A DNA stretch of 64,000 nucleotides. Source: Eledone cirrhosa (Eukaryota). The notes beneath the pieces are model-generated. The model saw only the letters and a program-made list of their open reading frames with translations, ran no database searches and was not told the DNA's origin. A program made the position numbers and the translations under genes. Shown piece by piece: positions 1 through 64,000 of this stretch. Location: positions 254,448,001 through 254,512,000 of the forward strand of contig OZ024742.1 in NCBI GenBank assembly GCA_964016885.1, written 5' to 3'. How positions within the stretch are numbered: the stretch's first letter is position 1; each line of letters begins with the position of its first letter.

Positions 1-1045
1 GAACTTAGATTTTACATGTGGGCGGTGCTCTGGTGCAATAAGTAGCAGCAAGTGCCAAGAGAATACTAGCTCTTTCAATTGCGCAGAGGGCTCTATAGAA
101 ATAGTGGACAGCTTCCGTTACCTGGGTGACATAGTACAGTAGCTAGAGTCAGAACTGGATGGAAAAAGTTCAGAGAGCTTATACCACTATTAGCCGCTAA
201 AGGGTTCTCCCTAAAAATGAAAGGCAGGTTGTATGATGCCTGCATACGAACAGCAATGTTGCATGGCAGTGAGACCTGGGCATTGTGCGCAGAGGATATA
301 CGCAGACTAGAGAGGAACGAAGCTTGCATGCTCCGCTGGATGTGTAATAGTAATATACGTGAACAGCAAAGCATAAACGAACTAAGGAAAAAATTAGAAA
401 TAAGAGGGATCAGATGTTGTTTACTCGGGAGAAGGCTACGTTGGTACGGACACGTGATGCGCATGAAAGTCGATAGCTGTATAACAAAGTGCAGGGCAAT
501 AAAGATAGACGGTAGCCACGGAATAGGCAGACCTAGAAAATCCTGGGACGAGCTGATAAACTCCGACCTCACACACTTACACCTCTCCAAGACAATGTCA
601 CTGGACCGAGACCTTTGGCGGTACTCAGTAACAGAGAAGACCCGCCTTACCTAAATACATAGTAAAACCTACTACAGTCAGTAGGCATCTCTAACAAAAT
701 ACACCCCCGTCCCACCACCCCCACCCCATCCACACCACCGTGTTCTATGTAAACTTATGTTGGTGCCACAACATCCAGGCCGAAACAAATGAGATCGTGT
801 AGGTGTCACGACAAAAAAACACACAGTCCACGCTGTAATGTGGCCGTGTAGGCAACACGGTAAAAACCTCCCAGACCCACACTGTAAATGTGGTTGGTGT
901 TAGGAAGGGCATCCAGCTGTAGAAAACCCACCAGACAGTCCTATGCGAGCAAGACAATCACTCTTGCCTCAAGTGGGAATACCCCCATCCAAACCCATGC
1001 AAGCGTGGAACACGGACGTTAAACGTTGATGATGATGATGATGAT
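1..1045 (+). mobile_element. RTE-clade LINE, family A, 3' fragment running off the window start
   Basis: ORF 217-654 matches the C-terminus of the 38582-41812 ORF (KGRLYDACIRTAMLHGSETW...RRLRWYGHVMR). Same 3' UTR and (GAT)n tail. About 30 bp deleted near 130. Confidence 0.95.
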
Positions 1046-1056
1046 ATATATATATT

Positions 1057-1213
1057 TGGTGTTAGGAAGGGCATCCAGCCATAGAAAACCTGCCAGATAG
1101 TCCTATATGAGCGAGATACGGTCACCCGACCAACCTTGCCTCAAGTGCGACAAATCCAGTCTAACCGATGCTAGCGTGGAAGATGGACGTTAAACGAAGA
1201 TGATGATGATGAT
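1057..1213 (+). mobile_element. RTE 3' terminal fragment
   Basis: TGGTGTTAGGAAGGGCATCCAGCC...GGACGTTAAACGAAGATGATG, nearly identical to the 3' end of the 18362-20659 copy. Confidence 0.85.
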
Positions 1214-1278
1214 ATATATATATATATATATTATAATAATAACATCAGCATCTTTATTAATATTATTATTATGCTGAA

Positions 1279-1409
1279 CCTTTACGATCTGAGTTCAAAT
1301 CCCGCCGAGGTTGACTTTGCCTTTCATCCTTACGGGGTCGATAAAATAACGTACCAGTAATGCACTGGGTAATTGCTGGCCTTGTGCCTAAAGTAGAAAC
1401 AATTATTAT
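1279..1409 (+). mobile_element. tRNA-derived SINE, family 1, 5'-truncated
   Basis: B-box GAGTTCAAATCCC, central GCCTTTCATCCTTACGGGGTCGATAAAATAA block, AATTATTAT tail. Near-identical to 29621-29810. Confidence 0.85.
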
Positions 1410-2110
1410 ACTGAACCTCCATTGTAACTTCAAACTACGAATGTTGAGAGCTTTCCTGCTTGCTCCGGTTTTTACCAAAACAATCTATTCGGAACATATA
1501 TATATATATGTATGTATATTGCTTAGACAACAACAAAAAGTTATTTAGGATAGAGAATAACTGCATAAGCTTCTTCTGCTTCTGCTACTATGACTACTAT
1601 TACTTCTACCATAAATATTATCATTACTACAACTGCTACAAACATCACCTCTACAACCATCAACAATAAAACTAATAATAATTTCTCTATTAGCCACAAG
1701 GGCTTGCCTATAGAAATCCAGCAAACATTATGAACATAGGAGGTACAGTACATGTTGGGTTAGAAAGACAAAGTTTATAAAAACAAGGGTAGAGGCAATG
1801 ATGTTATACAATGGACAGATTAATTTGATAAAACATGAAATATATATAAGATTATTATAAAACACAATAATCAACACATGGTATCATATATCTGGTTTAT
1901 CCTCACCCTGAGCAGATAAATCTTTCACCTTTAACACATGATATTAACATCATCACCATTTAACGTCCATTGTTCCATGCTTGCATGGGTTAGATGGGTC
2001 ATCCACGATGGGAGGCAAGTCTAGCCAGGGTTGACCATGTGTCATACCTTTCTCTGATAAGGACTGCACATTTGGCTGGGCATTTTACTGTTGGATGCCC
2101 TTCCTAACAC

Positions 2111-3284
2111 CATAAAACATAAAAATATTTATAGTTACACCGCCTCCACACACACACACAGGTGTGTACCCAGGTCTAGTCCAAACATCCCACATTTCTA
2201 CTTACCCATTATACACTATATACTTCTAAGGAATCACTAAAATACCCCGTAAACATTTCTTTGGTAAATTCATCCACACAAGCATACACATATCTCTTTA
2301 TATTCTTCTTTTGATATTTTAAGTAAAAGCTTAACATCATAGAGCTCCTGTAACTCCGATTCCATTGACATATTGCATAGATTTTCCTCTTCCAATTCAT
2401 ACACTTTATTAAACAACTCAGTGTTCTGGCAACTGTGTATTTCCTGGAATCATTTATTTCAGTATCTACTAGAGAACATTTCTGACAGAGCCTTTTATTT
2501 TTGCTCTTTGTCCTCTTCTTGTCTATTCCTGTCAAAACAGCTTGCTGGCCTTCCTCAACTTTCATTTCTTTCTCATCATTACCAGTGCGTGGGAAGGTCT
2601 ACTTAGGAGGAAGAATGTAAACATCTTTCATCTCAGAATTAGGAGGAGGTACCACAGCAAGAACTGCTTGAGGAACCATGGAGGAAGTCAATTTTCCAGT
2701 TCTTCTTGAAAATGAAACTGGTGATATGATGGTGCTACAAGAACAGTAGCTCCAAGAACTTGTTCATTACTTTCTTGTTTTCTGTCTCTCAGGGAACAAA
2801 ACCTCACACAGAATTTGTTGTTGTAAGTGTAATAACTAGGCTTTCTGCTCATCACAAGCAGTCTTATCACCTTTGATTCTGCACCTATAATTGGACAGAA
2901 TTCTAGAATGACCTTGTGGTGCTTAGGGGTCATGAGTACTGGCAAAGCTATACTGACTTCTCCTGACCTTCTTACATTAATATGGCAGTGATTATAAGCC
3001 CATATTGTTTAACAAAGGCAACTATGGCCTAGAGGTCAAAGCCATTTGCTAGGCTTTTAACAGTCATTTTTGTTTTGCATCTTCTCATGTACTGGGTTAT
3101 AAGCTTGTAAGTGGTGGTACAGGACATTATTTCTACTTGTTTCTTAAATTATTCTTCACTCCCAATGAATTTTACAGTTGGAGGCCCTTCCTAACACACA
3201 TAATACATAAAAACATTTATAGTTATACCCCTCCACACACACACACACAGGTGCATACCCAGGTCTAGTCAGAACATCTCACAT
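2111..3284 (-). mobile_element. Decayed L1/Tx1-like non-LTR remnant (ORF1-like) with duplicated 3' end
   Basis: About 100-bp direct repeats at 2097-2195 and 3184-3284. Interrupted minus-strand frames loosely resemble a LINE ORF1 (TQYMRRCKTKMTV...LLVMSRKPS). Clade assignment is weak. Confidence 0.35.
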
Positions 3285-3543
3285 ATCAGATAGAGTCTCT
3301 TTATAATCATCTTTAAAAGTATAGAAGATTCCCCCTACTTCATTTTTGAGACAAAGGTAAATCAATTTTCTCTCTGTTTGATTCTAAATATATTCTTCAG
3401 GTAAGAAGATACACTTTTTTGGTGACTTTGTAACTACTTGACTGTTTTGGTTTTTACATTTGCCAAGTCTTAACATTCTATATTAGAGACTATGTCACTG
3501 AACAATATTTGTGTTATTGCTGATATTTAAGAGTTAACTTCCC

Positions 3544-4666
3544 TTGTTAATGTGGTTTTGTGTGGTACAGAACATTAAACGTTAAGAAATGATTTGTTAA
3601 TGTAGTTTCATGTGGTACAGAACATTAAAAGTTGAAAAATGTTTTGATAATGTGGTTTCATGCGGTACAGGAAATTAAGAGTTAACACGTCTTGTTAATG
3701 TGTTTTCATGTGGTACAGGGCATTAAGGGTTAAGAAATGATTTCTTAATGCAGATTCATGTGGTACAGGACATTAAGAGTTAAGAAATGTTTTGTTAATG
3801 TGGTTTCATGTGGTACAGGACATTAAGAGTTAACAATTTAGCATTTAAACCGGCCGTATCTGGCCAAAATTCTCTCACCTCTTTTTGTTCAAACCGGCTG
3901 TAACTGGCTGCTCATACTGATGTTAAGGTATTGTTCCCAAAATAAATAATATCAAAATCTCATAGATTCGATATTAATGGAGATAATTATGTGAGGTAAA
4001 GCCTTTACTGTGAAAATATAATAGTAAATATAGAGTAATGTAATTGCTAAGATGTCTTGTAAATGTGGTTTCATGTGGTACAGGACATTAAGAGTTAAGA
4101 AATGTTTTGATAATGTGGTTTCATGTGGTACAGGACATTAAGAGTTAACACATCTTGTTAATGTGGTTTCATATGGTACAGGACATTAAGGGTTAAGGAA
4201 TGATTTCTTAATGTGGTTTCATGTGGTACAGGACATTAAGAGTTAACATGTCTTGTAAATGTGGTTTCTTGTGGTTGAGAACATTAAGAGTTAAGAAATA
4301 TTTTGTTAATGTGGTACCATGTGGTACAGGACATTAAGAGTTAACGTTTCTTGTTAATGAGCTTTCATGTGGTACACGACATTAAAAGTTAAGATATGAT
4401 TTGTTAATGTGGTCTCATGAGATACAGGACATTAAGAGTCAAGAAATGTTTTGATAATGTGGTTTCATGTGGTACAGGACATTAAGAGCTAACACGACTT
4501 GTTAATGTGGTTTCTTGTGGTTGAGAACATTAAGAGTTAAGAAATATTTTGTTAATTTGGTACCATGTGGACATTAAGAGTTAACATTTCTTGTTAATGT
4601 GGTTTCATGTGATACAGGACATTCAGAGTTAAGAAATATTTTGTTAATGTGGTACAATATATTAAG
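3544..4666. repeat. 48/50-bp minisatellite, about 19 units, interrupted at about 3830-4050
   Basis: Unit TTGTTAATGTGGTTTCATGTGGTACAGGACATTAAGAGTTAA plus GAAATGTT or CACGTC. Unit starts at 3544, 3594, 3644, 3692, 3742, 3792, 4057, 4107, 4155, 4205, 4253 and onward. Confidence 0.95.
3830..4052. mobile_element. Decayed MITE inserted at a TTAA (piggyBac-like)
   Basis: Interrupts the minisatellite at GAGTTAA. Starts TTAACAATTTAGCATT and ends AATTGCTAAG (weak inverted ends). Confidence 0.45.
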
Positions 4667-5411
4667 CATAAAAACAACTCTATCTTTCTAGTTCAATCTT
4701 TTGAGATGTATTGCTGTATTTTCTGACAGTTGATTAAATATTTATGATTTCAAATGTATCACTATTTGTAATATATTTGATAAGTTCCGTCACTATTTTT
4801 CTTACTAAACACAATCTCTTGTAGTTTATATGTTATAACCTCGCCTCTTTCATTACTCGAAGATTCAAATATTTTATAAAATTTCTTTTTTTCCTAGATG
4901 CTTCTTCAAATACAGATTCTACCACCTTGAAGAAAATCATCTTTCAATTATAGATGCATATGTCTCGTATATTCAATGATTTTTCGTCAAAACTACATAA
5001 ATCCAGGTTCACTCCCAGTGTGGCACTTTAGGTATGTTTCTTCTATTATAGTCTAACCCCAGATTGACCAACCAATGCTTTGTGAGTGAAATTTAGTATC
5101 ATATATACTAAAATATCCACCAGACTTGAAAATGTAAGTACTTGGGTTAATATCTTCTTCAACCATTTATTCCTGAGAGGGTTATGCTGCTTTCACCCTT
5201 AACAGGATCTTCTAAAGCTAAAAAATGCAATCTGTGAATGCAGAAGTAAATATTTCGAAAAACTTAACACACTATATATATATATAAATATATACACACA
5301 CTATATGTAGCGGGATCTCAGAAACTTAATTAAGAATGTAGGCTTCACATGTAGCAGATGTGCTGGGACAGCAAGCAGCAAACAGCCACAGGAAACAAGT
5401 ACCACCAATCT

Positions 5412-6338
5412 GTGGGAGGGCTCTGTAGAGACAGTAGACAGCTTCTGCTACCTAGGTGACCGAATTAGCAGCGGAGGTGGGTGTTCAGAAAGTACAATAA
5501 CTAGGATAAGAACGGGATGGAAGAAGTTCAGGGAGCTACTGCCACTGCTAGCTGCAAAAGGCTTTTCCCTCAAAATGAAAGGCAGACTGTATGATGCGTG
5601 TATATGAACAGCAATGTTACATGGTAGTGAGACCTGGGCGTTGAATGTGGAAGACTTGCGTAGATTAGAAAGAAACGAAGCCTGCATGCTCTGATGGATG
5701 TGTAATAGTAATATACGCGAACGGCAAAGCATAAATGAATTGAGAGAAAGACTGAGCATAAGAGGAATCAAACGCTGTGTGCAGGAGAGGCGATTGCGTT
5801 GGTATGGACATGTGATGTGTATGAAGGATGACAGCTGCATAAAAAGGTGCAGAGCACTAGAAGTCGATGGTTACCGCGGAGTAGGGAGACCCAAGAAGAC
5901 CTGGGACAGGTGATAAAAGCCGACCTTACCCAATTACACCTCTCAAAGGCGATGACACACGACCGTGACCTCTGGCGTCATGCAGTAATACAGAGTACCC
6001 GACCTCCCATGGGTACAAGCCGAAGCTGAAGCATATAGACAATATGCCCCCACACCCTCCCACTTCAAAGTGGTCGTGGAGTTGCCACGGCAAAAAAGCA
6101 CCCAGCCCACACTGTAAAGTGGACGTGGAGGTGCCACGGAAAAAAAGCACCCATCATTCACTGTAAATGAGAAGATGGTGTTAGGAAGGGCATCCAGCTG
6201 TAGAAATCAAGCCAGAATCAATTCCTGTATGAGCAAGACAAGGTCAGCCGACCAGACACTGCCCACAACAGGACAACCCGTCTAACCCATGCTAGCGTGG
6301 AAGAACGGACGTAAAACGGTGATGATGATGATGATGAT
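5412..6338 (+). mobile_element. RTE LINE, family B, 5'-truncated pseudocopy
   Basis: Stop-interrupted homology to the RTE C-terminus (QERRLRWYGHVM...GRPKKTW), family-B 3' UTR and (GAT)n tail. Confidence 0.92.
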
Positions 6339-6469
6339 ACACACACACACACAGCGTCATAATGTCGTAATGCAGACAATCAGACATACAGACAGATATT
6401 ATAGGGCGCAACGTCGTAGCTATGTATCTATCGAAAAAGAAAGACTAAGAATTATAGACAGAGATCGCC

Positions 6470-6639
6470 AAATCGCCTAATGCGGTCCCTAGGACATTGA
6501 AAATTGAAATTTCTTTTGCTCAAAACACTCACACGACCATAAGTATTACTTGTGTAAAGTTTGAAAAAAATCGGTTTCGTGGTTCTCGAGTTTTAGAGAG
6601 TCAGACAGACAGACTGACATTCTCTTTTTAGATATATAG
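6470..6639 (-). mobile_element. Non-autonomous Helitron-like terminal fragment
   Basis: TGTGTAAAGTTTGAAAAAAATCGG...(CAGA)n...TATATAG architecture, as in Lep1/DINE-1-like rolling-circle elements. Similar block at 32744-32842. Confidence 0.4.
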
Positions 6640-7229
6640 CTTATTTTATTCATAAGAATATATGATGACTAAAAATAAATTATTTTATTTCTTTACTTCT
6701 TTCTGACATTAAACTGTGAGCATGATGGCACACCACCTTGACTTACTCAATTATATCAACCCCACTATTTACTTTTTCAAGTCTGTTAAATATTTTATTG
6801 ATTGTGTTTGTAAAACCACTAATTTAGTAATGCAAGCACAGTCACACAAACACAATTATATATACACACACATATACACCACCCACAGATATATGTGTGT
6901 GTTTCCAAATACAACAGACTTCTGCAGTTTCTATCCACCAACTTCCACTCACAAGGCATATATAAATAGAGAGGTGTCTGTGTGTATGCCCTGTAACTTG
7001 TCAGTTTGTAAAACAAAATTGCTCAAATGAATATAGGGATGAATACAATCAACTGAATCCCTTGAAGGGGGTGCTCCAGCATGGCTATAGTCTAATGACT
7101 GAAACCAGTAAAAGAATTTAAAATATAAATAATTATTATATAGTCAGTTTGTGTTTCAAGTGTAAATTATCTTCAGACCATTGATAATTCTTCAGGATTT
7201 TTCAACCATTAATTCTGTTTCTAATAACG

Positions 7230-7854
7230 TGATATGATGATGATAATGAGGTTGATGATGATGTCAGATGATAGTAATGATGATGATGATGATGGCAGAT
7301 GATAATAATGATGATGATGTCAGATGATAGTAATGATGATGATGATGATGGCAGATGATAGTAATGATGATGATGATGATGGTGATGATGATGGCAGATG
7401 ATGATGATGGCATATGATAGTAATGATGATGATGATGATGATGGCATATGATAGTAATGATGATGATGATGATGATGGACAGATGGTAGTAATTGATGAT
7501 GAGGATGGTGATAATGATGGTGATGATGACAATGATGATGTTGGTAACGATGATGATGATGATGTTGATGATCATGATGACGGTGGTGACAATGATGATG
7601 GTGATGATGATGGCGATGGTGATGGATGATGGTGGTGGCGGTGATAATGATAGTGATGGTGATATTGGTGATGATGATAGTGAAGATGATCGTAGCGATG
7701 ATGATGATGATGATGATATTGATAAAAAATGTTGATAATGATGATATTGATGATGATGGTGGAGGTGGTGACAATGAAGATGGTGATGATAACGATGGAG
7801 GTGATGATGAGGATGATGGTGTTGGTAATGGCGGTGATGATGATGATGATGATA

Positions 7855-7886
<32 letters not shown>

Positions 7887-8222
7887 AATGATGATGATGG
7901 GATGGTGGTGATGATGATGGTGATGATATTGATGGTGGCAGTGGTAGTGATTATGATGGTCATGATGGTGATGATGATGATGATGATGATGAGGATGCTG
8001 GTGGTGATTGTTGTGATGGCAGTCTTCTTCATGAGTATGAGTTGGTCTCAGGTTGATGTTCACATCATCAATATCAGAGAAGAGTCATCAGTTTTCACAG
8101 CTTCACGGAACCCCATGATGGTGGTGATGGAGATGATGATGATCATGATGACTGAGATGATGATGAGGGTGATGATGATCATGATAATGAAGGTGCTGAT
8201 GGTGATGATGACAGTGATGATC
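7230..8222. repeat. Imperfect (GAT)n/(GGT)n microsatellite
   Basis: Directly visible. Confidence 0.97.
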
Positions 8223-8698
8223 ATAATAATTGTTTCTACTTTTGGCCCAAGGCCAGCAATTACCCCAGTGCATTACTGGCACTTTATTTTATCAACCCCA
8301 TCAGGATAAAAGGCAAAGTTAATCTTGGCGGGATTTGAACTCAGAACGTAAAAGGACAAAACTCAATGCTGCGAAGCATGTTGTCTGACGCTCTCCCGAT
8401 TCTGCCAATCCACCGCCCATTCAACTATAATTACAGTCCATCTGACAGACATACAAACAGCTTTCTGATGCCCAGTTTTACTCACAAGGCTTGGGATGAT
8501 GCGAGGCTATGGGAAATAATTATTTCTACTTTTGGCACAAGGCCAGCAATAATCCCAGTGTATTACTGGTACTTTATTTTATCAACCCCATAAGGATGAA
8601 AGGCAAAGTTAACCTTGGCGGGATTTGATATCAGAACGTAAAGGGGCGTAGCTCTATGCTACAAAGCATGGCGTCCGACCCTCTACCGATACTGCCAA
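8223..8698 (-). mobile_element. Two SINE family 1 copies (8223-8419 and 8516-8698)
   Basis: Reverse complements of the SINE at 29621-29810, with A-box TGGCAG(A/T)ATCGG and B-box. Confidence 0.85.
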
Positions 8699-8734
8699 TG
8701 ATGATGATGATCATCATCATCATTATGATTATGG

Positions 8735-8920
8735 TGATGAGTCTATTGTTGATTTCAGTAATGACTATTCAGTAAATTGATCAACTGAATGTTCAACACA
8801 CAAAATTAGCATGTAAGTGGTTGAGTATTCCAGAGACACATACACCCCTAACATAATTTTCAAGCAGAATCAGCATAACACAATATGTGACAAAGCTAGA
8901 CCTTCTAATTTACTGACACA
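8735..8920 (+). repeat. Old dispersed repeat (SINE-like)
   Basis: TGATCAACTGAA...AAATTA(A/G)CAT...GAGTATTCCA...GTGTGACA block recurs at 60700-60955 (+), 62055-62225 (+) and 16140-16290 (-). Confidence 0.6.
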
Positions 8921-8964
8921 GTCCAGCAGATGGGCTTCCACACAATTTGTGTCAACTCAAATCT

Positions 8965-9078
8965 TGATGATGGTGGTGATAGTGATGATGGCAATGGTGA
9001 TGATGATGATGATGATACTGATGATTGTGATGATGATAGTGATGACGATTGTGATGATGATGGTGATGATGCTGATGC

Positions 9079-9123
<45 letters not shown>

Positions 9124-9258
9124 CGAGTGTGATGATTGTGATGACAATGCTGCTGCTGATGATGATGATGATTGTGATGATGATGATGATGATGATGATG
9201 CTTGTGATGATGATGGTGATGGTGTTGATGATGATGATGACGATTGTGATGACAATGC

Positions 9259-9290
<32 letters not shown>

Positions 9291-9316
9291 GTGATGCTGA
9301 TGATTGTGATGACAAT

Positions 9317-9347
<31 letters not shown>

Positions 9348-9502
9348 ATGATTGTGATGCTGATGTTGATGAAGATGATTGTGATGACAATGCTGCTGAT
9401 GATGATGATGATGATTGTGATGCTGTTGCTGCTGCTGATGATGATGATGCAGATGATTGTGATGATGTCAAAGATGATGTCAAAGATGATGATGATGATG
9501 AT
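8965..9502. repeat. Imperfect (GAT)n microsatellite
   Basis: Directly visible. Confidence 0.97.
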
Positions 9503-9757
9503 TTCGACTTACACTGCATACTTTTTTATCAAATAAACGATCTATACAATATAGAGAGCATTATTACCATACGTACCAGTAATGCACTGGGTATTTGCTG
9601 GCCTTGTGCCTTGCGCCCTTGTGGCTAATAAAGAAATCAATAATTACCATACGTATTTGGTGAGCAGTTGAAATCAGCAAGTTGGTTGGATAACATCGAT
9701 GAGCTTGGCTGGTCTCGCTTCAGGATCCTGCAGGATCAACTGGAGACGGTTACTTCT

Positions 9758-10013
9758 GAAGAAGAAGAAGAAGGAGAAGGAGAAGAAGAAGAAGAAGGAA
9801 AAGAAGAAGAAGAAGAAGGAAAAGAAGAAGAAGAAGAAGAAGGAAAAGAAGAAGAAGAAGAAGAAGGAAAAGAAGAAGAAGGAAAAGAAGAAGAAGGAAA
9901 AGAAGAAGGAGGAGGAGGAGGAGAAGAAGAAGAAGGAAAAGAAGAAGAAGAAGAAGAAGAAGAAGGGGAAGAAGAAGAAGAAGAAGAAGAAGAAGAAGAA
10001 GAAGAAGAAGAAA
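9758..10013. repeat. (GAA)n polypurine tract
   Basis: Directly visible, purine-only on the + strand. Confidence 0.97.
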
Positions 10014-10062
10014 GGCTTTGTCATTTTGCTTCCTATTCCATTGTCACCATTATTTCTGCGGT

Positions 10063-10275
10063 AGGGAAGGTGTATTGGTAGAATCGTTACTGAATCTAAT
10101 GAAATATTTTGCAGTATTTCATTACAATCCTTTACATACTGAGTTCAAATTCCACCAAGTTCAACTTTACCTTTCATCTGTCTAGGTCAATGAAATAAAG
10201 TAACAGTCAAGTACTTGGGTCAATATAACTGATTTACACTTTTCCCACAAATTGCTGACTTTTTGTCTAAATTCA
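10063..10275 (+). mobile_element. Old SINE family 1 copy
   Basis: TGGTAGAATCG A-box-like, GAGTTCAAATTCC B-box and CTTTACCTTTCATC core. Similar old copies at 18100-18235 (-), 21146-21297 (-) and 57862-58033 (+). Confidence 0.7.
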
Positions 10276-10391
10276 TTAATTTACTTCTTGTTTCTTAAGG
10301 TGAGCCTTGACATATATTGTTAGCTGTATCTTATCTACTGAATCACTGGACTTATTAACGGTTTAATTATAAGTTTTGTTTTTTAATGATA

Positions 10392-13300
10392 GAGTTCTAT
10401 TGGCGGTGGTAGAGCAGTATTGGAGGTTGTAGAAGTGTATTGGAGGTGGTAGAGGTGTATTGGAGGTGGTAGAGGTATATTGGAGGTGGTAGAGCAGTAT
10501 TGGAGGTGGTAGAGGTATATTGGAGGTGGTAGAGGTATATTGGAGGTGGTAGAGGTATATTGGAGGTGGTAGAGCAGTATTGGAGGTTGTAGAGATATAT
10601 TGGAGGTGGTAGAGCAGTATTGGAGGTTGTAGAGGTATATTGGAGGTGGTAGAGCAGTATTGGAGGTTGTAGAGGTATATTGGAAGTGGTAGAGCAGTAT
10701 TGGAGGTGGTAGAGGTGTATTGGAGGTGGTAGAGCAGTATTGGAGGTGGTAGAGGTATATTGGAGGTGGTAGAGGTATATTGGAGGTGGTGGAATTGTAT
10801 TAGGGGTGGTAGAGGTGTATTGGAGGTGGTAGAGTTCTATTGGAGGTGGTGGAGGTGTATTGGAGATGGTAGAGGTATATTAGAGGTGGTAGAGGTATAT
10901 TGGAGGTGGTGGAATTGTATTAGGGGTGGTAGAGGTGTATTGGAGGTGGTAGAGTTCTATTCGAGATGGTAGAGGTATATTGGAGGTGGTGGAGGTGTAT
11001 TGGAGGTGGTAGAGATGTATTGGGGGTGGTAGAGATGTATTGGCGGTGGTAGAGGTGTATTGGAGGTGGTGGAGGTGTATTGGAGGTGGTAGAGGTATAT
11101 TGGAGGTGTTAGAGGTATATTGGAGGTGGTAGAGGTGTATTAGAGGTGGTGTAGGTGTATTGTGGGTGATAGAGGTGTATTGGAGGTGGTAGAGTTATAT
11201 TGGAGGTGGTAGAGGTATATTGGAGGTGGTGGAGGTATATTGGAGGTGGTAGAGGTGTATTGGAGGTGGTAGAGGTGTATTGGAGGTGGCAGAGGTGTAT
11301 TGGAGGTGGTAGAGGTGTATTAGAGGTGTAGAGATATATTGGAGGTGTAGAGATGTATTGGAGGTGGTAGAAGAGTATTGGAGGTGGTAGAGGTGTATTG
11401 GAGGAGGTAGAGGTATATTGGAGGTTGTAGAGGTGTATTGGAGGTGGTAGAGTTTTATTGGAGGTGGTAGAGCAGTATTGGAGGTGGTAGAGGTGTATTG
11501 GGGGTGGTAGCGGTGTATTGGAGGTGGTAGAGGTATATCGGAGGTGGTAGAGGTATATCGGAGGTGGTAGAGGTGTATTGGAGGTGGTGGAGGTGTATTT
11601 GTGGTGGTGGAGGTGTATTGCATGTGGTAGAGGCGTATTGGAGGTGGTAGAGGTGTATTGGAGGTGGCAGAGGTATATTGGAGGTGGTAGAGGTATATTG
11701 GAGGTGGTAGAGGTATATTGGAAGTGGTAGATGTGTATTGGAGGTGGTAGAGGTATATTGGAGGTGGTAGAGGTGTATTGGAGGTGGTAGAGGTGTATTG
11801 GAGGTGGTAGAAGTGTATTGGAGGTGGTGGAGGAGTATTGGTGGTGGTGGAGGTATATTGGAAGTGGTAGATGTGTACTGGAGGTGGTAGAGGTATATTG
11901 GAGGTGGTAGAGGTGTATTGGAGGTGGTAGAGGTGTATTGGAGGTGGTAGAGGTGTATTAGAGGTGGTGGAGGAGTATTGGTGGTGGTGGAGGTATATTG
12001 GAAGTGGTAGATGTGTACTGGAGGTGGTAGAGGTATATTGGAGGTGGTAGAGGTGTATTGGAGGTGGTAGAGGTGTATTGGAGGTGGTAGAGGTGTATTG
12101 GAGGTGGTGGAGGAGTATTGGTGGTGGTGGAGGTGTATTGCAGGTGGTAGAAGAGTATTGGTGGTGGTGGAGGTATATTGGAAGTGGTAGATGTGTACTG
12201 GAGGTGGTAGAGGTATATTGGAGGTGGTAGAGGTGTATTGGAGGTGGTAGAGGTGTATTGGAGGTGGTGGAGGAGTATTGGTGGTGGTGGAGGTGTATTG
12301 CAGGTGCTAGAGTTGTATTGCAGGTGGTAGATGTGTATTGGAGGTGGTAGAGGTATATTGGAGGTAGTAGAGGTGTATTGGAGGTGGTAGAGGTGTATTG
12401 GAGGTGGCAGAGGTATATTGGAGGTGGTAGAGGTATATTGGAGGTGGTAGAGGTATATTGGAAGTGGTAGATGTGTACTGGAGTTGGTAGAGGTATATTG
12501 GAGGTGGTAGAGGTGTATTGGAGGTGGTAGAGGTGTATTGGAGGTGGTAGAGGTGTATTGGAGGTGGTGGAGGAGTATTGGTGGTGGTGGAGGTGTATTG
12601 CAGGTGGTAGAGGTGTATTGCAGGTGGTAGAGGTATATTGGAGGTGGTAGAGGTATATTGGAGGTAGTAGAGGTATATTGGAGGTGGTAGAGGTGTATTG
12701 GAGGTGTAGAGATGTATTGGAGGTGGTAGAGGTGTATTGCAGGTGGTAGAGGTGTATTGGAGGTGGTAGAGGTGTATTGGAGGTGTAGAGATGTATTGGA
12801 GGTGGTAGAGGTGTATTGCAGGTGGTAGAGGTGTATTGGAGGTGGTAGAGGTATATTAGAGGTGGTAGAGGTATATTGGAGGTGTAGAGATGTATTCGAG
12901 GTTGTAGAAGTGTATTGGAGGTGGTAGAGGTGTATTGGAGGTGGTAGAGGTATATTGGAGGTGGTAGAGGTGTATTGGAGGTGTAGAGATGTATTGGAGG
13001 TGGTAGAGGTATATTGGAGGTGGTGGAGGTGTATTGCAGGTGGTAGAGGTGTATTGGAGGTGGTGGAGGTGGTAGAGGTGTATTACAGGTGGTAGAGGTG
13101 TACTGGAGGTGGTAGAGGTGTATTGGAGGTGGTAGAGGTATATTGGAGGTGGTAGGGGTATATTGGAGGTGGTAGAGGTGTATTGGAGGTGGTAGAGGTG
13201 TATTGGAGGTGGTGGAGGTGTATTGGAGGTGGTAGAGGTGTATTGGAGGTGGTAGAAGTGTATTGGAGGAGGTAGAGGTATATTAGAGGTGGTAGAGGTG

Positions 13301-14812
13301 TATTGGAGGTGGTAGAGGTATATTGGAGTTGTTAGAGGTGTATTGGAGGTGGTAGAGGTATATTGGAGGTGATAGAGGTTTATTGGAGGTGGTAGAGGTG
13401 TATTGGAGGTGGTAGAGGTGTATTGCAGGTGGTAGAGGTGTATTGGAGGTGGTAGAGGTGTATTGCAGGTGGTAGAGGTTTATTGGAGGTGGTAGAGGTG
13501 TATTGGAGGTGATAGAGGTTTATTGCAGGTGGTAGAGGTGTATTGGAGGTGGTAGAGGTGTATTGGAGGAGGTAGACGTGTATTGGAGGTGTAGAGATGT
13601 ATTAGAGGTGGTAGAGGTGTATTGCAGGTGGTAGAGGTGTATTGGAGGTGGTAGAGGTATATTAGAGGTGGTTGAGGTATATTGGAGGTGTAGAGATGTA
13701 TTCGAGGTTGTAGAAGTGTATTGGAGGTGGTAGAGGTGTATTGGAGGTGGTAGAGGTATATTGGAGGTGCTAGAGGTTTATTGGAGGTGGTAGAGGTATA
13801 TCGGAGGTGGTAGAGGTGTATTGGAGGTGATAGAGGTATATTAGAGGTGGTAGAGGTGTATTGCAGGTGGTAGAGGTGTATTGGAGGTGGTAGAGGTGTA
13901 TTGCAGGTGGTAGAGGTGTATTGGAGGTGGTAGAGGTGTATTGGAGTTGGTAGAGGTATATTGGAGGTGGTAGATGTGTATTGGAGGTGGTAGAGGTGTA
14001 TTGCAGGTGGTAGACGTGTATTGGAGGTGGTAGAGGTGTATTGGAGGTGGTAGAGGTATATTGGAGGTGGTAGAGATGTATTGGAGGTGATAGAGGTATA
14101 TTGGAGGTGGTAGAGGTGTATTGCAGGTGGTAGAGGTGTATTGGAGGTGGTAGAGGTGTATTGCAATGTGGTAGAGGTGTATTGGAGGTGGTAGAGGTGT
14201 ATTGGAGGTGGTAGAGGTGTATTGGATGTGTAGAGATGTATTGGAGGTGGAGGTGGTAGAGGTATATTGGAGATGGTGGAGGTGTATTGCAGGTGGTAGA
14301 GGTGTATTGGAGGTGGTGGAGGTGTATTGTAGGTGGTAGAGGTGTATTAGAGGTGGTAGAGGTGTACTGGAGGTGGTAGAGGTGTATTCGAGGTGATAGA
14401 GGTATATTGGAGGTGGTAGAGGTGTATTGCAGGTGGTAGAGGTGTATTGGAGGTGGTAGAGGTGTATAGGAGGTGGTAGAGGTGTATTGGAGGTGGTAGA
14501 TGTGTATTGGATCTGGTGGAGATGTATTGGAGGTAGTGGAACTGTATTTGAGGTGATAGAGCTGTATTGGAGATTGTGGAGGTGTATTGGTGGTGGTAGA
14601 TGTGTATTGGAGATGTAGAGATATATTGGAGGTGTAGAGATGTATTGGAGGTGGTAGAGGTGTATTGGACGTGGTAGAGGTGTATTAGATCTGGTGGAGA
14701 TGTATTGGAGGTAGTGAAGCTGTATTTGAGGTGATAGAGCTGTATTGGAAGTGGTAGAGGTGTATTGGAGGTGGTTATAGAGTTGTATTAAAGGTTGTAG
14801 CACTGTATTGGT
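10392..14812. repeat. 20-bp G-rich minisatellite, roughly 220 units
   Basis: Consensus TATTGGAGGTGGTAGAGGTG with 18-bp variants (TTGGAGGTGTAGAGATGTA) and degenerate ends. Confidence 0.98.
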
Positions 14813-15208
14813 GAAGATGAACATCCAATCAAAATTGCTCATTAATTATTTTATAATTATGATAGCTTTTGAAACATAACACAACAAAACGTTCTTATAT
14901 AAATTTACGTACATTGGAAGATTTTAATTTAAATACAAATCCTTTAACATGGCTGGTTTAGTTTCATAGAGCTGGAGGCATGCTTGTAATCAGTAGATGT
15001 AATGTTTCAGCTTTCCACAAAATTCTAAAATGTTAATTTATGAATATAACTAGATACATGAATCTCATAAAATGAAAGTTTTAAGTAAGATAATCCAAAT
15101 GTTATCTTATAAGAACTTACCCAGCTCGCTGAAGCATCAGCCACTTCTTTTTCATTGATATGAATTAAATAGAAACATGTTTTTTAATAATTTAATTTAG
15201 AAATGAAT

Positions 15209-15928
15209 TATATATGTTGGCATAGAAAGTGACCTTTTAACCTTAAAAATCTACCCCAAAATAAGGAGTCGCCTTACACTCCAGGTATGGTTTATAGTAA
15301 GCTGTTAACATGGGAGAATTTTGACAGTAGACTGACCTCTGCCTTGGTAACTATCGACACAAATATTTGCTACTGAAACAATTTAATTCAGACTATTATA
15401 ATAAAATGATATAAGTGTAGTGTAATAAAAGTACTCTTACATTATATAATATGTTGTATGATTGCACAACAATAATAAAATGCATATTTATCAAGAGAGA
15501 AATCCCAAACCATCATCATACACTGTAAACAAAACAGCTGCTAGCCTTGGATCATCATCAGAGTGCTCTGCCAGAGTGTTCAGGAAAAAATATGTCATAT
15601 CGGTAAGTGAACCAGGTAGATTATGGTAGGGTAGTGGTAAGTATAGATTGTGTTAGTTAATCGATAATGTCTCCCCACCGTTTTTCCATTAGAATTTGGG
15701 TAAAAAGAAAGTATATACTTTAAATGGAGAATCTTCAGTTTTATACATCATGTGATGTCCAACATGTTTTGTATTGAATTTATTAAATAAATTCAATACA
15801 ATGCATTTTAAAATATGATTGGTGGGGTCATCTTGTATGGCAAATATAGCTCAAAACCTACATTTTAACTTGAAAATGTTGGGGTCATCTTATATGCCCA
15901 GTCACATTGTATGCCAGCACATATAGTA
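15209..15928. mobile_element. Decayed Tc1/mariner-pogo (Tigger-like) MITE
   Basis: Imperfect TIRs TATATATGTTGGCATAGAAAGTGAC / GTCACATTGTATGCCAGCACATATAGTA and subterminal GGGGTCATCTT(G/A)TATG repeats. Confidence 0.55.
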
Positions 15929-16607
15929 TACCCAATGATAAATAAAGTTGGCATTATTAAAGCATTGATAGAGATACAAAAGTTAATCCAGATCTTTTAT
16001 TGTAGATGTGAAATGGCTATTTGAATAGTGTGGTAGATTATAACATCATAGGTGGCGATTTCACTTCCACAGAATGGTAGAGGGGTGTTTCTTTAGTTGT
16101 TTTTTTTTTCATGAGACATATGTTAAGGATAAACATGCCTAAGGAATACTTAACCACTGTCTCTTTAATATAAAGTAGCTGTTCTTCTAATTCAAAGGGC
16201 CACATTCTGTTATCCTGAATCTCCCTGAGAATTATATTATATGGTCATGCTTTCATGGAATGTTCAGCCACTTACATGTTGATGCCATGTACAACAGGAT
16301 GCACTATGAATGCAGCACTTTAAAAATTAAAATCTTTACTCTAATATTGCAAATTTTCACAGCAATCTCTTTGCTAGTAAAGATACTTTAAACATTTGAA
16401 TCAAGAAACCTGTTTTTAGATATTTCCTGTTAACTCAATAAAACATGTTAGGAGTTAATTTCAATTGCATACTGTTCCAATGATCAAACAATTGAAATGG
16501 TTGCTCATCATTAAAACAAACAGGAGGGTCATTCCCTTTATTTCATGTTCATCTTTTATCATTTTGCATCCATTTTCTAGCTGGCTTTTTTTCTTAATGC
16601 CAATCAC

Positions 16608-16895
16608 TTTATAGAGTGTACTGGGTGCATTTTATTGTGGCTCCAGCATTATCCATTTAAAGCGTATACTGGGTGCATTTTATTGTGGCATCAGCACTAT
16701 TACTTTATAAAGGATACTTGATGCATTTTATTGTTGAACCAGCACTACACTTTACAGAGTATAATGGATGCACTTGATTGTGGCATCAGCACTATTATTT
16801 TATAGAGTATACTTGGTGTATTTTATTGTCGAACTAGCACTGCCAGTTTATAGTGTATGGGGTGCCTTTTATTGTGGCAGCAATGCTGCTACTTT
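16608..16895. repeat. About 51-bp degenerate tandem repeat, about 6 units
   Basis: TTTATAGAGTGTACTGGGTGCATTTTATTGTGGCATCAGCACTA-like units. Confidence 0.8.
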
Positions 16896-18361
16896 ATCAT
16901 GGTCTAGTTGGTTAAACGAACTATGTTCAATTAAATAAACGTGATTTGTTCAAGACATTACCTTGCCCAGTAGCATTACTCAGTATTTTAGTGAACGTAG
17001 CAGATGAGCTGACTTCAAGAGATAGTGAAAGGCTAGGTCAGTTACTATCAGTTTATTTGAGATGTGTTGAGAAAGAAATGAATTATATTTTGCTTTCTTT
17101 TTCTCAGCAGTAATAATTTGCTGTCTTGAATATAATTTCGAAAACTGGTGGAAGGCACAGCATTGAACATCGCAAGATGAATATATAAATGAAGAATTCT
17201 CCATTTAAAGTGACACATGATTGTCATATAAGCCAAAGGAATTTATTTTATTTAGAGCCAACATTTTAGCTGCATGTAATATGAGTTGTTCATGTATAGG
17301 TTTCTGACTCCTGTTAATTATATATTGAATGAAGCATTTATAATTATCTAAAATCATTTACTGGTGTCATTCATTGGACTGCGGCCATGCTATGGGACCA
17401 CATTAAAGAGATTTAGTTGATAATACTCACCTTAGCCCATATAATCACAACAACAAGGATATGGTCCAAACGTGGAAGAGCCAATCTCCTACTATCATCG
17501 CCTCCATCTCTCTTGCCCTCCCCATCTCTATGTATGGTGTGTCATATTTATTACTAAATTAATTTTTCTCTAATTTATCAATTATTGTTAATTATAATTT
17601 TATGCAGATTTTTATAAAATCCATACAAATATTTTCAAGTCTGGTACATATTTTATCAATCTTTGTTATTTTGTTATTTTGTTGTTGAGTTGTTAAATTA
17701 CATGATTAAACACAGACATGAACACAACCATGTACACCCATATACACACACATACACCATAGGTTTTTGCAGTTTCTATCTACCAAATTACCCTCATAAC
17801 ATATTGTTCAGTTTGAACATATTGTAGGAGATCAAACCATTTGATTGTAAAGCAAACCCCTTAAACACACGGCTATACCTGCACCTCTAAGTCAGTATAA
17901 TAATTACACATGTCAAGCATAAGATAGACCTCTACTTCTAATCGAATCGTAGGGGTACAGTAATGACATGGTGTGTCTAGGGCATTTGAAACTTAGCAAT
18001 GCCCATCCTTCTCCATGAGAGCTCAGATGATTTTTTTCCTGAGCTTGTGAGAGTGTGAAAGTGATAAATTAAAAAAGAGAAATATAAGAATCAGCTCTCA
18101 TGCAAAACTCGAACTTTGTTTATCTACCTTGAAAAGGTGAAAGGCAAAGTTGACCTTGGCAGGATTTAAACACAGCGAGCAGAGAGCTGAAACAAAGCAT
18201 TCTATTCAATGTTTTAACAACTCTACCAATTCACCACATTTGTTACACATTACTGGAAAAATAATAATAATTGCTTGAGATATACATTATTACACCATCA
18301 TTAAAAATCTAAGAGGTTTTATGGCATGCTGCTTGAAATATAAGAGGAAATTATTAAACAG

Positions 18362-20659
18362 CTGCGAGGTGTTCAGGATTGCTAGACAATGTGTCAAGGA
18401 AAACCGTGATATTGTCGGGGAGAAGTGTGTCTGTAATGATAATGGTGTACTTGCCCTCACTGATACTGATAAGAAGATAGCCTAGAAGTGTCACTACGAG
18501 AGACTATTAAATGAGGAGAATAAGTGGGAAAAAGATAGTGTGCCCCAAATCGATCCAATAGGAGGACCAGCGGTGCAAGTTAAAGGTAGTATAATATGTA
18601 AGACAATCAAAGATATGAAGACAGGCAAGGCAGCTGGGCCTTCGGAGATAGTTGCTGAGATGTTGAAGGCATCTGGAATGGTGGAACATACTATGGTCAC
18701 CCGTATATTTAACCAAGTAATACAGAATGGGGTCATACCAAAAGACTGGTGTAGCAGCATCATCATTAACTGCTACAAGGGTAAAGGAGATGCTCTAGAT
18801 AGAGGAAACTATAGAGGCATTAAGTTATTTGACCAGGTCATGAAGGTCACAGAAAGAGTTATAGCGCAACTAATCAGAGAGCGAATTGATCTAGATGAAA
18901 TGCAGTTTGGGTTTGTGTCAGGTAAAAGTACCACAGACGCTCTTTTCCTTGTACGACAACTACAAGAGAAGTACCTAGCAAAAAGTAAACCCCTCTACTT
19001 AGCTATTGTAGACCTGGAAAAAGCCTTTGACAGAGTCCCCCGCTCCATTATCTGGTGGGCTCTTAGAAAACTAGGTGTAGATGAATGGCTTGTGAGAGCT
19101 ATACAAGCTATGTATAATGAAACAGTCAGTAAGGTTAGAATTAACAATGATTATTGTGAAGAATTTAGTGTAAAAGTTGGTGTTCACCAAGGCTCTGTCC
19201 TTAGCCCCCTCCTATTTATTATTGCCCTTCAGGCTATAACAGAGGATTTCAAGACCGGCTGCCCTCGTGAACTCCTATACGCAGATGATCTAACGCTCAT
19301 AGCTGAATAAATGGCTGAACTAGAGAAGAAATTCCAAACATGGAAGCATGGCCTAGAATCAAAAGGCCTTAAAGTTAAATTGTCTAAGACTAAAGTCCTA
19401 GTTTGTAGAAAGGAAAATAGGGCACAGGTACCCTCAGGAAAAATGGCCTTGCTCAGTGTGTAGGAAAGGAATAGGCAGAAATTCAATTTTATGTCCCAAA
19501 TGCAAAGTATGGATACATAAAAGATGTAGTGGGATCACAGGTAAACTATCTAAGAACGTAGACTTTATATGTGGCCGATGCTCAGGTGCAATAGGTAGCA
19601 AGTGTCCACAGGATACTAGCCCCTTCTATTACTCAGATGGTTCTATAGAAATAGTAGACACTTTCCGTTACCTGGGTGACAAAATCAGCAGTGGCGGAGG
19701 GTGTTCTGAAAGTACAGTAGCCAGAGTCAGAATGGGATGGAAGAAGTTCAGAGAGCTTATACCACTATTGGCCACAAAAGGTTTCTCTCTAAAAATGAAA
19801 GGCAGATTGTATGATGCCTGTATATGAACAGCAATGTTACATGGCAGTGAGACATCGGCATTGCATGCAGAGGACATGCGTAGACTGGAAAGGAACGAAG
19901 CATGCAGGCTCCGTTGGATGTGTAATAGTAATATACGTGAACAGCAAAGCATAAATGAACTAAGTGAGAAATTAAGAATAAGAGGGATCAGATGCTGTTT
20001 ACTCGAGAGAAGACTACGTTGGTATGGTCACGTGATGCGCATGAAAGATGACAGCTGTATAAAAAAGTGCAGGGCGATCAAAATTGATGGTAGTTACAGA
20101 GTAGGCGAACCCAGAAAATCCTGGGATGATCTGATAAATTCCGACCTTACACACTTGCACCTCTCTAAGACAATGTCACTGGACCAAGATCTTTGGCGCT
20201 ACACAGTAATACAGAAGACCCGCCTTGCCTATGTACAAAGCGAAACCTACAGTCAGTAGGCACCTCTTAACCAAATATACACCCCAATCCACTACCCCTA
20301 CCCTATCCTCCCACTCCCACCAACACCACCCTCTCTCTATAAAGTTGGTACCACAACATCCAGTCCAAATAAATGAGATAAATGAGATCGAGATCGAGAT
20401 CGTGTAGGTGTCACGAGAAAAAAACACACAGTCTACGCGGTAATGTGGCCATGTAGGTAACACAATAAAAAGTTCCCAGTTCCACACTGTAAATGTGGTT
20501 GGTGTTAGGAAGGGCATCCAGCCATAGAAAACCTGCCAGATAGTCCTATATGAGCGAGACATGGTCACCTGACCAACCTTGCCTCAAGTGGGACAACTCC
20601 CGTCTAACCCATGCTAGCGTGGAAAATGGACATTAAACGAAGATGATGCTGATGATGAT
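18362..20659 (+). mobile_element. RTE LINE, family A-related, 5'-truncated pseudocopy
   Basis: ORFs 18540-19310 (RT: DLEKAFDRVP, GVHQGSVLSPLLF, YADD), 19456-19827 (PHD-like Cys cluster) and 19834-20259, with stops and a frameshift. 3' UTR and (GAT) tail present. Confidence 0.96.
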
Positions 20660-20678
20660 ATATATATGTATATATATT

Positions 20679-20709
<31 letters not shown>

Positions 20710-21808
20710 GAGAGTGCATCAGTTTACTATACTTACATATGTGTATGCATAAGAGTGAATTAGTTTACTATATATATATGTGTATATATATAAGAGCGTA
20801 TAAGTTTACTATATATATGTGTGTATGTAATAGAGCATTTTAGTATATTGTATATATTTGTATGAATAAGAGTGTATCAGTTTACTATATATAAATTCAT
20901 TATGAAAGCACTGTGCGTGTAATATATAACAATTCAAATTTGACTTGTAATCAAGCAATACTGTTGAGAAGGAGTAACATTCAGTAGCAAATGATTCTTT
21001 AAATTCTGGAGTAAACAAACTTTGTTGATGTTTTGTGTTTTTTAATTTCACAATGTCTATTTGAAGAGGAATTAACAGATGTTGCTGCCAACAATGTGAC
21101 ACAAACAAAACCAAAGATATTGACTTTAGTGATGCAAATGTCTGAATAATAGTTTCTAATTTAGGCAAAAGACCAGCATAAAAAAGAGGAGGGATGGAGA
21201 AAGTCAATTAAATCAACCCCAGTAATTGGCTGGCATTTCATTTTATCAACAATCAAAGAATGAAAGGCAAAGTTGTCATTTGCAGGATTTGAACTCATAA
21301 GCCAAAACAATTATCGTTAGCATGCTGGAACATAAGTAAACAAGATGCAGGAGTACACTCTGTCTGAGAGGGTTCAATGATACAATACATCTGATTCACA
21401 CAGAAGAGTATGGATATGTATGCAAGTGAGATGTTGGCCTCCAGTTCTTCTGAGATATTAACAGCTTTGAATAAGTAATAACTTGGTCTGTGAAGATCTG
21501 GCCAAACCTTGCTAGCCGAGAAAACAAATGTTAAATTATAACAAAGATGATATTTACGATGATGATGATGATGATGATGATGATGAGGAAGTGTGTATGT
21601 ATGTGTGCATGTATGCATATGTGTGTGTGTGTGTGCATGTGTTTATGTGTCTGGATCATCTTATTTGGTGTGTTCTATGCATAAACAAGAGCTTGGCTGC
21701 AAGAGCTAACCATGAAATTATAAGAAGCAGGAAATATCAGTCTTAAAAGTAGCTGTGAAAAGACCAAAATGATGTAGATAAATGTCACACTTACTTTTTA
21801 TTTAACAG

Positions 21809-21899
21809 CAGTTTGTGAATGATGTAGAGAATTTCCGTTTTTTTACCAGAGTGACCAGTAGTACTAGAGGCTTCAAAAATGATGTAAATTATAGAATTG
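21809..21899 (+). CDS. Possible isolated host exon, unknown gene
   Basis: CTTAC branch-like motif, pyrimidine tract, AG acceptor, open frame QFVNDVENFRFFTRVTSSTRGFKNDVNYRI, then G|GTAAGG donor. No homology recognised. Confidence 0.25.
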
Positions 21900-22825
21900 G
21901 TAAGGCAAGAACCATATTGCAGCATAGGCACAAAATTTGGACAACATGAACTATAATGCAAAATCAATAGTTTTACCAACAGTTCTGTAAGTCAATGGAA
22001 CATGGAAAATGACAGTCAATGTGACAAAGAAGTTGGACACTTTCTACCAATGCTGCCAATGGAAAATCCTCAAGTCACTCGGGAAGATAAAGACAAAAAT
22101 GAGGATATTTATTTGTGAAGTGCATTGTGTTAGTTTCTCATAGCAGGGCATATTTTGGCCCTGCAAGCTACTCAGCACTCAATTACCGCAATCTCACAGA
22201 CAACAGAGAAGAGAACACTGAGGAGGTGCCTCAAAACAACTGGTAATAAACATTCTAGCAAGAGCTCAGGCATGCATCAACCAGTGTGATAGGTGTTGAT
22301 AGAACTGCAACGGATCAACCAAGCTGGCAGACACTTGCTGTCTTTTCTGTCTTAAAGCACATAAAGATATACACCTAAGAATATATCAACTTTTTGCATA
22401 AATTCTACAACAGGCTGCCTTTACTACCACCACTCAACTTATAGGATGTATTGGGTACATTTCTCATGGCCCCAACACTAAGAAGGTTTCAGCCATTGGC
22501 TCAATCTTTAATTAGTCATGTATATATTGGGAATAAATCACTCTTGTTAAACGAAAAAGCTTAAAGAATTATATCGGAAGAGAAAAATTGAATTATGAAC
22601 AAAGTTAAGGGAATAAGCAGTAAATTTTGTTTCTATGTGTAGTAGTAGTAGTGTTGAGAGGGAAATGGGGAAATATAACAGTAGCATCCCCCCACTAGCT
22701 CAAATAAGGACCAGAATATGGCAATGTTTGAATCAAGGAATCCAGTCTCATAGCTAAACACAAACAACACAAAACCAAAAATCCACTAGAATTAAACTTA
22801 GTAAAATTTATCAAAAGATAATTAA

Positions 22826-22827
<2 letters not shown>

Positions 22828-22912
<85 letters not shown>
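22828..22912. repeat. (CT)n microsatellite
   Basis: Directly visible. Confidence 0.98.
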
Positions 22913-22915
<3 letters not shown>

Positions 22916-23435
22916 TCTATCTATCTATTTATCTCTCTCTGAAAGACATAACAAGAAAACTGAAAATGGAGATCTACTTTTGAGTTCCATCATGAAATCT
23001 TCAATATGCACTAGGAATACAGCTGTTTAGAAACTAATGAGAAACCAAGTTTCAAGCCAATCTTGACTAACGATTTATTTTCTGTTAAACTCTGAAGAAG
23101 TAGACAAGTGTTTGTTTCTATGCAAGCCTTAGTAATGACTGGGGAATTTGTAACTGCCAATCTATAAATATATTGCACTATAAATTGTGTCAGACTTTAG
23201 TTTTGTATACATTTCCAAGGATTGGACTGGTCATCAGTAATTTGACACAACAAAAGACATCTCTCTACCCTTTGTTTGGCAAGTTTTCTGTGGTTGGCTG
23301 CTCCTCCTATCACAACCATTTTACAAAGAGTAGTACAAACATTTTATAGTGACAGCAAAACTGGGAAGTTGTTCTGATTCTGACACAACTAAAACATATG
23401 GCTTGAAGCACTTCCTAATGTCAACCACTGTACAT

Positions 23436-23471
<36 letters not shown>

Positions 23472-23809
23472 TTACAAAAACCACCCAGTACACACTGTAA
23501 ATGGGGTTGGTGTTAGGAAGGGCATCCAGCTATAGAAAGGAAGCCAAAATCAGTTCTGTGTGAGTGAATCACATTCTCCCAACCAGATCCCTCACATGCG
23601 ATAGCCTGCCCTACCTATGCAGCCTGGAAGATGGTCGATAAACAATGATGATGATGATGATATATATATATATATATATATAACGAAGGAGTTGTGGTAA
23701 GGAATCAGATGGACCAGATGTGTCCAGAAATAGCCGTCGAAACAGCTTGAGCTCTGCTGTCGGGGTCATACATTTTCCTATTTATATATATATATATATA
23801 TATATCAGC

Positions 23810-23966
23810 ATCATCATCATCATCATTTTACGTCCACTTTTCCCTGCTTGCAAGGGTGGGACGGGAACTGATTCTGGCTTGATTTCTACAGCTGGATGCC
23901 CTTCCTAACACCAACCTCATTTACAGTGAGTGCTGGGTGCTTTTTGCCGTGGCACCTACATGACCA
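23810..23966 (-). mobile_element. CORE-SINE (family 2) 3' part
   Basis: Matches 32115-32280. Confidence 0.8.
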
Positions 23967-24080
23967 CTATATATATATATATAACAAAGGAGTTGTGGTA
24001 AGGAATCAGATGGACCAGATGTGTCCAGAAATAGCCGCCGAAACAGCTTGAGCTTGGCGTCGGAGTCATACATTTTCCTA

Positions 24081-24156
<76 letters not shown>

Positions 24157-24192
24157 TATACAAAAACATGCACAGGTATATATATATATATA

Positions 24193-26205
24193 CACCCACA
24201 CTAGCAGCAGCGGAAGTGCTGATGGTCTCCGACCAGGCCATCCCAAGGAGTTGCTATCTCCCCTCTCCGCTGAGGCCGGGCGCCGCCTTCTGAGTGCAAT
24301 TGTGGCGCTCACTAATAGGCTCATCCATGGTGCCCTGGACCCTCACACCTGAGGCCTCTCTTTTTGGGGCTATCTTCACTGCTCTCAATGTCTTCCAGAG
24401 GCTGGCAATGTCTGTGGGCAATGTCTTCCAGAGGCAGACCGCCAAGGTGGACTGCAGGTTCATAACACCCGAACTGGGTGAGGAGTTCAGTCTGGTGCAA
24501 CTGGGTGTCGGCATGTCCGGTGGCTGTGAGGGAGCCGCACATGCAACACGGCAGTTCTTCAGGAGCTGCCCACCAGAACCGGCATCCAATGAGTCCAGGC
24601 ACCTCATTGTCAAGCTTGACATGAGGAATGCCTTTAACTGTTTATGCCGGGACCATGTGCTCGATGTCTGCCTCAGCCGAGCCCCCTCTGCCTACCCACT
24701 TGCCTACTTGTCGTATGGAGCTGAGCATGCTCCTTGCTGCTGATATGGTCATACCTTTGGCCACTGGGGTCCAACAGGGCGACACTTTGGGACGCCTCTT
24801 GATTTCCCTTGGTATAGACCACATTGCCAGGAGTATCATAGCTCCTCTCAACACTTGGTACGTGGATGATGCTACACTGGGCTGGCCCATGGAGACTGTC
24901 TGCCATGACCTACAATTGGTGGTTCCTGCTCTGGTGGGAATCGGCCTCGAGATCAACTCAGCCAAGTCGGAGGTGGTGAATGTCAACCACGTTGCTGAGA
25001 GCTTTGCAGCCTCCGTCTCGGACGTGCGGTCCATTCTTCTCCAGGTACAGGTGACCACTAAATAGGATGTCCTCATCCTCGGGTCACTGATCCACCGCCG
25101 GCCATCCGCTCCACCATCAGGTCCAGGCTGCAACAATTCCAGACTCTCACGAGCCGACTGGGCTTGATTGAAGGCCATCCAGCTCTCTTTCTGTTGACGA
25201 ACTGCTTCGCTATGCCGCAGCTCCTCTATACCCTTTGCAGTGCTCCATGCTACCCCCACGCATATCTCCTCGCTGAACTCGATACTTGTATCCGAGAAGC
25301 AGCCGAGGAGGTATGCAACGTCAAGTTTGACGACATTGGATGGCAACAAGCCACTTTACCTGTCAGGTATGGTGGCCTTGGCCTCCGGTCCCCAATCTCA
25401 CAGGCTTTGCCGGCGTATCTTTCGTCGGTAACTTCATGCCGCGTCCTCATCAGCAGGGTTCTTCTAAACACAATAGAACCCTCTGTGTTCAGAGAAGGTG
25501 AGGCCGCCTGTGAGACGTGGGGCAGGCTGGGACTTAGCCCAGAAGATATCCCTCCTCCTTCTCTCCTTGCTGACGTCAAGTCCCCCCCAAAGCACTTGGG
25601 ATGCCATCCAGTGCACACCAATGTCACTGCAGATCCGCCGTGGACCCTTTCGGCCTCCACCCGCTTTCCTGTTACCACAGTGCTGACCGCCTTCCACGCC
25701 ATGCTGCCCTTAACGAGGTCATAAAGCATGGCTTGGACGCTGCAGGGCTTCCCTTCCCAGGTTGAGCCAGTGGGGTTGGACAGAGAGGACGGCAAAAGGC
25801 CAGATGGCATGACCATCTTCCCATTCCGTGGTAGCAAACCTCTCATCTGGGATGCCACTTGCACCGACACTTTCTGCAGCCGCAACCTGGTGCTGTCTGT
25901 GACTAACCCAGGTTCTGCTGCACGTCGGACTGAGGGGGTCAATCCCCTCAAATACCGGTCGCTCTCCGACAGGTTTGCAGTTGTACCGGTGGCAGTGGAG
26001 ACTTCTGGTATCCACGGCCCTAGGGCTACCTCCCTACTCACCACCATAGGCGCTGAGCTGGCTAGCCACAGGTATGAGCCGCGCGAGTCGGAGTGACTTT
26101 TCCAGCGCATCTCCCTTGCCGTCCTCCGGGGAAACGCCTTCTCCATTCTGTCCGCCGGGGTGGAGGGAGGCCCCATCTCGTATCATTCCACTGAATCAAG
26201 TCTTT
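24193..26205 (+). mobile_element. CRE-clade non-LTR retrotransposon pseudocopy (RT, CCHC finger, restriction-like endonuclease)
   Basis: Frameshifted motifs VKLDMRNAFN, GVQQGD, WYVDD, QQATLPVRYGGLGLR, CHC...HPLSC...RHAALN, EPVGLDREDGKRPDG...WDATC and FQRISLAVLRGNA. Visibly GC-rich. Confidence 0.88.
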
Positions 26206-26290
26206 AAAGTTATATATTTAGTGTTTTGGCTATTTAACATAGATATATAGGTGTATATATGTGTGTGTGCGGGTGTTGTGTATGCATACA

Positions 26291-26644
26291 TACATCATCA
26301 TCATCATCCTTTTTGTATCCTTTTTCCACGCTCACTTGGGTTGGATGGTTCCTTTCTAGCACAGCATCTCACCACTTGACATGTTCTTTTGTGTTCTCCT
26401 CTGTGATTCTCAGTCATTTGAGGTCAGCTCACATCAGCTCCCCCCAGGTATTTCTTTGCCTATCTCTACAGCAGTTTCATTCTACAAGGATTTCTTGGCA
26501 TTTATTCACCCAGTGATTATCATCCAGGTGCATCACACGCCATACCAATGCAGTCTTCTCTCTTGCACACCACTTCAGATTTCTCTTAAACCCAGTTTCT
26601 CCCCCAAATCATCCAAGCCCTGCCTTTCTCTCACATTTACATTG

Positions 26645-26645
<1 letters not shown>
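26291..26645 (-). mobile_element. Old RTE 3' fragment
   Basis: Minus strand reads VQERRLHWYG... and ends in a (GAT)n tail. Confidence 0.7.
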
Positions 26646-26677
<32 letters not shown>

Positions 26678-26679
<2 letters not shown>

Positions 26680-28077
26680 CATCATCATCATCATCATCAT
26701 CAGGTTTAGCGTCCGTGTTCCACGCTTGCATGGGTTTGGACGGGGGTTTTCCCACTTGAGGCAAGAGTGGTAGTCTTGCTCGCATAGGACTGTCTGGCGG
26801 GTTTTCTACAGTTGGATGCCCTTCCTAACACCAACCACATTTACAGTGTGGGGCTGGGAGGTTTTTACCGTGTTGCCTACACGGCCACATTACAGCGTGG
26901 ACTGTCTGGCGGGTTTTCTACAGCTGGATGCCCTTCCTAACACCAACCACATTTACAGTGTGGGTCTGGGAGGTTTTTACCGTGTTGCCTACACGGCCAC
27001 ATTTACAGCGTGGACTGTGTGTTTTTTGTCGTGACACCTACACGATCTCATTTGTTTCGGCCTGGATGTTGTGGGACCAACATAACTTTACATTGAAAGG
27101 GGCGGTGTGGGTGGGGTGGAGGTGGTGGGATGGGGGTGTGTTTTGATAGAGATGCCTACTGACTGTAGTAGGTTTTTACTTTGTATTTAGGTAAGGCGGG
27201 TCTTCTCTATTACTGAGTACCGCCAAAGGTCTCGGTCCAGTGACATTGTCTTGGAGAGGTGTAAGCGTGTGAGGTCGGAATTTATCAGCTCGTCCCATGT
27301 TTTTCTAGGTCTGCCTACTCCGTGGCTACCGTCTATCTTTATTGCCCTGCACTTTGTTATACAGCTGTCGTCTTTCATGCGCATCACGTGACCGTACCAA
27401 CGTAGCCTTCTCTCGAGTAAACAACATCTGATCCCTCTTATTTCTAATTTTTTCCTTAGTTCGTTTATGCTTTGCCGTTCACGTATATTACTATTGCACA
27501 TCCAGCGGAGCATGCAAGCTTCGTTCCTCTCTAGTCTGCGTATATCCTCTGCACACAATGCCCAGGTCTCACTGCCATGCAGCATTGCTGTTCGTATGCA
27601 GGCATCGTATATCCTGCCTTTCATTTTTAGGGAGAACCCTCTAGCGGCTAATAGTGGTATAAGCTCTCTGAACTTTTTCCATCCAGTTCTGACTCTAGCT
27701 ACTGTACTTTCAGAGCACCCTCCCCCACTGCTGATTTTGTCACCCAGATAACGGAAGCTGTCCACTATTTCTATAGAACCCTCTGCACAGTTGAAGGAGC
27801 TAGTATTTTGTGGGCACTTGCTGCTACTTATTGCACCAGAGCACCGGCCACATGTAAAATCTATGTTCTTAGTTAGCTTACCTGTGATCCCACTACATCT
27901 TTTATGCACCCATACTTTGCATTTGGGACATAAAATGGAGTTTCTACCTACGCATATCCTACACACTGAGCATGGCCATTTCCCAGATGGGACCGCCGCC
28001 TTATTTTCTTTCCTACAAACTAGAACTTTAGTCTTAGCCAGGTTAATTTTAAGGCCTTTTGATTCTAGGCCGTGCTT
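26678..28077 (-). mobile_element. RTE LINE, family A, 5'-truncated
   Basis: Open frame from KHGLESKGLKINL to EKTRLT* (27187). 3' UTR carries a 112-bp internal duplication. (GAT)n tail. Confidence 0.96.
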
Positions 28078-28091
28078 ATATATATATATAA

Positions 28092-28167
28092 AAGGGTGTC
28101 CCAAAAAATGTATACACAATTCAACCAAAATTCTAATCAAAATGTGTGAGCATTTTTTGGGGACACC

Positions 28168-28170
<3 letters not shown>
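28092..28170. mobile_element. About 79-bp Tc1/mariner-type MITE
   Basis: TIRs (C/A)AGGGTGTCCCAAAAAATG / CATTTTTTGGGGACACCCTG, flanked by TA repeats. Confidence 0.75.
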
Positions 28171-28245
<75 letters not shown>

Positions 28246-28248
<3 letters not shown>

Positions 28249-29530
28249 TGTCATACCCAAAGACTGGTGCAGCAGTATTCTCATAAATTGCTAAAAAAGG
28301 TAAAGTTGATGCTCTGGAGAGGAGCAATTATAGTGGTATACTGATGGATCAGGTTATGAAAGTGGCAGAAAGGATATTAGCACAACTAATTAGAGTAAGG
28401 TTCAAACTAGATGAGATGCAGTTTGGTTTTATGCCTGGGAAGAGTACAACAGATGCCCTCTTCTTGGTGAGACAATTGCAAGAGTGGTTTTTAGAGAAAA
28501 ATAAGCCACTATACTTAGCCTTTGTTGACCTAGAGAAGGCGTTTGATAGGGTACCCCGATCTGTCATCTGGTGGTCCCTAAGGAAACTAGGTGTTAAGGA
28601 ATGACTTGTGAGGACAGTGCAAACTTTGTACAGAGGTACTCTCAGTAAAGTCAGTGTAGGAATGCAGTTTAGTGAGGAATTTCCAGATACAAGTAGGAGT
28701 ACATCAAGGTTCGGTCCTCAGCCCACTCTTGTTCATTATAGTCCTCCAAGCCATAACAGAGGAGTTTAAGACAGGCTGTCCATGGGAACTTCTCTATGCT
28801 GACGATCTGATTCTTGTAGCAGAATCAGTAGAGGAGCTAGAGAATAAATTTTGGCTATGGAAACAGCAGTTGGAAGCAAGAGGACTGAGAGTAAACCTAG
28901 CTAAGACAAAAGTAGTTTCCAGTACCTAGGAGATCAGATTAGCATGGGAGGAGGGTGTTCCGAGGCCATAGTATCTAGAATAAGGATGGGTTGGAAGAAA
29001 TTTAGGGAGCTGCTTCCTCTGCTGACGAAGAAGGGTTTCTCCCTGCGTACGAAAGGCCGGTTGTATGATGCCTGTGTGAGGAGCGCAATGCTGCATGGTA
29101 GTGAGACATGGGCAGCAACTGCAGAGGATATGCGATGGCTGGAGAGAAATGAGGAAAGCATGCTCCGTTGGATGTGCAGTGTAAATGTGCGTGAATGACC
29201 CAGCATGAATGTGCTGAGAGCGAAACTGTGTCTGAGAGGGATAGAATGTAGTGTACGGGAGAGGAGACTGAGGTGGTATGGACATGTGATGCACATGGAG
29301 GATGAGCGATTGGTGAAGAAGTGCCAGCAAATGCCAGCTGAAGGAAGACATGGTAGAGATAGACCACGAAAAACATGGGCGGAGGTAGTGAGAATAGAAC
29401 TCAGATCATTGAAGCTCACGGTGGAGATGACGAGGAACCGTGACGAGTGGAGAGATGCTGTGCTGAATAAGACCTGTCCCACCCTTGTGAGCAGGGAAGA
29501 GCGGACGTAAAATGATGATGATAATGATGA

Positions 29531-29535
<5 letters not shown>
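28246..29535 (+). mobile_element. RTE LINE, family C, truncated with an internal deletion
   Basis: RT motifs (DLEKAFDRVP, YADD). The PHD region is deleted near 28918 (KTKVV joined to FQYLG). The ORF stop overlaps the start of the (GAT)n tail. Confidence 0.92.
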
Positions 29536-29599
<64 letters not shown>

Positions 29600-29620
29600 T
29601 ATATATATATATATAATAGT

Positions 29621-29810
29621 GGTCGGCGGATTGGCAGTATCGGTAGAGGGTCGGACGCTATGCTTTCCAGCATAGTTACGTCCCTTTACGATCTGAGTTC
29701 AAATCCCGCCGAGGTTGACTTTGCCTTTCATCCTTACGGGGTCGATAAAATAAAGTACCAGTAATGCACTGGGTAATTGCTGGCCTTGTGCCTAAAGTAG
29801 AAACAATTAT
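29621..29810 (+). mobile_element. tRNA-derived SINE family 1, full length
   Basis: A-box TGGCAGTATCGG, B-box GAGTTCAAATCCC. The central block resembles the Deu/Nin-type SINE domain (recalled, unverified). AATTAT tail. Confidence 0.9.
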
Positions 29811-31009
29811 ATATATATACATATACTATACACACAAACATATGCATACAGAGATATTTACAATATTCATACATGTGTGTATGTGCGTGTGTGTGTGTAA
29901 AAATATCTATTCATATATACATATACATATGTCTATTGAAGATAAGGAGTATATTTATTATTAGATTTCAGAGGCAATTTGATAGCAATTAATCGTTTGA
30001 TCATGTGCTTTACATTACATATCAATTTCACACGCAAAACTATATCCAATAACCTCTCAGATCATGTGACCATGCAAGTAGGTACTAAAGTTAGAAATAT
30101 TATTCTGTGAAATGAAATATAAAAGTGTATATCTACTTAATGTTTAATACATTATCATAGATAGATAGGTGTAATATCAGAGGTGTTTGATCACAGCAAC
30201 TAATCAGTGTAACAAGTGTAGAGGTTTATGCAAAATTTCAGACATACTCTTTTGATGACCTTCTGTCTATCAGCACTTAGACAATTCTATTTTCTATTTT
30301 TATTCAAATACTCTATGATTGATGGTGATTTTGTTGCTCTAAGCAGTGTAAATATAAGTGAGTGTGTGTGTGCTCTTCTCATGCACACATCTGTAAACTC
30401 TCACGTACACAATACTACCTAGACGACAGTCTTTCAAGCACAACATAGTCTAATGCACATCACAAACTTGATGCCTTCACAGCTTTGTACTGGCACACAC
30501 ACGCACACACACTGACACACACACAACACTCACACACAACACTCGTATACACACACATTTACACATAGAATCTCTAGACACATGATGATTATCTCCCTTT
30601 TTATAATTCTTTAGTATATGAGTCCCATTCTGACCTGCAATTTTCTGAGATGGCAGACTAATTACATGTGTTTTTTCCGGGAGAAATCTTTTTCACCATT
30701 TCCTTCTTTTCTTACATTTCTATATCTATCTCTTCTTTCTTTTATCTCTCAGTCTAACTATATGATTCTACTGTGTGAATTTTATGTGTTGATTTTATCA
30801 AACACACACACACAAACATATATATATGTATAAAAATATATATCATATTCGATACATGGTAATTAAGGATAGATTTTTGTGGATTCTACAGAAAAAACTT
30901 ATATGCTTAATTATCATGTATTTAATTGGTATATTACATCTATGTTTACATATCAAGGGCTCATTCTTTTACAAATCTACACTCCCATAATGATATATTT
31001 ATATATATA

Positions 31010-31040
31010 CTAGCTGCACTACCCGGTAATAACTGGGAAA
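31010..31040 (-). mobile_element. Helitron-like 3' terminus
   Basis: Minus strand CCCAGTTATTACCGGG hairpin, then ...CTAG followed by T. The element probably extends toward about 31850. Confidence 0.5.
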
Positions 31041-31871
31041 GGTGGGGTTATTTGCAGTTCCTAGAGTGCGCCTGAAAATGCTAGCAACCCTGGGTGCCCA
31101 TACTGGATTTTCAATAGCAACCTTTACTAGGTGTGTTTATGGCAGATCAATTTTTTGTGTGGAACTATCAATAGCTGTTTAAGTCATAATTCCTTCCATC
31201 CTGCTTTCTTCATTCAGAGTGAATAAGTCGGGGAAATTTGAACTCGAAGAGTATCCAACTTATTCAACAAACTTATGTATAAGAATAGCAAACTTACTGC
31301 CTTAGCACTCAAGAACAAACACAGAACAATTGAGGAAGTCATCGCAATTATTGAAGAAATTATAACCGAGTGAACATATTCAGGTACTGTTCAAGCACCC
31401 TGTATATCACCGTTTGTAAAACCCTTCGAATGACTGAAGCAATTCAATAAAACCATCCCGTTTTCCCCCTATAGTAGACATAACCTGAGAAAAACTCCCA
31501 TAATAAGTCGGATAAACAATCAGAAGCGTTGGCCTTAAAGAGGGCCTTGTAACGTTTACTGTTGCAAAGTGTCAATAATGGGGGAGAAGTTACATCTTAA
31601 ATTGTGTTAATCTTCCCACAATCTGACATGTCGAAATATCAACAAAATAAAATCTACTCTTAAAGACGGCATGCCAGGAGTACGAATATTCGTCAACATG
31701 CGATTTTGGTTTTATTCTTCAGACTAATCCCATGGTAAGCCAACTTCCAGGTCATTGACATCACACTTTTTTGTAACTTATCACCGATTCCTGCAGTTGA
31801 CCTTGATGTGACCTAAGCATGTGCATGTGTTCAGAATCCATATCAGTTGATGTGATATATATATATGTTTT

Positions 31872-32009
31872 TTAAAATAACAGATTAAAGTTTAAGCAAA
31901 GAATCGCTGCTTACACACTTAACAGGATCTTTTTTTTTTTTAGTTTCAGAAGATCCCGTTAAGTGTGTAAACAGCAATTCTTTGCTTAAACTTTAATCTG
32001 TTATTTTAA
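31872..32009. repeat. Fold-back palindrome, 60-bp arms, 18-nt spacer
   Basis: 31872-31931 is the reverse complement of 31950-32009 with three transition mismatches. Confidence 0.95.
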
Positions 32010-32114
32010 TGAATATTTGCTCTAGGGTTCTTATATATTTGATATATATTTATCCTTATCGAGCCCTCTTTGGAATTTAGTCTTTGCATATATTATTATT
32101 ACTAAATGTGTATA

Positions 32115-32435
32115 TCATCATCATCATCATTTCATTTTACGTCCGCTTTTTCCCTGCTTGCAAGGGTGGGACGGGAACTGATTCTGGCTTGATTTCTACA
32201 GCTGGATGCCCTTCCTAACACCAACCTCATTTACAGTGAGTGCTGGGTGCTTTTTTGACGTGGCACCTGCACGACCACTTTGCAGTGGAATGATATGGAC
32301 CCACAGCTGAGTAAACTGGACAATGTGAAATAAAGTGTCTTGCTCAAGGAAACAACACATTAGCCGGGCTGAGAATTGAACTCACAACCTTTCGATTGCA
32401 AGGCCAATGCTCTAACCACTAAGCCATGTGCCTCC
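32115..32435 (-). mobile_element. tRNA-derived CORE-SINE (family 2), full length
   Basis: A-box TGGCTTAGTGG, B-box GAGTTCAATTC, MIR-CORE-like TCCTTGAGCAAGACACTT...CAGTTTACTCAGCTGT, RTE-derived 3' end and (GAT)n tail. Confidence 0.88.
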
Positions 32436-32838
32436 ATGTGCCTCCTATATATATAAACAGAGACATATGTTCAGTCGTCAACCAAAATTAGATTGTCTGC
32501 TTTGTTTGAAATTTCTTTATGTATATTTCTAATAAGTCGTGGCCTCATTTTGGAGGACTGAGTTGGGGAAGGCGGAAGGGTAGTAGTGGAATGGAGGGTT
32601 TAACATACAGTAGTAGTAGTATCTCCTCTTCCCCCTCTCTCACGGAAACGTCTTTTCTTTCCTCCTCCATTGTAAAGAAGTCCCCAGGGTTTCCATTATT
32701 GATTTTCATTGAAATCCAATTAACCAGTCCTGTTTCTGAATACTAGCTTAACATGTGTGTAAAGTTTCATCAGGATCGGATCACTGTTGTAGACGCCAAC
32801 AGGTTATACATGGACAGACAGAAATTGCCATTTACTTA

Positions 32839-32895
<57 letters not shown>

Positions 32896-33662
32896 CCCCC
32901 ATTGGTCACTAATGACCATAGTTTTATACCTGTGTGTTATACCTAATGACTGACATAGTAGTACAATCATAAATTGCTACAAGGGCAAAGGCGATGATCT
33001 AGAAAGGAGCAACTATTGAGGAATCTAAACTATAATAAAGTAAGGGCTGCAGGACTTCGTACGGTTTATTTGTTTTAATCCAGTTAGTAAAATAAGTTGG
33101 ATTACTTTGAATAAATAATGAATGAATATTACATAGCTTATGTGCTAAATTTCGTAAACATAAATAATTTAAAATTGACTTCTTTTAAAATTTTTATTTA
33201 CATTTCTACACTTCCGGTATATCGTTGCGACCACCACCACTTCAACTACCATATATATAGAAAGAGAGAGTGTGTGATGAGAGAGATAGAGAGATTATGA
33301 TTTTCTACACGCTGACGCGTATGAGTGTGCACATACATACATCTATATGTATGAGTATATAACTATTATGAGTATATAACTACAGTCACTCAAACACAAA
33401 CTTATAAAAATACACGCTCACGAACATTCACGCAAATACACATACATTCACACATACTTTCACACAAGCATACATACATTCACACATATACATTTACGCA
33501 AACACACACATACAGTCATGATAGCAGCGTTCGGTGAATTGGAAATGGGAGGGTAAAACAAGTATAACGTTTTATTTATTCATTAACTCTTTATTTATTT
33601 ATTAACTCTTTTTTTTAAAACTCATTTATATCATGGTTACAGAACGAAAACACTAACAAATA

Positions 33663-33982
33663 TAATTGTTTCTACTTTTGGCACAAGGCAACAAGTTAAC
33701 CTCGGTAGGATTTGAACTCATATCGTAAAGGGCCGTAACTCTATGCTGCAAAGCATGGCATCCGACCCTCTACCGATACTACCAATCCACCGCCCTTTTA
33801 ATAATTGTTTCTACTTTTGGCACAAGTCCAGCAACTATCCCAGTGCATTACTGGTACTTTATTTTATCGACTCCGTAAGGATGAAAGGCCAAGTTAACCT
33901 CGACGGAATTTGAACTCAGACCGTAAAGGGACGTAACTATGCTGGAAAGCATGGCGTCCGACCCTCTACCGATACTGCCAAT
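33663..33982 (-). mobile_element. Two adjacent SINE family 1 copies
   Basis: Reverse complements of the 29621-29810 SINE. The first copy is internally deleted. Confidence 0.85.
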
Positions 33983-34029
33983 TCAATATAATATATACAA
34001 AGGAAAGGGAAAAGAAAAAAAGAAAGAAA

Positions 34030-34600
34030 AAATACACAAGCTCATAATACACACATCTTAGACCACATAGAACAAAATGCAGACGAAAGAGTGGAAAAAC
34101 GAGCCGCTACCAGAGCAAAAGATAGCAATATAACGAGGAGCACTGGGAAACCTCTCTAATATTTTTTTAGGCAGGCCAGCAGTGTTACCTGGGGTGATGG
34201 CGAGGCTGAGGTGCTGGAACAACCAAGTGCTCTTACAAGCATCACCAGTTACCTCTGTTTGGCGAGCCGCCAGTGAAGATAAGAATTTCGCTGTCAGTAG
34301 CCTGTCTCCCCCAAACATCTCGAACGCCACAGGCTGGATAATGTAGTTAGCTCACAGAACACGGTATTTTAGGATTTTGTTCTGTTCAGATGTAGATACT
34401 GTAGCTCTCGCCCTTACCGCTGCATCCAGAATGTGGGAAGAAGCAAAAGAATCACTAACTGTGACGTCCCAGGTAAGGCACATGCCTCTTGACCAGGAGC
34501 ACAGAATAAGACCGTCAAGTCTTTTCCTATCAATTCAGAACAACCCAGATGGTTCCAAAATTGAGGGGATGTTTGCCCAGGCCAAAGCTCTTAAGTGGTA
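34030..34600 (-). mobile_element. CRE-like element 3' remnant (endonuclease region)
   Basis: Minus strand IPSILEPSGL...KRLDGL...WDVTV...FQHLSLAITPGN, homologous to 25730-26150. Confidence 0.75.
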
Positions 34601-34784
34601 ATAAGACAGTGTGTGTATGTGCGCGTGCATGAGTTTGTTGGTGTTCTTAAATTAGAGACACGTGTGTGTGTGTCACTGTTTTTAAGTTAGACATATATAT
34701 GTGTGTATCCTTTTCCTTCCTTTTACACACACATACATTCACACAAACACACATACACATTGTGTGAGGGACGGGTGGACAGAA

Positions 34785-35450
34785 ATCCCTCAAATTTATG
34801 CAGATGTGAATGGAGTTCCACTGAAGCAGTTAGAGAAATTCAAGTATCTTGGAGCCGTGTTCATGAGTGATGGAATGCAGGAGGCTGAATTAAGTGCAAG
34901 AATTGCAAATTTAATGCAGTAAGGCACCAGCCTCAGTATTCAGCAATCAGAAGAAAGGGATAGGTGTAAAAGCCAAACTCGCTGTCTTCCTGGTATTCCT
35001 GCCAACTCTTACCGATGATCATGAATCTTGAGTAATGACCAAAAGAATACAATTGCAAATAAAAGTGGCAGAAATGAGATTCCTCCGAAGGGTTTTTGGA
35101 GTAACGTTACTCGATAAAGTGCATAGCTCAGAGACCAGTGAGTCACTCCTGGTAGAGCCGCTACTTCTCCGAATTGAGAGATCACAACTCCGATATTATG
35201 AGCATGTGGTTAGAATGTCTCAGTAAAGAATCACTGGACACATTTTACAGGTAAAACCAAACATGAAGGGACCTAGAGGTAGACCCTGAGCAAGATAGTT
35301 GCATAACATCCATGGGCTTGGCAGGTCACGCTTTGGGATCCAGCTGGATCAGTTAGAGGTGTTTGCTACTGACAGACTTGCTGGAAGGAGTGTGTGAGAA
35401 GGACTCTGTCCCCACAACCCTCTCAGAAATAAGTGGGTGAAGAAGAAGAT
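34785..35450 (+). mobile_element. RTE LINE, family D (no PHD), 3' fragment
   Basis: NGVPLKQLEKFKYLG, AEMRFLRR, IERSQLRY motifs and a (GAA)n tail. Confidence 0.85.
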
Positions 35451-35574
35451 ATTGTCAATTTACTTTTCAATTTACATATATCTATATGCATATATATTTG
35501 CGTATAATACCAATATGCACACTACATATGCTAGTAGAAAACCGCTCGTAGGGCGGTTTTTCTGCTAGTAAAAC

Positions 35575-36470
35575 TAATGGACCAAATTATGAAAGAGATG
35601 GAAAGAGTTATAGTGCTTCTAATTAGTGAAAGAGTCAAATTAGACGAGATGCAGCTTGGTTTCATACCACGGAACGTACTATAGACGCCCTATTTTTAGC
35701 GAGGCAACTACAGGAGAAGTTACTAGCCAAATTATAAGCAATTATACTTAGCTTTCATTGGTCTAGAAAAGGCCTTTGACAGAGTACCTCAATCTATTAT
35801 CTGGTGTTTCTTAAGAAAATTAAATGTAGAAGAATGGCTGGTGAGAGCAGTGTAAACCATCTACAGAGAATCTGTCAGCAAAGTGAGAGTATGAAGTGAG
35901 TTTAGTGAGGAATTTAATGTACAGTTTGTAGTTCATCAGGGTTCTGTTCTTAGCTCACTAGTATTAATTATAGCTCTCCAGGCTATAACAGTGTAGTTTA
36001 AGACCAGCTGCTAATGGAAAACTTCTCTATGCAGATGATCTGGTCCTTATAACTGAATCCATAAAAGAACTAGAAAATAAGTTATGACTATGGAAACAGA
36101 ATTTGAAATAAAATGGTCTGATAGTAAACTTAGCCAAACCCATAGTGCTAGTGAGTAGAAGAAAAGATAGGACTCTGATTCTGGTCCTGCTTAATATGTA
36201 GAAAAGGATTGGGCATAACCTTGATACAATGTGTTCAATGTAAGTCTTGGGTACACAAGAGATGTAATGGGATAACAGGTAGACTAACAGGAAAGGAAGA
36301 CTTTGTAATTAGAAGATCTATAGGGCTAACTAAGGGGAAGAATGCCAGTGATATAAACATTTTCCATTCACAGGAAGAGCACATAGAAGTGCTTAATAGC
36401 TTCTGCTATCTAGGTGACTTAATTAACAATGGATGAGGGTGCTCTGAGAGTATAATAGCTAGACAGTAGG
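35575..36470 (+). mobile_element. Heavily decayed RTE RT/PHD fragment
   Basis: LDEMQ, LEKAFDRVP, YADD and CKSWVHKRC motifs with many stops. Confidence 0.85.
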
Positions 36471-37786
36471 AGTAGCTCTGTAAACTTTTTTTTACTTCCA
36501 GTTGAGCCAGCTTTACTCTATGTAAATTTGGCTGATCAGCCAATGTAAACTATATGTTTTAGCTTATATGAAGTTCCAGCAGTAAGCGGTCAGCAGCACT
36601 ACTTTGATAATGACCAATGTCAGATATAATGACGTCATCATCACTAGTTGCCCGTACTTAGCTTCTGCCGGAACACACTAAATGGTGCTACACTATCAGT
36701 TTTCAAATTCATAGCTGAAGGCTTTCAAAATGTTTATTTATAAACAAAGTATATGTTGCAAGATATACAACTTCACGTATTATATATATACTTATTTAGC
36801 AGGTTAAAGAAGATTGCTTGTTTGTTTGTTTAGTTCATTTGCAGTTGTGTGTTAGGAGTTGCAAAATATACTTAAAGGAATAGTTAAATGGGTGGTTTGT
36901 TGGTCAAGTCCATGGCAAGAGTGTGTTGTGTGTCTCAGTGAGTTTAGAGTGAAGTCCTATCATGGTCGAGGAAACTTGTTGTTGTAGTTGCATATTGTCG
37001 TGATGTGATATTGCTGTGAGGAGAACAATTTCACCAATCACATTGATATGAATTTACAAATGAAAAAGATACTAGTAATTTAAATGTTTTTATTGCTTTC
37101 ATGATTTACTTTGAAATCATGTGCTGTAATAATGAACAAATATACACATATAATAAAAGTGTGTTGATTCTGTGTGTTATGTAGAATCTCAAATAGTGAA
37201 TTTATTAATATTTTGGTGGATGTTGGTAGCCAGCTCTACCTGCCAGCAGGGCTGGCTAACAGGGTGTGTGGGTGTCTGTGTGTGTGTGTGTGGCTACATC
37301 CTGTATTGTACTGTGTGTATGTTGATGAGCCAAGAAAGACACTCTCTATCCTGGGGACAAAATCTTTTGTATTTATAAGGATTGTGTGCCCAGGGAACAT
37401 TGAATACATGGCTCTTGATATTTTCTTTTTAAACAAAGGAAGTAAATCTTTTTGGAGATGTTGTTAGCTCATCAAAAGAATTGGTTAGAATATCAGTTAG
37501 ACTAATTGAGGTTAAATGTCAGTGTGTATTGAGAAAGCAACCTTCTGAGAACATGGGAATGGTTTCTCTACACACACACACACACAAACACTCACAAACG
37601 CACACATATATATATATATATTGTTATATTTGGGGAGGGTCATATTGTTATAATATTGCAAAAAATAATAATAAGATACACTCATTGTTTGGTTTGGATT
37701 GGTTTTCACTTTATCTCCATAGTTAATTTATCTGGCAATCAATGTTTATCTTTGATTGACCAACAGTTAAAAATACAGATGTAAAT

Positions 37787-37874
<88 letters not shown>

Positions 37875-38429
37875 CTTGTTAAATGCATAGACCCATCTCA
37901 ATCATTACCTTCTTGCTAGCTATTTTCAAACCTTAATTCCTAACGTATTTTCAAACCCCAATCCCTAATTCTAGCGTATCTTCAAAACAAAAAAGCAAAA
38001 TCCTTTCCTTCTTCCTTCTTCGAAGGCACGGGGCGGTCAAACGCCTAACACCCACAGCCATCATGTGGCCCCCTACCTTCGCACTCTCTCTCTCTCTCTC
38101 TCTCTCCCTATAAATATATGATAGGAATTCACTTCGCCAAATTTCATTTCTTTGCCTGCTGTCCAAACGAAACTCTCATGTAAACGTAATGTACAGACTT
38201 CATCTCTCTCTCTCTGTCTCCTAGCGTATTTTCAAAACAATCCACATTTCGTATTTCAAGTCCAAATAGCCATTCTATCGCTAAAACAAACTACATTTTC
38301 TGTTTCTATTAAGTGCTAAATACGTTTAGGTTTTTGGACGTATTTAACTGAACAAATTTTGTATTTTTGTTAATCGCTTGTTAAATGCATAGACCCATCT
38401 CAATCATTACCTTCTTGCTAGCTACCCAA

Positions 38430-38531
38430 CACCCCCACGCACCACCATTGCTATTACGTGGACCAATCATAAAACAGAGCCCCCACGTATCACCAGTATT
38501 ATTACGCGGACCAATCAGAAACCAGAGGCCT
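38430..38531 (+). promoter_or_regulatory. Tandem CCAAT-box repeats in the LINE 5' UTR (putative internal promoter)
   Basis: TATTACGTGGACCAATCA and TATTACGCGGACCAATCA in two imperfect tandem units just upstream of the ORF. Confidence 0.45.
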
Positions 38532-38581
38532 ATACTATCGCTTGCCTGGTTGCCTTTCGATATACGATATATGATGGATGG

Positions 38582-41500
38582 ATGGACTGCGGAATCCTGG
38601 AGAGTGGAGGTGAGAGAGAAAAATCTGGACGCTCAGCGACAATGCCAAAGATAAAGACAAATTCACCCCTTGGACGAGAATGCGAGCACTCCTCATTGTT
38701 TCGACCGCGGACGGCTAACATAACCCCATCGCCCCCCGCCCCTCACCGCCCCCAACCCCCAAACGCAATCCAAAACTTCAGAGTTGGTACCATAAATGTA
38801 GGCACCCTAAAGGGTCGCGCTAACGAGGTTGTAGAAATGCTTGAACGTAAGGAGGTCGATGTTTGTTGTATTCAAGAGACCAGGTGGAGGGGTGGGTCTG
38901 CTAGGTTCATTGAGGGTAAAAAACGTTGTTATAAGCTTTTCTGGGTGGGAAACGACGATGGGCTGGGTGGAGTAGGAATCATGGTAGCAGAAAAGTGGGC
39001 AGATAAGATAATAGACGTAAATAGAGTGAACGACAGAATAATTAAAATACGACTTGTCCTCAATAGAACTACGGTGACAGTAATATCTGCGTACGCACCC
39101 CAATCCGGACTGCCCGGCACTATAAAAGACAGATTCTATGAGACACTGATGCTAACTACCTCCCAAATATCCGACAGTGACTATATAATTATCGCAGGCG
39201 ACCTAAATGGTCACGTTGGACAACATTGTGACGGCTACGACGAAATCCATGGAGGCTATGGGTTTGGTACTAGAAATGAGGAAGGCTCCAGAATCCTGGA
39301 ATTCTGTGATGCAAATAACCTAACTATCTGTAACACTAACTTCAAAAAACGTGACAATCACCTGATCACCTATAGATCCGGGGAACACACAAGCCAGGTA
39401 GATTATATCCTTACCAGAAGACGTGACAGAGTGTCTGTTGTTAACACTAAATCCCTCCCCCATGAAGAATGCACCTCCCAACATAGACTGATAATTAGCG
39501 ACCTCATAGTCAGGACGAGACGTACTCGACAACAGAAGAGGACTATCCTCAGGAGGAAAATATGGAAGCTAAAGGACCCCACAGCCAGGAATAAATTTCA
39601 AAGCATATTACTTGATGCTTTCGACAGTAAGGAAGAACATTTAGAGTCGGACAATATAGAGGGAGAGTGGGAATTTCTGAAAGCAAACCTGCTGTTGGCG
39701 ACAGACGAGGTCTGTGGCTGGAGCAGGCCTGTAGGCAGGAGGAGAGTAACATGGTGGTGGAACAGTAAGGTGGAGGGGTCAATTAAGGCCAAAAAGCAGG
39801 CTTGGAAAGTATGGCGGGATGGGGGAAGTAGAGAGGACTATCAAGTGGCCAGGAGGGAAGCTAGGAGACAAGTGTACTTAGCAAGAAGGGAAGCTGAGGA
39901 AAGAAAGTTCAAGCATGTTCTACAACGCGATGACCAAAAACGTGAGGTGTTCAGGATTGCTAGGCAATGCGTCAAGGAAAACCGTGATATTGTCGGGGAG
40001 AAGTGTGTACTAAACGACGATGGCACACTTGCCATCACCGACGCTGATAAGAAGGTAGCTTGGAAGTGTCACTATGAAAGGCTTCTAAATGAGGAGAATA
40101 ATTGGGAGAAAGGCAGTCTCCCCCATATCGACCCAATAGAGGGACCAGCAGTGTTAGTCGAGGGGAGTATAATAAGTAAGGCAATCAAGGATATGAAGAC
40201 TGGTAAGGCGGCTGGGCCTTCGGAAATAGTTGCTGAGATGCTGAAGGCATCTGGCACGGTGGGACACACCATGGTCACCCGCATAGTTAACCAAGTCGTA
40301 CAAAACGGGGTTGTTCCGAAGGACTGGCATAGCAGCATCATCGTTAACTGTTATAAGGGTAAAGGAGACGCCCTAGATAGGAGTAACTATAGAGGCATTA
40401 AATTAATCGACCAGGTCATGAAGGTCACGGAAAGAGTAATAGCGCAACTAATCAGAGAGAGAATTGACCTAGATGAAATGCAGTTCGGGTTTGTGTCAGG
40501 CAAAAGTACCACAGACGCTCTTTTCATAGTACGACAACTACAAGAGAAGTACCTAGCTAAAGGTAAACCCCTCTACTTAGCTTTTGTCGACTTGGAGAAA
40601 GCCTTCGACAGAGTCCCCCGCTCCATTATCTGGTGGGCTCTTAGAAAACTAGGCGTTGACGAATGGCTTGTGAGGGCTATACAAGCCATGTATAAAGAAA
40701 CAGTCAGCAAGGTTAGAATTAACAACGAATATAGTGAAGAGTTTAGCGTAAAAGTCGGCGTCCATCAGGGCTCTGTTCTCAGTCCACTACTATTTATTAT
40801 TGCCCTTCAGGCCATAACAGAGGAGTTCAAGACAGGCTGCCCATGGGAACTCCTATACGCAGACGACCTGACACTCATAGCGGAATCAATGGCCGAGCTA
40901 GAGAAGAAATTCCAAACATGGAAGCACGGCCTAGAGTCAAAAGGACTTAAAATTAACCTGGCTAAGACCAAAGTACTAGTTTGTAGGAAAGAAAACAAGG
41001 CGGCGGTCCCTTCTGGGAAATGGTCGTGCTCGGTGTGTAGGAAAGGCGTAGGTAGAAACTCCATTTTATGTCCTAAATGCAAAGTATGGGTGCATAAAAG
41101 ATGTAGTGGGATCACAGGTAGGCTAACTAAGAACATAGATTTTACATGTGGCCGGTGCTCTGGTGCAATAAGTAGCAGCAAGTGCCCACAAACTACTAGC
41201 TCTTTCAATTGCGCAGAGGGTTCTATAGAAATAGTGGACAGCTTCCGTTACCTGGGCGATAAAATCAGCAGTGGGGGAGGGTGCTCTGAAAGTACTGTAG
41301 CTAGAGTCAGAACTGGTTGGAAAAAGTTCAGAGAGCTTATACCACTATTAGCTGCTAAAGGGTTCTCACTAAAAATGAAAGGCAGGTTGTACGATGCCTG
41401 CATACGAACAGCAATGCTGCATGGCAGTGAGACCTGGGCATTGTGTGCAGAGGATACACGCAGACTAGAGAGGAACGAAGCTTGCATGCTCCGCTGGATG

Positions 41501-41812
41501 TGTAACAGTAATATACGTGAACGGCAAAGCATAAACGAACTAAGGAATAAATTAGAGATAAGAGGGATCAGATGTTGTTTACTCGAGAGAAGGCTACGTT
41601 GGTATGGACACGTGATGCGCATGAAAGTCGATAGCTGTATAACAAAGTGCAGGGCAATAAAGATAGACGGTAGTCACGGAATAGGCAGACCTAGAAAAAC
41701 CTGGGACGAGCTGATAAACTCCGACATCACACACTTACACCTCTCCAAGACAATGTCACTGGACCGAGACCTTTGGCGGTACTCAGTAACAGAGAAGACC
41801 CGCCTTACCTAA
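38582..41812 (+). CDS. RTE ORF: APE endonuclease, reverse transcriptase and PHD-like zinc finger (1076 aa)
   Basis: APE motifs GTINVGTL, CIQETRW, SAYAPQ, GDLNGHVG, DYIL, SQHRL. RT motifs NYRGIKL, QFGF, DLEKAFD, GVHQGSVLSP, YADD. C4HC3 pattern CSVC...CPKC...HKRC...CGRC. The true start may be the downstream ATG (MPKIK). Confidence 0.97.
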   Translation: MDCGILESGGEREKSGRSATMPKIKTNSPLGRECEHSSLFRPRTANITPSPPAPHRPQPPNAIQNFRVGTINVGTLKGRANEVVEMLERKEVDVCCIQETRWRGGSARFIEGKKRCYKLFWVGNDDGLGGVGIMVAEKWADKIIDVNRVNDRIIKIRLVLNRTTVTVISAYAPQSGLPGTIKDRFYETLMLTTSQISDSDYIIIAGDLNGHVGQHCDGYDEIHGGYGFGTRNEEGSRILEFCDANNLTICNTNFKKRDNHLITYRSGEHTSQVDYILTRRRDRVSVVNTKSLPHEECTSQHRLIISDLIVRTRRTRQQKRTILRRKIWKLKDPTARNKFQSILLDAFDSKEEHLESDNIEGEWEFLKANLLLATDEVCGWSRPVGRRRVTWWWNSKVEGSIKAKKQAWKVWRDGGSREDYQVARREARRQVYLARREAEERKFKHVLQRDDQKREVFRIARQCVKENRDIVGEKCVLNDDGTLAITDADKKVAWKCHYERLLNEENNWEKGSLPHIDPIEGPAVLVEGSIISKAIKDMKTGKAAGPSEIVAEMLKASGTVGHTMVTRIVNQVVQNGVVPKDWHSSIIVNCYKGKGDALDRSNYRGIKLIDQVMKVTERVIAQLIRERIDLDEMQFGFVSGKSTTDALFIVRQLQEKYLAKGKPLYLAFVDLEKAFDRVPRSIIWWALRKLGVDEWLVRAIQAMYKETVSKVRINNEYSEEFSVKVGVHQGSVLSPLLFIIALQAITEEFKTGCPWELLYADDLTLIAESMAELEKKFQTWKHGLESKGLKINLAKTKVLVCRKENKAAVPSGKWSCSVCRKGVGRNSILCPKCKVWVHKRCSGITGRLTKNIDFTCGRCSGAISSSKCPQTTSSFNCAEGSIEIVDSFRYLGDKISSGGGCSESTVARVRTGWKKFRELIPLLAAKGFSLKMKGRLYDACIRTAMLHGSETWALCAEDTRRLERNEACMLRWMCNSNIRERQSINELRNKLEIRGIRCCLLERRLRWYGHVMRMKVDSCITKCRAIKIDGSHGIGRPRKTWDELINSDITHLHLSKTMSLDRDLWRYSVTEKTRLT

Positions 41813-42301
41813 ATATATAGTAAAACCTACTCCAGCCAGTAGGCATCTCTAACAAATACACCCCGTCCCACCACCCCCACCCGATCCACACCACCCCGTT
41901 CTATGTAAAGTTATGTTGGTGCCGCGCCATCGAGGCCGAAACAAATGAGATCGTGTAGGTGTCACGACAAAAAAACACACAGTCCACGCTGTAATGTGGC
42001 CGTGTAGGCAACACGGCAAAAACCTCCCAGACCCACACTGTAAATGTGGTTGGTGTTAGGAAGGGCATCCAACTGTAGAAAACCTGCCAGACAGTCCTAT
42101 GCGAGCAAGACAATCACTCTTGCCTCAAGTGGGACTACCCCCGTCCAAACCCATGCAAGCGTGGAACACGGACGTTAAACGTTGATGATGATGATGATGA
42201 TGATATATATATATATATATAAATATATATACATATATACATATATATACATATATACATATATATATACATATATACATATATATATATATATCATCAT
42301 C

Positions 42302-43019
42302 ATATGATGCGTGTATCAGCAATGTTACATGGTAGTGAGACCTTGGCACTGAAGGTGCAAAACTTACGTACATTAGAGAGAAACGAAGCCTGCATGCTCC
42401 GATGGATGTGTAATAGTAATATACGCAACCGACAAAGCATAAATGAATTGAGAGAGAGACTGAGCATAAGAGGAATCAAATGCTGTGTGCAGGAGAGGCG
42501 GTTGCGTTGGTATGGACATGTGATGCATATGAAGGGTGACAGCTGCATAAAAAGGTGCAGAGCACTAGAAGTCGATGGAAACCGCGGAATGGGGAGACCC
42601 AAGATGACCTGGGATGAGGTGATAAAAGCCGACTTACCCAATTGCACCTCTCCAAGGCGATGACACACGACCGTGACCTCTGGCGTCATGCAGTAATACA
42701 GAGTACCCGACCTCCCATGGGTACAAGCTGAAGCATATAGACAATATGCCCCCACACCCTCCCACTGCAAGGTGGTCGTGGAGGAGCCACGGCAAAAAAG
42801 CACCCAGCCCACACTTTAAAGTGGACGTGTAGGCGCCACGGAAAAAGCACCCAGCACTCACTGTAAATGAGGTTGGTGTTAGGAAGGGCATCCAGCTGTA
42901 GAAATCAAGCCAAATCAGTTCCTGTATGAACAAGGCATGGTCAGCCGACCAGACACTGCCCACAACAGGACAACCCATCTAACCCATGCTAGCGTGGAAG
43001 AACGGACGTAAAACAGTGA

Positions 43020-43023
<4 letters not shown>
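42302..43023 (+). mobile_element. RTE LINE, family B, 5'-truncated
   Basis: ORF 42304-42663 is RTE C-terminus. 3' UTR matches 5990-6338. Confidence 0.92.
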
Positions 43024-43070
<47 letters not shown>

Positions 43071-43073
<3 letters not shown>

Positions 43074-44768
43074 CGTTTCTGAATTTGTTTAGCAAGATTC
43101 TTTATCTGAAAACGTGTGTTGAAACCGATATTGTTATACTTTGGAGGGTCATGTTGCCAATAAGAAACACACGCACCAGTTGCTCTCACTCCAATTTATT
43201 ATAAATTGAATTTATAAATTTAAGAATTTATAAATTTCTGGTTGGTTGGTTGGTTCCACAACCGGAGGGTTGTTCATATATTGTCAAAGTTCTTTCGTCA
43301 CACATTCTGTGACCTCTTCAGTGACTGGAGATTCTTTTCTTTGTTTTTTGCCTCTCCTTTGTTCTGTCCTACGCCATCTTGTTTTTGTGTGTGTTGTGTG
43401 CTTAGTTTGCACATGTGTTACATCCGGGTGTCTGTGTGTGTTTTTATTTGTTTATTTACATGTTACTGGTTGGTTGTTTGCTCTATGTGTGTGTGTGTTT
43501 TCATTTTGACCTTAATTGTAAGTTGTGATGTTGCTATTCCATTCATGCTTTCTATTTAATTTTGGTTGGAGTTCATTTATGTTTATTGCCTTTGTGATTT
43601 GTCTAAACATTGCGTCTTTTCTGTGTGTAGATTCTATTTTTATTTCTATGTTCTCTAATTTGCCTTTGTGTTCTATTTTAGCATGTTGGTGGAGTATTGA
43701 TGATTCTTTTTTATCTTGAAGCTCTCGCCAGTGTTCATTTAACCGTTCTCCTATACTAGGAGCTGTCTCACCTATATTCTTATCTTTACATTGTCCTTCA
43801 GTACATCTTATGCTATATACTACATTTCTAGTTTTACAGTTAATATGGGGGCTTAGTTTACAGATTATGCATTTCTTATCTATACAGGGAGGTCTTTATT
43901 ATTACTAATAAGTGTTTTTCTGGAGATACCTGGTTTTCTACTATCTTAATATTAAGTTTAAGTTTATCTAGGGCCCTTCTAAATTTGTAAGCTAATTCAC
44001 CTCTAGGGGTTGTGTTGATGAACATTACACTCTGGTATTTATTGCTATCATACCATGAGTTTATTCTATTAACCTTATTCGTAGTTCTTTCTATTCTATT
44101 CCAACATTTGCTCCTATACAAGGGGCAGGTCCCATTTGTATCATTATTTACCGTTTTTTCCCATTTGGTTCTGGCTCCTCTATATACTCTGATTTTATCT
44201 CTCTGATTGTAACCAGAGAACTGCATACGGTGGATGAAGTGTTGTATGTGTCTCTCTAGTTCTTTGGGGTTGCACATGCGGGACACGTTTCTCATCACCC
44301 GTACCAAATCCGCAATCAGTATGTTGATTTTAGTGTGATCCGAAACAGCTGAGTTTCGGTGGATCAGATATTTAGAAGTCATGGGTTTGGCATAATGGGA
44401 ATGGAGGATATGTTTTTTGTTATTAATGGTTTCTAGTACAGGTAATCGATGGTTGGGGTGTTTGCTTGGGTAGTCTATAGTAACTCTAATACTCTGGAGG
44501 ATGGAGTTAGCTATTTGCTGGATGCTTTCCATGGTGTTTTTCTCTAATTCCTGACTGTTCTCTAGTGGGGGTGTTTTTACTACGATGTTTATATCATCAA
44601 CGTAGCGGGAGTACATTATCAGGGTTAAGAGGTTGCTGTCTTCTAATTGTTCTTTAAGTTTAAGTTTAAGTTTATTGTCCCACCATACCATGAATAGGTT
44701 AGCTATGTCACCTGCAATGCTAACACCAATGGCTGCTCCCTCCTCTTGGGCATATGTTTTTCCATTAT
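43071..44768 (-). mobile_element. Penelope-like element: RT C-terminal half, C-terminal GIY-YIG endonuclease, 3' hammerhead motif
   Basis: YNGKTYAQEEGAAIGVSIAGDIANLFMVWWD...YSRYVDD...HYAKPM. After a frameshift: CIIC...NCKTRNVVYSIRC...IGET...RLNEH...LNRKHEW. Both ends abut (TA)n. Confidence 0.9.
43283..43325 (-). ncRNA. Minimal type I hammerhead ribozyme motif
   Basis: GUCA-CUGAAGA-G-GUCACA-gaaug-UGUGAC-GAAA-GAAC-UU-UGAC: 4-bp stem I, 6-bp stem II, intact core. Confidence 0.75.
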
Positions 44769-44779
44769 ATATATATATA

Positions 44780-45281
44780 GTCTATCAAAGTTCTTTTGTC
44801 ACACATCTGTGACATCATCAGTGGTGTTATTATGTTTCCTCCCATGTTATTGCAATGTCTACGCCATTTTTATTTTATTCATTTATTTATATTTATCTCT
44901 GTCTTTGTTTGCACATGCAGTTGCGTGTATATTTCTGTTTGTAGTGCGTGTTCGTGTTTGAGTCTATGTATTTTTCTATTCTATCTTTGTTCACTATTGT
45001 GTGTTTATGTGTGGTTATTGTTATTGTACTTGTGTATATATTTATTTATTTATTTATACTTACCTTTGGTCAGTATTGTGTGTTTGGGTATGGTTGTTGT
45101 TGTTATTCCATTCATTTATTTCTGTTCAACTTAGGTTTTCTTAGTTCTATTTCAGTTGTTTCTCTGATTTGCCTACCTGTTGAATCATTTCTATGTTTAG
45201 ATATTATTTTAATTTCTATATTGTCTATATTATCATCATGTCTTTGTCTGGCATGTTCATATAGAACTGAATTGTCTTTTT
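44780..45281 (-). mobile_element. 3' end of a related Penelope-like element with a decayed hammerhead (44784-44825)
   Basis: SVLYEHARQRH...RQIRE...PKLNR homologous to the neighbouring endonuclease. CUGAUGA-U-GUCACA...UGUGAC-AAAA-GAAC-UU, with the GAAA G mutated. Confidence 0.8.
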
Positions 45282-46924
45282 GTATATATATCTATATATA
45301 TCTATACACACACATATATGTGTGTATGTGGTAACACTCACACACTTATGTGTATATGTGTATACATATGTGTATATATATATAATTATGGATAGATTCC
45401 TGGTGGGTGTCAGGAGGTGACCATAATTAAAAAAGTTTCTCAAAACGTTGATAGAGTATAGACATTATTATATTACATAGAAAAGACTTCTACAAGACCA
45501 GGACTGTTTCATTCATATGAGACCATAAGGAAAGTGATGATTTTTCATATAAATGATAAGCTGCTGATGGCAAATTCTTTTTCTGTCTCTAAGGGTCTTC
45601 ACGTTATTTTATAAGTTATTTTATAGCATCTCTGTGCATGAGCACACCACTCTTTATGTTAAATTTATTTATTTATATATTTATTTATTTTATAGACAAA
45701 TGACTTCTACAAGACTAGAACTTCCTCAACACATGACTAAACAATCTCATACCATTTCTCTTCCAATTATTCTTCAATGCCTCTATTTCTGTTATTCCCT
45801 GTAATTCTGTGTTTGCCTCCTCTCTCTCAGTGATACTTTACTTACCCTCCCACCATTCTCATTTCCATTCTTTCCACCCATCTCTTCTGCTCCACGTTCA
45901 TCACACATGTCTCACTCCCATAAATCATGGCACAATTGACTCCGATTGACTCTGATCGCAATAAAATTATCCTAACATTTAAATAAAAGCTGCCGATGTG
46001 ATTATATGATGATGAAGATCTTTCATCACCTGCGGCTAATCAAAAATATATACATGTTGATTAAAACCACTCATATACTTCTACAGATGAATATTCAGGA
46101 ATAAATATATCATTTATTATGTTGACACAAAATATTGATTATCATTCTGAAATATTTATGAAGCTTATTCCTTCCACATTCATCAGAAATAAAAATAATT
46201 ATGTACGTTAATATAATTTATCAAAATGGGTTTTCGTGTGAAAATTTAGTATGTTTGTATGTGTTATTTTGTATCATATATTCTTATTTTGTATTTTTAA
46301 ATGCATTTCTGGCACAGATAAAGTGTAGATGAGTTTCATATATGCACATATATATGATATAAATTGCATTATAGTGATTGAGATAAAAACGTACTATTGA
46401 ATAATCATGATACAGGTGAAACCGCAGCATTTGAAAAATATTATTTAGATATAAATATCCATAGTTCCCCCACTGATAACAAAAGCTTACATTGAATAAA
46501 TGGGATCATGGAATTGTGTAAATATTTTTTTGTAGAATATCTTGTTCAGAAAACAATGAAAATATGACGATTTATAATAACTCCAAATGAAACAAAAAAA
46601 AAAAAAGAAAAGAAAATGGGCAGTTCACATCTATGCAAGATTAGTTGGTCTCCTACAAAGGTGTATCTCCACAGAGGTTCCAGGAGTACTTTAATGATAG
46701 AGGCTCCCGTCTCTAGTCCTATTAGGAAAAGCAATGTAAAATTAAGTGTCTTGCTGAAGAACATAATGCATGCTCCAGGAATTGAACCCATCATGATCTA
46801 ATAAATTTTAGTCTAAAACCCTAATCATTATTCAATAGGCCTTTCCTAGAATAGCATAATAAGGAATTATTTAATTAAAGATATCAATTACGATAATGCA
46901 TACAATCGTCTTATCTTATAATTT

Positions 46925-47815
46925 GCCCACTTATTTCTGAAAGGATTGTAGAAGCAGAGTCCTCAAACACTCCTTCCAGCAGGTCCTGTCAGAAGCAACC
47001 ATTTCTAACAGATCTGGCTGGATCCCCAAGCAAGAGCAGCCAAACTCGTGGATGTTATCCAGCCATCTTCCTCAGGATCTACACCTGGATCTCATACCAC
47101 TTGATTTTCTTGTAAAATCTGTCCAGTGATTCTTTCTTGAGGCATTCTAATGACATTCCCATAGTATGGGTGCTGTGATCTCTCAATGACTTCCTGATCT
47201 CTGAGTTATTAACTCTGTTAAATAATGTTACTCCAAAGACCCCCTTTTGGCCGCTTGTATTTATGATTGTACTCTTTTGGTCATTACCCAAGATTCCTGA
47301 CTATAGGGAAGAGTTTGCATAAATACTGAATTAAAGATAGTGAGTTTAGCTTTTACAACTACCTCCCTTCTTTTGATTACTGAATGCTGAAGCTGGCACA
47401 TTACTGCACCAGCTCCTGCAATTCTTGCATTTGATTCAGTCTTCTGCCTTCCATAACTCATGAACACGGCCCCAAGATACTTGAACTTCTCCGCCTGCTT
47501 CAGTGGAACTCAATTCAGTTGAGTGCACTGCACAGGCTTTCTTGAGAGTTTGAGTGTCCCAGTGTTTGCAGCACTAATTTTCATTCTTGCCATGCAGCAC
47601 TCAGCATCAACCCTATCAAGTGCATGTTGGAGATCACCATCTGTTGGATTAAGTAACACCAGATCATCTACAAATTCCAACCAACTGATTTTACATCTGC
47701 CAGTCATGATATCACTTCCAACCTGGCTGCACACATCAATCCTGTTCATGAAAATAATGAACAGAAGAGATGACAGTAGCAACCTTGGCAGAGTCTGACT
47801 CCTACATTGAACGGT
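46925..47815 (-). mobile_element. RTE LINE, family D fragment
   Basis: LLFIIFM...FVDDLVLL...VPLKQAEKFKYLG, with no PHD insert. 3' end matches 35300-35450. Confidence 0.85.
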
Positions 47816-48294
47816 TTCAATAATTAAAGGTATAGATTATGATAATGAATGTAAGGTATTATTCAGTTGATGCTATATATACTATGATAATGAATATAAT
47901 GAATTATCAAAGTAGAATTATAAATCATGATTATGATAAATAAAGCCATAATAATACAAATGACAACTAGGCTACATAACTTCACATCTGTGAAAAATAA
48001 ACTATAATTCTTTATAGACTGAGGCAATCAAAAACACACAAGACAGTAGAAAAGAAATTTGTTTGGAAACCAAATAACTTAGTTTACCACAAACCAAACC
48101 AAGCAGGAGATCTAATCTGGGATAAATGTCTAGACTGTCATTTATCTGAAAATAAGCTTTTTGCTGTTAAATATTTGATATTATTCTCAATGGTATTTTA
48201 TGTTAGATATTGTCACATATGAGATCCATTAACACAATGAAACTGTGTATTTTTAATTCAATTCTATTATGAAATAATCTGGCCCATTATCGTC

Positions 48295-48326
<32 letters not shown>

Positions 48327-48852
48327 TAATATTTTACATCTACTTTCCAATCAGACATAGTTTGGGTGTGTTGTTATTATGTGAGAATAGATGGATTGGA
48401 GAGACAACATCTTTGCATAGCTTCAACAAATGGATGCCCTTCCTAGTGCCAACCTATTTACAGGGTGTAATGGAGGAATGTATTGTGGCATCCACCAGCT
48501 CAAACATCTTACAGACTCTACCAGAAAATGCAGGCTCTAGAATGCCAAGAGGTGGTTAATATTGAAGAATACATTAGATTCTAATGCCTGTCTTAATATT
48601 AGAAGTGATTACACTTTACAAAATTTGTCCCTTGCTTCTGGCTTCCATGCAACAAGACACCCGTGATCCACCAGGAGTATCTCATCTTGCACCCACCTGA
48701 TGGCTGCTACAACACTGGCAAGTGGGCAAATTGAATTGGATCCCATGTGAGAATTGCACTTGGACCAATGAGCTATATCATGCAAAAAAATATATATATT
48801 CCACAAAAAATGTCTCACTTAAAAGTTGGAAGCATATATCATCATCATCATC

Positions 48853-48897
<45 letters not shown>

Positions 48898-49365
48898 GTT
48901 TAACGTCCATCTTCCACGCTAGCATGGGTTAGATGGTTTTGTTCCATTTGATTCGGGAATGGTCGGGAGACTGTACGGAAGTGTCTCTGGCAGATTTTTT
49001 ATGGCTGGATGCCCTTCCTAACACCAACCACATTTACAGAATATATATATTCACAAAGGTTGAAGATGGATATCGTCATGAAACTCTGGGTACCAAGAAA
49101 AATATATGCTTAGTTACCACGTATATTAAGTATTATAAAATACCTCTATGCTTACATATTGAGGGTTTATTGTTCCATAATTAGAATTTACACCCAGAAA
49201 ATTTTATATATATATATTTTGCCAGACAATATAATCTATATTTTGTGTATTAATCAAATTCCTTTACATACATACACACACATATATATTTATATATGTG
49301 TGTGGGTATGTGTGTGTGTATACATATGTTTCTAAATATTTCCACCAAATCCATAAATATAAATA

Positions 49366-49408
<43 letters not shown>

Positions 49409-49412
<4 letters not shown>

Positions 49413-52400
49413 TCATCATCATCATCATCATCAACGTTTAACGTCCGTGTTCCACGCTTGCATGGGTTTGGACGGGGGTAGTCCCACTTGAGGCAAGAGT
49501 GATTGTCTTGCTCGCATAGGACTGTCTGGCAGGTTTTCTACAGTTGGATGCCCTTCCTAACACCAACCACATTTACAGTGTGGGTCTGGGAGGTTTTTAC
49601 CGTGTTGCCTACACGGCCACATTACAGCGTGGACTGTGTGTTTTTTTGTTGTGACACCTACACGATCTCATTTGTTTCGGCCTGGATGGCGCGGCACCAA
49701 CATAACTTTACATAGAACGGGGTGGTGTGGATGGGGTGGGGGTGGTGGTGGTGGGACGGGGTGTATTTTGTTAGAGATGCCTACTGGCTGGAGTAGGTTT
49801 TACTATATATTTAGGTAAGGCGGGTCTTCTCTGTTACTGAGTACTGCCAAAGGTCTCGGTCCAGTGACATTGTCTTGGAGAGGTGTAAGTGTGTGATATC
49901 GGAGTTTATCAGCTCGTCCCAGGTTTTTCTAGGTCTGCCTATTCCGTGACTACCGTCTATCTTTATTGCCCTGCACTTTGTTATACAGCTATCGACTTTC
50001 ATGCGCATCACGTGTCCATACCAACGTAGCCTTCTCTCGAGTAAACAACATCTGATCCCTCTTATCTCTAATTTTTTCCTTAGTTCGTTTATGCTTTGCC
50101 GTTCACGTATATTACTGTTACACATCCAGCGGAGCATGCAAGCTTCGTTCCTCTCTAGTCTGCGTATATCCTCTGCACACAATGCCCAGGTCTCACTGCC
50201 ATGCAGCATTGCTGTTCGTATGCAGGCATCGTACAACCTGCCTTTCATTTTTAGTGAGAACCCTTTAGCAGCTAATAGTGGTATAAGCTCTCTGAACTTT
50301 TTCCAACCAGTTCTGACTCTAGCTACAGTACTTTCAGAGCACCCTCCCCCACTGCTGATTTTATCGCCCAGGTAACGGAAGCTGTCCACTATTTCTATAG
50401 AATCCTCTGCGCAATTGAAAGAGCTAGTATTTTTTGGGCACTTGCTGCTACTTATTGCACCAGAGCACCGGCCACATGTAAAATCTATGTTCTTAGTTAG
50501 CTTACCTGTGATCCCACTACATCTTTTATGCACCCATACTTTGCATTTAGGACATAAAATGGAGTTTCTACCTACGCCTTTCCTACACACCGAGCACGAC
50601 CATTTCCCAGAAGGGACCGCCGCCTTGTTTTCTTTCCTACAAACTAGTACTTTGGTCTTAGCCAGGTTAATTTTAAGTCCTTTTGACTCTAGGCCATGCT
50701 TCCATGTTTGGAATTTCTTCTCTAGCTCGGCCATTGATTCCGCTATGAGTGTCAGGTCGTCTGCGTATAGGAGTTCCCATGGGCAGCCTATCTTGAACTC
50801 CTCTGTTATAGCCTGAAGGGCAATAATAAATAGTAGTGGGCTGAGAACAGAGCCCTGATGGACGCCAACTTTTACGCTAAACTCTTCACTATATTCGTTG
50901 TTAATTCTAACCTTGCTGACTGTTTCTTTATACATGGCTTGTATAGCCCTCACAAGCCATTCGTCAACGCCTAGTTTTCTAAGAGCCCACCAGATAATGG
51001 AGCGGGGGACTCTGTCGAAGGCTTTCTCCAAGTCGACAAAAGCTAAGTAGAGGGGTTTACCTTTAGCTAGGTACTTCTCCTGTAGTTGTCGTACTATGAA
51101 AAGAGCGTCTGTGGTACTTTTGCCTGACACAAACCCGAACTGCATTTCATCTAGGTCAATTCTCTCTCTGATTAGTTGCGCTATTACTTTTTCCGTGACC
51201 TTCATGACCTGGTCGATTAATTTAATGCCTCTATAGTTACTCCTATCTAGGGCGTCTCCTTTACCCTTATAACAGTTAACGATGATGCTGCTATGCCAGT
51301 CCTTCGGAACAACCCCATTCTGTACGACTTGGTTAACTATGCGGGTGACCATGGTGTGTCCCACCGTGCCAGATGCCTTCAGCATCTCAGCAACTATTTC
51401 CGAAGGCCCAGCCACCTTACCCGTCTTCATATCCTTGATTGCCTTACTTATTATACTCCCCTCGACTAACACTGCTGGTCCCTCTATTGGGTCGATATGG
51501 GGGAGACTGTCTTTCTCCCATTTATTCTCCTCATTTAGTAGCCTTTCATAGTGACACTTCCAAGCTACCTTCTTATCAGCGTCGGTGATGGCAAGTGTGC
51601 CATCGTCGTTTAGTACACACTTCTCCCCGACAATATCACGGTTTTCCTTGACGCATTGCCTAGCAATCCTGAACACCTCACGTTTTTGGTCATCGCGTTG
51701 TAGAACATGCTTGAACTTTCTTTCCTCAGCTTCCCTTCTTGCTAAGTACACTTGTCTCCTAGCTTCCCTCCTGGCCACTTGATAGTCTTCTCTACTTCCC
51801 CCATCCCGCCATACTTTCCAAGCCTGCTTTTTGGCCTTAATTGACCCCTCCACCTTACTGTTCCACCACCATGTTACTCTCCTCCTGCCTACAGGCCTGC
51901 TCCAGCCACAGACTTCGTCTGTCGCCAACAGCAGGTTTGCTTTCAGAAATTCCCACTCTCCCTCTATATTGTCCGACTCTAAATGTTCTTCCTTACTGTC
52001 GAAAGCATCAAGTAATATGCTTTGAAATTTATTCCTGGCTGTGGGGTCCTTTAGCTTCCATATTTTTCTCCTGAGGATAGTCCTCTTCTGCTGTCGAGTA
52101 CGTCTCGTCCTGACTATGAGGTCGCTAATTATCAGTCTATGTTGGGAGGTGCATTCTTCATGGGGGAGGGATTTAGTGTTTACAACAGACACTCTGTCAC
52201 GTCTTCAGGTAAGGATATAATCTACCTGGCTTGTGTGTTCCCCGGATCTATAGGTGATCAGGTGATTGTCACGTTTTTTGAAGTTAGTGTTACAGATAGT
52301 TAGGTTATTTGCATCACAGAATTCCAGGATTCTGGAGCCTTCCTCATTTCTAGTACCAAACCCATAGCCTCCATGGATTTCGTCGTAGCCGTCACAATGT

Positions 52401-52687
52401 TGTCCAACGTGACCATTTAGGTCGCCTGCGATAATTATATAGTCACTGTCGGATATTTGGGAGGTAGTTAGCATCAGTGTCTCATAGAATCTGTCTTTTA
52501 TAGTGCCGGGCAGTCCGGATTGGGGTGCGTACGCAGATATTACTGTCACCGTAGTTCTATTGAGGACAAGTCGTATTTTAATTATTCTGTTGTTCACTCT
52601 ATTTACGTCTATTATCTTATCTGCCCACTTTTCTGCTACCATGATTCCTACTCCACCCAGCCCATCGTCGTTTCCCACCCAGAAAAG

Positions 52688-52692
<5 letters not shown>
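49409..52692 (-). mobile_element. RTE LINE, family A, near-identical 5'-truncated copy
   Basis: ORFs 52205-52732 and 49811-52192 are collinear with the 1076-aa ORF, split by one AGA>TGA nonsense change at 52205-52207. Both ends lie in (TA)n. Confidence 0.97.
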
Positions 52693-52731
<39 letters not shown>

Positions 52732-53117
52732 TATATAAGTATAAATATGGTACCAGTAAAAAATAAGAAAAACTAGGCAGGAAAATGTGGACAGGTGGAA
52801 AAATTTAACATGGGTGTCTGTACAATTACATAACAGTCTACATCTGCTTACTACATTATACAATATTCATTTGTATGCATTACATGTCTGTGATTGCTCT
52901 TTATCAGAAAGAAAAAAGAAAAAGATTTTAACAGGGAAGAAAAAAGATTTGTTATATTCCTAGTTGTGGTTGCCACATTTCTGCAATAAGCATTATTTAC
53001 AACTGACAAAGCTAATGTAAAAACATTGGTGTATAGAGAAATTCAGAATCAAAATATAATATACAAATAACAAAATTGTGAACAAAAAATAATCAATAAT
53101 GAATAAGTAGATGAATA

Positions 53118-53148
<31 letters not shown>

Positions 53149-53152
<4 letters not shown>

Positions 53153-53595
53153 TCATCATCATCATCATCATCATCCACGTTTTACGTCCGTTCTTTCATG
53201 CTAGCATGGGTTAGACGGGTTGTCCTGTTGTCAGCAGTGTCGAGTCGGTTGACCTTGTCTTGCCCATACAGGAACTGATTCTGGCTTGATTTCTACAGCT
53301 GGATGCCCTTTCTAACACCAACCTCATTTACAGTGAGTGCTGGGTGCTTTTTTTTCCGTGGCGCCTACACCTTCACTTTGCAGTGTGGGCTGGGTGCTCT
53401 TTTGCCGTGGCACCTCCACGACCACTTTGCAGGGGGGAGGGAGGCATATTGTCTATATGCTTCAGCTTCGGCTTGTTCCTGTGGGGGGTAGGGTCTTCTG
53501 TATTACTGCGTGATGCCAGAGGTCACGGTCGTGTGTCATTACCCTTGAGAGGTGCAATTTGGTAAAGTCGGCCTTTATCACCTCTTCCCACTTCT

Positions 53596-53597
<2 letters not shown>
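53149..53597 (-). mobile_element. RTE LINE, family B, 3' fragment
   Basis: Reverse complement of 5900-6338. Confidence 0.9.
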
Positions 53598-53646
<49 letters not shown>

Positions 53647-53694
53647 ATATATACACACACACATATATACATATATATATATATACTCACACAT

Positions 53695-53743
<49 letters not shown>

Positions 53744-53767
53744 TAGAGAGAGAGAGGTAGATAGATA

Positions 53768-54410
53768 GAAGAATAATGTTGATCAATATACAAAATATTG
53801 ATCATATTGTCTGGCAATCACTCGATGACAACACAGTTGTAAAAAGAAGTAGCTAGAGTGTAGACATCAATTAATATTACCTAGACAAAATGTACCCAAG
53901 ACTATGCATAGATATATAGATATAAAGTGAAAAAGTAAGCAATGAACGTACATGAAATGGTAAAAATCCATTCCTAAGGCCTACACAGCTCTTTCAATTT
54001 GAAAAGAAATTATGCCGATTACATTATTAATAAAAGTCATCATTAAGATATTAGACTCATCTTCAATAGGCAACATTATATTATATACACATAGCTACTT
54101 CCGTCAGTTATGCAATCAATTCACAAACTGTGAAATCACGTGTATACTGATAAGGGCTAGCCAACAGGAACACTGAAAATAGCTCCCCGTTAGGTCCATA
54201 AATCAGCTCAACAAAAGTGATAAATGTTAGAATCATAGATACAAGAATAATTTTGATCAATACACACAATATCGATCATATTGTTTGGCAATAGCTTGAT
54301 GACAAAGCAGTTGCGACAGCATTTGGTATTACCTAGATAAAATGTATCCAAGACCATACATTGATATATAGATATAAAGGCACAAGAAAAGCATGAGTGT
54401 AAGCAATGAA
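53768..54410 (-). mobile_element. Probable Penelope-derived remnant with direct repeats and a decayed hammerhead
   Basis: Imperfect direct repeats at about 53768-53947 and 54243-54410. Between them on the minus strand: CCUA-UUGAAGA...GAAA-GAGCUG-UG-UAGG (53980-54070). Confidence 0.5.
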
Positions 54411-54428
54411 CTTATATATATATATATT

Positions 54429-54470
<42 letters not shown>

Positions 54471-55243
54471 CAACCCCTTCACCTTATTATGCAATTTTGT
54501 TGTATAGCTCTAGCTTAAAAGTCAAAACCACTTATCCTATCCTACAATACTTCAAGCATATTACAGCACTACGTCACATACATGCGCACACACGCACGCA
54601 CACACACAAACATTTATATATATGGATATATATATAGAGAGAGAGAAATATATATAACTTGTCCAACATTTGCTAGCAGGGAAAGTGATAAATATATAAA
54701 TTTATAGTGAGAAACATGTTGCCAAAATATCTGATTATAAGAAGTATAAAAAAACAACAAAAAAAAAACAAGTAAAATTACAACAAAAGCCATGCTGAAT
54801 ACTGTACCTGAAGGTCCTGGATTTAGAAAATGAAACTGACCAAACTACAGAATATGCAGCTACCTATTAGAATGTCCTGAATTTCACTTCAAAGACAAAC
54901 TTATTTTCAAAAATAAAAATAGCTTTTTATATCTATCATATAATTTCATATATTTGAAAATATTTGCATTTTAAATACCAAAATTTACTGTAATTATAGC
55001 TCATTATTGTAAATAATAGTTTTGATAATTAGGTAAAGTACCCATAGAGATTGAAATAGCAGACAGAAGTGTCATTATAATATGTAAAGTTTACCATGAA
55101 CACTACATTTATAGAAGAAGAAAAAAGCATGGCAATCTAACAAAGCCTGAAAGTCATCATCAACTAATTAATGAACTGTACACTGCAATATATCAGTTAA
55201 GAAATGCATTTTATAACCAAAAACAAACGGAAATGAAACTCTG

Positions 55244-55758
<515 letters not shown>

Positions 55759-55827
55759 GAGTTATAAACTCAAATAGTCTTTTACAATTAAATTATATTG
55801 TATTATTAAACTGTATTATTTTAATTA

Positions 55828-56012
55828 CGGTGGATTGGCAGTATCGGTAGAGAGTCGGAGGCCATGCTTTCCAGCATAGTTACGTCCCTTTGCGGTCTGA
55901 GTTCAAATCCCGCCGAGGTTAACTTTGCCTTTCATCCTTACGGGGTCGATAAAATAAAGTACCAGTAATGTACTGAGTAATTGCTGGCCTTGTGCCAAAA
56001 GTAGAAACAATT
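55828..56012 (+). mobile_element. SINE family 1 copy with target-site duplication
   Basis: A and B boxes plus core. ATTATTTTAATTA duplicated at 55815-55827 and 56010-56022. Confidence 0.9.
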
Positions 56013-56125
56013 ATTTTAATTAGTATTTTTCAATCTAGCTAACTTGGTCATTTGCAATACAAACACTTATATACTTGTATTAGTGTTTATCCCTATCATA
56101 TATTCATTTGTATATATATATATAT

Positions 56126-56450
56126 ATATAAGTTAAAACAATGAAATAAAAAATCAAGTCATTAGAGATATACTTCACTGCTTTACGATCGTTTCTAGAT
56201 GGTGATAATACATTGTATCTATACTCAGTTATTGATCTATGTAAGTTTACAAACTATCAGATAGATTGGTTTGAAAACAGCTGGTGATATGCATGTAAGT
56301 AAATATTCTCTCTATCTGATAGTTTGTAAACTTACATAGATCAATAACTGAGTATAGATACAATGTATTATCACCATCTAGAAACGATCGTAAAGCAGTG
56401 AAGTATATCTCTAATGACTTGAATTTTTATTTCATTGTTTTAACTTATAT
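56126..56450. repeat. Fold-back palindrome, 140-bp arms, 45-nt spacer
   Basis: 56126-56265 is the reverse complement of 56311-56450 with one visible mismatch. Confidence 0.97.
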
Positions 56451-56573
56451 CATGACTCTGTTTTCCTTTTAATGTTTTATTGTTTTCTGAGATTTATCTT
56501 AACCTACAACATTTTCAACATATGAATTACATTGAGTTCATACAGAATAGACCCCACAACTTACAGTGGATAC

Positions 56574-56617
<44 letters not shown>

Positions 56618-56657
56618 ATGATATTAAATAAATGGAAACTATATTTATAAAACCATA

Positions 56658-56722
56658 TGTATTCTGTTATATATATTTCAAGGGTACCAAAACTTTGGTA
56701 CGCTATCATCAGATAAAATACA
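56658..56722 (-). ncRNA. Minimal type I hammerhead ribozyme motif
   Basis: UGUAUUUUAU-CUGAUGA-U-AGCGUACCAAA...UUUGGUACCCU-U-GAAA-UAUAUA-UA-ACAGAAUACA. Confidence 0.7.
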
Positions 56723-56845
56723 AAGTTTGTTTCATAAATATTGACATATCCAGGAAGAAGATCTTCAGAAATCTTGTCGAGTGCTTCGAATCAGTTATAA
56801 ACATATATATTTGTTGAATTACCAACAAATTAAATATCCCTTTTG

Positions 56846-56899
<54 letters not shown>

Positions 56900-56977
56900 G
56901 AAGGTGAGTAATATTGTAGAACAATGAGACTATGCATATATCAGATAAGTAGCACTCAACTGTTGGTAGAACTGGAG

Positions 56978-57325
56978 TATATATAATAAAGAAGAAATTA
57001 AAAGATGGTTAAAAGGGTTCCATATATTTTATTATGCGCATTTTGAATACAAAATCATCCTGGGACAAAAATTGTGTTCTCATCAGATAAAATAAGGTAA
57101 CATGATATGAGGCATAATAGCACTTGTTTACAGGAAAGTGCTAAGTCTACATATCGACTTAGCATTTTCCTGTAAACAAGTGTTATTATGCCTCATATCA
57201 TGTTACCTTATTTTATCTGATGAGAACACAATTTTTGTCTCAGGATGATTTTGTATTCGAAATATGCATAATAAAATATATGGAACTCTTTTAACCATCT
57301 TTTTATTTCTTCTTTATTATATATA
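56978..57325. repeat. Fold-back palindrome, about 170-bp arms, 8-nt loop
   Basis: Symmetric about CTAAGTC-TACATATC-GACTTAG (57141-57162), with a few mostly transition mismatches. Confidence 0.97.
57209..57278 (+). ncRNA. Minimal type I hammerhead ribozyme motif in the right palindrome arm
   Basis: UAUUUUAU-CUGAUGA-GAACACAA...UUGUAUUC-GAAA-UAUGCA-UA-AUAAAAUA: perfect 8-bp stem I, 7/8-bp stem II, predicted cleavage after 57270. Confidence 0.8.
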
Positions 57326-58214
57326 TATATAAATGGTAAACAGAAATAACAACACAATTAATATATATATATATACATATATATAGGCAAAATAGAAAGA
57401 AATGCTAAGAATCATGATAAACATGAATATTAAAAGCATGAGAGAACAAGTACACATATCAATATTTAACACATAATTCTGAGAAAAGAAAATTCCAGTC
57501 ACCCAAATATTTCACAAATTCCAATTCCAACTTCATTGTTTCAGCCATTAGCCCAGGCATCACCATCCACAATGCAGAGAAGCAGGGTATAACTAAATAC
57601 TGGGCTTTGACTAAACATTTCCTTTTCTGTCCTGGTTGCCAATTTACTTTGTTGCTAGACTGATAGTTTGCTCCACAAATATGGGAGGTGGACATCCTGT
57701 GTTAGGAAAAAACTCCATGAATGGGTATTGCTAACCGTTTTCTTTGACAATGTTTTTGCCCTCTTGTCCACGAGGCACAGCTGAATCACCTCTCAGCAAA
57801 TGGTGGAGAGTTTGCCCTGGCCCGTCTCCATTTCTCCCCCTCCTCTTTTAAAACTATTATATTTAGCAGCATAGGGTTATGGCCTTTTACGTTCTGAGTT
57901 CAAATCCCGCTGACGTTAGCTTTGCATCCTTACAGGGTCGATAAAATAAAGTACTAGTAATGACTGGGTCATTTTAATCGACTATCCCCTCCCCAAAATT
58001 GTTGGCCTTGTGCCTAAATCAGAAAACATTATATTTACTTCTGCTACATATTTGTCCTTTTTTCTTTCTTCCTGTTCATAATTATATACAACTAAATAGG
58101 AAATTTTAATTTACAGGTGAAATAAATTTAACAACACCTAATTTACAGAACACATTAGACACAAAATTACAAGATTGGAAAAAATCTTTCAGAATATTCA
58201 ATGAACATTGCAAG

Positions 58215-58572
58215 TATTTTCAAAGTACAAATTTCTACAAAGGAAATTAACTTCAACCTGTTGGCAAAATAAAGTTCTATTGTGTGTCTATTTTGAATTC
58301 ACCATTTTGAAATCAGTTCGTTTAACGAATTCAATAAATTAGATGAAGATGTCATATAATGAAATTCTAAGTACACAAAGACTATTCAAAGTATGTTCAA
58401 AGTATGTTCAAAGTACACATTTTTTCCACAAAAAAAATTTTATTCAACCTGTTGGCAAAATAAAGTTCTTTAACAGTTGTCTATTTTGAGTTCAACATCT
58501 TGAAACCAGTTCATTTAATGAATTCAATAAATTAGATGATGTCAAATCAAGAATTTTTCAGAAGTACACAGA
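58215..58572. repeat. About 191-bp imperfect tandem duplication
   Basis: TTCAACCTGTTGGCAAAATAAAGTTCT...GAATTCAATAAATTAGATGA at 58252 and 58443. Confidence 0.85.
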
Positions 58573-59744
58573 TTGCATCCGGATTTATTTATTACTTCTT
58601 ACTATATAGTTATAAGCTGTAATCTTACACATTCTTCCTCTTTTTCCTCTTTACCTACTAACCCTGGTCTTATATACTTGCCTTCTTCATTCTTCCCACT
58701 TTCTCATGTCTTCATCCTCTTTTATATATTTTATTATTTTAATATTTTCACATATTTTCATAAACTTACATTTGTTATATATTTTCCTAAAATCTATAAA
58801 TATATCTTATATACTTGTAAACCAAATTACTCTATCTACACACGTGTATATGTTGTAAAGTAACCTTTGTAGACTTATGTTCATAGCTTCAAGCTATCTC
58901 TAATCTTTATTTCGTTTTGTCTTCCTTCCTTTTTAAATGCTTTTTTTATTATTTCTCTTTTTTTCTTCTGTATTCTATTTTATTCTTTCTCTTTTGTCTT
59001 ATTTCTCTGTCACTTTTTGACTTTTTGCCATTTCCTCCTTACGAACACTTTTAACAATTATTCAGTATTTTTTCTATATTTCTATTCCTGTATTCCTGCC
59101 ATAATTGCATTGTCAATTGTCGATTTTTAACATTTGAAATTGTTAATCATTTGCATGTTAGAATCTTAATGTTTATGGGCCTCACTTTAAACAAATTCAT
59201 TGTCTCGTTGTAGGAATGGTTGGTGGTCTATTTTCAGGGAATCTGTATGGGCTTGGCATGTGATGTTAGGATCGCTTGGATATGAGAATTGTTTAGGGAA
59301 GGTTTTGTAAGAATGTTGTGTGCTATCACCTGCATAAGTGTAGCCATTGTTGAACACGTTGGAGCTCACCAAGGTCTAATGGACATTCTCCAACAAATAT
59401 CTATATATGCACATATGTATCAGCATCATTATCATTGACATTATATATACATTTTTCCATCCTATCATGGTATGGTCAGTTCTTCTCCTGTAGAGCTGCC
59501 TTCCATTTGTTGCATTCTTTCATCATCTTCTCTGTGAGGTTCAGTGCTTTCAAATAGATTTCATATAGGAAACCACATTAGAGGAGCTCAGCTAAGCCTG
59601 TATAGGTGTGATCTGTAACAACAACAATACTGGGGCTCCTATCATTAAAACACCAAGAAACCTCCAATGAGACACAACCTCTTAGAAAACCAGTTAAACC
59701 TGCATAAGTTTGAGTTGTCAATTTAATTTCTGTTTTTGTTTCTC

Positions 59745-60066
59745 AGACCGGGTGATGTGTTGTTTCCTTGAGCAAGACACTTTATTTCACATTGCTCCAG
59801 TTTACTCAGCTGTAGAAATGAGATGATAGAGACTGAGGTACATATCATTCCACTGCAAAGTGGTCGTAGGGGTGCCACGGCAAAAAATCACCCATCCCAC
59901 ACTGTAAAATGGTCGTGGACGTGCCACGGCAAAAAGGCACCCAGCACTCACTGTAAATCAGGTTGGTGTTAGGAAGGGCATCCAGCTGTAGAAATCAAGC
60001 CAGAATCAGTTCCCATCCCACCCTTGCAAGCAGGGAAAAGCAGACGTAAAATGATGATGATGATGA
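59745..60066 (+). mobile_element. CORE-SINE (family 2), 5'-truncated
   Basis: CORE block, two about 49-bp units, GGTGTTAGGAAGGGCATCC and (GAT)n tail. Matches 32115-32435. Confidence 0.88.
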
Positions 60067-63000
60067 CTTCTAGGAATTTAAACTTAGATCAGCAATTTAG
60101 CAAGTGTAACAGTCTTGAACGTTATCATTTGACTAATGTGTGATAATTAATAGAAGTGAAAAGCTTGACATAGTTAGAGGTTAGATTGTTTGTGGCAAGA
60201 GGATTATTGAGATTATTAAAAAAGATCACAATCTAATACAAGTCAATACATTTTTCTGTTATCCATGCAGACACACAAACACACATACACACAATGTTCA
60301 TGCACACACGCATACATGCACACGTACACATGCACATATACTGCATTGTTTTCTTCTGTTGATTTTTATTGTTGTAGATAACCTTTTAAAACATCTAAAG
60401 CAAAACAGTAAAGATTAAACACCTAATGATATAGAGAACTGTAAGATGCCTCTAGGGTATCATACTGAAAATGTTTCCGGCCGCTACTATTTCACTATAA
60501 AAATAAACATTCCTTCCAGCTAACAAGCTTCCTCTTTATGCAGCATGACACAGTATCTATCCATGGAAAATATTAGGTAGGCATCTGGATACAAAACATG
60601 GAATGTAACTTGAATGTGTACAACATGGCCACTTGGGTCACAAATTATATAACCAATGTGATTTCTATTGACTCCATGCATTACAGAAATGCTGGTATTC
60701 ACAGAATGGATTTCTATCAATTTCAATGACGTGATCCATGCTCAGCAAATTAACATAGAATTGGCTGGAAATTCCACAGGCACGTGTATGCTTAACATAA
60801 TTGCCAAGGAGATTCAGAATTACTGGTGCAGTTCATCTTGTACAATAGTGAAAATAGTTGAGTATTCCACAGGCACGTGCATTCTTAGCAATTTTTCAGG
60901 GAGATTCAGCAAGATACAGTGTGTGACATATCTGCCGCTTTGAATTACAGGTACAGTCCAAATAAAAATTAAGAAGAACTCTTCAAATGTATCAAAGACA
61001 TGGCAATCTCCATAGTGTTGGTGTCACAATAAAATCTATTTGGTATAATTCAAGAACTTGTGCAAGCTAGATGTAAATCCCTGGCACATCTGATCAATTG
61101 ATAGAAGCAAGATATAGACCCCATCTGAGAAGTCAGTAGTTCCACTTAATCACTGACTCAATTTGCAACAACATGACTAACTCTTGCCAGCAGGGAAAAC
61201 ATGTTGTTAACTGATGAGGATGATGATAAATATATCTGAGAAGCACTTAAACAGTTTCTGTCAAACCCATTTTTATTGGCATGTCTTAGATCCAAGGCTA
61301 TGATAAATGACACTTCTTGCTCAAGATGCAATGCAATGAGGTTTTGCTCGGGACGTATGATTACAAAGTAAGCTTCTTAATCATTTGTTCATACTGTCTC
61401 CACTACTGGTATTCATATTCACTCAGACAATATAGACTAAATACTGAGAAATACCATCAACATTTATTCCTATTTGAAAATCAAAGTAATTCCAAGGAAA
61501 GGAAGGAAAGAGAGCAAGAATGAGAGAGAGCTAACTGAATATTAACACCATTAAACAGTAACTAGTCTATTATATAGCAGTGTATACCTTCCTATTTGCT
61601 ATTTTATTATAACATTCCAAATTAAATATATGTCGTAATGTAACGAAATGAGCTACCACATTCTAGTATTCTAATCAAGTCTCAGCAGTTTCTAATTTAC
61701 AATCGTATAAATCCAGCATCTCCCCGACAAACAGCACATAATAGATGGAGGTACATTATAATAAAGAATAAGAAGAAACTAAAGAAGATTCATTGTAGTA
61801 GATGAGGTTAATAGAAGTGATAAAATCAAACACACTGATTTAAAATGTAGCCAGAATTAAAATCTAGCCAATTACTTGAAAGCACTTAATATAATAAATT
61901 TAATTCTGTACAATACACCATAAAAGTTTGAATATACAGACAAATTTATAAGAGTTATTATGCACCGTTTATGAAGTCTATTTTGCAGTTATATTTGTCA
62001 TTGAAATATATTAAATAGTTATCTTTAATAGAGTCTGATCTTAAATGGTAAATTCTCTGTCGGTTTCGATGATCATTCGATTGTTTGATCAACTGAACAA
62101 CCAACTCATGAAATTAACATAGAAGTGAATAGTCAACAGGTATGTGTACCCTTAACATATTTCTCAAGGAAAATCAGGATGACACTATATATAGCAAGGC
62201 TGGACTTAGAAATTACAGGTACAGTAAACCTATGATTTACTGATACAACTTCATCTAACCAATTTCCCTTACAAGGCTAAAAGTTGACTCAAGGCTATGG
62301 CAAAGATAAATAAACATGCTCAAGACATTATGCAATAGGATCAAACTTGGATCCACATCAGTGCAAAATAATTTCTTGCCCATTTGGCCTACATCTATAC
62401 ACCAATGAAATTATACACTAAAGTTGCGGGTAGTAATTAATTAGTCTCTTATATTTATGCAAAAGTCTTAACAATCCATACTGCTGAATAGTATGTAGTG
62501 TTATAGATAAGACAGGACTAAAGGTGTTCCATGTTAGTGATTTAGCCTCAGGTATGTACTGTTGTAGCAGTTACAGAACTGAAGGTGTTCCAGCTCTAAA
62601 ATCTACTGTCACATGCTTTCAGACATAATGTTCAATGTGTACTTATCTTATAGACAATGACTATGTAAATTATGGGATATTTATTACATGGGTTAAACAA
62701 TATAATTGTTGCACTTGTGAGATGTTTTTCAGATTTTAGTTGCTCTCTGCAGCTGATTAAACATTTTTCACAATATCTTTCATGTGTGTACTTTAGAACA
62801 GAATAGTTACTTTAGCTATAATGCTGGTAAATATGTTTTATACTCCTGGATTATAAGTGCTACCAAATGGAATATCATAAATTTTTTCAAGGAGTCGTTC
62901 TTTACCCAAATGATAAACAGTGTTTTATTACTTTTCTAACAATCATACATTATACATACATTATTCTGTACATTACCAAAGATATATATATATGTGTAAA

Positions 63001-63747
63001 TGTATATATATATATATATATACGTTTACATTCCCATTTGCCCTTCTAAGCATAACTTTCCGTATTTACTACGGTTACAAGATGCGATTTCTTGTTCAGG
63101 TACAACCTCTGATTTTAGCCTAAGAAAATATCTATATGCGTGTCTAATTTATACACGCATATATTTATTTTTTTAAATTCAATTGAGTTCTTAACACGTT
63201 GGATTGATAATGTTTTCGAATAAACTGATTAACCCGCGTGTATATTATTATTTTTTTTCCTCCTTTCGTGGATCGTGGTTGTCTCCCCTTCCCGCTTAGT
63301 GACGCTATAACACTTCCTCAGTCAAAAACTGCTGGAATTTCAAATTTGCCGGTCATTCGATGCGGGAAGGAGCAACTTAACGGACATGATTTTTAACCGT
63401 GGTAAGAAATGTTTTTCTTATATCAAGGTTTAATGGGCATCCACTGATGATTTATAAGCGCCCACCTAAATATATTCTTACATGAATGTATATTAGGCTT
63501 CTACATAAACTGGAAATATTCTCCGAATTTGTAGAAAACTTATAATGAAACAATTGTTTGGAAAGAGAGATATATTTTAACTTTATTTATATTTCATAAA
63601 ATAATACAACTGGCTTTTCCACATTATACATATTGTTAGCACCCCAAACACTTAAATTGGGTTTATATTAAAATATAACCTAATGTTTGTTGAGTGAGAT
63701 GGTTACCAGTCAGAGATTAGCTTTAAACTATCTCTGTTATTGTATTA

Positions 63748-63851
<104 letters not shown>

Positions 63852-64000
63852 TTGTATATATACATACATGCACACACACACAAACACACAAACATATATG
63901 TGATGGTGATGATGATATACGAATAGTTATGCAAATCTAGAAATGCAATGTAAGTGGAAAGAAAGGTAAGTATTTGAAATTGGTATGTCAATGTTTGTTG

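Follow-up and report, generated by a model that had tools for sequence, protein, structure and literature searches.

Three short inserts clustered within 1.2 kb (positions 56126-57325) of the 64,000-nucleotide stretch of DNA analysed here, which we call the window, are most probably (probability about 0.88) short 5'-truncated insertions of three autonomous families of Penelope-like elements (PLEs) with Hydra-clade motifs, likely placed successively in one (TA)n tract by target-primed reverse transcription. Judged by sequence, each insert is the 3' end, made up of pLTR, hammerhead motif and 'tail', of a different PLE family (F1, F2 and F3 for inserts 1, 2 and 3). The three share one plan, in which two 5'-truncated pieces lie head-to-head inside (TA)n, one ending at the pLTR end and the other, which carries the tail, at the tail end. 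The initial annotation of this region was right about the Penelope-like origin, the type I hammerheads with palindromic helix III and the (TA)n context, while its 'unrelated non-coding inserts' come from the ends of three PLE families that are coding and have endonucleases related to one another (37% over 298 aa between the C-terminal ORFs of F1 and F2).

Insert 1 is flanked on its left by a (TA)10 target tract (56111-56130; no strand is assigned to this or the other tracts). Its left piece (56130-56265, minus strand) is the last ~136 nt of the F1 pLTR, without tail and without the 5' half of the hammerhead core. Its right piece (56270-56446, plus strand) is the last ~177 nt of the same pLTR, is 99% identical to many genomic copies, and carries a putative type I hammerhead variant (56271-56400, plus strand) composed of the core UUGAAAA with U3-A8 (56271-56277), a helix II arm of ~103 nt, GAAA (56381-56384), the palindromic CGAUCG, UA (56391-56392) and the 3' strand of stem I (56393-56400). 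The F1 tail of ~135 nt (56447-56580, plus strand) stands at the right end of the insert only. A (TA)16 tract (56581-56612), common to inserts 1 and 2, precedes the last ~150 nt of the F2 pLTR (56613-56762, minus strand), which is without tail and holds a hammerhead motif running from CUGAUGA (56712-56706) through the UA that ends at 56668. The inverted piece of insert 2 (56765-56847, plus strand) consists of F2 tail only and breaks off ~8 nt before the pLTR end, so insert 2 is not a hairpin, contrary to the initial annotation, in which each insert would yield a long dsRNA hairpin. After a (TA)24 tract common to inserts 2 and 3 (56848-56895) comes the F3 tail (56897-56977, minus strand), from which the left piece of insert 3 (56978-57147, minus strand) runs on without a break; in its hammerhead motif GAAA has become AAAA and the hexamer UGCGCA is intact. 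The right piece of insert 3 (57156-57325, plus strand) is without tail and ends in TA repeats, and its motif runs from CUGAUGA (57217-57223) through the UA ending at 57270, with an 8-bp stem I and a hexamer decayed to UAUGCA; a short TA run follows. The parts in the window are ordered as arm, junction and arm plus tail in F1, as inverted tail, junction and arm in F2, and as tail plus arm, junction and arm in F3.

Both near-perfect fold-backs of the initial annotation, with arms of 140 and 170 bp, were confirmed. The inverted arms of insert 1 (56126-56265/56311-56450) are 140 nt long and 99% identical, with 1 mismatch, and those of insert 3 (56978-57147/57156-57325) are 170 nt long and 95% identical. 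The annotated position next to (TA)n tracts also held for all inserts, and the annotated extents held for the arms, beyond which the inserts reach by the three tails located above. The insert 3 arms differ at 8 of 170 sites, seven of them by transitions, a divergence similar to that between unrelated F3 copies (identity 0.959 within and 0.951 between loci, 17 pairs), and the arm divergences suggest that F1 is the youngest and F3 older. A further one of the three families was present within 500 nt at 3 of 80 loci and within 1.5 kb at 10 of 80; three families in 1.2 kb are thus uncommon, yet as expected from repeated targeting of TA tracts.

The arms are not single-copy, with 1743 (F1), 1891 (F2) and 2792 (F3) first-look candidates in the 3.0-Gb genome, counts for which 40 candidates were scored per family. 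Walking upstream in other copies, we found 1-2 kb of 3' UTR and then an ORF for a GIY-YIG endonuclease. Among 30 endonuclease loci used to link F1 to its ORF, all 30 had the same 3' UTR start, 22 the F1 upstream UTR and 10 the F1 arm within 1.5 kb; at two of them (L128 and L130) the UTR start is joined instead to an F3-like end (80%), which may be either a nested insertion or a chimeric family. For F2, endonuclease, UTR and arm followed in that order at 12 of 30 loci, and for F3 the link was found at loci L091-L094, of which L093 also has the ORF start, DKT and RT motifs. The F3 tail sequence lies in L093 ~75 nt ahead of the ORF start codon, F3 being the one family for which the origin of the tail was traced. 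The order RT then endonuclease was seen in L093, as RT homology upstream of the endonuclease in F1 loci including L110, L123 and L131, and as RT-thumb-like sequence ahead of the endonuclease in the F2 locus L184/L292; DKT and, where the clade has RWK, RWI are present in F3, and the N-terminal RT of F1 and F2 was not recovered in linkage. The CxCX5C linker reads CNCRNRSIC in F1 and CNCRIKSNC in F2, with CxxC and CxH present and CCHH absent; in F3 it reads CNCPIR in L030 and its second Cys is altered in three other copies. A TA run directly follows the arm end at 53 of 80 loci, the other 27 continuing otherwise, mostly into the tail. No intact full-length copy of F1, F2 or F3 was found among the loci examined, and a 3.25-kb tandem at C4:267.44 Mb, considered as full-length F2, proved to be a duplicated genomic segment without the ORF. 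This tandem duplication (L287, L288) carries F2 fold-backs and is the single case seen of a copied fold-back junction.

The Hydra clade is defined in PMC8557442 by the CxCX5C linker, CxxC and CxH, the lack of CCHH and insertion in (TA)n, and a family from Octopus bimaculoides, Hydra-1_Obim, is among those described there. Our assignment to this clade is by motifs, compared by eye with the text and supplement of that paper, and points to a shared C-terminal GIY-YIG, CxCX5C, CxxC with CxH, absence of CCHH, (TA)n targeting and a hammerhead near the 3' end, with DKT seen in F3. Unlike in the clade as described in PMC8557442, the 3' UTRs here are ~1-2 kb long, those of F1 and F3 containing microsatellite stretches, and the Hydra-1_Obim hammerhead of its File S2, with an 8-nt loop 2, matches none of F1, F2 and F3. 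With a Hydra-type endonuclease as query, the genome yielded 62,527 loose first-look candidates, so that the clade looks far more abundant here than the single octopus family in PMC8557442, and many further hammerhead families with hexamer palindromes are present in the flanks of the loci. Hydra-type PLEs thus seem very abundant and to form a major repeat class in this genome.

A coding element at 43-45 kb had been proposed as the source of the inserts but is not, as it has no DNA match to the inserts, gives blastp E values of at least 2.8 against four Hydra-type ORF pieces and has the CCHH-type endonuclease, which Hydra elements lack. The region (43080-45300, minus strand) contains an unrelated PLE in two truncated pieces. 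They comprise an RT at 43879-44781, an endonuclease of the CxxC/CCHH type with a frameshift, and two pLTR ends; these ends carry a short hammerhead that has a 4-nt insert in helix III, the copy at 44.8 kb being without G12. Its best homolog is an Octopus vulgaris protein (66%), and its motifs look Nematis-like. Elsewhere in the window, LINE copies at 38393-41812 (plus strand), 49811-52204 (minus strand) and 27187-29698 (minus strand) have a PHD-finger match just after the RT domain in the ORF, and the first of these has a 1139-aa open frame with an APE endonuclease. Further repeats are a 20-bp minisatellite of ~220 copies with extreme G skew (10390-14775), a tRNA-like SINE head at the Rfam threshold (32361-32433) and very abundant short interspersed repeats (55879-56017 and 57876-58035), presumably the octopus OK-type SINE.

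The architecture of the inserts recurs across the genome. In every family the tail (80-135 nt) follows the pLTR end in some copies, and among insertions with both ends resolved, 43 of 46 had a tail on one piece only (P=5e-10 against 50:50; 90 loci, of which 48 were resolved and 2 removed as duplicates, 42 having no resolved partner within 1.5 kb). A second set, picked by a 64-67-nt 3' probe and sharing at least 3 insertions with the first, gave 31 of 36 (P=1e-5). Of its 90 loci, 8 were left out because they were second arms or belonged to the window, and 11 gave no alignment; 9 of these 11, re-examined, were all longer than 200 nt, the other 2 being tandem duplicates of L277, and such loci were counted as long copies in the length tallies and left out of the 31/36. 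The one-tail rule is near-strict, with exceptions at 3/46 and 5/36. Insertions ending within 200 nt make up 16/26 in F1, 20/27 in F2 and 21/27 in F3, and 30 of 80 Hydra-type insertions are self-contained hairpins with arms overlapping by at least 50 nt. The 5' ends are concentrated at -157 to -180 in F2 (15/20, P=3e-8) and at -152 to -178 in F3 (12/21, P=2e-4), both windows having been chosen post hoc, and weakly in F1 (10/16, P=0.015, with at least 2 rows being subfamily alignment ends). An apparent F3 hotspot at -164 was in part an artefact of the reference copy, and the analysis was redone with two references and short probes. The hotspots at about -175 (F2) and -165 (F3) sit at the 5' edge of a predicted RNA hairpin, and run-off from a transcript starting in the upstream pLTR would explain a 5'-end hotspot.

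These features would follow from a proposed course of events. The protein of the element would nick the (TA)n tract on both strands, and the 3' ends so formed would prime reverse transcription at two start sites, the pLTR end and the tail end. Both cDNAs would stop early, mostly 150-190 nt in, and then be joined head to head. A tail-primed cDNA that reads on into the pLTR would give a hairpin, as in inserts 1 and 3, and one that stops before the pLTR an inverted tail plus arm, as in insert 2, while the TA repeats left on either side of each insertion would be targets for the next. On this view the hammerhead would simply have come along with the pLTR of the parent element, and in any read-through transcript the hairpin would mask it. 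In vitro, according to PMC11167929, the protein of an Anolis PLE cuts AT-rich DNA on both strands and extends each of them, and its RT starts at two sites bounding the tail, with hammerhead cleavage not needed. That the two nicks prime at the two sites, one each, is what we infer, because start-site use showed no strand difference in that study.

The initial annotation regarded the fold-backs as a non-autonomous element system, that is, as units transcribed and re-mobilised whole by a Penelope RT. Short units do predominate in all three families, F2 and F3 show the 5'-end pile-ups described above, and both outer ends are common to the best 30 matches of insert 2. The fold-back junctions of inserts 1 and 3, however, each have a single match in the 3.0 Gb when up to 1 mismatch is allowed, the 'shared 5' end' of F2 is the end of the inverted tail with an internal junction that varies from copy to copy, and the inverted units range continuously from ~0.2 to ~4 kb, grading into units that include the ORF. 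Insert 2 was also considered as a fixed-length SINE-like unit and rejected, its 5' part being the inverted tail. The window has none of the retrozyme arrangement, in which direct repeats stand in tandem and every unit contains a hammerhead, and a whole unit including its junction, as expected of a fold-back family, was not found repeated at many loci. Because the junctions are unique and locus-specific, the fold-backs are insertion products and not units of transposition; the replicating reading is already largely refuted and we hold it to be highly improbable. A single cDNA might instead fold back on itself and be copied, with no joining of two primed cDNAs. In its favour, many pairs have near-equal 5' stops (-174/-175, -172/-171, -189/-187), RNA hairpins lie at the F2 and F3 hotspots, and arms are more alike within than between loci in F1 (0.979 vs 0.925, 9 pairs) and F2 (0.971 vs 0.952, 15 pairs), a difference that we read as a shared source subfamily, with some gene conversion possible. 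Such snap-back cannot, however, give tail-only inverted pieces without arm overlap (insert 2, L035, L049, L051, L055, L138, L157, L161, L014 and L016) or very unequal pairs such as -174/-531, and the tail-only partners, several of them ending less than 10 nt from the pLTR end as in the F2 copy of the window, fit two-site priming and not pure snap-back. We therefore regard snap-back as unlikely overall, while near-equal arm lengths and the within-locus identity of F1 and F2 leave room for it, or for a single template, in some cases.

Could the palindromes be assembly or library artefacts, or the cluster be kept for a host function? The insert 1 arms differ at only one site, and the exact insert 1 junction was unbridged among the matches listed from 8 public runs, in which repeat copies dominated the contigs and RAD reads. 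Against an artefact, the 8 differences between the insert 3 arms have a decay-like spectrum, both hairpins are asymmetric in a family-specific way, with one tail, and a contig of run X2 has a different F1 fold-back junction (56227 to 56270); taken together, the F3 arm decay, the one-sided tails and the second F1 junction argue that the structures are real, and an artefact is extremely unlikely. A functional dsRNA source, or an RNA-cleavage signal for a host transcript, would draw on the near-perfect 140-170-bp duplex that either hairpin is predicted to form if transcribed, on the exceptionally high hyper-editing and near-perfect dsRNA potential of octopus, and on the heavy editing of Penelope in lizard (both as presented in PMC5625713). 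The arms, however, decay independently with compensatory changes absent, every hammerhead of the window carries lesions, and a scan of the 8 longest complex ORFs of the window recognised no host exon, these ORFs being retroelement or unassigned. A retained function is very unlikely; incidental ADAR editing, if the region is transcribed, is plausible, and selection is not indicated.

We next consider the hammerhead motifs themselves. The F2 and F3 families have an ordinary type I motif with core CUGAUGA and a palindromic hexamer, which is UAUAUA at 75 of 90 F2 loci. Among 60 F3 loci it is UGCGCA at 32, in agreement with the ancestral hexamer initially proposed, and another hexamer at 12, the remaining 16 being without a full core match. 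The claim that all three inserts carry the motif stood in part: the relaxed motif as first given occurs 3 times in 56126-57325, beyond chance at a mean of 0.012 and a maximum of 2 in 3000 dinucleotide shuffles, and 0 times elsewhere in the window, but one insert 1 sequence, present on both arms, accounts for two of these occurrences. The CUGAGUA core assigned to insert 1 has only 2 of 6 stem I pairs; the actual core is the UUGAAAA that lies 77 nt upstream at 56271-56277. With a strict descriptor requiring core, stem I and stem II there is 1 match, in the right arm of insert 3, a number reached by 0 of 2000 shuffles. No Rfam hammerhead family matched at gathering level in the window, nor at E up to 10 in 56000-57450; the 43 Rfam matches in that interval, to miRNA-hairpin and similar models below threshold, were rejected as shape matches.

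None of the window copies has the full intact family motif (core, stems and palindrome). In the F1 copy the 5' strand of stem I is cut by the junction and the left arm is without the 5' core; the F2 copy departs from its family by two stem changes, a U.U pair in helix II, at its base, and a mismatch in stem I; in the F3 copy the left arm carries G12A, and the broken palindrome of the right arm weakens the predicted dimer helix to -5.1 from -10.5 kcal/mol. A 'ribozyme on either strand' is not supported for any insert, insert 2 having one arm only. In addition, transcripts of the two hairpins have predicted folds of -225 and -259 kcal/mol, and transcription of either strand reaches the antisense arm before the ribozyme arm, which would then be captured; such a double ribozyme is thus unlikely.

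The F1 motif departs from the ordinary type. Its GAAA-CGAUCG-UA lies at the same distance from the 3' end as the F2 and F3 motifs, and the 5' core UUGAAAA lies ~103-105 nt upstream of GAAA, with an 8-bp stem I closing the structure, a long folded helix II arm between (95-116 nt in the F1 lineage) and a C.A mismatch at the base of helix II. A stem I and core are present in 37 of the 97 distinct GAAA-CGAUCG-like motifs examined, and at positions 3 and 8 these 37 are U3-A8 in 26, C3-G8 in 10 (2 from shorter families), U/U in 1 and crossed in 0; the chance of such a stem I in shuffled upstream sequence is 0.001. In 13 copies 90.6% of stem I cells are paired and 6 of 9 pairs have double changes, a score reached by 0 of 500 shuffles, the 13 rows forming two related groups so that this covariation represents a few events and not 13. 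RNAalifold recovered the same stem I unprompted and most of the long arm not as a common helix, and individually 18 of 19 representative arms (two of the 19 from shorter families) fold at -12 to -44 kcal/mol. A 32-nt pattern over the F1 core has 790 exact genome matches, and its control 0. A sister lineage (L066:11-319, L141, L046, L096, L100, L247 and L287) has the same long helix II arm with a canonical CUGAAGA and a stem I that is changed but paired; in L066 the motif is held as a fold-back pair. Covariation with C3-G8 relatives thus supports a candidate F1 core of U3-A8 with a long helix II arm. U3-A8 hammerhead cores are natural and active (PMC4209133, PMC3088659), and the Hydra hammerheads listed in File S2 of PMC8557442 are all C3-G8 with loops of 10 nt or less.

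In the features tested, the inserts correspond by sequence to the insertion unit of EN+ PLEs. The units in PMC8557442 likewise have a pLTR, an adjoining inverted 5'-truncated copy, a tail at one end and a preference for (TA)n; that paper presents such an inverted copy, together with a one-sided tail, as a general feature of PLEs (Craig et al. 2021, PMC8557442), and Penelope-13_HM (File S1) is annotated with a 5'-truncated inverted copy, as here. Their tails are 30-40 bp long in that paper, against 80-135 nt here. Most insertions here have less than 200 nt per arm, and the one-tail rule has been counted. In the twin priming of L1, two primers on one element likewise produce an inverted 5' piece, but that piece is without a duplicate of the 3' end, which is often present here. 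In PMC4209133, dual min-HHRs on opposite strands, 100-700 bp apart, are ascribed to PLEs that have been truncated. Penelope remnants that form hairpins and contain hammerheads are thus a by-product already described, the pattern being in print in PMC4209133 and PMC8557442. PLE hammerheads already described share the type I fold and a palindromic helix III needing a dimer, and a U3-A8 variant is known in Schistosoma, but their helix II is 6-8 bp against the long arm of the F1 lineage, in which both C3-G8 and U3-A8 occur. Non-LTR retrozymes, as described in PMC7229834 and bioRxiv 10.64898/2026.07.22.740005, are also ORF-less, PLE-related and equipped with a type I hammerhead, but are head-to-tail tandem repeats with a hammerhead per unit, whereas the inserts are head-to-head single insertions with unique junctions. 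A literature search that had most subscription papers and Repbase outside its reach turned up no paper that describes PLE hammerheads with a long helix II, counts tails to give a one-tail rule or treats PLE hairpins as cephalopod editing substrates; the supplements of PMC4209133 and PMC11167929 may bear on these points.

Counting tails in the genome lends support to the two RT start sites observed in vitro, and how PLE inverted structures arise becomes a testable question. The candidate long-arm U3-A8 hammerhead would extend natural hammerhead architecture and indicate what current searches miss. A more speculative proposal, which we consider doubtful, joins these points: the young F1 lineage may have a working hammerhead with a ~100-nt helix II arm and a U3-A8 core, missed by standard descriptors, which could explain some 'HHR-less' or 'half-core' PLEs, and coupled two-site priming, by making hairpins of about one third of Hydra-type insertions, might be a large unrecognised source of octopus dsRNA and hyper-editing. 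Hydra-type elements are in this respect a candidate supply of ADAR substrates.
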